Source: Candidatus Multivoradales bacterium
GTDB taxonomy: Bacteria; Acidobacteriota; Thermoanaerobaculia; Multivoradales; Multivoraceae
DNA length: 64,000 bases
Assembly: GCA_965223325.1 (NCBI GenBank)
Contig: CBDCWI010000002.1
Coordinates: 2,496,001 to 2,560,000, forward strand
Direction: 5' to 3'
Notes under the pieces: model-generated
What the model was told of the DNA's origin: nothing
The model's database searches: none
Seen by the model: only the letters and a program-made list of their open reading frames with translations
Program-made: the position numbers and the translations under genes
Shown here: positions 1 through 64,000 of the stretch, in pieces
How the letters are laid out: each line of letters begins with the position of its first letter
How positions within the stretch are numbered: position 1 is the stretch's first letter

Positions 1-833
1 GCCACGACCTTCGGATGGTCAGCCAGTGACCACGTCTCGGGTGGCTCCTTCGACCACACATCGATGCCCGCACCACTGAGTTTCCCTGACTCGAGCGCCC
101 GGAGCAGTGCCGGCTCGTCGATGACGCCGCCGCGCCCGCAATTGATGACCACCGCTCCGTCCTTCATGCCGGCAATCGCCTTCTCGTTCAGCATGCCGCG
201 CGTTTGATCGGTGAGCGGAGTGTGGAAGGTGACGACGTCGGCTTCGGCAAGCAACTCGGCGAGCTCGAGAGCTTCGACGTCGTGGGAGCGGGCGACCTCG
301 GCGTTCAGAAACGGATCGCTGGCGATCACCCTCATACCGAACGCCGCCGCGCGCGTCGCGACGCCCTGGCCGATCTTGCCGAAGCCAATGACTCCCAGGG
401 TCTTGCCTTCCAGTTCCTGGCCGACGAAGGTCTTCCGGTCCCAGGTCTGGTGCTTCATGGCGGCGTCGGCCGGCGGAACCTTGCGTGCCACCGCGAGCAT
501 CAGGGCGAAGGTGTGCTCCATCGCCGAGAGAAGGTTCGAGGTCGGGGCATTGATCACCAGAACGCCACGGCGAGTCGCCGCCGGAATGTCGATGTTGTCG
601 ACGCCAACGCCGGCCCGCGCTACGACCTTGAGACCGCTCGCAGATGCCAGTAGCGCATCATCGACCTGGGTGGCACTCCGCACCACCAGGGCGTCGTAGG
701 TGCCGATGATCTCGTGGAGACGCGGCCTGGTTTCGTCATCGAGCAGGTCGACCTCGGCGCCGGCCTCGCGCAGGACGTCGATGCCCGCCTGATTGAGCGA
801 GTCGGCGATCAGAATACGGTGGCTGGAAGACAT
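1..833 (-). CDS. serA: D-3-phosphoglycerate dehydrogenase (5' part; runs off window start)
   Basis: Translated by hand from ATG at 833: MSSSHRILIADSLNQAGIDVL...VVRSAT...ARAGVGVDNID...LGVIGFGKIG...FHTPL...INCGRGG. These are D-2-hydroxyacid dehydrogenase/PGDH motifs. Not in the ORF track because there is no stop in the window. Confidence 0.9.
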   Translation of the reverse strand, partial: MSSSHRILIADSLNQAGIDVLREAGAEVDLLDDETRPRLHEIIGTYDALVVRSATQVDDALLASASGLKVVARAGVGVDNIDIPAATRRGVLVINAPTSNLLSAMEHTFALMLAVARKVPPADAAMKHQTWDRKTFVGQELEGKTLGVIGFGKIGQGVATRAAAFGMRVIASDPFLNAEVARSHDVEALELAELLAEADVVTFHTPLTDQTRGMLNEKAIAGMKDGAVVINCGRGGVIDEPALLRALESGKLSGAGIDVWSKEPPETWSLADHPKVV

Positions 834-921
834 GACGAGGGCTCCAAGAAGGCGGTGGGCGCGGGCGTTTTCGAGCTCGGCGAGGAGCGCGCATCATAGC
901 GCCTGAAGAGCGTCTCAAGAG

Positions 922-2124
922 TCAGTAGAGCAGGTAGCTCCCAGAGTCCTCACGAAACAGTGTCTGGTCTGCCTTCCAGCTCTCGACCCAGGTGACCAGG
1001 GCTCGATCGTCACCGGCCTCGAGGGCGCGGCGTGGCTCTTCGGTGCCCAGCAGCAGATCGAGCGCCGGGCGGTCGACACGGAACTCGTAGGGCTCGGCGC
1101 GCCAACCGAAAGCCTCGGGCTCGGCTCGAAAGAGCGCCCGCAACATCTCGAGCCCGAAGCGGGTACCCCGAACCTCCGACGGTTCTTCGACCAGCACCTC
1201 GACCCCGCCACACACTTCGCCCGCGTGCTTCTGGAACTGCGGCCTGAAATACACCGGCACGAAACGCAAGCCACGCAATGAGTCCTCGAGGACTGGTCGT
1301 TCGAGCTCCGCCAGGAGCGCCCGCGGGTCGATCCACGGGGCGCCAACCAGACGAAACGGCCGCGTGGTACCGCGCCCTTCCGAGAGCGTCGTGGCCTCGA
1401 GCAGGCAGCCACCGGGATAGACCGCCGCAGTGTCGAAGTCCGGCATGTTGGGCGAGGGAGCCATCCACGTGCGACCGCTGTCGGGCCACATCGACCTTCT
1501 CGACCAACCATCGAGCTCGTAGACCGAAAGGCCTTCGAGATCGTGACCGGAGCGTGCGAGCTCGAGTCGCGCCAGCTCCGCCAGCGTGAGCCCGTGACGA
1601 ACCGGGGTCTGAAACGCCCCGACAAATGACTCGAAACCGTCACACGGGATGTTGCCCTCGACGATCGCACCTCCCAACGGATTGGGCCGATCGAGAATCC
1701 ACACTTCCTTGCCGAGCTCGAGAGCGACTTCGGCGGCCCAGATCGCTGTCGCCACGAAGGTGTAGTAGCGGCTGCCGACGTCCTGAAGGTCGACGATCAG
1801 GAGATCGAGCTCGTCGAACGCCTCAGGACGAGGGCGGAGGGACGCTTCGTTCTCGCCGTAGAGCGACACCACCGGGATCTCGGTGAGCGGATCGCGCGTC
1901 TCGAGCGCCGCCACCATGTCTTGTTCGACGCCGTAGAAGCCGTGCTCGGGCGCAAACAGTCGCCGCGGCGGATTGGCGGTGTCGGCCAGGGCCAGGTGCA
2001 CCAGCCGGCCGTCGGCGAGGAGCGCCGCCTGATGACTCAGGACGCCGTAGTGGCGCCCGCGCAGGGGCGCCGGGTCGTCGAGCAGCCGGTCCGCACCGAC
2101 ACGCAGTCGCCGACGCGCGCTCAC
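922..2124 (-). CDS. Exo-beta-N-acetylmuramidase NamZ (DUF1343) family protein
   Basis: Motifs LFAPEHG, DLQDVGSRYYTF, LDRPNPLGG, RHGLTLAELA, PSPNMP, SEGRGTTRPF. Start placed at GTG 2124, overlapping the moaC stop; the longer ORF overlaps moaC. Confidence 0.88.
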   Translation of the reverse strand: MSARRRLRVGADRLLDDPAPLRGRHYGVLSHQAALLADGRLVHLALADTANPPRRLFAPEHGFYGVEQDMVAALETRDPLTEIPVVSLYGENEASLRPRPEAFDELDLLIVDLQDVGSRYYTFVATAIWAAEVALELGKEVWILDRPNPLGGAIVEGNIPCDGFESFVGAFQTPVRHGLTLAELARLELARSGHDLEGLSVYELDGWSRRSMWPDSGRTWMAPSPNMPDFDTAAVYPGGCLLEATTLSEGRGTTRPFRLVGAPWIDPRALLAELERPVLEDSLRGLRFVPVYFRPQFQKHAGEVCGGVEVLVEEPSEVRGTRFGLEMLRALFRAEPEAFGWRAEPYEFRVDRPALDLLLGTEEPRRALEAGDDRALVTWVESWKADQTLFREDSGSYLLY

Positions 2125-2663
2125 CCGGACTCGCCGTCCGCTGCACTCCCAGTCGGGCCAGCGGAGTTGCGCACCCAGTCCCCGCTGCGGCCGCCGCTCT
2201 TGGCTTCGAGCTGGAGATCGGTCACCACTGCTCCGCGCTCGACCGCCTTGACCATGTCGTAGAGCGCCAGCGCCGCCGCCGAACAGGCCACCAAGGCCTC
2301 CATCTCGGCACCAGTACGCCCCGTGACCACGATGCGGCTCGACACCCGCACCCCGCCAGGGGCCTCTTCGATCGCCACTTCGACCTGATCGAGTGGCAGG
2401 GTGTGCGCGAGCGGAATCCACTCGTCGGTTCGTTTGGCGGCCTGGATACCGGCCAGGCGAGCGACGGTCCGTGCGTCGCCCTTTGGCAAGCGGTCGAGTC
2501 GGGCCACGGTCAGAGGCGAGAGCAGTACCCGGCACGAAGCCGCTGCCACCCGCCGGGTGATCGCCTTCTCAGAGACGTCGACCATCTGCGCGCGCCCGGT
2601 CTCATCGAGATGGCTGAAGCCTGTCCCGGCTGCGTCGGGTCCCTGTTCGTCGGAACTGCTCAT
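2121..2663 (-). CDS. moaC: Cyclic pyranopterin monophosphate synthase MoaC
   Basis: FSHLDETGRAQMVDVSEK, KGD..VARLAGIQAAKRT, TGAEMEAL, LYDMVKAV, KSGGRSG. Confidence 0.95.
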   Translation of the reverse strand: MSSSDEQGPDAAGTGFSHLDETGRAQMVDVSEKAITRRVAAASCRVLLSPLTVARLDRLPKGDARTVARLAGIQAAKRTDEWIPLAHTLPLDQVEVAIEEAPGGVRVSSRIVVTGRTGAEMEALVACSAAALALYDMVKAVERGAVVTDLQLEAKSGGRSGDWVRNSAGPTGSAADGESG

Positions 2664-2728
2664 GATCTCCCTCTTCTCACTACGCCCCGGAGTGTATGCC
2701 CCCGGAAGGCGGTTGGTACGGTGAACGA

Positions 2729-3412
2729 GTGTCCAAGTTCGCGATCGTCATCCCGACTCTCGAGGAACAGCCCGCTCTCGAGGACCTCTTGCCTCATGCT
2801 CTGGCCGAGGCGGACCTGGTCGTGGTTGCTGACGGCGGCAGCACCGATGAAACCGTGACAACGGCTGCCGCCCGCGGAGCGATCGTCGTCAAGAGCCGGC
2901 CAGGACGCGGGCGGCAGCTCGATCGAGGCGCCCGCCGGGCGGTGACAGAGGGGGCCGACGCGTTGCTCTTTCTCCATGCCGACACGCGTCTTCCCGCGGG
3001 TTTTCGCGCCTCCATCGAATCCTGTCTCGCCGCCGGCGCCGTCGGTGGCGGCTGTCTGATCGAGTATCCCCACGCTCGCGGCCTCTTGCGTTTGGCAGCG
3101 CCCCTGGTGAATTGGCGAACCCGTCAGTTCAAGCGGCCTCTCGGCGACCAGGGACAGTTCGCCACGGCAGCCTCCTGGCAGGCCGTGGGTGGCTTCGGTG
3201 CGCACCCCATCCTCGAGGACCTCGACTTCATCAGGCGCCTCGCACGCTATGGCCGACTGGCCATCGCCGAGCTCTACCTGCAACCAAGCGCCCGACGATT
3301 CCGTCAGCAGGGCGTTGTGACGACGGTGCTCGGCAACTGGCTGATCTTCACCCTCTATCGCCTCGGGGTGTCACCGCGGCGCCTCGCCCGCCTCTATCGC
3401 CACGTCCGCTGA
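2729..3412 (+). CDS. GT2 glycosyltransferase, TIGR04283-like family
   Basis: IVIPTLEE, VVADGGSTD, GRGRQLDRGA, LLFLHADTRLP, GDQGQF, ILEDLDF, SARRF. Start GTG 2729 (alternative ATG 2696). Confidence 0.85.
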   Translation: MSKFAIVIPTLEEQPALEDLLPHALAEADLVVVADGGSTDETVTTAAARGAIVVKSRPGRGRQLDRGARRAVTEGADALLFLHADTRLPAGFRASIESCLAAGAVGGGCLIEYPHARGLLRLAAPLVNWRTRQFKRPLGDQGQFATAASWQAVGGFGAHPILEDLDFIRRLARYGRLAIAELYLQPSARRFRQQGVVTTVLGNWLIFTLYRLGVSPRRLARLYRHVR

Positions 3413-3416
3413 ACCG

Positions 3417-4496
3417 TCAGTCGTCCTTGCTGCTGCCACTCACCCCGCTGCTGGCATCTTCGGCTTCGAGCAACCGCGCCCCCTTGAGCATGCCGCGCAT
3501 TGCGTAGTTCCCCTCGTGGCAGGCGTACTCGTAGAGCGGCCCCTCTGAGGCGCGCAGCGGGATGGCCACCGTGAACGGAGTCTCGAACGTCTGCGGGTCG
3601 CTCAAGGTGTACTCATAGAGCAGCCGCTTGTCACCCTGGCGAGTGAAGCGCTCGATGAGGGTCATGTTGCGGGCGCTGCCGACGGCTCCGGACTCCATAC
3701 CGTCTTCGAAGTCTGCCGGAAGCTGGAAGGTCGGCACCTTGTCGCTGAAGTTCGTCGTTTCAACGACCAGGGTGTCGCCCTCCCACTGCCCCCGTGAATC
3801 ACCCGACCAGCGCTCGATATCAGACGCCAGGTGAGGCCGGCCGTCCATCGGGATGATCCGGGCGTCGTGGATCATTTCGGTCAACAGCACGATGTACTTC
3901 GGGGTCTGCAGGATGCGCAGGTTGTTGTTGTAGGCGCTCGGCGCGATCGGCGGCCCGGCATTGAACCCCTTGAGACAGCGTTCCGAAAGGCCAACCGACT
4001 CGGGCCCCTCAGGACGAAATCGCTGCGGATCGGCGCTGTAGGAGAAGAGGTCGCGAACCGGCGGCGTCCGGAGCCGGTTCTGCTCCGCCATGCGCTCTCT
4101 GGCAGCGGGAGTGAGCGGCGGTAACCGGCCATTGGAAGGATCGACAATCAACGAGGTGCGCAGATCCTCGGTGAGCTCAGTGCCCCAGTCCCACCAGAAT
4201 GAGTTGTAGGCACCTTCGACATCGAGAGCCGAGTCGCCGACCCGATTGTCGACGTCGAGCAGGGCCAGCGCCTGATCGAGAAACACCTTGGCCTCTTCCG
4301 GGGTGAGGGTCGCCTTCTCGGCCAGTTCCGGCGGTCGCTCGAGAGGGGTGATGACCCGAAAGTCCCAAACTCCCCCGATGTCGGGCGTGCCCCAGGAAGT
4401 GCGCGGCAGCTCGTTGTCGGTTCCCTCCAGGGACGTGCCAGGAACAACGAAGACCAAGGCTAGACAGATCGTGGGAACGAGAGGAAAGCGCTTCAT
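3417..4496 (-). CDS. Secreted conserved hypothetical protein (PRT..G.PD..GVW / GDSRG.WEGDTLVV / YEYACHEGN family)
   Basis: N-terminal signal peptide; motif set typical of an uncharacterised family common in Acidobacteria and marine Proteobacteria. Confidence 0.8.
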   Translation of the reverse strand: MKRFPLVPTICLALVFVVPGTSLEGTDNELPRTSWGTPDIGGVWDFRVITPLERPPELAEKATLTPEEAKVFLDQALALLDVDNRVGDSALDVEGAYNSFWWDWGTELTEDLRTSLIVDPSNGRLPPLTPAARERMAEQNRLRTPPVRDLFSYSADPQRFRPEGPESVGLSERCLKGFNAGPPIAPSAYNNNLRILQTPKYIVLLTEMIHDARIIPMDGRPHLASDIERWSGDSRGQWEGDTLVVETTNFSDKVPTFQLPADFEDGMESGAVGSARNMTLIERFTRQGDKRLLYEYTLSDPQTFETPFTVAIPLRASEGPLYEYACHEGNYAMRGMLKGARLLEAEDASSGVSGSSKDD

Positions 4497-4587
4497 GGCC
4501 CGAGTTCCTTTCTGGTCGGCTTTGGTGCTGTGTCTTGGCTAGCGGTGAGGAAAGACTATCAGGGGCCCTCGACGCCAGCCGTACAAC

Positions 4588-4621
4588 AAAAACCCCGCCT
4601 ACCCATTGGCGGGTGGCGGGG
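4588..4621 (-). terminator. Rho-independent terminator of hup
   Basis: Minus strand CCCCGCC-ACCC...GGGT-A-GGCGGGG hairpin followed by TTTTT, 50 nt after the hup stop. Confidence 0.8.
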
Positions 4622-4671
4622 CTTTGCGTGCGATTGCACCAGACGTCGGTCGACGTCCCTGATTTCGGGCC

Positions 4672-4956
4672 CTACATCATGGGGTTGACGGCGCCCTTGA
4701 GCTCTTTGCCCATCTTGAAACGGACACTGTTGCTTGCCTTGATCTGGATCGCCTCGCCGGTGGCAGGGTTACGCCCAGTGCGCGCCTTGCGGTGCGAGAT
4801 CGAGAAACTCCCGAAGCCTGGTACCTGCACGCGCTCTTCGCGACGGAGGTGGCCCGTGATCGCTTCGATGGCGGCATCGAACGCATCCGCGGCCTGCTTC
4901 TTTGAAAGACCGGCCTGGTCCGCAATGCGATCGACAATGTCAGCTTTTCCAGCCAT
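4672..4956 (-). CDS. hup: DNA-binding protein HU
   Basis: MAGKADIVDRIADQAGLSKKQA...VPGFGSF...RKARTGRNPATGEAIQI; AAGGAG RBS upstream of ATG 4956. Confidence 0.95.
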   Translation of the reverse strand: MAGKADIVDRIADQAGLSKKQAADAFDAAIEAITGHLRREERVQVPGFGSFSISHRKARTGRNPATGEAIQIKASNSVRFKMGKELKGAVNPMM

Positions 4957-5041
4957 CACTTCTCCTTGAATTTTTTTGGGGGATTTGGAGCGGGAAACCC
5001 CTGAAAATAAAGGCGTCTGCCCGCACCCGGTGTGTGATTTC

Positions 5042-5070
5042 AACTTACGGGAGTTTCTATATCGTGTCAA
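5042..5070 (-). promoter_or_regulatory. Sigma70-type promoter for hup
   Basis: TTGACA-17 nt-TAAGTT on the minus strand in an AT-rich intergenic stretch. Confidence 0.65.
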
Positions 5071-5147
5071 CGAGATAGCATGATATGTTTGGGGGTTTCG
5101 AAGGAATCTCGACGAGTTTTTCTAGAATTTCTGCCTCAACACTGGAT

Positions 5148-6551
5148 CTAACCCCGCTTTCGCAGGGCGTGAACGGTGAAGCCGTCGTGATCGGCTCCCG
5201 GCAGAAGCCTCCAGAAGCCGTCCGCCAGGTCGCCGAGTTCGGCGCGGCAAGGCATCATTTCGGCCCTGGGAACCGGTTTCAGCTCAGGACGCTTCGCCCG
5301 CAGTGAAGCAACAACGTCCTCGTTCTCCTCGCGCTCGAGTGAGCAGGTGATGGCACATAGGAGACCACCTGGTCTCACCCGCTCGGTCGCCCGTTCCAGC
5401 ATGGCCAGTCCAGCAGTTGCAAGACGATCAATATCTTCGGGACTCGAGCGCCACTTGAGCTCGGGGTTCTTTCGAAAGGTACCGGTTCCGGAGCACGGTA
5501 GGTCAGCGACGACACGGTCGAAGAGGCCGCTGACCGTAGGCCGCACCGCGTCGCCGAGAACGATCGGCATCGGGCGGTCCAACCGCCGAAGGTTCTGGCG
5601 TACCAACAGCAACCGCGCCATCGAAGCGTCGTGCAGCACCGGTCGAACGCTCGGTCGGAACGCGAGCAGCGAGAGGCTCTTGCCGCCCGGCGCTGCCATC
5701 AGGTCGAGCACCGTCTCACCCTCGGCCGGCGGCGGAATGAGGGCCGCCAACTGACTGGCTTCGTCCTGGACGTAGAAATCACCGCCCCGGAAAGCATTGG
5801 TCGCCAAGGCATCACCGCCCCTCACCTTGAGTCCGAAGGGCGCTAGGCGCGATGGCTCGACGTTGATGCCTTCGTCGATCAGCTTCTCGGCGAGCAGTTC
5901 ACGACCGGAACGGTCGCGGAAGGCCAGCAGGTGAAGCGGCTTGGGGCGGTTGTTGGCGTTCAGGAGGCGCGTCGTCGCGGCGAGCCCGAAGCGCTCGAGC
6001 CAGCGCTTGACCAGAAAGCGAGGGTGACTGAGCTCGATCGCCAGGGTCTCGACCTCGGTCTCGGCCTCGACCGGCCAGGCGTCGAGACTGGGACTCTTGG
6101 CGAGCCGTCTCAAGACGGCGTTGACGAAGCCGCCACCGCCGCGATGGGTGACGCGCGTCGCGTGCTCGACGGCCTCGTGCACGATGGCGTGGTCAGGCAC
6201 CCGATCGAGAAAAAAGAGCTGGTAGACGGCAATGCGGAGCGGCCCGAGCAGGTCGGGTTCGATGTCGTGCAAAGGGCGATCCGAAGCCTGGCTGATCAGG
6301 TGATCGAGCCGTCGTTTCCAGCGCAGGGTTCCATAGACCAGCTCGTGCAGCAGGGCGTGATCGCGGGCATCACATCGATCGAGAGCCGGCGCCAGGAAGG
6401 CGTCGACGATCGACCCGGTTTGAAGCGTGCGCTGAACCACGAAAGACGCCGCCTCGCGCACGTTGCCGTGTGCCGAACGGGCCCCACCGTCGCGACGCGA
6501 CCCACTGTGGAGTTGACGAATCGCCCGACCCGGTTTGCGCCGCTTGCTCAC
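5148..6551 (-). CDS. rsmB: 16S rRNA m5C967 methyltransferase RsmB/Sun with N-terminal NusB-like domain
   Basis: ELVYGTLR, FVNAVLRR, SHPRFLV, VQDEASQL, DLMAAPGGKS, DLPCSGTG, TCSLEREENE; directly downstream of fmt. Confidence 0.92.
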   Translation of the reverse strand: MSKRRKPGRAIRQLHSGSRRDGGARSAHGNVREAASFVVQRTLQTGSIVDAFLAPALDRCDARDHALLHELVYGTLRWKRRLDHLISQASDRPLHDIEPDLLGPLRIAVYQLFFLDRVPDHAIVHEAVEHATRVTHRGGGGFVNAVLRRLAKSPSLDAWPVEAETEVETLAIELSHPRFLVKRWLERFGLAATTRLLNANNRPKPLHLLAFRDRSGRELLAEKLIDEGINVEPSRLAPFGLKVRGGDALATNAFRGGDFYVQDEASQLAALIPPPAEGETVLDLMAAPGGKSLSLLAFRPSVRPVLHDASMARLLLVRQNLRRLDRPMPIVLGDAVRPTVSGLFDRVVADLPCSGTGTFRKNPELKWRSSPEDIDRLATAGLAMLERATERVRPGGLLCAITCSLEREENEDVVASLRAKRPELKPVPRAEMMPCRAELGDLADGFWRLLPGADHDGFTVHALRKRG

Positions 6552-7576
6552 GGTTCGCCTTCGGCGGGGGCCTCGGGGGTGCCCTCGGCAGGATGCTTCG
6601 CTGGCGCGGCGCCGAGCGTTTCACCGACTCGCGGCTGCTCACCGTTGATCCAGTCGCGGGCCGCAAGCGCCCGTCGACCCGGTCGCTGAACCTCGAGCAA
6701 CTCGAGGGCAGCGCCGTCGCCACAAGCGACGGTTACCGCGTCGCGATCGACCGCCACGATCTGGCCAGGCTCTGTCTCTCCGGTGGTCTCACCGCCCTCT
6801 CGCTCACCGTCAATCACCCGCAGCGCCAAGAGACGTAGTGGCTTCCCGCGCAGCTCGGTCTCGAGCCCGGGCCAGGGGGTGTAGGCGCGCAGTAGGCGTT
6901 CAATCACTTCGGCCGGTTGCTGCCAGTCGACGATGCCAGCAGACTTCTCGAGCCGCGGAGCGTAGGTCGCACGGGTGTCGTCCTGTGGCTGCGGCGCGAG
7001 AGTCCCTTCTTCGAGGCACTGGAGGGTGTCGAGGAGAACCCGCGCCCCGAGTTCGGCCAGTTTCACCTCGAGGGTCTCGGTCGTATCATCGGGGGCGATC
7101 GCCAGCGAACGGCACAAGAGCGACGGGCCGGTGTCGAGGCCCTCTTCCATCACCATCGTGCACACGCCGGTCTCGGAATCGCCGGCGGCGATCGCCGCCG
7201 CCACCGGTGCGGCTCCACGGTGACGCGGCAGCAGGCTGGCGTGCACGTTGATACAGCCGTGCGTCGGAATCTCGAGCAATGCCTTGGGAAAGATCTGACC
7301 GAAGGCGATCACCACCGCCAGGTCGATCTCGAGCTCGCGAAACATCGCCAGGAAGGTCTTACTGCGTACCTTCGCTGGCTGCTCGAGAGCCAGGCCGTGC
7401 TGGTTGGCAAACCTCGCGACCGGCGGCAGGGCGAGCTTGCGACCTCGCCCCTGGCGACGCGACGGCTGGCTGACCACCAAGACCGGTTCGTAGCCAGCCT
7501 CGCAGAGTGCTGCCAGCGACGGCACCGAGAACTCGGGCGTGCCAAAGAACGCGATTCGCATCTCGCTCGCCGCCAC
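6548..7576 (-). CDS. fmt: Methionyl-tRNA formyltransferase
   Basis: MRIAFFGTPEF, INVHASLLPRHRGAAP, GLDTGP, TYAPRL, TPWPG. Confidence 0.96.
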   Translation of the reverse strand: MAASEMRIAFFGTPEFSVPSLAALCEAGYEPVLVVSQPSRRQGRGRKLALPPVARFANQHGLALEQPAKVRSKTFLAMFRELEIDLAVVIAFGQIFPKALLEIPTHGCINVHASLLPRHRGAAPVAAAIAAGDSETGVCTMVMEEGLDTGPSLLCRSLAIAPDDTTETLEVKLAELGARVLLDTLQCLEEGTLAPQPQDDTRATYAPRLEKSAGIVDWQQPAEVIERLLRAYTPWPGLETELRGKPLRLLALRVIDGEREGGETTGETEPGQIVAVDRDAVTVACGDGAALELLEVQRPGRRALAARDWINGEQPRVGETLGAAPAKHPAEGTPEAPAEGEP

Positions 7577-7580
7577 CGTG

Positions 7581-10016
7581 CTACTCGTGCTGGTCGATTT
7601 CTGCGAAGTAGTCGGGCGCCACGAGAATCTCTCGCGACTTGCTGCCCTGTGAAGGTCCGAGCAGGCCGTCGAGCTCCATCATGTCGATCAGCCGCGCAGC
7701 GCGCGAGAAGCCGATCCGCATGCGTCGCTGCAGGAAACTGGCAGACGCCTTGCCCTCAGCGACCACCAGGCGCGCCGCGTCGTCATAGAGCTCGTCGTCT
7801 GGCTCGCCACCGGCCTTACCTTCACTGCGCTCTTCGACCGGAGCTTCGAGCACCGACGGGTCGAGTTCGGGCTTGCCCTGCTTGCGCAGCCAACGAATGA
7901 CACCGGCTGTCTCCTGCTCGCTGACATACGCACCGTGTAGACGCATGACGCGGGAGCTTCCCGGCGGCATGAACAAGGCGTCACCCTTGCCGAGCAGCTT
8001 TTCGGCACCAATCTCGTCGAGAATCGTGCGCGAGTCGTGTCGCGAAGCGGTGGCAAATGCCAGCCGACAAGGAAAGTTCGCCTTGATCATGCCGGTCAGG
8101 ACGTCGACCGACGGTCGCTGCGTGGCGACAATCAAGTGGATTCCAACGGCTCGCGCCATCTGCGCCAGACGCGCGATCGAGTGCTCGACGTCGGCGCTCG
8201 ACACCATCATCAGGTCGGCGAGCTCATCGATCACGATGACGTAGTACGGCAGTGGCTGTAGATCCGACGACGCGACCTCGACCTCGTCGTCTTCCTCTTC
8301 CTTCAACCGCAGACGCTTCTGGACCTCAGGATCCTGGATCGCGTGGTTGTAGAAGTCGATCGACCGCACGTGCACCTCGGCAAGCAGGCGGTAGCGGCGT
8401 TCCATTTCAGCCACTGCCCAACGCAGTGCGTTGGAAGCCTTCTTGGGGTCGACGACCACTTCGGCTTTGAGGTGGGGGATGTTCTTGTAGACGCCCAGTT
8501 CGATGCGCTTGGGGTCGATGAAGATGAACTGGACCTGATCGCGCGTCGCCTTGTAGAGAATCGACGAGATCATCGCCTGCAGACCCACACTCTTACCGGC
8601 ACCTGTCGCACCGGCGACGAGAAGATGCGGCATGGTTGCCAGGTCGACGTAGTAGGGATCACCATGCAACGTCTGACCGAGCGCCAGGGTCAGTGGCGAC
8701 CGCGACTTCTTGAAGGTCTCATCGGCCAGCATCGGTCCCAGGCGAATGATCGACCGCGACGGATTCGGCACCTCGATGCCGAGTGTCGAGCGCCCGGGAA
8801 TGCGATCGATGCGAATCGCCTCGGCCTTCAGCGACAGTGCCAGATCGTCTTGCAGACTGACGACCTTCGAGACCTTGACCCCCGCCGCCGGTTGAAACTC
8901 GAACACAGTGATGACCGGACCAGGGGTAATGCCCTCGATCGAGCCATCGACACCAAACTCCGCACAACGCTCGCGAATCACCTCGCCGAGGCGCACCAAC
9001 TCATCTTCGTCAAAGCTCGGCCGGGTCTTCTCGAGGTCGAGGAGGTTGATCGGCGGAAGCGCACTGCCGCGCTTACCCTTGGGAAAGGCGATCTTGGCCT
9101 GCCCCTTCTTCGCCGGCGGTTTCTCGGCTGCTGGCGGAGCCGTCTTGCGACGACGCTTGGGGCGAACCACGGCGACGCTCTCGAGCCGGTGACCAGCTTC
9201 GGCCTCCGTGACTTGCTCCGGCTTTCCGTGCCGCCTGCGCACCCGAATCGGGGGTGCCGATTCGGTCTGTTGAGCCGCAACGCGCGCCGACACCAGATCC
9301 TTTTTGCCGGCCTTCTTCTCGCGGGCCCGCTCGAGGTGCTTGGCTACCACCCGCCGACGCGAACGGTCCTTCTCGCGGCGCTCACGACGTCGATGCAAAC
9401 CAAGGAGCGCAGTTTCACTGACACCGCGCGCGCGACCGACTCCACCAGCGAGAACCTCATCAAGACTCGACTGCAGAGCCAACGCCAGGCCAATCACCAG
9501 CGCACTCACCAGAACGAGCAGAGTGCCTACGAAAGCCAGGCGCGTCTCGAGAGAGCGCACGACCAGAAAGCCGAATAATCCCCCGGCATGCAGCGAAACA
9601 CCCCGCCAGGTTACCTCGCGCACCAGCAGTTGAAACAACGGCGGCAGCGAAAGGACCAGAAGACCCGCGCCGAAGCCGCGCCCGGTGACCTTCTCACCGG
9701 TACCCTGGCGCAACCGCCGCCAGCCAGCAGCAAAAAGCGCAATCGGTAGCGCAAAGGCCGGCAGACCCATGAGCCGGTAGCAGAGCTCGGCGATCTCGGC
9801 GCCCGCTCGACCGATCCAATTGGCGGTCTCCGGCTCGCCGGCCCCACGATAGAAGAGGCTGGGATCTTCGGGTCGATAGCTCACCAGGGCAAGCAACAGG
9901 ATCAGAGACACAAAAAACAGCAGCAACCCCAGGACCTCGCGGGTCTTGCGGGATGGCAGGCGGTCCGGCTGGCGACGCGCAGGCGGCCGTCGGGTCTCTG
10001 AGCGGGCAACACTCAC
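7581..10016 (-). CDS. ftsK: DNA translocase FtsK/SpoIIIE
   Basis: N-terminal TM domain; PHLLVAGATGAGKSV, IDPKRIEL, IDELADLMM, ATQRPSVDV; gamma domain SASFLQRRMRIGFSRAARLID. Confidence 0.97.
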   Translation of the reverse strand: MSVARSETRRPPARRQPDRLPSRKTREVLGLLLFFVSLILLLALVSYRPEDPSLFYRGAGEPETANWIGRAGAEIAELCYRLMGLPAFALPIALFAAGWRRLRQGTGEKVTGRGFGAGLLVLSLPPLFQLLVREVTWRGVSLHAGGLFGFLVVRSLETRLAFVGTLLVLVSALVIGLALALQSSLDEVLAGGVGRARGVSETALLGLHRRRERREKDRSRRRVVAKHLERAREKKAGKKDLVSARVAAQQTESAPPIRVRRRHGKPEQVTEAEAGHRLESVAVVRPKRRRKTAPPAAEKPPAKKGQAKIAFPKGKRGSALPPINLLDLEKTRPSFDEDELVRLGEVIRERCAEFGVDGSIEGITPGPVITVFEFQPAAGVKVSKVVSLQDDLALSLKAEAIRIDRIPGRSTLGIEVPNPSRSIIRLGPMLADETFKKSRSPLTLALGQTLHGDPYYVDLATMPHLLVAGATGAGKSVGLQAMISSILYKATRDQVQFIFIDPKRIELGVYKNIPHLKAEVVVDPKKASNALRWAVAEMERRYRLLAEVHVRSIDFYNHAIQDPEVQKRLRLKEEEDDEVEVASSDLQPLPYYVIVIDELADLMMVSSADVEHSIARLAQMARAVGIHLIVATQRPSVDVLTGMIKANFPCRLAFATASRHDSRTILDEIGAEKLLGKGDALFMPPGSSRVMRLHGAYVSEQETAGVIRWLRKQGKPELDPSVLEAPVEERSEGKAGGEPDDELYDDAARLVVAEGKASASFLQRRMRIGFSRAARLIDMMELDGLLGPSQGSKSREILVAPDYFAEIDQHE

Positions 10017-10026
10017 AAAACGCAGT

Positions 10027-10860
10027 CTAACGGGCTAGCGAAGGGAATGTTGACCGCTTGTTCTGCCACAAACCCTCGATCTCGACCAACGAAAGGGTCT
10101 CGGCACGACGGCGAGAGTCGAGAGGAGCTCCAGTCGGCGGCACCGGCAACGCCAAGAGGGCGCTGGCTGCCGGCTTTCCAAAGCGCGCCACCAGATTGTT
10201 ACGAATGGTCTTGCGCCGGTGGGCGAAGAGCGCGAAGACGAAGCGTTCGAACGACGGCCAATCGTCGAGCGCGATGCTGTCGGGACGCCGTTCGAGGCCA
10301 ACGAAAGCGCTGTCGACTTTCGGCGGTGGATTGAACGCCCCCGGCGGCACGCGGGCCAGGCGGCGCACCTTCGCACGCGCCTGGATCAAGACCGACAGGG
10401 CCCCCCGGGCAGGTTCTCCAGGCGCAGCCGTCAGGCGCTCGGCGACCTCCAGCTGGATGAGGAACGCCGCTCGTGGGGACCTGAGGGCCGAGGCGGCCCA
10501 GGCCCGCATGAGCGGCGTCGCCACGTTGTAGGGAAGGTTCCCGGCCACCAGGGTGGCCGCCGGAAGCCTCTGCCAGCGGAACTCAGTCGCATCGGCGACG
10601 GCGACTCTGAGGCACGCTCCGCGGTGTTGCTCCTGCAGCCGAAAGGCCCAGGCCGGGTCGAGTTCGAGCGCCCAGACACAGGCCTTGGCAGCCATCAGGG
10701 CACCCGTCAATACGCCGCCGCCGGGCCCGATCTCGAGGACCTGGCGGCCGCCGAGCGGGCTGAGAAAGTCGATCAGGGGCCGACAACTGGCGGCCCGGGT
10801 GAGGTGGTGTTGCCCAAGATCACGGCGTAAATGGGGCGATTCGGGAGCATTCACGGTCAC
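10027..10860 (-). CDS. rsmA: 16S rRNA dimethyladenosine transferase RsmA/KsgA
   Basis: LGQHHL, VLEIGPGGGVLT, AGNLPYNVAT, QLEVAERL, FNPPPKVDSA, RRKTIRNNL, RRAETLS. Confidence 0.93.
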   Translation of the reverse strand: MTVNAPESPHLRRDLGQHHLTRAASCRPLIDFLSPLGGRQVLEIGPGGGVLTGALMAAKACVWALELDPAWAFRLQEQHRGACLRVAVADATEFRWQRLPAATLVAGNLPYNVATPLMRAWAASALRSPRAAFLIQLEVAERLTAAPGEPARGALSVLIQARAKVRRLARVPPGAFNPPPKVDSAFVGLERRPDSIALDDWPSFERFVFALFAHRRKTIRNNLVARFGKPAASALLALPVPPTGAPLDSRRRAETLSLVEIEGLWQNKRSTFPSLAR

Positions 10861-11000
10861 AACCGTATCCTGCCGGGCCTCAGGCCGAGGCTCGACGAAC
10901 CGCCTGAAATCCCGGAAAACCGGAGCAACTAGCCGAGAAACATCATCTTTCTGGTATCCTCAGGAGCTACGCCCTCGCGGCGAGATTTCTTGGAAGAACG

Positions 11001-12179
11001 ATGAATCACCAGATTCAATGCCTGAGCCCCGGTCGCCTCGAGCAATTCCTCGAGCGTCGGCGCCGTGATTTTGACGACACTCTGGCGGCCGAGAGCTCGC
11101 TGGCCGAGAACCTCGTCGAGATCTTGCGACGCGCCAACGAATTCGTGCCTTCTGACGCGGGTTCGATCCTTCTCGACGACCCGACGGTCAAGGTCGCCGA
11201 CCGGTCGGAGAACAAGCTCACCTTCCTGGCGGCGTTTGGCGACAAGGTGGAAGATCTGGCCGGCCGCGAGATCGGCGCGAGCAAAGGCATCGCTGGCCGC
11301 GTCTACCTCACCGGCGAGCCCTACCGTGCCGACGAGGCGTCGACGGACCGGTTCTTCCACGACAAGATCGACGAGGCCATCGAGTTCAAGACCCGGGCTC
11401 TGGTCGCCGTCCCGATTCGTCTTGGTGACGAAGTGTGTGGAGTTCTCGAGCTCATTCGCGAACGGCCCTACACCGAAACCGAAGCCAACCTGCTGCACAT
11501 CTTTGCTGGCTACCTATCGGTTTCGATTCAAAACGTTCTCGACACCCGACACGCCCTCAAGATCGCCAAGCGCGACGGCCTGACCGGGCTGTTCAACGAC
11601 CGCTACCTACACATCGCGATCGCCGACCTGCTCGATGAGTGCGATGCCCAGAACAGCGACTTGAACGTCATGTTCCTCGACCTCGACTACTTCAAGTCGG
11701 TCAACGACCGCCACGGTCACCTGGCCGGCAGTCAGGTGCTGAACGAGGTCGGCGAGCTGCTCGAAGAAGCCAGTCAGGGGCGAGGCGCCGTGCCCTGCCG
11801 CTACGGTGGCGATGAGTTCGTCGTTCTCCTTCCGCATGCCGAACTGGCCAGCACCGAGGTCCTGGGCGAAGAAGTTCGCACCATGATCGGTCAAATGGTG
11901 TTCTGCGACAAACCCGGCAAGATCCAGCGCGATCCGCTGCACCTCACCGGGCTCTCGGCCTCGATCGGAATCGCCTCCTGGCGCCAGCATCTGAAGGGCA
12001 AGACCGCCGAGCAGGCGCGTACTGCCCTGCTTCACATCGCCGACGCAGCGATGTACATCGCCAAGGAAAGTGGGCGCAACAAGGTGGTGGTCGCCGACTC
12101 GTCGAGCATTCTCACGACCGGAAGCGCCCTGGCGACCGGACCGATTCGAATCGTCTCGAGCCCGCCGCGCGGCAGCTGA
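11001..12179 (+). CDS. GAF-sensor diguanylate cyclase (GGDEF)
   Basis: GAF (GIAGRV...TRALVAVPI..GVLELI), then DGLTGLFN, DLDYFKSVNDRHGHLAG, RYGGDEF, ADAAMYIAKESGRN. Confidence 0.92.
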   Translation: MNHQIQCLSPGRLEQFLERRRRDFDDTLAAESSLAENLVEILRRANEFVPSDAGSILLDDPTVKVADRSENKLTFLAAFGDKVEDLAGREIGASKGIAGRVYLTGEPYRADEASTDRFFHDKIDEAIEFKTRALVAVPIRLGDEVCGVLELIRERPYTETEANLLHIFAGYLSVSIQNVLDTRHALKIAKRDGLTGLFNDRYLHIAIADLLDECDAQNSDLNVMFLDLDYFKSVNDRHGHLAGSQVLNEVGELLEEASQGRGAVPCRYGGDEFVVLLPHAELASTEVLGEEVRTMIGQMVFCDKPGKIQRDPLHLTGLSASIGIASWRQHLKGKTAEQARTALLHIADAAMYIAKESGRNKVVVADSSSILTTGSALATGPIRIVSSPPRGS

Positions 12180-12348
12180 GCTGCGGCCGGTGTCCGCGCC
12201 GGCCTCCCTGGCGCCGCACCCAGCGCCACTGATCGCGGAATTCGCGACCTGGCCCCCCCCGGCGCTCAGATCCCGAGTACCATCGAAGGATCGCGCGCGA
12301 CAAGAGAGACTCCACCCAAAAAGACCCTTTCTCGACGAGATCGATGCC

Positions 12349-13704
12349 ATGACAGCTGACGCCAAAACGAAACGCACCGGCCGCCTCAAATCGACTCCGG
12401 AGACAGTTCATGAACTGCTCCGGCGCCACATGCTCGTCGACGGATACTCCCTGGTTCTCGACCTGGAGGGCAGCCATGGGGTCTACCTTCGCGACGCCCG
12501 CAGCGGCAAAGAACTCCTCGACATGTTCGGCAGCTTCTCGACCGTGCCGCTGGGCTACAACCACCCGGGAATGGAAGACGAGGGGTTCAAGGACAAGATC
12601 ATGCGAGCGGCGATCAACAAGCCCGCCAACTCCGATCTCTACACCCAGGAAATGGCCGACTTCGTCGCTACGTTCGCGGCGACGATTCCCGAGAGTCTCA
12701 ACAGCCACTTGTTCTTCATCTCTGGGGGCGCCCTGGCGATCGAGAACGCGCTCAAGGCGGCCTTCGACTGGAAAACGCGCAAGAACCACGAGGCCGGGCG
12801 AGCAGAAGCCGGCGACCTCATTGTGCACTTCGAAGAGGCGTTTCACGGTCGCAGCGGTTACACGCTCTCGCTGACCAACACCGATCCAACCAAGACGCTC
12901 TACTTCCCCAAGTTCGACGAATGGCCGCGCATCACCAACCCGCACCTGCGCTTCCCGATCACCGAAGGAATCGTACGCGACGTCGAGACCAAGGAAGCCC
13001 AGGCCGTCGCACAGATCGAGCGCGCAGTAAGACGGTTTGGCCATCGCGTCGCGGGCTTGATCATCGAACCGATTCAGGGTGAGGGCGGCGACAACCACTT
13101 CCGCCCCGAGTTCCTCGTCCAGCTGCGTACCCTGGCCGACGAGCACGAGTTCCTGTTGATCTTCGACGAGGTCCAGACCGGCTTCGGCACCACCGGCAAG
13201 TGGTGGTGTTTCGAGCACATGGGTGTCGAGCCCGACATTTTCGCGTTCGGCAAGAAGACCCAGGTCTGCGGAATCGCCGCCTCGACCCGCCTCGACGAAA
13301 TCGATTCGGTGTTCAAGGTCTCGAGCCGCATCAACTCGACCTGGGGTGGCAACCTGGTCGACATGATCCGATGTCAGCGCATTACCGAGATCGTCAAGGA
13401 GGAAGGGCTCCTCGAGCGCGCCCTCGGCACAGGAGCTTTTGTCCTCGAAACGTTGCGTGACCTCGAGCGGTCGTTCGAGGGTCGCCTGACGAACAGTCGC
13501 GGCCTCGGACTTTTCCTCGCCGTCGACCTCCCCGACACCGAAACCCGCAACGCCACCCTCGCAGCTTCCCTCGACGAAGGGCTGCTCGGCCTGGCCTCCG
13601 GGCCGGCATCGATTCGCTTTCGCCCACCGCTCGTCTTGACTGAAGACGAAGCAGCTGAGGGTTTGAGGCGCTTCGAGCAGGCGCTCCGGCGAGTCCTGGA
13701 CTAG
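12349..13704 (+). CDS. lat: L-lysine 6-transaminase (class III PLP aminotransferase)
   Basis: HMLVDG, NKPANSDLY, GGALAIENALKAAFDWK, AFHGRSGYTLSLTNT, EPIQGEGGDNH, FGKKTQVCG, SRINSTWGG; start ATG 12349. Confidence 0.92.
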   Translation: MTADAKTKRTGRLKSTPETVHELLRRHMLVDGYSLVLDLEGSHGVYLRDARSGKELLDMFGSFSTVPLGYNHPGMEDEGFKDKIMRAAINKPANSDLYTQEMADFVATFAATIPESLNSHLFFISGGALAIENALKAAFDWKTRKNHEAGRAEAGDLIVHFEEAFHGRSGYTLSLTNTDPTKTLYFPKFDEWPRITNPHLRFPITEGIVRDVETKEAQAVAQIERAVRRFGHRVAGLIIEPIQGEGGDNHFRPEFLVQLRTLADEHEFLLIFDEVQTGFGTTGKWWCFEHMGVEPDIFAFGKKTQVCGIAASTRLDEIDSVFKVSSRINSTWGGNLVDMIRCQRITEIVKEEGLLERALGTGAFVLETLRDLERSFEGRLTNSRGLGLFLAVDLPDTETRNATLAASLDEGLLGLASGPASIRFRPPLVLTEDEAAEGLRRFEQALRRVLD

Positions 13705-13728
13705 GAACGCCGTTGGCCTCGGGCCCCG

Positions 13729-15939
13729 TCACCCTCCCGTCCACGGAGATCCGGGACAGGCGACTGGAAAGGTACCGGCTGCCACATCAGGCAACCGCGC
13801 GGCCGACGGCAGCTCATCGACCAGCACGAGAAGGCGGCGGTCGATCGCTACGACCGCGATCTCGGCCCGCCAGCGAGAACGCCTGAAGGCGTGGAGGGAG
13901 AATGCAGTCGAGTCGGCCGCATCCAGGGTCTGGGCGAGTCCCGAGTCGAGCTCCGGGCCGGGGGCCACTCCCAACGACGCGGCCGCGTCAATGGTTCGTA
14001 GAAGCTCGAGCACCCAGCCGGTGGGTAGGCCATCGACTTGCTCGAGCAGGGCTCTGACTTCTCGGCGCTCGCTCTCGCCGGCCAGGGCCTCGTGGGCAGC
14101 GGGCGATGCCAAGAGACGCGGCTCGGCTGCCAGCGCACGTGCCAGGAGACCGATTCTCCGGGTGTGAGCCTTTTGGTCGCCATCGTCGTTGGCTGGCTGG
14201 CGCGCGGCCAGGAACGGAGCCAGGGCGCCGAGTGGATCGAGCGCGCAGGCACGCTCGAGAGCCTGGGTCGCGCGGGCGTCGCGCGAGTCGGCGGCGATCG
14301 CTCCGGCCTGCAACCAGAGCGGTGCCAAGCCAACACCCCGCTCGGCTGCCAGGAAGGCTTCCTCGAGCGCCGTCGCGCGATCGGCTCCGTGGTTCGCCTC
14401 GTGCAACAAGCGGGCGTAGTGGAAGCGGTAGAGCGGGTGGTTGGGATCGTGTGTCGAGGCCTTGGCGAGTGCTGCGAGCGCTTCCTCGGGCGATTGTGCC
14501 GAGCGCGCAAGGTCCCAATGCCGCGTCGCGAGAAGGAACGGTGGAAGCACCACCACCGCGCCGACGATGAGAGCCAGAGCGAGCACCGAACCTACCCGAG
14601 ACCGAAGCGACGCGCTGCGCCGCCCGCGTGCGTGGATCGACTGGCGAGCACCAAGCAGGAAGCAAAGCGTGACGGGAACTGCCGGCACCGCCAAAGGAGC
14701 GCCCGCGAGAGCGACGACGGCCCACCCCACCAGGCCCGCGTCGAGCACTCTCGTCTGCCAGTGCTCCTGGGAGTCCATTGCCGCCAACTCGCGATACCGC
14801 GTCCTGATCCAGAGGGCGACGAGCCCGAAGGAGACCAGAATGCCGGGCAGGCCGAGTTCGAAAAGAAGCAGGAGCGGCAGGGAGTGCGGGTCACTCACCA
14901 CTTCGCCGGGAGGATTCACTCCCGGCACCGGCCGCCAGGTGTCGGCGAGCAACCACATCGAAGCACCCGGGCCATGGCCGCGGAGCGGTTGAGCGACGAA
15001 ACCGTCGAATGCTGCCTCGGCGTACACGCCGCGGGCACTGGCGGAGGCGTCGTCCCCACTGACGACTTGAACCAACCTTGCACCGAAGAGAGCTGCGACG
15101 AGGAGCCCGACGACCGCAACGGCCGCGAGCGGCGAACGCGATGCACCCGATCGACGCTCCTGGCGACCGCTCCGAGCGAGGAAGGCCGCCGCACAGAGGA
15201 GGCCGAGTGCGCCGCTCAGAGAACCCGTCAAGACCAATGCCACCAGGCCACTGATTGCCGAGACGATCCCGAGCAGGCGCCAACTGCCTCCGGCCTGCCA
15301 GGCGAGAAGCGGCAATGGAAGGAGCGCCACGAGAACGAGCGCCAGGAGGTTGTGGTGTCCGAGTGGCATCGACGCTCGCGCCTCGCCGAACACAACCATC
15401 GACACCAGCGCCCAGGCCCCGAAGAGGCCCGGGAGGAGTGCTGTGATCAACAGTCCCAGGTGACGTGGACCCGGCTCGCACCAGGCTCGCTCGATGGCGG
15501 AAGGTAGAAGCATGAAGAAGGGCAAGAGAATCACCGCGCTCGCGCCAGCACGCGAAACGTCGGAGGTCCACCAGCTCACGGTCACCGTCGTGACCAGGAG
15601 GACGGGCAAAACGAGGCCAAAACGATCCAGCCGGAAGGGGTCGAGGACCGAGCCAGATGCCAGGGCGGCGACGGCCAGACCGGCGAGGACCAGTGAACCC
15701 GCTGCCAGCGCATGGTCGACCCATGAGACTGCGGGCAGTGTTCCAAACCAGCCCAGGTAGGAAAGGAGCAAGACGGCCGGTAAGAGCGCCGCGGTCGAGC
15801 GGCCGTTCCGCGAGGAATCAGATAGGGAGAACGACACGGTGACGCCTCGCAAGGAGAGAGGGGGGAAGCGCAAGGACCTGGCGCCTTCGATATGCTGCCG
15901 ATTGATCCTACGTGACCACCGCGTCATGACACCCTCCAC
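13729..15939 (-). CDS. O-antigen ligase-like polytopic membrane protein with C-terminal TPR-like repeats
   Basis: About 12 hydrophobic segments; RASMPLGHHNLLA, TGSLSG, PLRGHGPG, DPHSLPLLLLFELGLPG (Wzy_C-like); helical repeat tail. Start uncertain. Confidence 0.75.
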   Translation of the reverse strand: MEGVMTRWSRRINRQHIEGARSLRFPPLSLRGVTVSFSLSDSSRNGRSTAALLPAVLLLSYLGWFGTLPAVSWVDHALAAGSLVLAGLAVAALASGSVLDPFRLDRFGLVLPVLLVTTVTVSWWTSDVSRAGASAVILLPFFMLLPSAIERAWCEPGPRHLGLLITALLPGLFGAWALVSMVVFGEARASMPLGHHNLLALVLVALLPLPLLAWQAGGSWRLLGIVSAISGLVALVLTGSLSGALGLLCAAAFLARSGRQERRSGASRSPLAAVAVVGLLVAALFGARLVQVVSGDDASASARGVYAEAAFDGFVAQPLRGHGPGASMWLLADTWRPVPGVNPPGEVVSDPHSLPLLLLFELGLPGILVSFGLVALWIRTRYRELAAMDSQEHWQTRVLDAGLVGWAVVALAGAPLAVPAVPVTLCFLLGARQSIHARGRRSASLRSRVGSVLALALIVGAVVVLPPFLLATRHWDLARSAQSPEEALAALAKASTHDPNHPLYRFHYARLLHEANHGADRATALEEAFLAAERGVGLAPLWLQAGAIAADSRDARATQALERACALDPLGALAPFLAARQPANDDGDQKAHTRRIGLLARALAAEPRLLASPAAHEALAGESERREVRALLEQVDGLPTGWVLELLRTIDAAASLGVAPGPELDSGLAQTLDAADSTAFSLHAFRRSRWRAEIAVVAIDRRLLVLVDELPSAARLPDVAAGTFPVACPGSPWTGG

Positions 15940-16132
15940 CGGGCCGCCCTACCGGTCGCCGTTGCGCGCGATTCGACACGACGGAACACCGGGCCGAGAG
16001 GAACCCAAACGCCAACGCCATAGCACCCACTCTGCCTGCGCTGCCGGGGGAGGCGGGCGCTCGACCTTCGCGCGCGTTCGCGCACACCAAATCACCCTTT
16101 GACCAACGCTTGTTTGACGCGCAGGAGCTGAC

Positions 16133-17668
16133 ATGAGCCGCCAGGACACTGTAAGAAAAACCCTCGACGCCCTGGGGATCGAATCCTCGAACTCGGGCGC
16201 CTTCGCCGACAGCTGGCTCGACACGAAGGGCGAAGAAGTCGCCTCGATCGATCCGACGACTGGCGAGACCCTGGCAACGGTCCGGCTGGCTTCGGTCGAC
16301 GACTACGAGAAGGTCGCTCTGACCTCGGTCGACGCGTTCAAGGCCTGGCGAAAACTACCCGCCCCGCAACGTGGCGAAGTCGTCCGCGCGCTCGGAAACG
16401 CACTACGCGATCACAAAGACGATCTCGGGCGGCTAGTGTCACTCGAAGTCGGCAAGGTCACCAGCGAAGGGCTCGGCGAAGTCCAGGAGATGATCGACAT
16501 GTGCGACCTTGCCGTCGGCATGTCGCGCCAACTGTTCGGCAAGACCATGCACTCCGAACGCCCCGAGCACCGCATGTACGAACAGTGGCACCCTCTCGGT
16601 CCGGTCGGAATCATCACCGCCTTCAACTTCCCCGTCGCGGTGTGGTGTTGGAACGCCGCGGTCGCGGCGGTGTGTGGCGACAGCATGATCTGGAAGCCGT
16701 CGCTCAAGGCGCCACTGACTTCGATCGCGGTATCGAAGATCGCCGCTCGCGTACTCGCCGATCATGACGCCCCCGCGATCATGGGACTCATCATCGGCAG
16801 CGACCGAGAGGTCGGCGAAACTCTCATCCGTGACCATCGTCTGCCGCTCATCTCGGCAACCGGCTCGGTGCGTATGGGTCGTCACGTCGGCACCGTGGTT
16901 GCCGAACGACTGGGCCGCTCACTGCTCGAGCTGGGTGGCAACAACGCGATGATCATCATGGACGACGCCGACCTCGACCTGGCGCTCCGCGCGGTGCTTT
17001 TCGGTGCGGTGGGAACTGCGGGGCAGCGCTGCACGACGACCCGCCGCCTCTTCATGCAAAAGGGCATCGCCAAGCGCCTGCGCGAGCAGCTGGTCGCGGC
17101 CTACAGTTCGATTCCGGTCAACGACCCCTTGGCCTCCGGCACACTGCTCGGCCCACTCATCGACCAGGACGCTGTCGACGGAATGCTAGAGGCGCTCCAG
17201 GAAGCCAAGACGCAAGGTGGCGAAGTCCTCTGCGGCGGCAGCCAGGTCGATCGCCCGGGCTACTTCGTCGAGCCCACCATGGTGGCGGCAACGGCCGACA
17301 TGGCGATCACCCACGAGGAGACTTTCGCGCCCGTCCTCTACGCCATCGAGTTCGACGACCTCGACGAGGTCATCGAGATTCACAACTCTGTGCCTCAGGG
17401 GCTCTCTTCGGCCATCTTCACCGACAGCATCAGAAGCGCCGAACGCTTCCTCGCCGCAACCGGCAGCGATTGCGGTATCGCCAACGTCAACATCGGCACC
17501 TCAGGTGCCGAGATCGGCGGCGCCTTCGGTGGTGAGAAGGAAACCGGCGGCGGTCGCGAAGCCGGCTCGGACGCCTGGAAGCTCTATATGCGGCGCCAGA
17601 CCTGCACCATCAACTGGGGTGAGGAGTTGCCGTTGGCGCAGGGAGTGACGTTCGACCTACCGGGTTAA
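16133..17668 (+). CDS. pcd: Aldehyde dehydrogenase family 7 (piperideine-6-carboxylate / alpha-aminoadipic semialdehyde dehydrogenase)
   Basis: EGLGEVQEMIDMCD, SERPEHRMYEQWHPLG, ITAFNFPVAVW, LELGGNNA, TAGQRCTTTRR, GTSGAEIGGAFGGEKETGGGRE, LPLAQG. Confidence 0.92.
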   Translation: MSRQDTVRKTLDALGIESSNSGAFADSWLDTKGEEVASIDPTTGETLATVRLASVDDYEKVALTSVDAFKAWRKLPAPQRGEVVRALGNALRDHKDDLGRLVSLEVGKVTSEGLGEVQEMIDMCDLAVGMSRQLFGKTMHSERPEHRMYEQWHPLGPVGIITAFNFPVAVWCWNAAVAAVCGDSMIWKPSLKAPLTSIAVSKIAARVLADHDAPAIMGLIIGSDREVGETLIRDHRLPLISATGSVRMGRHVGTVVAERLGRSLLELGGNNAMIIMDDADLDLALRAVLFGAVGTAGQRCTTTRRLFMQKGIAKRLREQLVAAYSSIPVNDPLASGTLLGPLIDQDAVDGMLEALQEAKTQGGEVLCGGSQVDRPGYFVEPTMVAATADMAITHEETFAPVLYAIEFDDLDEVIEIHNSVPQGLSSAIFTDSIRSAERFLAATGSDCGIANVNIGTSGAEIGGAFGGEKETGGGREAGSDAWKLYMRRQTCTINWGEELPLAQGVTFDLPG

Positions 17669-17749
17669 GGGCGGCACCGTCGCCGCGTGCTCGACCCCCA
17701 TTTCGGGACTGGGGGGGAAGACGGGGCTCGAAAGGCCCGCCGTTCGCTT

Positions 17750-19078
17750 TCAGCGCTCCAACCGAACATCGAAGGGTAGCGAAAGCACGTCGCGTGGAGA
17801 GCTGCCACGAGCCAACGGTAGCGACCGCGTGGCGCCGGGAAGCCCGGCGGTAGAAACCTCGAAGAGACGATGCGGGGAATTCCCCGCCAGGTCTTCGATG
17901 TCGACCCGAGCCACCACCACGTAACCGCCTTCCAGCCAGGGTTCGTCAGGCACCAACGACCACGACATGCCATCGGGAGACGCGGCCGGCGTTCCAGAGA
18001 CCTGCCGTCCGCCTTCGGTCGCAACGAACCCGAAGGAAAGCAACTGCTCCCGATCAAGGACCTCGTCGAAACGCACCGTCACAGGCTCGCGTGGCCCGTG
18101 CGGCGCCAGAACCTGCCAGGCCCCCGGTTCTGGAGCCTGACGATCGGCGTCATTGACCTCATAACGCTGTTCGAACGCTTCGCCCATTGCCACTCCGAAG
18201 CGCGACTCGACTGAACCATCCACTCGCAGTGAGAACGCACTACCCGATCGAAGGGCGAGTCCCAACTCTTCGTGCGGGCCGACACCGCGCTTGATCCTCC
18301 CGGGGTGGAGAAAGAGCGTCAAGCGCTTGGTCTCCGTGTCCCAAAGACCCTCCGGCACCTGAACGAAGGCGTCGGGAATCACTTCTCCGCTCTCGTCGAT
18401 GAGGAACACCCGTGAAGCGATTGCCCGAGGACTCATGGGTTGGCTGAAGTGCACGTACATGCGCAGCAGGTTCTCGGGAACCAAACCCGCAGGTGGCCAG
18501 GCAGTGACTACTGTCGGCGGGCCGGGTGAGGGCCCGCCGCCTGCTACTTCGAACGTCGTGATCAGAGCCGAGCTACCCGTATCGAAGTCGCCGAGGCCAG
18601 GCATCGTTCGCGCGAGTCGCGCGAGATCGGCACAGGCCTGGTACACCGAACCCGCTGAGAGCGGGAAGCGAGGTTCGAAAGCGAGATACCGCGCAGCGAG
18701 TCGGAAGCGACCGAGGAGAGGCGGGTGTTCCGAGGGAGCGACGCAGCCCTCGCTCAGGGCTACTTCACCCTTCCAGACCGAGAGCGCCCGCCCGAGATCA
18801 GGTTCTCCGAGCTCGACGGCATTGTCGAGACGGCTCGGAAACGGGCCGAGGAGAACCGCACCGAACGTCGCGCTCTCAGCACGATCGTCGAGACGGAGGG
18901 CGATCGGCTCCGTATGCCGGGGGGTACACCCCCCCACCAACACCAGGATGAACCCCAGAAGCGATAGCCGCCCGAAACAGCCGCCCGTCAGCCGACCCAA
19001 CCGACGGACAACGTCGAGCCCTCGCGCCAGGCGCTCAGCCGCGACGGAGCGGAAGCGCACCCAGATCGAGCGACCCAC
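17750..19078 (-). CDS. Hypothetical lipoprotein with tandem Ig-like (Big_5-like) domains
   Basis: Hydrophobic stretch and VGGC lipobox; FEPRFPL, VPENLLRMYVHFSQPM, LTLFLHPGRIKRG, IEDLAGN. Start uncertain. Confidence 0.7.
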   Translation of the reverse strand: MGRSIWVRFRSVAAERLARGLDVVRRLGRLTGGCFGRLSLLGFILVLVGGCTPRHTEPIALRLDDRAESATFGAVLLGPFPSRLDNAVELGEPDLGRALSVWKGEVALSEGCVAPSEHPPLLGRFRLAARYLAFEPRFPLSAGSVYQACADLARLARTMPGLGDFDTGSSALITTFEVAGGGPSPGPPTVVTAWPPAGLVPENLLRMYVHFSQPMSPRAIASRVFLIDESGEVIPDAFVQVPEGLWDTETKRLTLFLHPGRIKRGVGPHEELGLALRSGSAFSLRVDGSVESRFGVAMGEAFEQRYEVNDADRQAPEPGAWQVLAPHGPREPVTVRFDEVLDREQLLSFGFVATEGGRQVSGTPAASPDGMSWSLVPDEPWLEGGYVVVARVDIEDLAGNSPHRLFEVSTAGLPGATRSLPLARGSSPRDVLSLPFDVRLER

Positions 19079-20204
19079 TCGGCGTTCTCTGCAAGGTCAC
19101 CAGGTGAGTGTTCGACAGCAGATCAAGCTGCTGGATTCCGGTTCCCGAACGCTTGATGTGCTCGACACCGGCCGAGTAGGCCTCGGGGCGCTCGATGATC
19201 TCGCCGTCGAAGGCCGCGATGTCTTCGGTGTCGACGACGATCAACGGCAGGTTGCTGTTGGCAATGAACACGCGATCACCATCTGGACCCTCGACCACCA
19301 CCATGTCGAGCGGATAGTTGCCAGATCCGAATTCAGCGATTGTCCGACCCTTGAGGTGGCCCTTGGTTTCGAGGTCCTTGACCTTGAACAAGGACAGAGG
19401 GGTGCACAGGTAGGCCGCCAGAATCTGCTGCTCGCCGCCGAACTCGTAGGGCACAAACGTGCGGATCGGGGCGTGCGTCTCATAGGCGCCATGCGCTCCG
19501 TGGTAGATCTCGAGCGTGGTGGCACTCGCACCGTCCTCGAACGGCAACGGCACCCGCCACAGCGCCGACGCGAACTCTTCGTTCGACAGGCCAGCGACAA
19601 AGAGCGTGCCTTCGGTGTAGGCCATGTCGGTGATCGTGTCGGTGCGCAGACTCACATCTTTCATGAAGGAATGGCTCTTCTCAGCCGATATCGGATTGGG
19701 GAGATCGACGCGCGCGAAGCGAACGTCTTCGAGCGAGAACTCGTCGATCGAACCCTCCGCGTCTACGGTGAGCAGAATCTCGGCGTCGGCGACATGGTTG
19801 GGGAGCTTCCACATCAAGTCCCACTGTGCGCGCCCGCGCGAGACCGCCAGAAAGACCTCGTGGGTGAGCGGATGGACTGCGAGATCGTGGACCAACACGT
19901 CGGCCGCATCGATCCCCAGGCGGGCAGCGATCTTTCCTTCAATGTCGGTCACTTGCACCGGTCTGGGCTCGGCTTTCTCGCCCCTCGTCTCAACGGCGAA
20001 CACCGCCCCACCCTTGCTGTCTCCAAGGAAGAGTGTTCCGTCAGGCGCAAAGGTCAGCACGCTGATTGACTGGGGCGCCGCGGTTCCACGGCGCATCGAG
20101 TCGGAGAGCTCCGAGTCGGAGGAGCTCGCCGGGCGGAAGCCCACGAGGAGGATGGCCAGGCCGCACCCGAGGAGCGCGGCTGCCAGGGCACTGATTCGTT
20201 TCAT
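19035..20204 (-). CDS. Secreted conserved hypothetical protein (possible beta-propeller)
   Basis: Signal peptide MKRISALAAALLGCG; LTFAPDGTLFLGDS, VAGLSNEEFAS, EIYHGAHGAYETHAPIRTF, AAYLCTPL; RBS AAGGAG. Confidence 0.8.
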   Translation of the reverse strand: MKRISALAAALLGCGLAILLVGFRPASSSDSELSDSMRRGTAAPQSISVLTFAPDGTLFLGDSKGGAVFAVETRGEKAEPRPVQVTDIEGKIAARLGIDAADVLVHDLAVHPLTHEVFLAVSRGRAQWDLMWKLPNHVADAEILLTVDAEGSIDEFSLEDVRFARVDLPNPISAEKSHSFMKDVSLRTDTITDMAYTEGTLFVAGLSNEEFASALWRVPLPFEDGASATTLEIYHGAHGAYETHAPIRTFVPYEFGGEQQILAAYLCTPLSLFKVKDLETKGHLKGRTIAEFGSGNYPLDMVVVEGPDGDRVFIANSNLPLIVVDTEDIAAFDGEIIERPEAYSAGVEHIKRSGTGIQQLDLLSNTHLVTLQRTPSGSLDLGALPLRRG

Positions 20205-20338
20205 GGCAATCTCCTTGTTCTTTTCGTCGGTCTTGCAGCTTCTCTCAAAGTACTTCTTCACAGTACTACGAGCGCGACAGGGACCACTCCGGGACGCTTC
20301 GAGGCGAAGTGCAGCTCGAGCGCTACGATGACGGGGCA

Positions 20339-20767
20339 ATGCGAATCAACGGCAGATGCCATTGCGGCAACATCTCTTTCTCTCTCTTGCGAGATTCTCC
20401 CGCGCCGGAGGTGCCGGCTCGGGCTTGCGGCTGCTCGTTCTGTCAGAAGCATGGCGGAGTCTGGACTTCGCTGCCAGACGCTCGACTCGAGGTCTCGATT
20501 GCCGAGCGCGCAGACGTTATGGACTACGCTTTCGGCTCCAGGACGGCGGCCTTCCTTGTCTGCCGACGCTGTGGTGTCGTCCCGGTCGTCACCAGTGAGA
20601 TCGACGGGCAAACCTACGCGGTGGTCAACGTGAACTGCTTCGAGGGTGTCGACCCCGCGGTGCTCGCGCGGTCGGCGACCTCGTTCGACGGCGAAGAAAC
20701 GGCCGACAGACTCGCCCGCCGCCAGGCCAATTGGATCGGTAACGTCGTTGTGTCGGCCTCCTCTTGA
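20339..20767 (+). CDS. GFA/CENP-V family zinc protein
   Basis: GRCHCG, CGCSFCQKHG, FLVCRRCGV, VVNVNC. Confidence 0.9.
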   Translation: MRINGRCHCGNISFSLLRDSPAPEVPARACGCSFCQKHGGVWTSLPDARLEVSIAERADVMDYAFGSRTAAFLVCRRCGVVPVVTSEIDGQTYAVVNVNCFEGVDPAVLARSATSFDGEETADRLARRQANWIGNVVVSASS

Positions 20768-21336
20768 CCAGCTCCGATCCGCCGATCTTTCTGCTCTCTC
20801 CCGCCAATCTCAACGGGGTCCGTGGGACACGCCTCTTGGAGGAGAAGGCCTGTTCGGAGCTGGCCGCTCGCCTGCGGTCAGTTGACGGCGCGACGATTGG
20901 TGAGATCTACACTCACATCAGCACGCTCTACTTCCGCGGCAAGCTCGCCTATGGGCTCCACTTCGGTGGCGAGGCTGCGACCCGGGTGGTCGTACCAGGC
21001 TACGGTCTCGAGTTGCCGTCGTGGCAAGTCGACCTCAGCCGCGCGCGGGAGATCTGCGCCTGTCCTGTCGACCCACAGAACGCGGGCTATCGCGAGCCTT
21101 TCGCACGCGATGTCGAGGCTCTCGCCGCGTCGAGCGACGGTCCTGTCGTTTTCCTGGGCAGTCTGGCGACTCGCAAGTATCTCGACGTTCTGGTTCCCAT
21201 CCTTGGAAAGCGACTCCACCACCCGGTCGACTTTCTCGGCTGCGGCGAGATGCGCCGCGGCTCACTGCTGCTCCGGGCTGTCGACGCGGATGCGGAGCTC
21301 GAGATGACCGTGTGGCGAGAGCCGTCCCGCTGTTGA
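20764..21336 (+). CDS. Conserved hypothetical protein
   Basis: Overlaps the GFA stop (TTGA); IFLLSPAN, STLYFRGKLAY, VFLGSLATRKY, GEMRRGSLLLR. Confidence 0.7.
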   Translation: MTSSDPPIFLLSPANLNGVRGTRLLEEKACSELAARLRSVDGATIGEIYTHISTLYFRGKLAYGLHFGGEAATRVVVPGYGLELPSWQVDLSRAREICACPVDPQNAGYREPFARDVEALAASSDGPVVFLGSLATRKYLDVLVPILGKRLHHPVDFLGCGEMRRGSLLLRAVDADAELEMTVWREPSRC

Positions 21337-21367
21337 CTGCCGTCGGGCTTCCTGGCGGCGCAGCGTC

Positions 21368-22660
21368 TCAGCTCCCGAGAGCTGTCGGCACCTTCTTCTT
21401 GCGCCTCATGAGATCAGGCGCTTCCTTGAAGCAGACCCACAGAATGCGCAGCGACTCGAGGAAGGCACGCAAGCCCGTCTTCTCGATCTCGGCCGGTTGG
21501 TCGGCGATCTCGGGGTAGCCCTTCTCGTCTGGCTGCGCCTTCTCCCAACCGCGGAACAGCCGGCCCCAGTCACTCTCGAGGACCTTCTTCATCTGCTTCT
21601 TGGCTTTGAAGGGGTACCAGAAGGTGTCGTGGTACAGGACGCTGGCGATGTACGCCCAGGGCGCGAGTACGGTCTTGAGTGACCACTCGATCGGCTTCTT
21701 GAGCGGGCCCCAGTAGATCTTGTGCTGCATGCGTGAGGCGAAGGTCATTTCCTTGAACGGGCCAACGAACGGCCAGCGTTCAGCGGCGGCCTCCTCGTCG
21801 CCAACGATCTCGACGTTCCTGAGGTCGCCGCAGCCCAGGCCACGCTCGTGGGCGAGGCGAATGAACTCGAGCTCCATGGGATCGAAACCCATCAGGCGTG
21901 CTGCCACCGCATCGATGGCGGTCTGGTCGGAACTCGCCAGGATGATGTCCTTGGTATGCGGGATCATGCAGCGCGGACCAGGACCGTCGCCGGCGAACGT
22001 GCCGTCCATGACCGCGAAGACACCGGGGTGGATCTTCTTCTGGATCATCAAGAGGTCGACGAGCGTTTCGTGAATGACCGGGTGGGTCCAGTGACGGTGC
22101 TCGTTCAAGAGCCCGCCGAAGGCGTTCTTCATCGCCCCAGTGGTCGTCGTGAAGACATGAGTCTTCACGGTCGGCATGTGGATGATGTTCTCGCCAATGA
22201 AGCGCCGAGGAATGTGAAAGCCCTTGGGGTACACCTCGTTGAGGCACAGAAAGTCCTTGGCCAGGTCACCCACAGCCTCGCGCACATCGATCCAGTCTTC
22301 GCCCTCGTAGAGGTGCACGTTGCGCAGGCCGTGGTCTTCGAGCACGTTGATGTGTTTGTTCTCGCGCTCACCAAGCCGTGCGTCAATGACGACGGTGCGG
22401 TTATGGCAGCCGTGGATCAGATCGGGGTCGTAGCCATCCTTCTTCATCGCTCGAATCACTCCTTCGAGCTGCCAGGGCGTCGTCGAGCTGCCGGGGTAGA
22501 AGAAGTGCCAGGAGATATTGATCTTGAGCGCCGTATCGACATCTTTGGCCAGAGTCTCCTGATAACCGGCAAGGTTCAAGAGGCGGTGATAGTCCTCGAG
22601 AACGGTGGCTGGCGTGGTACGGAGAACCGCGACGCGGCTGTGGGAGGGACGGTCGGTCAT
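21368..22660 (-). CDS. DUF362 domain protein (putative Fe-S binding)
   Basis: LKINISW, TTPWQLEGVI, PTVKTHVFTTTTGAMKNAFG, VMDGT.AGDGPGP, DQTAIDAVAARLMGFDP. Confidence 0.85.
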   Translation of the reverse strand: MTDRPSHSRVAVLRTTPATVLEDYHRLLNLAGYQETLAKDVDTALKINISWHFFYPGSSTTPWQLEGVIRAMKKDGYDPDLIHGCHNRTVVIDARLGERENKHINVLEDHGLRNVHLYEGEDWIDVREAVGDLAKDFLCLNEVYPKGFHIPRRFIGENIIHMPTVKTHVFTTTTGAMKNAFGGLLNEHRHWTHPVIHETLVDLLMIQKKIHPGVFAVMDGTFAGDGPGPRCMIPHTKDIILASSDQTAIDAVAARLMGFDPMELEFIRLAHERGLGCGDLRNVEIVGDEEAAAERWPFVGPFKEMTFASRMQHKIYWGPLKKPIEWSLKTVLAPWAYIASVLYHDTFWYPFKAKKQMKKVLESDWGRLFRGWEKAQPDEKGYPEIADQPAEIEKTGLRAFLESLRILWVCFKEAPDLMRRKKKVPTALGS

Positions 22661-22747
22661 AGAGAGTTCCTGTTTGAGAGCGCCGCGCTTGATGCGAGCA
22701 GCGGTGCGGGCGAAGGCTATCCGAAGCCAGGAGGCCCCGTCGTGCCA

Positions 22748-23542
22748 TCAGCTGTCAAGGTAGCGAATCTCCGGCGGCTCGCCGCTTTCGCCTGTGGCTG
22801 TGGTCAACAGACGAAGGACACCGTCACGTTCGCGCTCGCCGAGTACGTAGCGCAGCTGCTCGGCGAGGTAGCGTTTCGTGCGGTTGATGCGCACGCCACG
22901 CCCGGCCCCGGTCTCTCGACACAGGGTGTCGATCGATGCGAGACCGTAGCGCAAGCTGCTCTTGAAGTAGAACGCAAGATCCGGAAGCGCGACGCCCTCA
23001 CGAACTGCCCACAGGGAGAGCACCAGGGGCAAGGCGGTCAACCGCTGCCATTCCGCTGTCAGATCGAGAGTGGTCGGAGCTTCCCAGGGCTGGGTCAGGG
23101 CCTCCTCGCCTTCCATGAGGTAGCCGTCGAAACCTTCGGGAATCGAGCCGCCGGCTGCCCGAGTGACTTCAATCGTCGGGCACCGATCGTGGAGCTCACG
23201 CAGGATGGCCTCGAGCACCACAGGGAAGAAGCCTTCCGACTTGCCGACCCCGATGCGCGCAATGTCTTCGAGCTCGGCGGTGCGCAGTTGCAAAAGCGCT
23301 GCGTGCGACGGACCATCGACGCAAACGCAGAGATCGGGCACGACGCTCACATTGCTCGCCGTCGCCAGATCGAGGGGTGAAACCAGTCCCCCGTCGAGGT
23401 CACCGTTCGACAACATCGGCGCGATGCGTTCACCGGGAAGCAGCATGGGCTCGAAGAGATCGTTGTGATGCCCCTTGAGAAAACCCCACGCCAGAGGGCG
23501 GGCGTCGAGACGGTCGGCAATGCCGAGGCGGAAACTCGCCAA
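22748..23542 (-). CDS. MqnA-family (chorismate dehydratase-like) protein, divergent
   Basis: ARPLAWG, GDLDGGLVS, VVPDLCVCVDGP, DLTAEWQRLTALPLVLSLWAVR, LRYVLGERE; VitK2_biosynth fold pattern. Confidence 0.7.
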   Translation of the reverse strand: MASFRLGIADRLDARPLAWGFLKGHHNDLFEPMLLPGERIAPMLSNGDLDGGLVSPLDLATASNVSVVPDLCVCVDGPSHAALLQLRTAELEDIARIGVGKSEGFFPVVLEAILRELHDRCPTIEVTRAAGGSIPEGFDGYLMEGEEALTQPWEAPTTLDLTAEWQRLTALPLVLSLWAVREGVALPDLAFYFKSSLRYGLASIDTLCRETGAGRGVRINRTKRYLAEQLRYVLGERERDGVLRLLTTATGESGEPPEIRYLDS

Positions 23543-23591
23543 GACTCTTCTTCCTCGCAGTCGCCAGTGAGAAACCTACGCTTCCCGCCTG

Positions 23592-24899
<1,308 letters not shown>

Positions 24900-25482
24900 T
24901 GCGGCTCCTACGGGGGGTGGGGGGCGCTTCGCCGATTTCACGGTCGAGCCATCGCCAGAGCTCTGGCAGCCCTTCGCCGGTCTTCGATGAAACGGGAATG
25001 AGAGGAGTGTCGGAAGGGAGTTGGAGGAACTCCCTGAAGGATCGGAGTTTGCGGGACCGCTTGCTCCGTGGGACGCGATCGATCTTGGTTGGGGTGACGC
25101 AGAGGCGCGCCCCAAGATCAAGGAAGTACTCGACAGCCTGCACGTCGAGAGGAGACCCGTCGATCTTAGCATCGATCAGCAGGATCGTCGGCATTCCCGG
25201 CCCGTAGCGCTCAAAGAAGGCTCCGATCACCCGGTCCCACTTCTCGCGCTCGGCATGACTCACCCGGGCATAGCCATAACCCGGCAGGTCGACCACCCAC
25301 ACCTTCTCGTCGATCAGAAAGTAGTTCACCGCCCGCGTCCGGCCCGGAGTCCCGCTCGTGCGAGCCAGCCCCTTCTTCTTCAGCATCTTGTTGATAAGAC
25401 TCGACTTACCAACATTCGATCGGCCCGCAAACGCGACCTTGGGCCGATCATCCCGCACCAGGTCCCCCGGCATGACGGCACT

Positions 25483-26251
25483 GCGCACGAACTCGACATG
25501 CTTGAACCTCATGGAACCCGCCCCACCCGTCGAGTTCGTGCTGCGAGCCCCGAAGGGGCGGGAAAAACAGCGCCCGGGAGCATCCGAAACAATCGCCCAG
25601 CGATCGGATGCGGAGGGCGCACGAACTCGACATGCTTGAACCTCATAGAACCCGCCCCACCCGTCGAGTTCGTGCTGCGAGCCCCGAAGGGGCGGGAAAA
25701 ACAGCGCCCGGGAGCATCCGAAACAATCGCCCAGCGATCGGATGCGGAGGGCGCACGAACTCGACATGCTTGAACCTCATAGAACCCGCCCCACCCGTCG
25801 AGTTCGTGCTGCGAGCCCCGAAGGGGCGGGAAAAACAGCGCCCGGGAGCATCCGAAACAATCGCCCAGCGATCGGATGCGGAGGGCGCACGAACTCGACG
25901 TTCTTGAACTTCATGGCCTTAGCCCACCGATTCCCGTCGAGTTCGTGCTGCGAGCCCCGAAGGGGCGGGAAAAACGGCGCCCGGGAACATCAAAAAAAAA
26001 TCGCCCCGCGATTGGATGTGGAGGGCGCACGAACTCGACGTTCTTGAACTTCATGGCCTTAGCCCACCGATTCCCGTCGAGTTCGTGCTGCGAGCCCCGA
26101 AGGGGCGGGAAAAACGGCGCCCGGGAACATCAAAAAAAAATCGCCCCGCGATTGGATGTGGAGGGCGCACGAACTCGACGTTCTTGAACTTCATGGCCTT
26201 AGCCCACCGATTCCCGTCGAGTTCGTGCTGCGAGCCCCGAAGGGGCGGGAA
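25483..26251. repeat. Tandem array of structured 134/140-bp units, each containing the engB start region
   Basis: Unit starts at 25483, 25617, 25751, 25885, 26025 and 26165 (periods 134,134,134,140,140; last unit partial). Each has a 13-bp inverted repeat GCACGAACTCGAC/GTCGAGTTCGTGC and a GCCCC-GAA-GGGGC hairpin. Confidence 0.97.
25509..26194 (-). other. Chain of five ATGA-overlapping mini-ORFs (47,47,45,45,45 aa)
   Basis: ATGs at 26194, 26054, 25914, 25780 and 25646. Each frame is open to a TGA that overlaps the next ATG; the last overlaps engB ATG 25512. Translation is not demonstrated. Confidence 0.6.
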
Positions 26252-26286
26252 GGTACTGCACTGCCGGCTGACGGGCAGGGCCCCGA

Positions 26287-28692
<2,406 letters not shown>

Positions 28693-28950
28693 GGGCAGAC
28701 GGGCTTCCTTTCAGGAAAACGATACCAGGCAGGAGATTGGGGGTGTGGGGGGAGGGGAGAGTGGCGCCGGCAGCTGGACGGCCGACTGCTCGAACCAGGC
28801 TGAGAGGGGCCGTACCTCAGGAGGGGTACTGTCGGAAGGAACTGGAAGCTGCAGTTGTGGAGTTGTCGTGAGAGTGCGCCTTGTGGTGTTCAAAAGACAT
28901 CGCGCGGACCCGTGAGAGAAAACACGTTTCCCTCGCCAGGAGATTCCGCT

Positions 28951-30189
28951 CTAGCCTGCCTTCTTGTACACCTCGATGGGCTTGCTCCGGCTGAGCACGA
29001 CCTCCTCGTTGATGACGCATTCCTCGATGTCAGCCTGCGACGGAATGTTGTACATGAGGTCGAGCATCAACTCTTCGAGGATGATGCGCAGGCCGCGCGC
29101 ACCGACCTTTCGCTTGACGGCCTGGCGAGCAACCGCCTTGAGCGCATCTTCGGTGAACTTGAGCTTGACGTCCTCGAACTCGAACATCGCTTCGTACTGA
29201 CGCACAAGGCTGTTCTTGGGCTCGGTGAGGATGCGCACCAGGGCGTCCTCGTCGAGCTGCTCGAGAGTCGCGACCACCGGCAGGCGACCGACGAACTCGG
29301 GGATCAAGCCGTAGCGAATGAGATCTTCCGGCAGAGTGTGGCGCAGCAGCTCTCCCTGCATGCGATCCTCTTTGCCCTTGATGTCGGCACCGAAGCCCAT
29401 CACCTTCTTGTTCAAGCGATGCTCGATCTGCTCTTCGAGACCAACGAAGGCACCGCCGCAAATGAAGAGAATGTTGGTGGTGTCGATCTGCAGGAACTCC
29501 TGGTGTGGGTGCTTGCGGCCGCCCTGTGGCGGCACGTTGCACTGGGTGCCCTCGAGAATCTTGAGCAGCGCCTGTTGAACACCTTCGCCTGAGACGTCGC
29601 GCGTGATCGAAGGGTTGTCGCTCTTGCGGCAGATCTTGTCGACCTCGTCGATGTAGACAATGCCGCGCTGGGTCTTGTCCTTGTCGTTTCCGGAGGCCTG
29701 GTAGAGCTTGAGAATGATGTTCTCGACATCTTCGCCGACGTAGCCCGCCTCGGTCAGGGTGGTGGCATCCGCAATGGTGAACGGCACCTGCAGAAGGCGG
29801 GCGAGGGTTTGCGCGAGGAGGGTCTTGCCGGTCCCGGTCGGGCCGACCAGCATGATGTTCGACTTCTGCAGCTCGACCTCGCTGCGGGACGACTCCGAGA
29901 AATCGATGCGCTTGTAGTGGTTGTAGACCGCCACCGCGAGCTTCTTCTTGGCCTGCTCCTGCCCAATGACGTAGTCGTCGAGGAGTCGCTTGATCTCCTT
30001 CGGCTTCGGCAGGCTCGTGTCTTGCTGCTGCTCGAGCATGCGGTCTTCCGCGATGATGTCGAGGCAGATATCGACACACTCGTCACAGATGAAGACCGTC
30101 GGACCAGCGATGAGCTTCTTGACCTCTCGCTGGCTCTTGTTACAGAAGGAGCACCTCAGGGCTTCGTCGCCGGATTCCTTCTTGGGCAT
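28951..30189 (-). CDS. clpX: ATP-dependent Clp protease ATP-binding subunit ClpX
   Basis: CSFCNKS...ICDEC zinc finger, [34 protein letters not shown] loop. Confidence 0.98.
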
Positions 30190-30302
30190 TGATTTCTCCC
30201 GCTAGCTGCGCCCAGAAGGGACGCAAGAAACCTGGCCTACCCCGAAGGCGAGTCAGGTTGTCGGCAGGTACCCCGAGATCACGGGTTCCCATACCGAAAG
30301 TG

Positions 30303-30331
30303 ATGTTAGGCAGGGCCTACCAGAGTGTCAA
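30303..30331 (-). promoter_or_regulatory. Sigma70-type promoter upstream of clpX
   Basis: TTGACA-17 nt-TAACAT on the minus strand, about 115 nt upstream of clpX. Confidence 0.65.
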
Positions 30332-30518
30332 TCGGCATGACCGGAACTTGAGGACTACTGCAAAAACTGGCTTTCTGCCAACTCAGCAGCTGCCAACAAT
30401 CGATGCGATCTATGTCAACCGCCCCGACAAATATCGACAACCTCGAGGAAGAACCGGCGAATTCCAGGCTGCTAGAGCCGCTGCTCCCGTCACCGCCCTG
30501 GACTTCATCCACAACTAG

Positions 30519-30534
30519 AGCAAGAACCTTGCCC
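30519..30534 (-). promoter_or_regulatory. Possible sigma54 (-24/-12) promoter in the clpP-clpX spacer
   Basis: GGGCAAGGTTCTTGCT (GG-N10-GC) on the minus strand. Confidence 0.35.
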
Positions 30535-30620
30535 GATTCTTGTAATTCTAGCCCAGTTTTGGCCGCAGCGCGGCCTCTTCGCGAGCCCTCGCCCCCGCTG
30601 GTCCCCTTCTGGGAGCCGTC

Positions 30621-31244
30621 CTAGTCCGAGGCCGGCGTGCCGGAACTTCCCTGGGTGGGCCGCGCAGACCGGGTCATGACCTTGTCGACCAGGCCGTAGG
30701 CCACCGCCTCCTCGGCTTCGAGAATCTTGTCGCGCTCGGAGTCACGGTGGATCTCTTCTTTCGACTTACCGGTGTGAAAGGCGAGAACTTCGTCGATCTG
30801 GTCGCGTGTTCGGAGGAGGTCTTGTGCATGGATTTCGATGTCGCTTTGCTGGCCACCCATCGACTGGACGAGCGGCTGATGAATCAGAACGCGACTGTTG
30901 GGCAGCACGTGACGCTTGCCGGGCGCGCCACCGGCCAGGAGAACGGCGCCAAAAGACGCCGCCTGCCCCACGCACACCGTCATCACGTCGGGCTTGACGT
31001 GCTGCATGGCGTCGTAGATGGCAAACCCAGCGGTCACCGAACCGCCGGGCGAGTTGATGTAGAGCGCGATGTCCTTCTCCGGGTTCTCGACCTCGAGAAA
31101 GAGCATCTGCGCAACGATCAGATTGGCAACGTAGTCGTTGATCGGCTGACCGAGGAAGATGATGTTGTCTTTGAGCAAGCGCGACCAGATGTCGTAGGAC
31201 CGCTCACCGCGGTTGGTCTGCTCGATGACGAAGGGAACGTGCAT
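30621..31244 (-). CDS. clpP: ATP-dependent Clp protease proteolytic subunit
   Basis: [38 protein letters not shown]. Confidence 0.97.
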
Positions 31245-31420
31245 GGTCGGTATCCTCGGACGGCTTTAGGAAGGTTGGTAGGCGCGCTTCGGAATGCACA
31301 GGTCCAGGGCAGGGCGGCGCGCTTCCAGCGGGTCTGGCGGGCCCGAGGACCGGGCCTGCGTGGGAGCGCAACACTAACATTTGCGCCTGGCATCTGCCGG
31401 AGCCCCGGCACGATCCTCGG

Positions 31421-32806
31421 CTACTCGCTCGCCGACTCGTCGTCGCCCTCTTCGGCTTCCGGTGGCAACAAGCTGGTGTCCTCGCCAAGCAACTTCAGCA
31501 CCGCCTTCTCACGCTGCATGCGGCCGCGAAGTTCGTCGAGACGACCGTCCTGGCCGAGCGCAGCGCGAACGGCCGCGGGTTGCTGACGCTCCGAAGCTGC
31601 GATCGACTGAATGGCCGACTCGAGCTCGACCTCTGTCACCTCGAGGTCGCCTTCGGCGGCAACCGCATCGAGCAGCAGGCGCGCCGCAACACGCCGCTCG
31701 GCGACCGGCCGGAACTGCTCACGCATCTCGTTCCAGTCGATACCGGCGTTCTCGAGATCCGCCCCGCGACGGACGAGGTCCTCGGCCCACTCGCGCAGCA
31801 TGTTCTCGACCTCGTGGTCGACCACCCCCACGGGTAGATCGACCGGATTGCGCTCGCGCAGCTGCTGGAGCATCGCGTTCTCACGTTCCTGGCGATTGCG
31901 CTGCGCGCGATCGCGCTTCATCCCAGAGCGGATATTGTCGCGCAAAGCGTCGAGATCTTCGAAGGGCCCTGCCTTCTTGGCCAACTCGTCGTCGATCGGC
32001 AGCTCTTCCTGCTCCTCCACCTCGGTGACCGTGAACTTGTACTCGTGGTCGTGGCTCTCGGCCTCGGCACCTTCCGGGGCGTCGGGATCGGGCGGCATCT
32101 CGTGGGTGCGGGTGAACTCAGCCTCTTGCCCTTTGGCGAGCCCGGTCGCGGCGACCGACAGCTCCTCCCAGACCTGCGGGTCGCCGATCTTGAGCTGTGC
32201 CGTTTGCGTGACCGGTTCGTGCTCGTGGTCGTCGTCATCGCCATGATCATGGTCGTGGTCGTGGTCGTGATGATGATGGTGCGGGGTCAGGTCGGTGAGC
32301 TCGATGGTGACGCGATCTCCCTCACCCGCCGCGCGATCGACCGCCTTCCAGGGCGCCACGTCCTCTCGGATGCGCTCGAGGACCTCATCGACTTCAGAGT
32401 CGGCGACTTCAGTCGCTTTGGCCGGGAGTTCGAAGTCGCGGTCTGGAGACAGGGCGATCTCGGGCCGCACCTCAACCGTTGCCGTGAAGGTGAGCGGCGC
32501 GTCGTCTTCGAAGTCGACCTTCTCCACCCTGGGACCACCGAGCGGATCGAGCTGCTTCTCGGCCTGGGCCTGGTTCCAATAGCGCGGCACCAGGCGCTCG
32601 ACGACCTCCTGCTGAATCTCCTGGCGGAATCTCTGGCGCACGACCTTGGGCGGGACCTTGCCCTTGCGAAAACCGGGGATCCTCGCCTGGCTCGAAAACT
32701 CGGCGGTGACTCGCTGCACCTCGGCGTCGACAGCGGGTTGCGGAACTTCGACCTTGAGCTCCTTCTTGCAGGGGCCCACATCTTCGATCGACAAAACGAC
32801 GCTCAT
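31421..32806 (-). CDS. tig: Trigger factor with His/Asp-rich insertion
   Basis: IPGFRKGKVP ribosome-binding signature, VEVRPE, FKBP-like middle domain; upstream of clpP-clpX-lon. Confidence 0.95.
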   Translation of the reverse strand: MSVVLSIEDVGPCKKELKVEVPQPAVDAEVQRVTAEFSSQARIPGFRKGKVPPKVVRQRFRQEIQQEVVERLVPRYWNQAQAEKQLDPLGGPRVEKVDFEDDAPLTFTATVEVRPEIALSPDRDFELPAKATEVADSEVDEVLERIREDVAPWKAVDRAAGEGDRVTIELTDLTPHHHHHDHDHDHDHGDDDDHEHEPVTQTAQLKIGDPQVWEELSVAATGLAKGQEAEFTRTHEMPPDPDAPEGAEAESHDHEYKFTVTEVEEQEELPIDDELAKKAGPFEDLDALRDNIRSGMKRDRAQRNRQERENAMLQQLRERNPVDLPVGVVDHEVENMLREWAEDLVRRGADLENAGIDWNEMREQFRPVAERRVAARLLLDAVAAEGDLEVTEVELESAIQSIAASERQQPAAVRAALGQDGRLDELRGRMQREKAVLKLLGEDTSLLPPEAEEGDDESASE

Positions 32807-32876
32807 GGTTGGCTCACTCTCTATGTGTCAGCGGGTCCGGGCGCCGGCGAGCAACGTGGCGGGCGGGGTGGCCAGC

Positions 32877-32961
32877 TGGTGCGAAAGGGGGGACTCGAAC
32901 CCCCATCCCTTGCGGGACTAGATCCTAAATCTAGCGCGTATACCAATTCCGCCACTTTCGC
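32877..32961 (-). tRNA. tRNA-Leu (anticodon TAG)
   Basis: GCGAAAG acceptor stem, D-arm GCGGAATTGGTATACGC, anticodon arm CTAGA-TTTAGGA-TCTAG, long variable arm, GGTTCGAGTCC, ACCA end. Confidence 0.97.
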
Positions 32962-33093
32962 AGTGGTCAGCACTCTCGCGCGGAGAAGGTGCAGGAAGGT
33001 CGCGATCTCACATCCCACCGGTGTCGGGCGTACCGAGTCGCGCGAACCTCTCGGGGTGCCACGTGTTCTCAGGATCTGGGAACGAGAACGCAT

Positions 33094-33169
33094 TGGTGAG
33101 CCGCCTAGGACTTGAACCTAGAACCGACGGATTAAGAGTCCGTTGCTCTGCCAGTTGAGCTAGCGGCCC
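33094..33169 (-). tRNA. tRNA-Lys (anticodon CTT)
   Basis: GGGCCGC...GCTCAACTGGCAGAGC, ACGGA-CTCTTAA-TCCGT, GGTTCAAGTCC, ACCA end; 76 nt. Confidence 0.97.
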
Positions 33170-33295
33170 GGAAGATACGGGATCATACAGAAGCCCGAGG
33201 GCAGAATGCTACGAGGAATTGCCCGAAAGAATCGCCCAGACATGGCTCCCTGGATTCCTGCTCGAACCGTCACTCGTGCGATCATCAGGCTCACC

Positions 33296-33532
33296 ATGAT
33301 GAACCAACCGATCGAGGTCGAGATCCACCTCAACGGCGACCCTTCAACCGTGCCCGCCGGAACGACCATCCTGGCGCTGCTCGAAACGCGCGGGCGCCAC
33401 CCGCGCACAGTAGCCATCGAGTACAACGGCGACATCCTGGGGCGCGAGGCCTACGGAGAAACCGAACTCCACACCGGCGACCGGGTCGAGATCGTGCATT
33501 TCGTGCAAGGGGGGTCTCCCCGGCTCCGCTAG
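33296..33532 (+). CDS. thiS: Sulfur carrier protein ThiS with C-terminal extension
   Basis: IHLNGD, VAIEYNGDIL, GDRVEIVHFVQGG followed by SPRLR. Confidence 0.88.
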   Translation: MMNQPIEVEIHLNGDPSTVPAGTTILALLETRGRHPRTVAIEYNGDILGREAYGETELHTGDRVEIVHFVQGGSPRLR

Positions 33533-33572
33533 GGAACGGGGCGGCCCAGAAAGCCCAAACTCCTTGAATTTC

Positions 33573-33602
33573 TTGACCCCTGGGCCATCAAAATTCTAGA
33601 AT
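33573..33602 (+). promoter_or_regulatory. Sigma70-type promoter for the 33658 gene
   Basis: TTGACC-18 nt-TAGAAT. Confidence 0.5.
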
Positions 33603-33657
33603 TCGCACTTACGCCCAGGGAGGTCCACCCTTCCGCCGGGGGCCAGCGAGTTGCACC

Positions 33658-34305
33658 ATGATCACGGGCTACAACACCGACGTCAAACATCGAAACCGTG
33701 TCTTCCACGTGCAAACGGAAGATCGCGGTCAGGCCAACCCCACGATCGAGACGCTGATCTACGTCGGCGGCCAGGTGATGGCGTCCGAGCGCACGGAGTA
33801 CGCCGACATGCTCGCCCAGGGCGCCGAGCGCAGCGAAGTCGCCACCATGATGGACGCGCAGCATCAGCGCATGCTCGAGAAGATCAAGCAGGGCGGCTTC
33901 GACGACAAGATCGCCGAAATGTTCCCAGAGGATCCGCGCGAGGAAGCCAACAACGGCGACCGCACCCTCGACGAGGTCATCCTCGAGTACCTGACCACGG
34001 AAGCCCAGCAGGACCACCTGATGCTTTTCCTCGATGAGGAAGTCGAGCTGATTCTCGGCGAGAGCACCGGCGTCGTGGTGCGCGCCAGCTCGAGCAAGAG
34101 CGGCCTGCCGATCAGCGGCGCCACGGTCTCGGTCCGCATGATCTCGACCGTCGATCACCCGCGCATCCTCGCCTCCGGCGAAACCGAAGACGACGGCACC
34201 CTGGGGCTCGAACTCGAGATCCCCGAAGTCACCGAAGGTGCCTCGGCGCTGATCATCGCCGCCGACAGCGACATCGGGAAAGCCGAGCTCAAGTACCTCT
34301 TGTAG
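33658..34305 (+). CDS. Conserved hypothetical protein (GYNTD..H....FHVQTED family)
   Basis: Strong GC3 codon bias; MITGYNTDVKHRNRVFHVQTEDRG...TLDEVILEYL plus a beta-rich C-terminal domain. Confidence 0.85.
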   Translation: MITGYNTDVKHRNRVFHVQTEDRGQANPTIETLIYVGGQVMASERTEYADMLAQGAERSEVATMMDAQHQRMLEKIKQGGFDDKIAEMFPEDPREEANNGDRTLDEVILEYLTTEAQQDHLMLFLDEEVELILGESTGVVVRASSSKSGLPISGATVSVRMISTVDHPRILASGETEDDGTLGLELEIPEVTEGASALIIAADSDIGKAELKYLL

Positions 34306-34413
34306 CGGACGCTCCGTTTTCGCGCCAGGCCGAGACACCGGTGGCGATTTCGAGGAGCTGGATCCTGGGATCGCCCTTGCAGCGCCCAGAGGCCCGGGAG
34401 CAGGCGATGGCCC

Positions 34414-34620
34414 GTGGAGCTGGTTTTGCACCATCAGCCAGGAGCCGTCGGGAGCACGGCGAGCGGCGAGGCCGGCCCGGTGCGCGTCGTCTCGGCCACG
34501 ACGGCGAGTCGGTCAGCAGGCGTACCCCGAATGATCCGCAGAGGCGACGAGCTGCTCTTTGTCTGGGTCGAGGAAGGAGAGTCGGCCCGTCTGCGCGCTG
34601 GCCTGATCCCGCTGGCGTGA
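34414..34620 (+). pseudogene. C-terminal remnant of a BNR/sialidase-like propeller protein
   Basis: GPVRVVSATTASRSAGVPRMIRRGDELLFVWVE resembles the C-terminus of that family; no recognisable N-terminal portion. Confidence 0.45.
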
Positions 34621-34659
34621 TCTGGGCCGACCGGGATGCCGTCGAGGCAAGAAGAGCTA

Positions 34660-34691
34660 TTGACCCTGTAGTTAAGTACAGGGTTTACAGT
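34660..34691 (+). promoter_or_regulatory. MerR-family promoter/operator
   Basis: TTGACC, long (20 nt) spacer and TACAGT, with a perfect dyad ACCCTGTA-GTTAAG-TACAGGGT (34663-34684) just upstream of the MerR gene. Confidence 0.88.
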
Positions 34692-34712
34692 GGTCTCTGA
34701 GGAGGCGACGCG

Positions 34713-35132
34713 ATGACAGGAATCACCATCGGGCAACTCGCCCGCCAAGCCGACGTCGGCATCGAAACAGTGCGCTTCTACGAGCGACGTGGACTCATCG
34801 AGGACCCGCCTCGTCGAAGCTCCGGCTATCGACAGTATCCGCCAGATACCGTCGAGCGGCTGCGCTTCATCAAGCGGGCCAAGGAGCTGGGCTTCTCCTT
34901 GAAGGAGATCGGCGACCTGCTCCGGCTGCGCAGCCATCCGGCGGAGAACCGTGAGGAAGTGCGGGCCAGAGCCCAGGCGAAGATCGATGACATCGATCGA
35001 AGGCTCGCCGATCTCTCACGGATGAGAGACACCCTGTCCGAGCTCGCCGACGCCTGTGCGCGAGGCGATGAGACCGAAGATTGTCCGATTCTTGTCGCGC
35101 TCGATGGCCGAGCGCAGGAAGGGGACCACTGA
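34713..35132 (+). CDS. MerR-family heavy-metal-responsive regulator
   Basis: [42 protein letters not shown]8-CPIL. Confidence 0.95.
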
Positions 35133-37630
35133 TGAGCTCCAAGCATTCAGCGCATCACGACGACCGTCCTTCGACTGGCGATGGTCTCGCCACCGATCCG
35201 GTGTGCGGCATGAAGGTCGATGCCGACGACGCCAGGTTCGAAGCCGAAGAGGGCGGACAGCGATTCGTCTTCTGCTCGGCCGGATGCCAGGCCAAGTTCG
35301 AGGCAGATCCGAGTCGTTTTCTGGAGCCACGAAACGAACAGGCGACCGTCTCAGCCGAGGCGGCTGGAAGTCGGGGCGCCAGGAGCCAGGGCTCGGTCTA
35401 TGTGTGCCCGATGGATCCCGAGATCCGACAGCAGGAGCCGGGAAGCTGTCCGAAGTGTGGCATGGCCCTCGAACCCGAGACGCCGAGCCTGGCCACCCGG
35501 ACGGAATACACCTGCCCCATGCACCCGGAGATCGTCCGCGACGAGCCGGGGAGCTGCCCGATCTGCGGCATGGCGCTCGAACCGCGTACCGTTAGCGCCG
35601 AGGACGAAGAGAATCCGGAGCTCGTCGACATGACTCGGCGATTTGCCTTCGCCGCCGCGCTCTCTCTGCCGATCCTGCTGCTCGCCATGGGCCACATGCT
35701 GCCGGGCGATCCCGTCTCGAAGCTGGTGCCGCCGCGCTGGCGAGTTCTCGTCGAGCTGGCCTTGGCGACGCCGGTCTGCCTCTGGTCGGCCTGGCCTTTC
35801 TACGTGCGTGCCTGGCAGTCGGTGCGCAACCGCAGCCTCAACATGTTCACCCTGATCGGACTCGGAGTCAGCGTGGCTTACGTCTACAGCCTCATCGCCG
35901 CGCTCTGGCCCGGGATCTTTCCCGACTCGTTCCGCGACGAGCACGGCACCGTCGCGGTGTACTTCGAAGCCGCCGCCGTCATCGTGACGCTGATTCTGCT
36001 CGGCCAGGTGCTCGAGCTTCGCGCGCGCAGCCAGACCGGCGCGGCGATCAAGGCCCTACTCGGGCTTGCGGCCAAGACAGCCCGCCGAATTCGGCCCGAC
36101 GGCGAGGAAGAAGACGTACCGCTCGACGCCGTCGAGGCTGGCGACAGTCTGCGCGTGCGCCCGGGCGAGAAGGTTCCGGTCGACGGTACGGTGCTCGAAG
36201 GAACGAGCACCGTGGACGAGTCGATGGTGACGGGCGAGCCGATCCCGGTCAAGAAGACCGCCGGTGACGCAGTGATCGGCGCCACGGTCAACGGTACGGG
36301 TTCCTTCGTCATGGAGGCCGAGAAGGTTGGCTCGGAAACCCTGCTTTCGCGCATCGTCACCATGGTGGCCGAGGCCCAACGCAGCCGGGCGCCGATTCAG
36401 AAGCTGGCCGACCGCGTGTCCAGCTGGTTCGTTCCCATCGTCATCGTCGTCGCCGTGCTCACCTTCACCGTATGGGCGCTGGTCGGCCCCGATCCGCGGA
36501 TGGCCTATGCCCTCGTCAACGCGGTCGCCGTCTTGATCATCGCATGCCCTTGCGCCCTGGGTCTGGCGACCCCGATGTCGATCATGGTGGCGACCGGCAA
36601 GGGCGCGCGCGCAGGCGTCCTGTTCAAGAACGCCGAAGCGATCGAGCGATTGCGGCAGGTGGACACGCTGGTCGTGGACAAGACCGGCACCCTGACGGAA
36701 GGGCGCCCGAGCCTGGTGACGGTTGAGCCGACGAGCGACTTCGCCGAGGAACGCTTTCTCGAGCTGGTGGCGACGCTCGAACGCGCCAGCGAGCATCCCC
36801 TCGCGGAAGCAATCGTTCGCGGAGCCGAGGATCGAGGCGTCCAGGTGGGCGAGGCGGCGTCGTTCGAATCGGTGACCGGAAAAGGCGTGAGGGGTCGGGT
36901 CGACGACGTCGAAGTGGCGCTCGGCAACCGGGCCATGATGACTGACGTCGGGGTTGACCTGGCGGGCCTGCCCGAACGAGCCGAAACGCTGCGAGCGGAA
37001 GGTCAGACCGTGATGTTCGCGGCCATCGACGGCGATGCCGCCGGCCTCGTTGGCGTCGCCGATCCGATCAAGGAAAGCACCCCCGAAGCGATCGAAGCCT
37101 TGCATACGGAAGGGTTGCGCATCACCATGTTGACCGGCGACAGCCGGACCACGGCGGAGGCGGTCGCCCGCCAGCTCGGGATCGACGAGGTTGTGGCCGA
37201 GGTTCTGCCAGAGCAGAAGAAAGACGCCGTCGAGAAGCTCCAGGAAGACGGCCACGTCGTGGCCATGGCCGGCGACGGCATCAACGACGCGCCAGCGCTC
37301 GCCCGTGCCGACGTGGGCATCGCCATGGGCACCGGCACCGACGTGGCCATGGAGAGTGCCGGCGTGACTTTGGTCAAAGGCGACCTCCGCGGGATCGTTC
37401 GTGCCCGGCGTCTCAGCCGAAGGGCGATGGCGAACATCCGGCAGAACCTTTTCTTCGCCTTCGTCTACAACGCCCTGGGGGTGCCGGTGGCAGCGGGTGT
37501 GCTCTATCCGTTCTTCGGCATCCTGCTTAGCCCGATGCTCGCGGCGGCGGCCATGAGCTTCAGCTCGGTGTCGGTGATTGGGAACTCCTTGCGCTTGCGT
37601 GAGATTGACCTGGATCTCGACCGCTCATGA
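35132..37630 (+). CDS. copA: Cu(I)/Ag(I)-translocating P1B-1 ATPase with YHS and two CPM(H/D) metal-binding domains
   Basis: DPVCGM...FCSAGC; YVCPMDP and YTCPMHP..CPICGM; [40 protein letters not shown]; ATG overlaps the regulator stop. Confidence 0.95.
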
Positions 37631-37770
37631 CAAGCGTCTTCGATCGGGTCTTTGCCTCTTCCTCGATCTCTTCGATCATCGACACAGCTGGTTTCTGAAA
37701 CGAATCACATCTTCAGACCACCTCGGGTTCAGACTGTCTCGCTAGGGTTGCAGGTAGCAACCGAGACAGC

Positions 37771-40224
37771 ATGATCAACGGACTTCTACAGGATCTTCGC
37801 TTTGCCACGCGGCAGCTGGCGAGAAACCGCGTCTTTACCGCGGCCAGTGTGCTCGTACTCGGGCTGGGCATCCGTGCGAACGTGGCTAGTTTCAGTCTCA
37901 CCAATGCGCTCCTGCTGCGCCCGCCTCAAGGCGTCAGCGCACCGAACGAACTCTTCCAACTGATCGGCCGGTCGAGGCCTCAGGACGACTTCCGGCGGAC
38001 CTTCGCCTTCCCGGACTTCCAAGACCTACAGCACGCGCTCGAAGGCGAAGCCAAACTCGCAGCGCATGACTCAACGCAACTCAGTGTGCGCGTTGGAGAC
38101 GTTACGGAGAGGCTTCGGGGCAGTCTCGTCGCCGGGAACTACTTCGACCTCTTGGGTGTGGGAGCTCAGCGTGGTCGGGTGCTCTCTCCCGTAGACGACG
38201 TCCCTGGCAAGGGCGCTGTGGCCGTCGTGAGCCACGAGTTCTGGGAGGGCCGACTGGCATCTGACGAGAGCGTCGTTGGCCGAGAGATCGTCGTCAACGG
38301 GCAGTCGTTCACCGTCGTCGGCGTGGCTGAGCCGGGGTTCACCGGCGTTGTGAAGTTCGAGGAGAGCCACCTGTGGGTGCCCCTGGCTATGGAGCCGTCG
38401 CTCAGTTCTGTCGTGCTGCGCAGACGGCCGGGCGTCAATCGGATCAGCGTGCTTGGCCGACCGATCGGCGGCCGGACTCACGAGGCCGTTCGAAACCGTG
38501 TGGAGACTTTGGGTGCAGCTCTCGCAAAGCGACACGCCAACACGGACGCGCCGCGCGAACTCACGACGATGGCCGGCCTCGGCTCCGAGCCCGCCGAGGA
38601 ACGTACCGCACGGCAGCTCTCGGGTGTCTTGCTGGCGGTTGCCTTTCTCGTTCTTCTGATCGCCTGCGCGAATGTTGCGAATCTGGTCCTGGTCCGTGCG
38701 AGCCGGCGACGCAACGAGGTCGCTGTGCGCCGTGCTCTGGGAGCCAGCCGGCTGCGTGTCGCCCGCTTGTTGCTGACCGAGAGCCTGGTGCTTGCCGTTC
38801 CGGCCGCTGCTCTGGGCACTGGCCTTGCCTTGCTGGGCAAGGACTTGATTCCGACCCTACTTCCCCAGTTCGGTGGCGAGGCCGACTTCGATCTCGCTCT
38901 TGACCATCGCGTAGCGCTCTACAGCGGCGTCCTGGCTGGGGCGAGCGCTCTCATCTTCGGTCTTGCACCGGTGCTCGGCAACCGTGGAATGCACCTTTCT
39001 TCCGAGCTCAAGGAGGGGGGCCAGCGAGGCGGCCGCGCCCGCGCCGGGTTGAGAAGCACTCTCGTGGTGGTCCAGCTCGCGCTTTCCGTAGTGCTCCTCA
39101 TGGCTGCCGGCCTGCTACTCGAGACCATGCAGCGGCTCCAGGCCGTCGATCCGGGCTTTTCGGGCGAAGGAGCTCTGGCCACCTCCGTCGACCCGGGGTT
39201 GCAGTTGTACAGCGAGAGCCAGATCGCTCTCCTCTACGAACGGCTACCAGCTGCTCTCGAAGCGTTGCCCGGTACGGTCCGTGCCACCCTGGCGGACACG
39301 GTGCCGCTCTCCGGCGGCTCCGACGTCTTCGGTGGCCTCGCGATCGAAGGCAGCGACCCGCCCGAAGGGACCTCTGGATGGACGGTGCAGGCCAACGTCG
39401 TGACGTCGGGTTTCTTCGAGACGCTCGAGATTCCGCAGAGCGAAGGGCGCGACTTCGAGGCGACGGACACGGTCACAGCGCCGCCTGTGGCAATCGTCAA
39501 CGAGGCCTTTCGCAAGCGCTTCTGGCCTGACCGTGCGCTTGGCCGCACCATCAGCATTCCGCGCCGCGGCGAGGAGCCGCAGCTCGTCGAGGTCGTGGGT
39601 GTGGTCGGCGACGTTCACTATGGGTCGCTTGCGCAAACGGCCGAGCCGCTCATCTACCTGCCACTCTCACAGAACCTGAAGCGGCGCATGACGATCCTGG
39701 TGCGAAGCCAGGGCGATCCGTTGCTGAATGTTGGCGCGGTGAGGGACGCCGTGCGAGCGTTCGATCCGGACATACCGCTCTTCGGGGTCGCGCCCCTCGA
39801 TCAGATCGTCGAGTCCTCTCTTTGGCAGCAACGCCTGTTCGCCACACTGCTGACGCTGTTCGGAGCTCTCGCTTTGAGCCTCGCCGCTGTCGGCCTCTAT
39901 GGCGTCATCGCCTACCTGGTCAGCGAGAGCCGCCGTGAGATCGGCATCCGTATCGCCGTCGGTGCCAGCGGTAGCGAGGTCGTGGCCCACTATCTCAAGA
40001 GCTCCTTGCGTCTCGTGCTCACGGGAGTCGGATTAGGGCTCGTCGGCTCGCTGGGCACAAAACGGTTCCTTGCAGGCACATTGCACGACGTGCGAGCTCT
40101 CGAGCCGCGTGTGGCTTTGGGCGTGCTCGGCGTGATGCTTGTCATCGCAGGCCTCGCGACGGTTGTTCCGGCACGGGCAGCGGCCAGGGTCAACCCGGTC
40201 GAAGCACTGCGAAACGAAGGCTAG
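37771..40224 (+). CDS. ADOP-type duplicated ABC transporter permease (2x MacB_PCD/FtsX)
   Basis: LQDLRFATRQL, LLIACANVANLVLVR, EVAVRRALGA, LVVVQLALS, VGLYGVIAY, REIGIRIAVGA, PARAAARVNPVEALR; no ATPase gene adjacent. Confidence 0.92.
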   Translation: MINGLLQDLRFATRQLARNRVFTAASVLVLGLGIRANVASFSLTNALLLRPPQGVSAPNELFQLIGRSRPQDDFRRTFAFPDFQDLQHALEGEAKLAAHDSTQLSVRVGDVTERLRGSLVAGNYFDLLGVGAQRGRVLSPVDDVPGKGAVAVVSHEFWEGRLASDESVVGREIVVNGQSFTVVGVAEPGFTGVVKFEESHLWVPLAMEPSLSSVVLRRRPGVNRISVLGRPIGGRTHEAVRNRVETLGAALAKRHANTDAPRELTTMAGLGSEPAEERTARQLSGVLLAVAFLVLLIACANVANLVLVRASRRRNEVAVRRALGASRLRVARLLLTESLVLAVPAAALGTGLALLGKDLIPTLLPQFGGEADFDLALDHRVALYSGVLAGASALIFGLAPVLGNRGMHLSSELKEGGQRGGRARAGLRSTLVVVQLALSVVLLMAAGLLLETMQRLQAVDPGFSGEGALATSVDPGLQLYSESQIALLYERLPAALEALPGTVRATLADTVPLSGGSDVFGGLAIEGSDPPEGTSGWTVQANVVTSGFFETLEIPQSEGRDFEATDTVTAPPVAIVNEAFRKRFWPDRALGRTISIPRRGEEPQLVEVVGVVGDVHYGSLAQTAEPLIYLPLSQNLKRRMTILVRSQGDPLLNVGAVRDAVRAFDPDIPLFGVAPLDQIVESSLWQQRLFATLLTLFGALALSLAAVGLYGVIAYLVSESRREIGIRIAVGASGSEVVAHYLKSSLRLVLTGVGLGLVGSLGTKRFLAGTLHDVRALEPRVALGVLGVMLVIAGLATVVPARAAARVNPVEALRNEG

Positions 40225-40295
40225 GAGCGAGTGCAAGGCACGGAATGAAAGGGGATGTATCGAAATTTCTCACCGGAAACAAGGAGATCTGTGCA

Positions 40296-40682
40296 ATGGA
40301 AAGAACACACGCCATCACGTCGCTGTTCGTCATGATCCTCGGAATGATCGCCGTCTCTGCGATCGCTAGCGACGAGGTTCTTGGTACGTGGCAAGGAACT
40401 GTGGAGAGGGAACGGGGCAACTACGACTTCACGATCGAGTTCACCATGGATGAGGATGGACTTTCGGGGACATTCACCTCCGAGCTGGATGGTGTTCAGA
40501 CCCTGGAAGAGGTCGCTTACACCAACGGGACCCTCTCGTTCGAACGGATCAGGCTGAACTCTGAGGGTGCCCCCGTCCATCTGAGCTACTCCGCCACCAT
40601 CGAGGGTGACACGATGAGCGTGACGGAGACAACACGGTGGGGCGATCGCAGCTTCACTGCCAAGCGAACTCGCGACGGCTAG
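40296..40682 (+). CDS. Small secreted beta-barrel-like hypothetical protein
   Basis: AAGGAG RBS, signal peptide, VLGTWQG...LSGTF...GDTM...FTAKR. Confidence 0.75.
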   Translation: MERTHAITSLFVMILGMIAVSAIASDEVLGTWQGTVERERGNYDFTIEFTMDEDGLSGTFTSELDGVQTLEEVAYTNGTLSFERIRLNSEGAPVHLSYSATIEGDTMSVTETTRWGDRSFTAKRTRDG

Positions 40683-41296
40683 GCGTTTGGGCAGACAGAG
40701 TGCCCGGCTTCAGGGGGACCGCGTTGCTCTCGCCTTTTCGAGGCAAGCCGCCGGGCAAAGCGCAAGACCACCATCGCGAGTACCGTCATCAGACTGGCGA
40801 GGACGTTGAACAGGATGTCGTTACGGTCAAAGTGGCGGCTCGGCATGAACAGCTGCAACAACTCGTCGATCAATCCGACCAGCGAGGCCAGTAGGATCGC
40901 AACAACTGGAAGAAACGGTACCTTCTTCCCATGCGCGGCACGTTCCGAGAGCGCCTCGAAAACGAGCACCGCCAGAACTCCGTACTCGATCAGGTGACTG
41001 CGCTCGGGAATCGACAGACGCACAAACACCATGAGAAAGACCACAGAAAGGCCGAGCGCAACTCCGAGCTCGAGCTCCGGACGCACTCGGAGGCCCTGCG
41101 CCAAGATCGCCAACCCGACGAGCACCATCGCAGCCAGGAAGAGTGCGGCGCTGAGGCTTTGGTGGTAGAGCCATGAAGATGCGATCGAAGCGAGCCACAG
41201 GGTCGAGAAGATGGCGCCGGTAACCAGAAGTGCACCCTGCCAGAGCCGCTTCTCACGGCGCGACGTGAACCAAGACGAAGGACCCAGGTCAACCAT
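40679..41296 (-). CDS. VanZ family membrane protein
   Basis: ERSHLIEYGVLA, GLIDELLQLFMPSRHFDRNDILFN. Confidence 0.85.
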   Translation of the reverse strand: MVDLGPSSWFTSRREKRLWQGALLVTGAIFSTLWLASIASSWLYHQSLSAALFLAAMVLVGLAILAQGLRVRPELELGVALGLSVVFLMVFVRLSIPERSHLIEYGVLAVLVFEALSERAAHGKKVPFLPVVAILLASLVGLIDELLQLFMPSRHFDRNDILFNVLASLMTVLAMVVLRFARRLASKRREQRGPPEAGHSVCPNA

Positions 41297-41376
41297 TCAA
41301 TAGGGACTCCCTTTCAGGCAGAGCAAACACCCCGAGGCGTAGCCCCTCCGGGGGGCACCCAAGTGTGCTTCGGAGT

Positions 41377-41995
41377 CTAGCGACTTACTCGCGCAACACT
41401 TGAAACCGGAGGTGGGAATAGACCATCGAGCGCCGCGTTGACGAGCTGGTCGGCCCAGTCCTCCATCGGCTCGTCCTTGATGCGCCCCAGGACGGTTGTG
41501 CCGAGGAGCCCGTTTAGAAGCGTCCCGTGCAGTCGAGCCACGATCGCCATCGGGTCTCCGTCGATCACGGCACCCCGCTGACTGTCCGTCTTCGACGACC
41601 ACCAAAGCTCGCCGCACCACACCCGCAAGAGGCAGAGCTCCGCCATCGCACCAGTCGGCGCGTTCCCCGCAACCTCGTCAACCACCTCTTCGCCGGCGAC
41701 CCAGGCCGTCAGGGGCCGTCGCGTGCACGCGGCCCGGGCACGTCCACGGCCACAAACGGCAGCGGGCTTGGGAAGTCCCCGGCGGGAACCGCGCCTCCAG
41801 GTCACCTCTCCACCGTAGATCCCGCGCTGCGCGATGTGCTCGCCTCACCGCATCGAAGACCGAGAGCAGGTGATTGCGCTCTGGCGCATCTGACGCGATC
41901 ACCCGAGGCCGTGGCCCCCAATCGAGCTTCCTCGGACGACGCATCGGACTCACCGGCGTCCTAGCGGATGACATTCCTCCTTGACCAACAGTCAT
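41377..41995 (-). pseudogene. Degraded TetR/AcrR-like regulator
   Basis: Joining two frames across a +1 shift at ~41581 gives VVVEDGQ/QRGAVIDGDPMAIVARLHG...WADQLVNAALDGL (TetR_C-like). A second shift lies near 41620. There is a TGAC-N5-GTCA dyad at 41982-41994. No clear HTH. Confidence 0.4.
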
Positions 41996-42101
41996 TTGCG
42001 AATCGCGCTACACACCGGGTCCGCGGCGGGGCGCGCTCCTGCGCCACGACTTCGGCGCAAAACTCACCCCCGACTGTGCGTGGCATCGCCGCGCGATCGA
42101 C

Positions 42102-44960
42102 TCAGTCTCCCGCGCCCGCGCCCGCAAGAGGTCGACGGAGATCGACGGCCCAGACGTCGCCATCCTCCTGCACCTGAATGCGGAGAATCGACTTGCCGTC
42201 TGAGGACACGCCGGTGCTTCCCACCGTCGCAAGTGGCCCCTTCCAGAGCGAGGTTCCCGAATCGAGGTCGTACACCTCGCCCTCGGCACCCGCGGTACGC
42301 AAGAGCTGGCCGGGAGCGAGAAAGTTGAGTGCGCCATTGCCCGAGAACCCGGTGGTGGTGAAAGTACCGGTCTCGATGTTCAGCAGCTGGATCTCGGTGT
42401 CGCCGTCGCAGCGCCCGACGAGCTGTTGGCTATCCGTGGTGAATTTCGCCGCGTTGAACCGGCTACCATCGCAGCGCGGAACGCCAACCCGCTTCCCCAG
42501 ACGTGGCGGCGCTACCGCCGAACCGCGCTCGAGCACGGGGAGTAGAAAGGGGCCGCCCTCAGCGTGTTTCACCATCAGCCAGGAACCATCGGGAGACCAC
42601 TCCTGGTTGTAGCCCTCGGCCAGCCGGGCGAGGCCGGTACCGTCCGGTCTTATGACCCAGACGTCGTATCGCCCACCGCGGTCGGAGAAGAACGTCACCC
42701 AATGGCCATCGGGGGACCAGGTTGGCCAACGGTCGATAAAGCGGTCACTGGTTAGCCGCCGAAGGTTGCTGCCATCCATTCCGACGAGAAACAGGTCGGG
42801 TTTCGGTCCTGTCGACAAGAACACCACTTCGCGGCTATCGGGGGAGCTCCGGGCGAGCATGAAGTTCGGGCCCACTGCCAGGGTCTCGGGGGGGCCGAGC
42901 GGACCCTCGGTCGCCGAGAAGGGTGTCTTCACGATCCGGTTGAGCGTCTGGTACGAAGAAAAGAGCACCCGCTGCCCGTCGGCCGCGAACGACAGAGAGG
43001 CCAACTGCGAGCTCGGCAGAGTAAAGGCGCGCACCTCGCCAGTCTCCGGGTCGAGCTGCCAGGCGTTGCGGGTTCCACCTCGATCGCTGAGAAAATAGAT
43101 CGCGCGCGGCGCCACCCATTGGGGCGCGAAGTCGACCGCAGGGTCATCGGTAAGCTGCGTGAGGTTGGAACTGTCCAGGTCCTGGGTCCACAGGTCGCGG
43201 TGGTGAGAGTCTTTCTCGATCGTCCAGAAGACCAGGGACCTCCCGTCGGGCGACCAGGACGGCTCAAAGATGCCGGTCAGGCCCGTAACGTCGAGCTCGG
43301 TCACGGCGCCCGTGTCGATTTCGAGAATCGAGAGGCGCCCGTCTTCCCGCGTTCCAAGCGCCGCCGGGTCTGAATAGACATGCCCATTGGAGGACGCCAG
43401 GTAACGCCCATCGGGTGACCACGCTGGCCAGCATCGGTCGTCGAGAACCCGTCGCCTTGATTCGCCGGTCGTACCCAGCAGCTCGACGGCCAGACCGCTG
43501 TCTTCGGAGCACAGCGCGATGGTGCCGCCGTCAGGCGAGAAGGCGGCTACATAGTCGTCGGTGGCGTCGTCTGTGATCTGGATCGGCCGCTCGCCGTCGA
43601 CCCGCTGAAGGTAGAGGCTCCACGTCGAGGGGCCCGCTCCGCCATCTGACTCGGCGCTGTAGACGAAGAACTCGCCGTCTGGAGAAAGGGTGGGTCGCCG
43701 CTCGAGCCGAGGCGACACAGTCAGCCTCTCGACCTGGCTCTCAGCCAGCACATCGGTGACCGGCTCAGGTGTCAGGGCCCGGCTCATGGCCCAGGCAAGG
43801 CCGAGCGCCGCCAGGGCCAGGGCAAGCCCCGCGAGGGCAAGCTGCCCACGGCTTGCGCGAGACGACGCGGCCTCTTGTGCAAGCAGAGAGGAAAGCGCGC
43901 CCGGGTCGCCGTCGCCAGCGGCGATCCACTCCAGCTGCGCACACAAGTCGCTCATCGACTGCCAGCGATCTCCAGGTGCCTTGGCCAAAGCGCGCTCGAC
44001 GAGACGGTCGAGCAACGGGGGTGCGACCTCCATCCGCTCTGACAACCGCGCCGGCACTTCGTTCAGGATCGCCGAGACCACTCGCGCCGGCGTTTCACCG
44101 TCGAAGGCCCGCTGTCCTGTCAAAAGCTCGTAGAGGAGGCAGCCGAAGGCAAAGATGTCGGTTCGCGCGTCGACTGGTCGGCTATCCAGCTGCTCCGGCG
44201 TCATGTAGTGGAGCGTGCCGAGAATCGCCCCCTCGGCGGTCAACGTTCGGCGCGTAGGCTCGCCATCGCCTATCGACACCGGGTCTACCTTCGCCAGACC
44301 GAAGTCGAGGAGTTTCGCACCCTCAGAGGTCACGAAGACGTTCCCCGGTTTCAGGTCGCGGTGAACGACTCCAACCGCATGCACAGAGGTGAGGGCACGA
44401 GCGATCTGAATCGCGATCTCCACCGCGCGCTGGACGGGAACACGGCCCCGCGCGAGCACCTCCTGGAGCGTCTCACCCTCGAGGAGCTCCATGACCAGGT
44501 AGTGATGACCGTCGTCATAGCCCACGTCATGAAGAACGCAGATGTTGGGATGGTTCAGACCAGAAATCGCCCGCGCCTCGCGTTGGAAGCGCTCGCGGAA
44601 TGCCTCCTTGGCGGACAGATCAGGCGGCAGGACCTTGACCGCGACCTCGCGTTCCAAGCGGGTGTCGCGGGCTCGATAGACCTCGCCCATGCCACCAGCG
44701 CCGATGGCTTCGACGATCTCGAAGGCCCCCAGTCGCTGGCCCGGTTCGAGAGCAGGGGGCCCGAGCGACCCCTCGCTCATCCCGAGCGGGGTCAGCTCCG
44801 GCGATTCTGCCCCGGCGATGAGCCGCTCGAGCTTTCTCCTTAGCTCCTTGTCTCCCCCGCATGCCTGGTCGAGAAACGCCGGGCGGTCCTGAGGCTCGCG
44901 CTCGAGGACCTGAGCGAGCAGGAAATCGAGCTCCTGGTATCGATCGAATGCGTCGGCCAC
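42102..44960 (-). CDS. Hanks-type Ser/Thr kinase with TM helix and PD40/TolB-like beta-propellers
   Basis: IGAGGMGEVY, VAVK, HRDLKPGN, DFGLAK, YMTPEQ; TM segment; repeated SPDG motifs; N-terminal AFLDQACGGD.ELR extension. Confidence 0.95.
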   Translation of the reverse strand: MADAFDRYQELDFLLAQVLEREPQDRPAFLDQACGGDKELRRKLERLIAGAESPELTPLGMSEGSLGPPALEPGQRLGAFEIVEAIGAGGMGEVYRARDTRLEREVAVKVLPPDLSAKEAFRERFQREARAISGLNHPNICVLHDVGYDDGHHYLVMELLEGETLQEVLARGRVPVQRAVEIAIQIARALTSVHAVGVVHRDLKPGNVFVTSEGAKLLDFGLAKVDPVSIGDGEPTRRTLTAEGAILGTLHYMTPEQLDSRPVDARTDIFAFGCLLYELLTGQRAFDGETPARVVSAILNEVPARLSERMEVAPPLLDRLVERALAKAPGDRWQSMSDLCAQLEWIAAGDGDPGALSSLLAQEAASSRASRGQLALAGLALALAALGLAWAMSRALTPEPVTDVLAESQVERLTVSPRLERRPTLSPDGEFFVYSAESDGGAGPSTWSLYLQRVDGERPIQITDDATDDYVAAFSPDGGTIALCSEDSGLAVELLGTTGESRRRVLDDRCWPAWSPDGRYLASSNGHVYSDPAALGTREDGRLSILEIDTGAVTELDVTGLTGIFEPSWSPDGRSLVFWTIEKDSHHRDLWTQDLDSSNLTQLTDDPAVDFAPQWVAPRAIYFLSDRGGTRNAWQLDPETGEVRAFTLPSSQLASLSFAADGQRVLFSSYQTLNRIVKTPFSATEGPLGPPETLAVGPNFMLARSSPDSREVVFLSTGPKPDLFLVGMDGSNLRRLTSDRFIDRWPTWSPDGHWVTFFSDRGGRYDVWVIRPDGTGLARLAEGYNQEWSPDGSWLMVKHAEGGPFLLPVLERGSAVAPPRLGKRVGVPRCDGSRFNAAKFTTDSQQLVGRCDGDTEIQLLNIETGTFTTTGFSGNGALNFLAPGQLLRTAGAEGEVYDLDSGTSLWKGPLATVGSTGVSSDGKSILRIQVQEDGDVWAVDLRRPLAGAGAGD

Positions 44961-45192
44961 CCGACCAGTTTAGTCGGCCGGTGCCCATTCGCCATTCCGA
45001 GGTATTAGCGGGTCTTGATCCGCTTTCAATAGCCGCCCACGGGACAGTCTGAGGCCGCAATTGGCGGCGGCCCTTCACGCCACCCGAAGGGCCGCCACAC
45101 GCTCGATCCTACGCTTCCACACCGGGACACAGCGGGACTCTGGGAGCTGCCTGGTCCAGGGTCGAAGTGACAAGAGATGACTCAGATAGCTA

Positions 45193-46035
45193 TCAGAACC
45201 ACCAGAAGCGCGCGAAGCGGAAGTCGACCTCGAGGACGATGCCTCCGGTCGGGTTGAAGCCAATGAGCTTCTGCCCCTGGATCCCACGCACGCCACCGTA
45301 GATTCCAGTACCGCCGGTGATCGAACGCTGCACCCGCCGCGACGCCGGGCTTTCGAAGCCATCGGTCGTGATGGTCCGCTGGCCGTACTCGTTGCTGTAG
45401 TCGAAGAACTGGAGATTGAACTCGCCCGACGCCTGCGCCTTCTTGATCTCGGGGTCGGCGGTGAAGCTGTAGATCTGGCTCGTCGCTGTCCAGGCACCGC
45501 TGCCCGCAAAGGCGCCCTGGCCGACCAACCAGCCCTTACAGGTCCACGTACCGATGACCTTCTCGGGGAATTCGGGATTGCCATTCTCGTCGACACCGTT
45601 GCAGAAAAACTCGTCACAGTCGATGGTTCCCTTGGGATAGAGGATGCCGTGAGTGATGAATTCGCCGCCATGAGGCGCAAAGATCACCAGGCCCTCGACC
45701 GGATCACCGTTCTTGTCGATCGGGCGCTGGCGAATGAAGCCATCCGGGTCGACGTATTTCTCGGCCCCAGCGACGATCAGTTCGCCCATGTCGTCGACCG
45801 GCGGTTCGAAAGTGAACGGGTCAACGTACATACCGGGCTCGGCATCACCGACGTACATCTGAAACACCTCGACCATCTCGACGTTGAGGCGTTGGTAGCG
45901 CTTGTCCACTCGTTCGGACTGAGCCGATAGAGCGACTGCTCCACCTAGCAGGGCGATAGAAAACGCCACGAAGTTCACGGCAAGGGCCGCGGAGAGTGTT
46001 TTCGAACCACCCTTCGAGTTCAAAGAAAAGGACAT
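45193..46035 (-). CDS. Secreted hypothetical protein with dirigent/allene-oxide-cyclase-like C-terminal barrel
   Basis: AGGAGG RBS, signal peptide; PEFPEKVIGTWTCKGW and RSITGGTGIYGGVRG motifs. Confidence 0.7.
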   Translation of the reverse strand: MSFSLNSKGGSKTLSAALAVNFVAFSIALLGGAVALSAQSERVDKRYQRLNVEMVEVFQMYVGDAEPGMYVDPFTFEPPVDDMGELIVAGAEKYVDPDGFIRQRPIDKNGDPVEGLVIFAPHGGEFITHGILYPKGTIDCDEFFCNGVDENGNPEFPEKVIGTWTCKGWLVGQGAFAGSGAWTATSQIYSFTADPEIKKAQASGEFNLQFFDYSNEYGQRTITTDGFESPASRRVQRSITGGTGIYGGVRGIQGQKLIGFNPTGGIVLEVDFRFARFWWF

Positions 46036-46201
46036 AGATTCCTCCTGAGTCGAGCGACAGGCGCCTCGACACCCACCTGACGCCTGGGCGAGGGAGGCCA
46101 GAAGCAGCCGCCCTCGGAGTCGCTGAATTCAGTGAGGGGTGAGTGTCAGCCTTGAGTACGTCAACCAGGGCGAAATCCGGAAAGGCCGCCCAACAGATTG
46201 T

Positions 46202-46792
46202 TCAGCCTTTTTCCGAATCCTCGGCGGACATGGCCTCCCGCAACCAGGCCCTCGCCCGCGCCCACTCGTTGCGAATCGTGCGCGTGGTTACGCCCGAGAT
46301 CTCTGCAATCTCGCGCTCGGTAAAGCCCACGATGTAGCGCAATTCGACAACTCGGGCCAGACGCGTCGAGTGCTGCTCGAGCTTCTGGAGGGCCTCGTCG
46401 ACGACCAGGACCCGTTCGAGATCGAACTGATCCTCGATCCATTGGTCCTTCAGCTCGACGAAATTCTCGTGGCCGCCGCGCTTCTGGCGGCCGCGATGGC
46501 GGGCGAAATCCACCAGCACCTGACGCATCGCTCGCGCTGCCAGGGCGTAGAAGTGCTCCGTGCTGATGGCCTCGCGGGTCTTACGCACTTCGAACTTGAG
46601 CCACACCTCGTGAACCAGCGCGGTGGTGTTCATCGAATCACCCGGTCGCCAACGAAGCAGTTGACCGTGGGCAAGCTTCTTGAGGTCGGCGTACATCTCA
46701 GCGAACAGGTCGTCGAACTGTTCGGCTGCCCGAGGCGAGGCGTCGCCGCGTTCGGCAGGTCTGTCGGGCCGCTGGCGGGGTTGGTCTGTCAT
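46202..46792 (-). CDS. ECF sigma factor of the kinase-associated type (TIGR02999/ECF43-like)
   Basis: [64 protein letters not shown]. Confidence 0.92.
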
Positions 46793-46867
46793 GGCAGCTT
46801 CTCAACAGGCCACCGGCCACGCCCGCCTGCGCGAGAGGGTTCTTCACCTAGTTGGAAGCACCAATGC

Positions 46868-46894
46868 ATTATAGAAAATGATTCTAATCTGCAA
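46868..46894 (-). promoter_or_regulatory. Candidate promoter for the ECF gene with an overlapping Fur-family-like box
   Basis: AT-rich patch; the minus strand reads TTGCAGATTAGAATCATTTTCTATAAT (perfect TATAAT, imperfect 7-1-7 dyad). Confidence 0.35.
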
Positions 46895-46939
46895 GGTCAC
46901 CGCGCGTGGGCCCACTTCTCTTGGCCCGAGGAGAATGAC

Positions 46940-47164
46940 GTGACGAAATGGAACCTCGACTTCGACGGCAAGAGCACGGCCGACGACGTCCTGGCGGACC
47001 TCGACCTGAGCGGCAAGACCGCCATCGTAACGGGCGCCAATGTGGGCACCGGCTTTGAAACCGCACGCGCCCTCGCAGCAAGAGGTGCACGACTGGTTCT
47101 GGCATGTCGCAGCGAGGAAAAGGGCGACGGGGCGCGCAGCGAGAAGTGGGTGTCAACAGGCTGA
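46940..47164 (+). pseudogene. N-terminal fragment of a retinol-DH-like short-chain dehydrogenase
   Basis: GAGGAG RBS and GTG start; [51 protein letters not shown], then a stop after 74 codons. Confidence 0.8.
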
Positions 47165-47272
47165 TCGTTTGTGTCTCGCACCCTCTGTCGCTGACCGACC
47201 GGTGCAATCTCCCCACACTCGACCATCCAAGCCGACCAACCACTCGTCCGAGCCCTGGTTTCGGCCGTCTAT

Positions 47273-48499
47273 TCACTGACGTCGAAACGAGTCGAGCTTC
47301 GACAGCGCCTCATCGATATCGGCCTCGGTGTGTTCCGCTGAGATCTGAAAGCGGATCTCCTCGTCGCCACGCGGCACCACCGGGTAGTTCAGCCCGGTCG
47401 CGAGCACGCCGCTGTCGAAGAGATGCTGCACCAGGGCAGCGGTCTTCTCCGTGTCACGCACCATCAGGGGCACGACGGGATGCTCGCCTGGAATCGTCTC
47501 GTAGCCGAGCTTGACCAGACCCTTCTCGAAGCGTCGCGTCATTTCGCGCAGGTGTCGCAGAAGCTCCCGACCGCTGTCGCTGTCGAGCAGCTCGACCGCG
47601 ACCCTGGCCGCCGCCGCCTCGGCCGGCGTGATCGGGTTGGAGTAGACATACAGAGGCGAGCTCTCGCGCAGGTAGTCAATCAGTACCTGCTCGCCGACGA
47701 CGTACCCACCATTGACTCCGAAAGCCTTGCCGAGCGTCGCAACCAGAACATCGACCCGAACGTCACACACCTCCTCGGTGCCGCGGCCGGTGGCACCGAA
47801 CCCACCGACTCCATGCGAATCGTCGACGATCAGAATGACGTTCTCCTCGAAGCGGTCGTCGAACGAGCGCACCAGCTGGTCGATATCACGCAGAGGCGCA
47901 TGATCCCCGCGCATGCTGAAGATGCCATCGGTCACCACCACGGCGCGCCGACAACGACCGGCCGCCTTCTCGAGAGCCGCCTCCAGTTCGCCGAGATCGT
48001 TGTGCTTGTAGATCGAGCGCTGCGCTGGCCGCGACAGTCTGATCGCATTGATGATGCAATTGTGGTTGAGCTCGTCGCTGATCAGAGCCGTCTCGTTCGT
48101 CACCAACGATGGAATCACGCCGACGACCGTGGCATAGGCAGAACTCATGATCATGGCCGCCGGGCGCTCGTGAAACAGAGCCAGCTTTTCCTCGAGCGCG
48201 ACGTGTGGTGCGTAGGTACCGCTGATGAACCGGACGGCCTGAGGACCCGTCCCGAACTGATCGGCGGAGGTTCCCTCCGCTTCGATCAGCTCCGAGCGCA
48301 GCGACATGCCCAGGTAGCCATTGGAGTTCATGCGGAGGAACTCCCGCTCTGGGTGCCCTTCGATCCGGTAGCGCGGGCCTCGCTGCCCGCTGGCAGGCAG
48401 CACCTCGGTGATGACCTTCTCTGCGCCCTTGAGGGAACCTAGCTCGGCGAGCTGCGCGAGCTGTGCTGCCAGCAGGTCATGGATTCGATCAGTCGGCAT
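47273..48499 (-). CDS. kbl: 2-amino-3-ketobutyrate CoA ligase (glycine C-acetyltransferase)
   Basis: AVRFISGT, ISDELNHNCII, TDGIFSMRGD, VDDSHGVG, TLGKAFG, YVYSN, YPVVPRG; coupled to threonine dehydrogenase. Confidence 0.9.
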   Translation of the reverse strand: MPTDRIHDLLAAQLAQLAELGSLKGAEKVITEVLPASGQRGPRYRIEGHPEREFLRMNSNGYLGMSLRSELIEAEGTSADQFGTGPQAVRFISGTYAPHVALEEKLALFHERPAAMIMSSAYATVVGVIPSLVTNETALISDELNHNCIINAIRLSRPAQRSIYKHNDLGELEAALEKAAGRCRRAVVVTDGIFSMRGDHAPLRDIDQLVRSFDDRFEENVILIVDDSHGVGGFGATGRGTEEVCDVRVDVLVATLGKAFGVNGGYVVGEQVLIDYLRESSPLYVYSNPITPAEAAAARVAVELLDSDSGRELLRHLREMTRRFEKGLVKLGYETIPGEHPVVPLMVRDTEKTAALVQHLFDSGVLATGLNYPVVPRGDEEIRFQISAEHTEADIDEALSKLDSFRRQ

Positions 48500-49508
48500 T
48501 GGAATCTCCAGGAGGGTCAATTCCCCTATAGGCATCACCCGTCCGTTGATGCTTTTGGTGGTCCAGCTTCTTTCGCAGCTCCCGCAACATGTCTTCGGTC
48601 ATGGTCTCGAGATCGTAGGCCGGCTTCCAGCCCCACTCCTGACGAGCTGCACTGTCATCGACGGACCGTGGCCAGGAATCGGCGATCGCCTGGCGTTGAG
48701 GGTCGACCTTGTATTCGATCTCGAAGCCGGGAACGTGCTTCGAAATCTCGGCGGCGAGTTTCTTTGGCGTCAGGCTCATAGCGGTGACGTTGAAGGCGTT
48801 GCGATGCACCAGCCGACTGGAGTCCGACTCCATGACCTCGATCATGGCCCGCACCGCGTCCGGCATGTACATCATGTCGAGCTGGCTGTCTTCACGTACG
48901 AAGCAGCTGTAGTGGCGATAGCGCAAGGCCTGGTAGAAGATCTCGACAGCCCAATCGGTCGTGCCACCGCCAGGCGGAGCTACATGAGAAACGAGGCCCG
49001 GCAGACGCAAACCTCGCGTGTCGACGCCAAAGCGAGAGTGGTAGTAGTCACAGAGCAGTTCGCCGCTGACCTTGGTGATGCCATAGATGGTCGACGGGCG
49101 CTGAAGGGTGTCCTGGGGCGTGTCGTCTTTAGGGGTCGTATGGCCGAACGCGCCGATCGAACTGGGAAAGAAGACCGACAGGCCGTGTTGCCGCGCGACC
49201 TCGAGGACTCGGTAGAGGCCTCCCATGTTGATCTCCCAGGCAACCCGGGGTTTCTCTTCGGCAACTGCAGAAAGCAGAGCGGCGAGGTGGTAGAGGGTGT
49301 CGATGTCATGACGAGCTACGACATCGGAAATCTGACGAATGTGGGTGCAATCGATGAGCTCGAAGGGCGGTCCGTCTACCATCGATTCTCTCGAGGGCAT
49401 CCGGATATCCGAGGCAACCACCTCTTCGACCCCGGGCCGGGTACGCAGGGCAGCCACCAGCTCGGTGCCGATCTGACCAAGAGCACCGGTAACCAGAATT
49501 CGTTTCAT
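48489..49508 (-). CDS. SDR-type L-threonine 3-dehydrogenase
   Basis: ILVTGALGQIGTEL, YHLAALLSA, PSSIGAFG, YGITKVSGELL, PGGGTTDWAV, MMYMPDA, RQAIADSWP. Confidence 0.92.
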   Translation of the reverse strand: MKRILVTGALGQIGTELVAALRTRPGVEEVVASDIRMPSRESMVDGPPFELIDCTHIRQISDVVARHDIDTLYHLAALLSAVAEEKPRVAWEINMGGLYRVLEVARQHGLSVFFPSSIGAFGHTTPKDDTPQDTLQRPSTIYGITKVSGELLCDYYHSRFGVDTRGLRLPGLVSHVAPPGGGTTDWAVEIFYQALRYRHYSCFVREDSQLDMMYMPDAVRAMIEVMESDSSRLVHRNAFNVTAMSLTPKKLAAEISKHVPGFEIEYKVDPQRQAIADSWPRSVDDSAARQEWGWKPAYDLETMTEDMLRELRKKLDHQKHQRTGDAYRGIDPPGDSNAD

Positions 49509-49700
49509 GCTGTCGAGGGTGTGTGGGTTTTCAAAGTCGAAGCCGTCCGGAGGGCAAGAAACAGCCTGGGCCGAACCAACGCCATAGGTACCGAAGGCAT
49601 GAGGAGATGCTGCCCTGGACCGTTCCTTGCGGCATTCCGCGCGCCATCCCGGTGTCGCCTCATTCTAGAAGCACGAAGTCTAGAGAGGCACGGCGCGTGG

Positions 49701-49866
49701 CTGGTACCCCGTACCATTGGAACGGATAGTGGCTGAGTGGATGATCGTGCTCGATATCAAGGCGTCACGACGCAGGCATATTGGTGATCTGTCGAGGAGT
49801 GACAACGCAGAGATCGAGTGCGAGGAACGCTCAGACGCTGTGCGGTTCAATGGTACGGGGTACTAG
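49701..49866. mobile_element. MITE-like palindromic element (166 bp)
   Basis: Terminal inverted repeats CTGGTACCCCGTACCATTGGAACGGA / TGCGGTTCAATGGTACGGGGTACTAG (22/26 match); nested internal stems; no transposase. Confidence 0.75.
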
Positions 49867-51068
49867 TGGAATGTCGAGAATCCTGGGGCGTGCGAGGGAA
49901 ACCTGGAGTAGATCACTCGCTGTCCGTCTGGTGAGACATCGAAGGAACTGACGAATCCCGGTGCACCAAAAGTCTGCGGGTTGCCGAGCGGGAAGCCGCG
50001 AAGAGCTTTTGCACGCTCTGCGGGTTCCGTCGAAACCCCACTTCCCTGCTGCGTTCGCTCGCCCGGTAACAGAGCGACAACGCCAACGGCAGCTACGACG
50101 GCCAGAGCAACGGCCAGTCCACGCTTCAGCCACTTCCCGCCCGCCTCCGGCGTGGCGACACCCCCTACCAGTCCCTCAGAAGCGGCGGCGCGAAGTGCCT
50201 CGCCCAGGGCTTTGGCGCCCGAGAACCGGTCTGCCGGGTCCTTCTCCAGACAACGATCGAGAATGGCCGAGATCGAGGCCGGCACGCCCTCGGCGAGCAA
50301 TACGGCCGAGCGAGGCGGATCGCGCAGCATCGCCGAAATGCGTTCCGCGGCGGTCTCGCCAGCGAATGGCGACATCCCGCACAGCAGCTCGAAGAAGACG
50401 ACGCCCAGGCTGAAAACATCTGAGCGCTGGTCGGCTGGTTCACCGCGCGCCTGCTCGGGCGACATGTAGGTGAGTGTGCCGAGAACCTGCCCCGACGCGG
50501 TGAGCTCAGAGCCTGCCGCCGCCCGAGTGGGTAGCTCGGACTGCGCCGGCGGCCGGGTCGCGAGCGGACTCTGCTTCGCCAACCCGAAGTCGAGCACCTT
50601 GACTCGATTCTCTCGGTTGAGCATGACGTTCGACGGCTTGAGGTCCCGATGGCAGATACCGCGCTCATGCGCGGCCCCGACCGCGTCGCAAAGCGGCAGC
50701 GCGATCTCGAGAAGCTCGTCGGGTCCGAGGGTCTCGCCCCTGCCGTCGAGCTCCTTCTTGACATCGAGCAGCGACCGTCCGTCGATGTACTCCATGACCA
50801 GGCACGTGGCGGCACGCGACGTCGACTCGATACCAAAGAGGGTCACGATGCCGGGATGATCGATTGACGCAAGAACCTTCGCTTCACGCTTGAACCGCTC
50901 GATCGCCTCCGGGCTGAGAGCCAGCTCGTCAGCCAGCTCCTTGAGTGCCACGCGCCGATCGAGGCGGGGATCGAGCGCCAGGTAGACGTCTCCCATGCCG
51001 CCACTTGCAAGGTGGCGTTCAACAACGTAGGGACCAAGCGCTGACCGTTCTCGAGCACTGCCCGGCAC
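49863..51068 (-). CDS. Ser/Thr kinase, C-terminally truncated (probable pseudogene)
   Basis: Complete kinase domain ([27 protein letters not shown]), TM helix, then a stop right after the first PD40-like motif [13 protein letters not shown]. Confidence 0.85.
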
Positions 51069-51142
51069 TCCTGGGGACTTGGGAAACGCTATCTGATCCC
51101 GCCTGGGCGGTGGCGCGCAGACGGTCCCGTCGAGCCGGTTGC

Positions 51143-51156
51143 TTGACCGAGGTCAA
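51143..51156 (+). promoter_or_regulatory. FNR/CRP-family-type operator
   Basis: TTGAC-CGAG-GTCAA palindrome centred 41.5 nt upstream of ATG 51191. Confidence 0.6.
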
Positions 51157-51190
51157 GGCAACGGTTGCCATGCGGTAGAAGACTGTACCT

Positions 51191-51370
51191 ATGAATGAAG
51201 CACACACCTCCGGGGCAGACGTTACCGGGGCCAAGCCTCCGCCCGCGTGGCGAGCACTGCTCACACGGTTCGGCTTCCTCGGTTTTATGTTCTTCCTCAT
51301 CAAGGGACTGCTCTGGCTCGCCATTCCCGCCACCCTGGCGGTGCTGGCCTGGTTTGACGGAACCCCCTGA
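51191..51370 (+). CDS. Small membrane protein (59 aa), below the ORF-track cutoff
   Basis: Translated by hand: MNEAHTSGADVTGAKPPPAWRALLTRFGFLGFMFFLIKGLLWLAIPATLAVLAWFDGTP. GF.FFL.KGL.WL..P is a recurring small-protein motif. Confidence 0.75.
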   Translation: MNEAHTSGADVTGAKPPPAWRALLTRFGFLGFMFFLIKGLLWLAIPATLAVLAWFDGTP

Positions 51371-51419
51371 CCTCACCACCTCACCCATCTCTTTCGCTAC
51401 CACCTCGGAGCCCCCGCTG

Positions 51420-52082
51420 ATGCAACAAACCCGACCCCTTGTCGGCGAACCCGACACCGCCGTCGACCAGCCCCCAACAGATGAAATCATGGCTCGCCTT
51501 CGCGCCGAGACCCGCGAACACCACACGCGGGCCGAAAAGCAGCGCTTCCAGAGTCGCCTGGTGACCGGCGGTGTCGATCGGGCTCAGTACGCCTCCTGGC
51601 TCGTACAGCTTTCCCACATCCATCGAGTTCTCGAGCAGGCGCTCACCGCCAATCTGGAAGATCCCCGCTTCGCGGCGGTCGCCGAGTCGCAGTGGAAGAG
51701 CGAGCTGATCGAAAACGACCTGCAACAGCTTCCCGCGCCGGGGGTAGACGCGCTCTTTGCGCCGACCACAGCGCTGGTCGCTCTGCTCGAAAGAACCGCC
51801 GAGCACGAGCCGGTCGGTCTGCTCGGCCATCACTACGTGCTCGAAGGCAGCATGAACGGCAACCGCTTCATCGCGCGCAAACTGGAATCGACCTGGGAGA
51901 ACTCAGCGGGTCTCTCCTACCTCGATCCCTACGGTGAGGAGCAGCGCCCCCTTTGGCAGCAGTTCCGTTCCGACATGAACAAAGTCGAGCTGACGTCGGC
52001 CGAGAAGGACACGATCGTGCGCTGCGCCAAAGCCATGTTCGACGGTATCGCCGAGATCAGTAGCGCGATGCCTGGCGACTGA
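51420..52082 (+). CDS. Biliverdin-producing heme oxygenase (HemO/BphO-like)
   Basis: LRAETREHHTRAE (proximal His), YVLEGSMNG distal helix, YLDPYG..WQQF, AKAMF. Confidence 0.88.
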   Translation: MQQTRPLVGEPDTAVDQPPTDEIMARLRAETREHHTRAEKQRFQSRLVTGGVDRAQYASWLVQLSHIHRVLEQALTANLEDPRFAAVAESQWKSELIENDLQQLPAPGVDALFAPTTALVALLERTAEHEPVGLLGHHYVLEGSMNGNRFIARKLESTWENSAGLSYLDPYGEEQRPLWQQFRSDMNKVELTSAEKDTIVRCAKAMFDGIAEISSAMPGD

Positions 52083-52257
52083 GGAGCTTCCTGAGTCCCG
52101 CCCGTGGCTTCAGGTGTTGGCCTTCAGAAACGCTTCGATTCGATCACGCGGTGCCTTGCGCGCTTCATCGAAGTCGAGCTGTGGCTCACCGCACTCACGA
52201 CATCTTGCGCCTCGCGGGTTGCCTGCAGACCGACACCACCCTCGCTAGACTCTCTGC

Positions 52258-52986
52258 ATGAGCAAGCGAATGGTTCCGGAATCTCCTCTGTACACGTCCT
52301 TCACCGATCGCACCCTGGCCGCACTAGTGCTTCTTCTCCTCTCTGCCCTGGTGCTGGGCGGCTGCAACCGAGCACGCGACAAGTACTTCAACGCGCTCGA
52401 GAAAGTTGGCATCGAGAAACGCGAACTGCTGGTCTCACGCGTCGACAGCGCACGCGACGCCCAGGCCGACGCACAGGAGGAGTTCCAGGACGCGCTCGAG
52501 CAGTGGCAACCGTTCCAGGCCGTGGTCGAGTTCGATGGCGGTGACCTCGAGAAGATGTACAAGAAGCTCTCGCGTTCGTACGAGCGCAGCAAAGAGCAGG
52601 CCGAAGAGGTGCGTTCGCGAATCACCAAGGTCGAGCGCGTTGCACGTTCCCTGTTCAGCGAATGGCAGTCCGAGATCACGCAGTACAGTGACGCCGCGCT
52701 GCGAAGCGCGAGCGAGCGAGAGCTGCGTGCCACCGAGGAGCGCTACCAGCGACTGGTCGTGGTGATGCGTGACGCCGCGAAGCCGATGGACCCGGTGCTC
52801 GCCAAGCTTCGCGACCAGGTGTTGTACCTGAAGCACAACCTGAATGCGCGCGCCCTAGGGTCTCTACAGGGAACGGTGGACTCTCTCAAGTTCGATGTTG
52901 ACGACCTGGTGCGACAGATGGAGTCTTCGATCAAGGAAGCCGACGCCTTCATCGACGACATGAACTCGCTCAACGAGTCCACCTGA
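52258..52986 (+). CDS. DUF2959 family lipoprotein
   Basis: LGGC lipobox; YFNALEKVGIEKRELLVSRV, MDPVLAKLRDQVLYLKHNLNARA, SIKEADAFI. Confidence 0.88.
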   Translation: MSKRMVPESPLYTSFTDRTLAALVLLLLSALVLGGCNRARDKYFNALEKVGIEKRELLVSRVDSARDAQADAQEEFQDALEQWQPFQAVVEFDGGDLEKMYKKLSRSYERSKEQAEEVRSRITKVERVARSLFSEWQSEITQYSDAALRSASERELRATEERYQRLVVVMRDAAKPMDPVLAKLRDQVLYLKHNLNARALGSLQGTVDSLKFDVDDLVRQMESSIKEADAFIDDMNSLNEST

Positions 52987-53101
52987 GGGCCCCAGTCTGA
53001 TCGCCCGGATCACTTCATCGCCTTCGGCTACAGCAGCCGAAGCACAGACCGCGGCCCTCTCGCGCCCGGCTTCGAGGTGGAGTCTCCAGAAGCTCTCGAG
53101 C

Positions 53102-53902
53102 ATGCCCAGTGCACTGTGCCTGGAGGGTTCGGTGGTCTCCGTGGTCTGGCTTCAGCTCCTGGCTGCGGTTCATGGTGAGGGGGGAGTTCCACCCGCAACG
53201 CTGGCAGTTTCTTTCCTTTCTGTCTGGCTTGCCTATGTCGGCGATCGCTTTCTCGACGCGCGCAAACCCGGCGAGCTCACCCGTCGCCATGTCCTCTGCC
53301 GGCGCTACCCACAAGTGGTCGCGATCTCCTGGCTTGTGGTTCTGGCTGCGGACCTCGCCCTGGCGCTCCGATTCCTACCCGCAACTGCGATCGCAAGCGG
53401 GCTCGCGCTCCTCGCGGTGGTGGTGACGTACTTCTTGTGGTTGCACAACACGCGAGGCGCCAGCGACAAAACGCGCCATCGCGAGGTCCTGTCGGACCTG
53501 GCGGTCGGTCCACTCCTGGCGCTTGGCCTCGCCTGGGCTCTTTCGACTGGCCCCGGTCTCTCACCAGGCGCCGTCGCGTCGCTACTCGGCTTCGCGCTCG
53601 TCGCCAGTCTCAACTGCCGAGCGCTGACCCTCTGGAGTACCCAACGAGGCCAGCGCCGGCTGTACCGGGCACTGCAGGCCACTGCCTGCGCAGCCTTCCT
53701 GGTGAGCGCAGGCCTGGCCCTCGTTGACTCCACCGCCAGCTGGACGACCGCCCTTCCCGCGGCGTGCCTGGGACTGAGCGCCGCCGCAATGGCCTCTGTT
53801 CACCTCCACCGCCAGCGCCTGGCTGCCGACGTGCGGCGCTTCGCTGTCGACGCTGCCATGCTTTCTCCACTCGCAGCGACTCTGACCCTCGCGCTGTTCT
53901 AG
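53102..53902 (+). CDS. Polytopic membrane protein, UbiA-prenyltransferase-like
   Basis: About 8 TM segments; SVWLAYVGDRFLDA...RRH motif. Start uncertain. Confidence 0.6.
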   Translation: MPSALCLEGSVVSVVWLQLLAAVHGEGGVPPATLAVSFLSVWLAYVGDRFLDARKPGELTRRHVLCRRYPQVVAISWLVVLAADLALALRFLPATAIASGLALLAVVVTYFLWLHNTRGASDKTRHREVLSDLAVGPLLALGLAWALSTGPGLSPGAVASLLGFALVASLNCRALTLWSTQRGQRRLYRALQATACAAFLVSAGLALVDSTASWTTALPAACLGLSAAAMASVHLHRQRLAADVRRFAVDAAMLSPLAATLTLALF

Positions 53903-53905
53903 GCG

Positions 53906-54562
53906 ATGCGCAGCGGCTACGACTTCCTGGCTAGACACTGGCAGGGTCTCGAGCACCTCCTGCACGGCGATCTCCTGGCGAAGGCACGGTTTGCTTGCCT
54001 GCGAGAGCTCGAACGTCAGCGGCCCTCACGGGTGCTCCTGGTCGGCGACGGCGACGGCCGGTTCCTGGAACAGCTCGTCTGGCGACTACCCAGCTCGAGA
54101 ATCACCAGCATCGATCGCAGTCCGTCCATGGTGGCTCTCGCACGCGCCCGGCTCGATGAGACGTCGCGCCAACGGGTCACACACCTCATCGCCGACGCGG
54201 CGCAGGTGGTTGTTACGCCCTCCCCATCGGTGCAGTTCGACGCCGTGGTGACGCACTTCTTCTTCGACCAGTTCGAACACGACGGTCAGCGCGAACTCGT
54301 TCCCCATCTGGCTTCGTTGCTTACGGAGACAGCGACCTGGCACCTGGCCGACTATCAGCTCCCGGCTGGCGGATGGGCCAGGCAAAGAGCGCGAGCAATC
54401 CTGTTTCTCCTTTACCGCCTTTTTGGCGCCATCACCGATATCGATGCCCGGAGTCTCCAGGACCCGACCCCACTCCTCGAAGCGGCTGGTTTCAGACTGC
54501 TCCGCCAAACGCTCTTCGATCGCGAACTGTTGGTGTCTTCGAGCTTCTCGCGCAGCGCCTAG
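53906..54562 (+). CDS. Class I SAM-dependent methyltransferase
   Basis: VLLVGDGDGRFL, IDRSPSMV, FDAVVTHFFFD, LADY. Confidence 0.88.
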   Translation: MRSGYDFLARHWQGLEHLLHGDLLAKARFACLRELERQRPSRVLLVGDGDGRFLEQLVWRLPSSRITSIDRSPSMVALARARLDETSRQRVTHLIADAAQVVVTPSPSVQFDAVVTHFFFDQFEHDGQRELVPHLASLLTETATWHLADYQLPAGGWARQRARAILFLLYRLFGAITDIDARSLQDPTPLLEAAGFRLLRQTLFDRELLVSSSFSRSA

Positions 54563-55395
54563 CCACGAACGCAGCGGTTTCTCATTTCGCCGAGGCCGTC
54601 AAGGCGGGTCGTGACGACGTCTCCCTCCGCAAGATAGGTGCGAGTCGCTGCGCCGACGCCGCTGGGTGTTCCGGTAAAAATGAGATCGCCGGGCTCGAGT
54701 CGGGTGATCCGCGAGAGGTACGCCACCAGCGCCGGGACCGAGAAGATCAGGTCGTTGGTGTTCGACGATTGGCGCTCCTCGCCGTTGACCCAACAAGCAA
54801 GGGGGATCGCGTCGCGGTCGGCGATCAGGTCGAGCGAGACGACCATCGGCCCCGTCGGACCGAAAGTGTCGAAGGATTTGCCAAGGGTGAACTGTGGCGG
54901 CTTCGAGGAGAACTGCGCCTTGCGGTCAGAGATGTCCTGACCACAGGTCAGGCCAACGACGTATTCCCAGGCGGCTTCTTCGTCGATGTCTTTGCCCGCG
55001 CGGCCGATCACCGCCACCAGCTCTGCCTCGTAATCGCAGTAGTCACTGCGCAAAACGACGGCAGCAGTCGGCCCGACGAGGCAGCTCGGGTACTTGGCGA
55101 AGACCATCGGCTGTTCTGGGATCTCCATGCCCGACTCTTCGGCATGCGCCCGATAGTTCAGGCCGACACCAAAGATCTTCTGTGGTCGCGGGACGGGCGG
55201 CCCGAGTTCCACATCGGCAACCGAACCCGACGGTTCGTGGTCGGAGAGAACGATGCCATGTAGCTGTTCGGCGCTGGCCAGCGCCAGCATCGGGCAGCTG
55301 CTGATCGCGCCACCGGTCGAGGTCTCCACGTCGTAGTAGCGATCACCTTCGAGGAGAACTGCGCGGCCGCCCACGTTCGCCAACCGAAATCCCAT
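54559..55395 (-). CDS. Fumarylacetoacetate hydrolase family protein
   Basis: GVGLNYRAHA, DYEAELVAVIG, DISDR, GKSFDTFGPTGP, LEPGDLIFTGTPSGVG. Confidence 0.95.
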   Translation of the reverse strand: MGFRLANVGGRAVLLEGDRYYDVETSTGGAISSCPMLALASAEQLHGIVLSDHEPSGSVADVELGPPVPRPQKIFGVGLNYRAHAEESGMEIPEQPMVFAKYPSCLVGPTAAVVLRSDYCDYEAELVAVIGRAGKDIDEEAAWEYVVGLTCGQDISDRKAQFSSKPPQFTLGKSFDTFGPTGPMVVSLDLIADRDAIPLACWVNGEERQSSNTNDLIFSVPALVAYLSRITRLEPGDLIFTGTPSGVGAATRTYLAEGDVVTTRLDGLGEMRNRCVRG

Positions 55396-55480
55396 CGTGC
55401 TCCTCCCCGATCATTCTCGCCAGCGAACCAGGCACGCCACCTGAGGTCTCGTGGCAGTCTCCCACGAGCGCCAATACCGG

Positions 55481-58400
55481 TCAGGAAGGTCTGCCGGCGG
55501 GCCCATTCCCCTCATCGACGACGAGCTTCGGCATCGACTGGGTCTCAGTGGGCGGCGGCTCACCCATTTCGACACGGAGCGGCCCGTCGTAGGAGGTGGG
55601 GTCGAGCTCCGCGGCGATAAGGTCTCGCACTCCCAGGCGGGGCGTCTCTGCCTTCGAGTCGATGGCCACCCAACGACCACGACCGTACTCCTTGGCGAGA
55701 TAGAGCGCCCGGTCGGCGATCTTCACCGTATCTTCGAAGCCCAGGAGCTCCGGTTCATCAACAAAGAAGGGGAAGAACGCGCAGCCAACTGAACACCCGA
55801 GGTGAACCGGGCTTCCGTCTGCGGTTTCGAAGACATGGCCGCGAATCATCTGGATGATGCGGTTGGCGAACCCGGCAACCTCGCCGCGCTCGACTCGTCG
55901 AATCAGAAGCAGGAACTCATCCCCGCCCCACCGAATGGCGCTGTCGCCGTCCCGGCAAGCGTCGCGCAGCAGCTCGCCCACCTGGATCAGTGCCGCATCA
56001 CCAGCGTCATGCCCGAACGTATCGTTGAGCGGCTTGAAACCGTCGAGATCGATCATCAGGAGCAGAAAGTCGTGGAGATCTTCGGAACGCAGGCCGGAAG
56101 GAGCCTCGCCGTTGTCGCCGGATCCTGGTACTGCGGGCCCCTCATTGGGGGTTTGGGGGGGAGGTTCATCGAGCACCAGGGCGCCGCTATCCGACCGCTT
56201 CCTTCGGTAGTACCGCATCGCCCGGGTCAGCTCCTCGCGCAGGAAGCCAAGCACGTAGTGCCGATTGCGCAGACCCGTCAGAGCATCGGTAACCGAAACC
56301 TGCTGCAGACGCTCATTGCGCTCGGCGAGTTCCTCAGTCCGCAGGTCCACCTCCTCTTTGAGTCGCCGTGAGTACTCCGCTTCTCGGTGGAGCCTCTGGC
56401 GCACCAGGTGGACTGCGAGAACGATGGCGAGTAGAACCGCCAGCGCGTACAGGCAAAAGGCCCACCAACTCTTCCAGGGTGGAGGTTCGACCACGACACG
56501 CGCCGAGAGGCCATCCTCGGTCCAGGCGCCGTCGTTGTTCGATGCTCGCACCCTCAGGACGTAGTCGCCAGCCGGTAGGCTGGTGTAGGTCGCGCGATGA
56601 AAGGTACCGAGCTCGTTCCAGTCCTCGTCGAAGCCCTCTAGCTTGTAGGCAAACTGGTTCTCTTCCGGGGAGGTGAAGTCGAGCGCCGCAAAGTCGAAGG
56701 TCACGACCTTGTCCAGGTGATTGAGTTCGAGCGCCGCGTGCTGCGCCGCAAGAACGTCCTCGTGACGAAACTCGCCGTTTCGCGACACCGACGTAATCGC
56801 CAGTTGCGGGATGTGCCGGTTGTCGACGACCGCGGCGGGGCGAAAGACGTTCAGCCCCGCGACACCGCCGAGGTAGAGCCTCCCATCGGACCCGACATGA
56901 TGAGCACCGAAGTTGAACTCGGCACTCTGTAGACCGTGGCGCACCGAGTAGCGTTTGAACTCGCCCGTTTGATGGCGGAACCGGAACACACCGTTGTTGG
57001 TGCTCAGCCAGAGATCGCCAGCGTCGTCGGGGAGAATGGCGTAGACCATCTCGCTCGCCAGGCCCTCGTCGCGACCGAAGTTCTGGAACGCTGCCGAGGG
57101 GTTTCCGAAATCCTTGTACGGCAGAAGATCCAGGCCATTGTCGCCAGTTCCTACCCATAGCCCGTTGGCGTCCTGGTAGAGCGACCAGATGCGGTCACTT
57201 GCCAGGGCTCCGACGACATCGGGGTCGGCTCGATAGGCCGTGAACTCTTCGGTTGCCGGATCGAAACGGTTGATACCGCCGTCATCGGTGCCGACCCAGA
57301 GTGCGTCGTCGGTCTGCAAGAGCACCGTGACGCGATCACTCGAGAGCGAGTCCGGGTCGTTTGGATCTTGCCGGAAATGACGCGCAATCCCGGTCTCGGT
57401 ATCGAGGCTGTCGAGACCAGCTCCGAAGAGTCCGACCCAGGTTCGGTTGGGTTGGGCGCCGTGCTCGAGCGCAATGATCGAATTGCTCGCCAAGGTGCGG
57501 AGGTCATCTGGGTCATGCCGAAAGTGCTCAAATGTCGACTCGCCGGTTCGGCGGCGGTTCAATCCACCGCGGAAGGTTCCCGCCCAGAGATCTCCCTTGC
57601 GATCGACTAGCAGCGAGCCAATACGGTCTTCACTGATACTCGTCGGGTCTTGCGAGTCGTGTTTGAAGGTCGTCACCGAACCTGTTGCCGGATCGATCCG
57701 GTTGAGGCCCCCCATTGTTCCGACCCAGATGGTGCCGTCGGCCTCTTCGTCGATCGCCCAGATCGCGTCGTTCGAGAGGGCACGGTCGCCCTCTACCCCC
57801 GTGTGATAGTGCTCGAAAGTCACGGTCACCGGGTTCCAGAAACTCAGACCGGCACCGAGAGTACCGACCCAGAGAACGTCGCCGCGATCCTGAAACAGCG
57901 ACAACACGTAGTCGGTCGCCAGCCCGTCGGGAGATACGGTTCGCTGACGGATGTGTGAAAAGCCGCGGCCTTCTCCACGCCACTCGTTCAAGCCCCGCTC
58001 GGTGCCCACCCAGAGCGTCCCTTGTCGATCGGTCAACGCCGAGGTCACACTGTTCGACGTCAGCGAGCGCGGATCATCAGGATCATGGCGAAAGTGTTTG
58101 ACGTCTTGAACCCCTGGATCGAGACGGTCGAGACCTTGATCGTAGGTGGCAATCCAGAGACGCTGCGCTCCGTCGAGGTGAAGAGCACGCACCTGATTGC
58201 TGCTCAAGCTGGTTGGATCGGCCGGTTCATGGCGTCGCGAATCGAGCAGTGCTCCTTCAGCGTCGAGATGAAAGAGGCCATCACCGAAGGTGCCAATCCA
58301 GGCGCCACCATTGCCGTCGCCAACCAACGCGCGTACCGAACTGCTCGCCAGCGTGCTGGCCTCTTTGCCGGGGGCCCAGATGTCTCCTGTTGTGGGGTCG

Positions 58401-58888
58401 TAGCGCAGGATACCGGCGGTCTCGGTTCCGACCCACAACCGCCCTTCCCCATCGGGCAGGACCGCGCGAACCGGAAGGTTCTGATCGTCTGAGGTCAGTG
58501 CGTGGCGCGCGAAAGAGCCGGCGAACGGCTGCCAGACCGCGAGACCACCACGCGTACCAACCCACACTCGACCGTCTGAAGCCACAGCGAGCGACCAGAT
58601 CTGGTTGCTCGGCAGGCTGGTGACATCACCCGGTCCATGCCGATAGAGCCTGACTTCTTTGCCGTCGTACCGGTTGAGTCCATCTTCGGTCGCGATCCAC
58701 AGGAAACCGGCTTGATCCTGGACAACCTGGTTGACAGTTGTTTGCGAAAGGCCCTCTTCGAGTGACAAATGATGGAAGCGAATGGCCGGTCGCTGCCCAT
58801 ACACCGCCGCTGCGAGGCCGAGAACCAGGGCCACGTACAGAAAGGGCCGGGCGCGCCAGCGGCCACGTTGTGCCAGAAAACAACACAT
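55481..58888 (-). CDS. Periplasmic double beta-propeller/Y_Y_Y sensor diguanylate cyclase
   Basis: Reg_prop repeats (WIAT.DGLNRYDG, SLSSN.V), Y_Y_Y (YKLEGFD..W..ATYTSLPAGDYVLRV), TM helix, DALTGLRN, RDGD I-site, RWGGDEF. Confidence 0.93.
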   Translation of the reverse strand: MCCFLAQRGRWRARPFLYVALVLGLAAAVYGQRPAIRFHHLSLEEGLSQTTVNQVVQDQAGFLWIATEDGLNRYDGKEVRLYRHGPGDVTSLPSNQIWSLAVASDGRVWVGTRGGLAVWQPFAGSFARHALTSDDQNLPVRAVLPDGEGRLWVGTETAGILRYDPTTGDIWAPGKEASTLASSSVRALVGDGNGGAWIGTFGDGLFHLDAEGALLDSRRHEPADPTSLSSNQVRALHLDGAQRLWIATYDQGLDRLDPGVQDVKHFRHDPDDPRSLTSNSVTSALTDRQGTLWVGTERGLNEWRGEGRGFSHIRQRTVSPDGLATDYVLSLFQDRGDVLWVGTLGAGLSFWNPVTVTFEHYHTGVEGDRALSNDAIWAIDEEADGTIWVGTMGGLNRIDPATGSVTTFKHDSQDPTSISEDRIGSLLVDRKGDLWAGTFRGGLNRRRTGESTFEHFRHDPDDLRTLASNSIIALEHGAQPNRTWVGLFGAGLDSLDTETGIARHFRQDPNDPDSLSSDRVTVLLQTDDALWVGTDDGGINRFDPATEEFTAYRADPDVVGALASDRIWSLYQDANGLWVGTGDNGLDLLPYKDFGNPSAAFQNFGRDEGLASEMVYAILPDDAGDLWLSTNNGVFRFRHQTGEFKRYSVRHGLQSAEFNFGAHHVGSDGRLYLGGVAGLNVFRPAAVVDNRHIPQLAITSVSRNGEFRHEDVLAAQHAALELNHLDKVVTFDFAALDFTSPEENQFAYKLEGFDEDWNELGTFHRATYTSLPAGDYVLRVRASNNDGAWTEDGLSARVVVEPPPWKSWWAFCLYALAVLLAIVLAVHLVRQRLHREAEYSRRLKEEVDLRTEELAERNERLQQVSVTDALTGLRNRHYVLGFLREELTRAMRYYRRKRSDSGALVLDEPPPQTPNEGPAVPGSGDNGEAPSGLRSEDLHDFLLLMIDLDGFKPLNDTFGHDAGDAALIQVGELLRDACRDGDSAIRWGGDEFLLLIRRVERGEVAGFANRIIQMIRGHVFETADGSPVHLGCSVGCAFFPFFVDEPELLGFEDTVKIADRALYLAKEYGRGRWVAIDSKAETPRLGVRDLIAAELDPTSYDGPLRVEMGEPPPTETQSMPKLVVDEGNGPAGRPS

Positions 58889-59059
58889 TGCAATATTTCG
58901 AATTTCTCGCGATACCCCGGGTGGGGGCAGACGCCAAGAACTTTACTATAAATCCCAGAAAGCAAGGTTTCAGTCTTCAGCCCTCAAGAGTACCGACGGA
59001 AGGGATTCATACAACCAGAACACGTCGAGCGGAGGTATACTAGAAATTGTTTCATAAGG

Positions 59060-59075
59060 TGGCAAACCATTTGCT
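59060..59075 (+). promoter_or_regulatory. Sigma54 (-24/-12) promoter upstream of the S8 peptidase
   Basis: TGGCAAACCATTTGCT (TGGCA-N6-TTGCT; GG-N10-GC), 66 nt upstream of ATG 59142 and preceded by AT-rich DNA. Confidence 0.65.
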
Positions 59076-59141
59076 TAATGTTTCGGTGGCTTCGCAACGC
59101 CACGCCGACTCTGAACCTCTACTTGTCCACGGGACCTCATC

Positions 59142-62100
59142 ATGCGTGCCCACCGTCTGACCATCTTGATCCTCGCCGGATGTCTCGCGACATTCGCCGG
59201 TGCGCAATCGCCTCCCGTCACCGCGGTGACCGACGGGCCACAACCTCCGACGGCAGCAGGGCCTGAACACGACGCCCTAAGCCAGCGGTACATCGTGCTG
59301 GCTCCCGACAGTCGCACCGCCGAACATTTCGTCGAAGCTGTAGGCGGTAGGACCAGTCACGTCTTTCGCGTCCTGCGAGGAGTCGGAGCGGACCTGACGC
59401 TCGCACAAACCGAAGAGCTCTCCAGGCTTCCCGGGTTTCGCGTCATCGCCGACCGCCAGGTCCATGCACAAGCTCTCCGCAGCCAGAACGTCCGTATGAC
59501 CCGCCAGATCGCCTACGGTGCCGATGACGCCGAAGAGAAGCTCTCGACCGGCGGCGTCGACCTCGGAAGTTCCGACCTCGAACTGGCCACCGACTACTCC
59601 GATCAGATGATCGGGCTGCGCTTCCAGGACGTTCAGATTCCGCAGGGCGCCACAATCACCAACGCCTACCTCGAGTTCGAGTCCGACAACGCCAACGACA
59701 CAAACGTAAGCCTCGAGATTCGCGCCCAGGCCGCCGACAACGCGACCGCGTTTCAAAGCGCCAGGCACAACCTGACAGACCGCCCGACCACTGAGAGCGT
59801 CATTCCGTGGACTCCGGAGCCCTGGGTCGAGTCGGGCCTTCTCTACACGTCTCCGGCCGTCACGCCCATCGTTCAGGAAGTCGTCGACCGCGGTGCATGG
59901 CAGGCTGGTAACTCGCTGGTGGTGCTGATCTCGGGCCACGGCATTCGCCGCGCTCAGTCCTTCGAAGGCAAGCAATCGGGCGCCACTACCCTGGTGGTCG
60001 ACTACGAATCACCCGCAGAAGAGACGACTGGTGGATTCGGTGGCGGTCCAGGGGGCGGTTTCGGCGACGAACCGCTGGCGACTGGCGAGACTCACACGAT
60101 CGCCGCCTACATTCTGCGCGGTGCCGATGACGTCGAAGAGAACCTCTCGACTGGTGAGGTGCACATCAACAGCAGTGATCTCGAGATGAGCTTCGATGGG
60201 TCGCGCCAACAGCTCGTCGGCCTGCGCTTCGATGATCTCCCGATTCCTGCAGGCGCCAAGATCGACATGGCGTGGCTCGAGTTTCGCGCCGACGAAACCA
60301 ACTCGGCCCCGGCCTCGGTCCTCATTCATGCCGAAGCCACCGCCGACTCCTGGAGCTTCGAAGACCTGGACTACGCAGTATCGATGCGGCCGAAGAGCAC
60401 CACCTCCAAGACCTGGACTCCGGTGCCCTGGCCCGAGGTGGGAGCCGCCTACCCGAGTGAAGACATCGGACCGATCATCCAGGAGATCGTCAGCCGGAAA
60501 GGCTGGCGGGCCGGCAACGCCTTGACTCTCCTCCTCACCGGGTCGGGCCGGCGAACCGCCGAGTCGTTCGATGGCGGCGACACACCTCCGATCCTGCGCG
60601 TTCAGTACCAGGGCGTCGCCCCGACCATGGCGGACGTCGCTGCGGGCGCCTGCGGCAAAGTGCCGGGGACTGGGGCTAGCGACCTGCGAGTCGTCGCCCT
60701 CGACTTCGACGGCACCACCGAAATCGAGGTCAAGGTCAGAGACGGTCGACCCCACGCACCGCTCCTGGTGGACGGCAAGATGGTCGGCTGCCTCGACAAG
60801 TACGGTGACCTCGAGACCAAGCACTTCGCGTTTCATATCGACGCCTGCCACGTCACCGTGAGTGACGGGGCGACTCACCTCGAAGTCGAGGCCGAAGACT
60901 GCGTTGCCTGGCGCGACACCTTCTACCCCACCCTGGTCGATGCCGCTCGGCTCCACCAGCAGGGGACGCTCGGCCGGACTTCGATTGCCTTTGTCGACAC
61001 CGGAATCGCCAACGCACACGACTGGGGCCAGATTTCCTACGACGTGGTCGCCTTCTACGATGCGATCGCCGACCGCACGCACTCTGATCAAGGTGCGTTT
61101 GACGACGCAGGTCACGGCAGCCACATCGCGGCGGTCGCTGCCGGTCGCGGCGTGACCGCCGAAGGGCTCTACAACGCGGTTGCCCCCGCCGCTCAAATCG
61201 TTGCGGTGCGCGCCTTCGACGCCGATGGCTCGGGCTCCTACCTCGACGTCATCCGCGGGATCGAGTGGACGATTCAAAACGCCAGCCGCTACGGAATTCG
61301 GGTTCTCAATCTCTCTTTCAGCGCACCGGTGCAGTCGTTCTACTGGGACGATCCCCTCAACATGGCGGTGATGGCTGCCTGGGACGCCGGCCTGGTGGTC
61401 GTTGCCTCAGCTGGCAACCACGGTCCCGACCCAATGACCATCGGCGTGCCCGGCAACGTTCCCTACGTCATCACGGTAGGTGCGATCAGTGACGCCTACA
61501 CCCCGGACGATTCCTCAGACGACTTCCTGACCACCTTCTCGGCGGCCGGCCCGACCTTCGAGCGCTTCGTCAAGCCCGATGTCGTCGCCCCGGGTGGCCA
61601 CATGCTCGGCCTGATGGACTTCCAGGACACGCTCGCCAGGACCCACCCCGAGTTCCACGACGGACCGCGCGGCGTGCCCTACTTCACCATGTCGGGTACC
61701 TCGCAGGCAGCGGCAGTCGTCAGTGGCATCGCGGCGCTCATGCTCGACGACGAACCCACCCTGTCGCCAGACGACGTCAAGTGTCGGCTCATGGCCACGG
61801 CGCGACCGGCCCTCGCCGGCGACGGCAGCCTCGCCTACAGTGTCTTCCAGCAGGGAGCGGGGTTGGTCAACGCCCTCGATGCCGTTCGTACGAGCGTCAC
61901 CGGCTGCGCCAACCAGGGACTCAACATCGGCCACGATCTCTCGGGCGCCCAGCACTACGGTGGCCTCGCCAACCAGGACGAGTACGGCAACTACGTCCTC
62001 GAGGGCGTCCAGGGCTTCGCATGGGATCAGGGCTTTGCCTGGGATCAAGGCTTCGCATGGGATCAAGGCTTCGCCTGGGACCAGGGCTTCGCATGGGACC

Positions 62101-62222
62101 AGGGCTTCGCATGGGATCAAGGCTTCGCATGGGACCAGGGCTTCGCATGGGACCAGGGCTTCCTGTGGAGCGAGAGTCTCAGCGAGCCGGCGTCGATCAA
62201 CACCTGGGTGCCGCAGGAATAG
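59142..62222 (+). CDS. Secreted S8 (subtilisin-like) serine peptidase with two inserted beta-sandwich repeats and a Trp-repeat tail
   Basis: Signal peptide; catalytic triad FVDTGI / GHGSHIA / SGTSQAA; oxyanion SAGN; two DDxEE...SSDLE...GLRF...IP.GA.I repeats; (QGFAWD)8 tail. Confidence 0.93.
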   Translation: MRAHRLTILILAGCLATFAGAQSPPVTAVTDGPQPPTAAGPEHDALSQRYIVLAPDSRTAEHFVEAVGGRTSHVFRVLRGVGADLTLAQTEELSRLPGFRVIADRQVHAQALRSQNVRMTRQIAYGADDAEEKLSTGGVDLGSSDLELATDYSDQMIGLRFQDVQIPQGATITNAYLEFESDNANDTNVSLEIRAQAADNATAFQSARHNLTDRPTTESVIPWTPEPWVESGLLYTSPAVTPIVQEVVDRGAWQAGNSLVVLISGHGIRRAQSFEGKQSGATTLVVDYESPAEETTGGFGGGPGGGFGDEPLATGETHTIAAYILRGADDVEENLSTGEVHINSSDLEMSFDGSRQQLVGLRFDDLPIPAGAKIDMAWLEFRADETNSAPASVLIHAEATADSWSFEDLDYAVSMRPKSTTSKTWTPVPWPEVGAAYPSEDIGPIIQEIVSRKGWRAGNALTLLLTGSGRRTAESFDGGDTPPILRVQYQGVAPTMADVAAGACGKVPGTGASDLRVVALDFDGTTEIEVKVRDGRPHAPLLVDGKMVGCLDKYGDLETKHFAFHIDACHVTVSDGATHLEVEAEDCVAWRDTFYPTLVDAARLHQQGTLGRTSIAFVDTGIANAHDWGQISYDVVAFYDAIADRTHSDQGAFDDAGHGSHIAAVAAGRGVTAEGLYNAVAPAAQIVAVRAFDADGSGSYLDVIRGIEWTIQNASRYGIRVLNLSFSAPVQSFYWDDPLNMAVMAAWDAGLVVVASAGNHGPDPMTIGVPGNVPYVITVGAISDAYTPDDSSDDFLTTFSAAGPTFERFVKPDVVAPGGHMLGLMDFQDTLARTHPEFHDGPRGVPYFTMSGTSQAAAVVSGIAALMLDDEPTLSPDDVKCRLMATARPALAGDGSLAYSVFQQGAGLVNALDAVRTSVTGCANQGLNIGHDLSGAQHYGGLANQDEYGNYVLEGVQGFAWDQGFAWDQGFAWDQGFAWDQGFAWDQGFAWDQGFAWDQGFAWDQGFLWSESLSEPASINTWVPQE
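62010..62171 (+). repeat. 18-bp coding tandem repeat: (QGFAWD)x8 plus QGFLWS
   Basis: CARGGCTTYGCMTGGGAY x8; differences among the eight copies are only at synonymous third positions. Confidence 0.97.
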
Positions 62223-62439
62223 ACAGAGGCCGCCCCCACGAAGGGAGCCGCGGTTTCGCAACCAGCTCGAGACCCATTGAACGAGACCCTCGTTCGCGGT
62301 GAGTCGTGTGCGCGCACCCTCGCACAATCCCAAGGGAGTTCCTCCGAAACCAGCGCCATGTGCTGTAATGAGGAGCATTAGGTCCAATTGATGGCTGCTC
62401 CCTCCTCGCGGAGGCCTGAAGCCTTCCGGGAGGAATACC

Positions 62440-63957
62440 GTGACGAAAGCGGCCGCTCGCGTCCCTGCCACCATCTTCGTGATCGGGTTGCTTCTCCAAT
62501 CAGTTGCCGGCGCCGGTGCCGGCGCCGAGGAGATTCGCCCTGGGGTTTTGAGGACCCCTGATGCGCGCTTCGAGAACCTCCCCGGTTTCGACTTCGAGCC
62601 TCGCTACCGCGAGATCAACGGCTATCGCGTGCACTACCTCGACGAGGGCCCGGCGAACGGTGAGGTGGTGCTCTTGATCCATGGTGAGCCGACCTGGTCG
62701 TACCTCTATCGCAAGATGATTCCGGTGCTCAGCGCCGCCGGCTATCGCAGCATCGTTCCGGACCTGATCGGCTTCGGCCGTTCCGACAAACCGGTCTCGA
62801 TGGACACCCACACCTATTCCTTCCACGTCGATGCCATGGCGCAGCTGACGAAGGAGCTCGAGCTTCGCGATGTCACCCTCTTTGGGCAGGACTGGGGTGG
62901 GCTCATCGGCCTACGGGTGGCGGCGGAGAACGAAGCGCTCTTCGCGCGCATCGTGGTTGCCAACACGGGGCTACCGATCGGCCGGGCGGAGTCGCTCGAG
63001 GCCCTGCCAGCAGACAGCGCTTTCGTTCAGTGGAAGAAGACCAACCAGGCAATGATTGACCGTGGCGACATGGCGGTGGGCCAGCTCGTCGCCCGCAGCT
63101 CGGGCGACCCGACGGTCGCCGCGGCCTACGATGCACCGTTCCCCGAACCGCGCTACAAAGCAGGTCCCCTGATCATGCCGCAGCGGGTGCCGATGTTTCA
63201 GAACGACCCGGCCAACGAGGCCAACCGTCGGGCATGGGAGGTCTTCTCTCAGTGGAGGAAGCCCTTTCTCACCGCCTTCAGCGACAGCGACCCGGTCACT
63301 CGCGGCGGCTACGCTGTCTTCCAGGATCGGGTTCCGGGCGCGAAGGGCCAGAAGCACACCACGATCGTTGGAGCGGGCCACTTCCTTCAGGAGCAGAAGG
63401 GCCCCGAGCTCGCCCGGGTAATCACCCAGTTCATCGCCGACAACCCGTTGCCAACCAAGCAGGCAAGTGTGACGGCCGACGACATTCCGGTCGCCAAGAC
63501 GCCACCCGGCTACTGGAAGGCCATGCCGGCACCAGTCCTCGCCCGTTGCAACGAGCCGCTCTCCAAAGACGCGATCGATATGCGCGGTACCTGGAAGGTG
63601 GTCGAGGTCGAGGCTGGGGGCGCAGCGGCGGAGCGCTTCCTGGGCAATCTGCAGCGCATCGAGCAGTGCGGCAACCGGGTGGTGATTTCGTCCGGCGGTG
63701 TTACCCACGACATGCGTGCCGACGGCACCTATGAGAATGGCGTCAACGACGTCGGAGCGCCTTCAACCGGCGGCCGGGAGATCTCGGTGGCGGCGAGTTT
63801 CGAGAACAGTGTGCACGTTCTGCGCCCTCAGGGAATGCCCGGCATGACGGTCGAACGTGAACTGAGGGACGGTGATTTGATCTGGCGCTACGGCCCAACG
63901 ATCACCCTGCGCCTGAAACGTGTTGACCATGCGAATAAAGCGAACGAATCGAGCTGA
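62440..63957 (+). CDS. Haloalkane dehalogenase (HLD-I-like) with signal peptide and fused C-terminal domain
   Basis: LRTPDARF, HGEPTWSYLYRKMI, PDLIGFGRSDKP, QDWGGLIG, FSDSDPVT, GAGHFLQE; about 160 extra C-terminal residues; GGAGG RBS. Confidence 0.9.
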   Translation: MTKAAARVPATIFVIGLLLQSVAGAGAGAEEIRPGVLRTPDARFENLPGFDFEPRYREINGYRVHYLDEGPANGEVVLLIHGEPTWSYLYRKMIPVLSAAGYRSIVPDLIGFGRSDKPVSMDTHTYSFHVDAMAQLTKELELRDVTLFGQDWGGLIGLRVAAENEALFARIVVANTGLPIGRAESLEALPADSAFVQWKKTNQAMIDRGDMAVGQLVARSSGDPTVAAAYDAPFPEPRYKAGPLIMPQRVPMFQNDPANEANRRAWEVFSQWRKPFLTAFSDSDPVTRGGYAVFQDRVPGAKGQKHTTIVGAGHFLQEQKGPELARVITQFIADNPLPTKQASVTADDIPVAKTPPGYWKAMPAPVLARCNEPLSKDAIDMRGTWKVVEVEAGGAAAERFLGNLQRIEQCGNRVVISSGGVTHDMRADGTYENGVNDVGAPSTGGREISVAASFENSVHVLRPQGMPGMTVERELRDGDLIWRYGPTITLRLKRVDHANKANESS

Positions 63958-63978
63958 GACTCGGACAGGGAAACGAAA

Positions 63979-64000
63979 ATGAAGCACAAGAAGAACCAAC
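63979..64000 (+). CDS. Possible start of the next gene (MKHKKNQ...)
   Basis: ATG 22 nt after the dehalogenase stop, with a purine-rich upstream region; only 7 codons visible. Confidence 0.3.

Follow-up and report, generated by a model that had tools for sequence, protein, structure and literature searches.

The closest described systems to the locus studied here are the MIRUs of mycobacteria. According to PMC12548453, which summarises Supply et al. 1997, these are tandem units located between co-directional genes, and they carry an ORF that is coupled at -4 to the downstream start. PMC2734929 describes MIRUs as a dispersed family of 40-100 bp with 41 loci in H37Rv. It further reports that the M. 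tuberculosis repeat ETR-F/VNTR3239 ends at the fpg start codon and that there is a modest correlation between its length and the fpg mRNA level. More generally, Huber et al. (2019, PMC6728339; 2023, PMC10666635) describe coupling of gene pairs overlapping at -4 by termination-reinitiation, and the conditions for coupling named in PMC12548453 are RNA unfolding and reinitiation.

Here, we analyse a tandem array from the genome (6.69 Mb) of a soil-type acidobacterium. The window, the whole stretch of DNA that was analysed, has a length of 64,000 nucleotides. Gene order on its minus strand is clpX, lon, a 774-nt spacer, engB and rho, and the array is contained in this spacer and the beginning of engB:

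28951-30189, minus strand: clpX.
26287-28692, minus strand: lon (ATP-dependent protease La), the gene upstream of the array, with the Pfam domains Lon_C, LON_substr_bdg, AAA and Lon_lid.
26252-26286, minus strand: native spacer from the lon stop to the first (partial) unit, as read from the sequence.
24850-25512, minus strand: engB (ribosome-biogenesis GTPase), the functional gene into which the array leads, with the Pfam domain MMR_HSR1.
23592-24898, minus strand: rho, with the Pfam domains Rho_N, Rho_RNA_bind and ATP-synt_ab.

The closest Lon proteins are found in Thermoanaerobaculia and in other Acidobacteriota MAGs, with identities of at most 78%. EngB is 49-60% identical to EngB of 19 relatives. 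We take ATG 25512 as the true engB start, because the alignments begin at residue 1 or 2 in 18 of these 19 relatives. The start of rho is probably ATG 24898, which has AGGAG ahead of it and would place the beginning of rho within the last ~48 nt of engB.

TRF detects a single array at 25526-26251 with a period of 134, 5.3 copies and 96% matches. By unit alignment, the array comprises five full units of 140, 140, 134, 134 and 134 nt and a partial unit of 87 nt. A preliminary description of this DNA had spoken of six units; there are six copies of the start, but these belong to five full units and one partial unit. The unit lengths of 134 and 140 nt given there, both 2 mod 3, are confirmed by the alignment and by the ATG-to-ATG distances (140, 140, 134, 134 and 134 nt), every one of which is 2 mod 3. 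From lon towards engB, the units are:

26165-26251, minus strand: u0, partial unit consisting of the T part only (57-nt leader and engB-like codons 1-10, A type), from unit alignment.
26025-26164, minus strand: u1, A-type unit of 140 nt, from unit alignment.
25885-26024, minus strand: u2, A-type unit of 140 nt, from unit alignment.
25751-25884, minus strand: u3, B-type unit of 134 nt, from unit alignment.
25617-25750, minus strand: u4, B-type unit of 134 nt, from unit alignment.
25483-25616, minus strand: u5, B-type unit of 134 nt, from unit alignment.

Each full unit is built from two segments. The E segment (52-53 nt) is a spacer that carries a hairpin followed by a T-run, which is T9 in A and interrupted in B. 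The T segment (82 nt in B, 87 nt in A) corresponds to the engB leader's final 52-57 nt and, from the AUG on, codons 1-10. The layout is thus T-E-T-E-T-E-T-E-T-E-T, with six T, five E and a T at both ends. Units u1 and u2 have the same sequence, in which an E segment of 53 nt, with hairpin H1 and the T9 run, precedes a T segment of 87 nt. The B-type units consist of 52-nt E and 82-nt T; u3 is identical to u4, while u5 has one changed base, at -1, and its final 30 nt are codons 1-10 of the working engB. Four places distinguish A from B: the E hairpin, the 18 nt ahead of the ATG, and codons 2 and 5. The indels of +1 and +5 that had been claimed to separate the two types are seen in the alignment, the +5 being located within the 18 nt before the ATG. 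Unchanged across the copies are a 39-nt core and the right stem arm, and the decoy starts of the B units match the real engB start over about -52 to +30. The units are arranged head-to-tail with 96-100% identity, and the blocks of identical units point to recent slippage or unequal exchange.

In the ORF listing, every orphan ATG opens a short reading frame that ends on the next start:

26051-26194, minus strand: mini-ORF 1, 47 codons, start ATG 26194, TGA overlapping ATG 26054.
25911-26054, minus strand: mini-ORF 2, 47 codons, TGA overlapping ATG 25914.
25777-25914, minus strand: mini-ORF 3, 45 codons, TGA overlapping ATG 25780.
25643-25780, minus strand: mini-ORF 4, 45 codons, TGA overlapping ATG 25646.
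25509-25646, minus strand: mini-ORF 5, 45 codons, TGA overlapping the engB ATG 25512.

This agrees with the preliminary description, which had reported five such ATG ORFs with the last one ending on engB 25512, and whose peptides match ours letter for letter. Stop and start overlap as ATGA at 25512-25509 and at four internal junctions, five in all, and the mini-ORFs leave no gap in the 682 nt between the first ATG and engB. A Pfam search with the two mini-ORF peptides gave nothing significant (best E = 0.11).

The array shares with MIRUs that it is a tandem repeat between co-directional genes, that the repeat ORF ends at -4 (ATGA) on the downstream start, and that the proposed effect is keeping or modulating downstream expression. 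The differences are of several kinds. The engB unit occurs at one locus and has a length of 134 or 140 nt, whereas MIRUs are dispersed and 40-100 bp long; most of it copies the leader and the first ten codons of the host gene itself; and it is found in an Acidobacteriota host, while MIRUs are mycobacterial. Supply et al. 1997 are said to have found the MIRU ORF overlapping the stop of the upstream gene too. By contrast, the first ORF of the engB array starts at ATG 26194, 92 nt past the lon stop, without overlap. The label of a MIRU-like but longer, host-gene-derived element is hence apt for the layout and for the 82-87 nt per unit that come from the host leader and ten engB codons, but fails for dispersal. 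With the fpg VNTR, the array has in common that both end at the downstream gene's start codon. Ordinary minisatellites or VNTRs likewise consist of unit copies arranged head-to-tail, and the array is one of 88 in its genome, but it differs from them in overlapping the start of an essential gene. Literature searches for tandem repeats in Acidobacteria and for VNTRs with upstream ORFs brought up no such arrays.

An over-expanded repeat in the assembly could mimic this anatomy, and no contig from the sequencing runs spans the whole array. The evidence on this point consists of contigs and unitigs from public runs of three samples (X1, X2 and X3) of one study, one of which may be the source of the assembly. 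Unitig depth of the 39-mer with six copies is 40.2 against 9.2 and 6.0 for the single-copy flanks in X1, 866.7 against 171.2 in X2 and 24.4 against 4.75 in X3. Depths track the assembled multiplicities, with about 5x, 5x, 2.3x, 1.5-1.7x and 1x for multiplicities of 6, 5, 3, 2 and 1. The two unit types stand in ordered blocks, and the unique word at the A/B junction has single-copy depth in X2 (188.5 against 171.2). Because k-mer depth in the three samples fits 5-6 copies, the array is genuine and not an assembly artefact, the explanation that the preliminary description had named as fatal to its proposal; we regard an artefact as extremely improbable. No difference in copy number is seen among the three same-study samples. 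The stretch specific to the A type has little or no contig cover in X2 and X3, which is uninformative.

Within its own genome, the unit is restricted to one place. Searches with blastn and blastn-short find the unit and its parts at the engB locus only, the other matches being chance words of 13-23 nt, and the engB unit is a singleton when the genome's 88 arrays are clustered. The suggestion that the unit is a MIRU-like mobile element sitting at other gene starts is contradicted by these searches. We also considered a MITE/REP-type dispersed hairpin element and rejected it, since there is no second copy of E or of the unit and since the inverted repeats are internal to the units and not terminal. 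In 40 relatives, the match is limited to the coding part of engB, with nothing upstream of the ATG. Synteny of lon and engB is present in 18 of the loci from 19 relatives, and none of these 19 lon-engB loci contains an array of period >=40. Across 80 acidobacterial lon loci, engB is downstream of lon in 65, and repeats of period >=25 occur in five; the one of these five that was inspected has 122 nt x 2 at a contig end and no engB start by eye. An exact 26-nt core of the unit gave 0 hits in genome and metagenome collections, and the metagenomes yielded no close EngB relatives, only two distant fragments.

We found no source of E in the flank or elsewhere in the genome. Its resemblance to the lon-proximal flank is unremarkable, as 641 and 825 of 1000 shuffles score equally well, and the native spacer at 26252-26286 has no significant similarity to the E segment. 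Comparison of the unit with the spacer of a same-genus genome gives a match of 13-14 nt only, which is equalled by 9/500 and 55/500 shuffles. Different from E, the T copies can be compared with functional engB starts. The flank of copy u0 behind the lon stop still looks native, and this copy encodes Lys2, as do 16/19 relatives, and Asn5, as does 1/19. The working copy encodes Arg2 (3/19 relatives) and His5 (0/19). Given the native upstream flank and the closer agreement of Lys2 and Asn5 with the relatives, u0 is read as the old start: ATG 26194 is probably the ancestral engB start, which would now be orphaned.

The units contain three hairpins:

25485-25541, minus strand: H3, perfect 13-bp stem with a 31-nt loop that holds a G-rich tract and the engB AUG, present in every unit, from repeat search.
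25547-25559, minus strand: H2, leader hairpin with a 5-bp G+C stem and a UUCG loop, the same in all six copies, from fold and alignment.
25580-25611, minus strand: H1, hairpin of the E segment with an 8-bp outer stem, from repeat search, alignment and folds.

Codons 6-10 of engB form the right arm of H3. Folded alone, the H3 stem-loop has -30.4 kcal/mol, and the predicted probability of being unpaired is 0.93 for the AUG (B type) and 0.01 for +16 to +30. B units additionally contain an 8-nt C-tract complementary to the G-tract. With its same-strand ATGA overlaps in series, the array resembles the coupled gene pairs introduced above, and the predicted stem at the downstream start fits the RNA unfolding model as given in PMC12548453. 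The difference is that the upstream ORFs of the engB array are throw-away copies of the engB start and not functional partners.

H1 of the A type shows two double changes from G-C to A-T together with the T9 run. One alternative reading is an attenuator at the transcript level, with one weak terminator-like hairpin and T-run per unit damping read-through from lon and the ORFs being incidental or countering termination. On the sense strand, a consensus scan flags one terminator-like site in each full unit, five altogether, where shuffles average 1.8. The A-type hairpins, at 26153-26139 and 26013-25999, consist of a 6-bp stem followed by T9. In the lon-engB spacer, a scan for sigma-70-like promoters returned 0 sites, and engB may depend on lon read-through. 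Against this reading, the stems have just 5-6 pairs, 3 of them G-C, the T-run of the B type is interrupted, and folding energies of whole units are ordinary (z = -1.22 and -0.97). Five terminators in a row would moreover starve an essential gene. We hold such an attenuator to be very unlikely. Rfam covariance models had 0 matches at E <= 1 in the region 24800-26700. Rho loading sites are expected to be C-rich and G-poor. This bias is not present in the array, which has a sense-strand C/G ratio of 0.98.

The central question is whether the relay of mini-ORFs is more than arithmetic. The preliminary description had proposed selection on coupling, such that frame and ATGA overlap are kept and the copy number could tune translation of engB and of the overlapping rho. 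Several features are in line with this proposal. Both unit types are 2 mod 3 in spite of the +1 and +5 indels, the mini-ORF cover is free of gaps, and each AUG is located in the loop of the -30 kcal/mol stem, which an upstream ribosome is predicted to melt. For the M. tuberculosis fpg VNTR, PMC2734929 provides a precedent in the correlation of length with mRNA level.

Chance controls nevertheless speak against the relay being more than arithmetic, and neither selection on coupling nor tuning is supported. Codon 2 of engB is Lys or Arg, and for this reason the start reads NTGA, as in 28/32 acidobacterial engB genes; judged from this comparison, the ATGA start at engB is ancestral and inherited. 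The ATG frame is stop-free in 3596/5000 dinucleotide shuffles of the B unit (72%) and in 3155/5000 of the A unit (63%). The B unit contains one stop triplet over all three sense frames, and that one is within ATGA. We detect no coding signature in the mini-ORF frame by GC3, which is 0.64/0.65 compared to the cut-off of 0.72 used for gene calling. Read on its antisense strand, the array also yields a TTGA relay of five steps, together with ORFs of 99-155 codons that begin with ATG. Genome-wide, 17 relay chains (>=3 steps, on either or both strands) are located on 14 of the 88 arrays. Eleven of these 14 arrays belong to the 39 with a period of 2 mod 3, and ten of them are arrays other than engB. 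One co-directional relay array, on inspection, follows a stop codon and contains no copied gene start. Given ATGA, a period of 2 mod 3 and a mostly open frame, the relay is expected from arithmetic. The tandem array itself is far beyond chance; the open frames are not. Two coincidences remain, each with a chance of about 1 in 3: the period is 2 mod 3, and the lengths of A and B differ by a multiple of 3 (6 nt). The A units are further located distally, where the frame counts least, and the lack of a copy-number variant among the three samples offers nothing to tuning.

The remaining arrays of the genome bear on the same question. Our census (TRF, period >=40, >=85% matches) contains 88 arrays, of which 78 are intergenic; these context counts rest on crude GC3-based ORF calls, and several long ORFs that start inside arrays were dropped as non-coding by eye. 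One family of related units makes up 42 of the 88 arrays, with 26 members between convergent genes and none between divergent genes. Two arrays of this family had no match in Rfam. Gene starts are copied in two further singleton arrays, at the essential genes tmk and rpsE. At tmk, the period is 98 x 3.3 (99%), and the unit is composed of the first ten or so thymidylate kinase codons and a unique 71-nt filler. The tmk decoy ORFs end at the TGA of GTGA, 6 nt inside the ATG-GTC-GTG start, which makes this array a second relay. At rpsE, the period is 161 x 3. The old ATG lies 24 nt past the native rplR stop, and a unique insert, rich in hairpins and bordered by a 16-nt direct repeat, cuts it off after 11 nt. 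Later rpsE decoys are 21-codon ORFs that stop at TAG and form no relay. Among the gene-start arrays, rpsE is the clearest case of insertion. A census at lower threshold (802 repeats) revealed no gene-start array beyond tmk and rpsE, and it misses arrays that TRF ends before the ATG, as at engB.

All three gene-start arrays, engB, tmk and rpsE, have periods of 2 mod 3, and in all three the real start is unobstructed. Chance alone would readily leave the start free in this way, and little can be concluded from three cases. Of the non-family arrays between co-directional genes, 14/23 are 2 mod 3 in period (binomial P = 0.006; 0.012 without engB), compared to 7/17 of the non-family arrays elsewhere. 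When all arrays are counted, there is an excess of 2 mod 3 between convergent genes too (17/36). The excess at co-directional sites could reflect a frame filter, which a purely neutral reading does not predict. For the proposal that selection maintains the relay, the tmk relay and the shared periods count in favour, while the rpsE array without a relay counts against, as does the small number of independent events, only two or three. Taken together with the ancestral NTGA, the open shuffles, the antisense and other relays and the GC3 values, we judge a selected translational relay at engB to be unlikely.

The T-E-T layout and the non-integer copy number could also suggest that E is mobile, a small hairpin element like a MIRU or MITE; it would have landed just within engB, with duplication of its target, and later been amplified. 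The rpsE locus lends itself to such a reading, as the native spacer and the old ATG run straight into the hairpin insert with its 16-nt direct repeat, and MIRUs are said to insert at start codons in PMC12548453. However, the E segment or filler of engB, tmk and rpsE is in each case found at its own locus only, and these segments are unlike one another or any other array. A duplicated target of 82-87 nt also far exceeds the usual target-site duplications. Mobility of E appears highly improbable to us.

In a further scenario, a process would place locus-specific hairpin fillers just within the start regions of three essential genes (engB, tmk and rpsE), with the start being rebuilt by copying. 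Only those inserts whose orphan ORF stops on or before the rebuilt start would survive. The arrays would then expand and contract, and the copy number would set how many ribosomes reach engB and rho. This would represent a host-gene-derived, non-mobile counterpart of MIRUs under frame selection. We think this scenario distinctly unlikely.

We favour, with moderate confidence, a tolerated gene-start minisatellite, that is, a duplication scar that would relay ribosomes passively, in the manner of MIRUs, rather than a tuned regulator. The transcription, translation, reinitiation and order of events that this entails are what we infer from the sequence. A locus-specific minisatellite would have captured the engB start. 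The T copy on the lon side would be the old, now orphaned engB start, and the sixth copy, joined to the gene body, would do the work. The relay would arise by arithmetic from the NTGA start, the unit of 2 mod 3 and a G+C-rich unit almost free of stop triplets; with these three properties, each orphan ORF runs to the UGA in the next AUGA. Transcripts that reach engB from upstream of the last unit would carry at least one decoy initiation region. If the array is transcribed, the decoy starts are likely translated, because the B decoys are identical to the real start over the leader and the ten codons they share with it, and the products would be throw-away peptides of 45-47 residues. The ribosome on mini-ORF n would melt the left arm of the 13-bp stem around AUG n+1, and the same ribosome would end at the -4 overlap and could reinitiate at AUG n+1. 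Such an array would be translationally transparent and hence tolerated ahead of an essential gene without starving it.

Three observations are not accounted for by this tolerated scar. Both unit types hold the frame although two indels separate them. No source of E turned up in the flank or elsewhere in the genome. Finally, the period is 2 mod 3 in all three gene-start arrays as well as in 14/23 of the co-directional non-family arrays.

Should the relay prove functional, it would show that translational coupling can be restored and lengthened through mere tandem copying of the start that a gene already has. Cells would then be seen to survive with a minisatellite placed within the expression path of genes that are essential (engB-rho, tmk, rpsE), and the reinitiation and RNA-unfolding models of coupling could be tested on this locus as a natural system. 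If the array is only a scar, the lesson is a cautionary one: where the period is 2 mod 3, G+C-rich arrays produce chains of ATGA-coupled mini-ORFs by themselves, whichever strand is read, and such chains should not be taken as design. Either way, the genome is notable for its 88 large-unit arrays, 42 of them in one family.

Open frames in the lon-engB tandem array, which copies the engB start, are not confined to the five-step relay, in which the TGA of each decoy mini-ORF overlaps the next start. Upstream of the engB ATG, the engB frame runs without a stop for 85 codons and reaches ATG 25767 in repeat unit u3. This open extension is added evidence that every frame of the engB array is nearly stop-free. 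On the antisense strand, a five-step TTGA relay is found besides four ORFs. The engB start itself is preceded by a G-rich tract only, without a canonical GGAGG. The start of rho is probably ATG 24898, and rho would thereby overlap the final ~48 nt of engB.

Reading frames and starts around the engB array (window coordinates)
24850-25767, minus strand: formal 305-codon ORF, the engB frame extended upstream
25608-26483, plus strand: four overlapping ATG-started antisense ORFs of 99-155 codons, running through the array
24850-24898, minus strand: rho start, candidate ATG 24898 preceded by AGGAG

Two further gene-start minisatellites, arrays that copy the start of an essential gene, are present outside the window in the genome of the source organism (G000). 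In the second, at the thymidylate kinase gene (tmk), each unit consists of approximately ten codons from the start of the gene and a unique 71-nt filler. The terminal TGA of the tmk decoy ORFs overlaps a GTG located 6 nt inside the ATG start, so that the tmk array forms a relay as well. The third lies within a ribosomal-protein operon, where the old rpsE ATG lies 24 nt past the rplR stop. Only 11 nt follow this ATG before a unique, hairpin-rich insert interrupts the sequence; a 16-nt direct repeat flanks the insert. Later units copy 19 rpsE codons, and the decoy ORFs are 21 codons long and terminated by TAG.

Tandem arrays elsewhere in G000 (contigs C1 and C2)
C2:3846150-3846474 (locus L029, 251-575): tmk minisatellite, 98 nt x 3.3, 99% identity
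C2:2441451-2441955 (locus L030, 652-1156): rpsE minisatellite, 161 nt x 3
C1:774474-775750 (L031): example of the large array family
C2:4069494-4070713 (L032): example of the large array family

The whole genome holds 88 tandem arrays with a period of at least 40 nt, 42 of which form a single family whose related units measure 84-360 nt and are present in 2-7 copies per array. This large family has no match in Rfam; convergent gene pairs flank 26 of its 42 arrays, divergent pairs none. Based on crude gene calls, periods of 2 mod 3 are over-represented among the intergenic arrays (37 of 78) and, by the same calls, account for 14 of the 23 non-family arrays between co-directional genes (binomial P = 0.006).

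In six loci of one related genus (L014, L016, L017, L019, L021 and L025), GGACC and GGTCC pair into a short stem whose 5-nt loop contains the start codon of engB, so that enclosing this start in a hairpin may be a family trait. A Terriglobales MAG carries a repeat downstream of lon whose unit seems to resemble, at its beginning, the 5' portion of a tRNA. Gene-boundary duplications occur in relatives too, seen as small repeats at the end of lon in L024 and L020.

Repeats at the end of lon or downstream of it in other genomes
L024, 1273-1332: tandem duplication, 16 nt x 3.8, of the last lon codons and stop
L020, 1768-1805: tandem duplication, 20 nt x 1.9, of the last lon codons and stop
L103, 2952-3201: 122-nt x 2 repeat of the Terriglobales MAG, at a contig end
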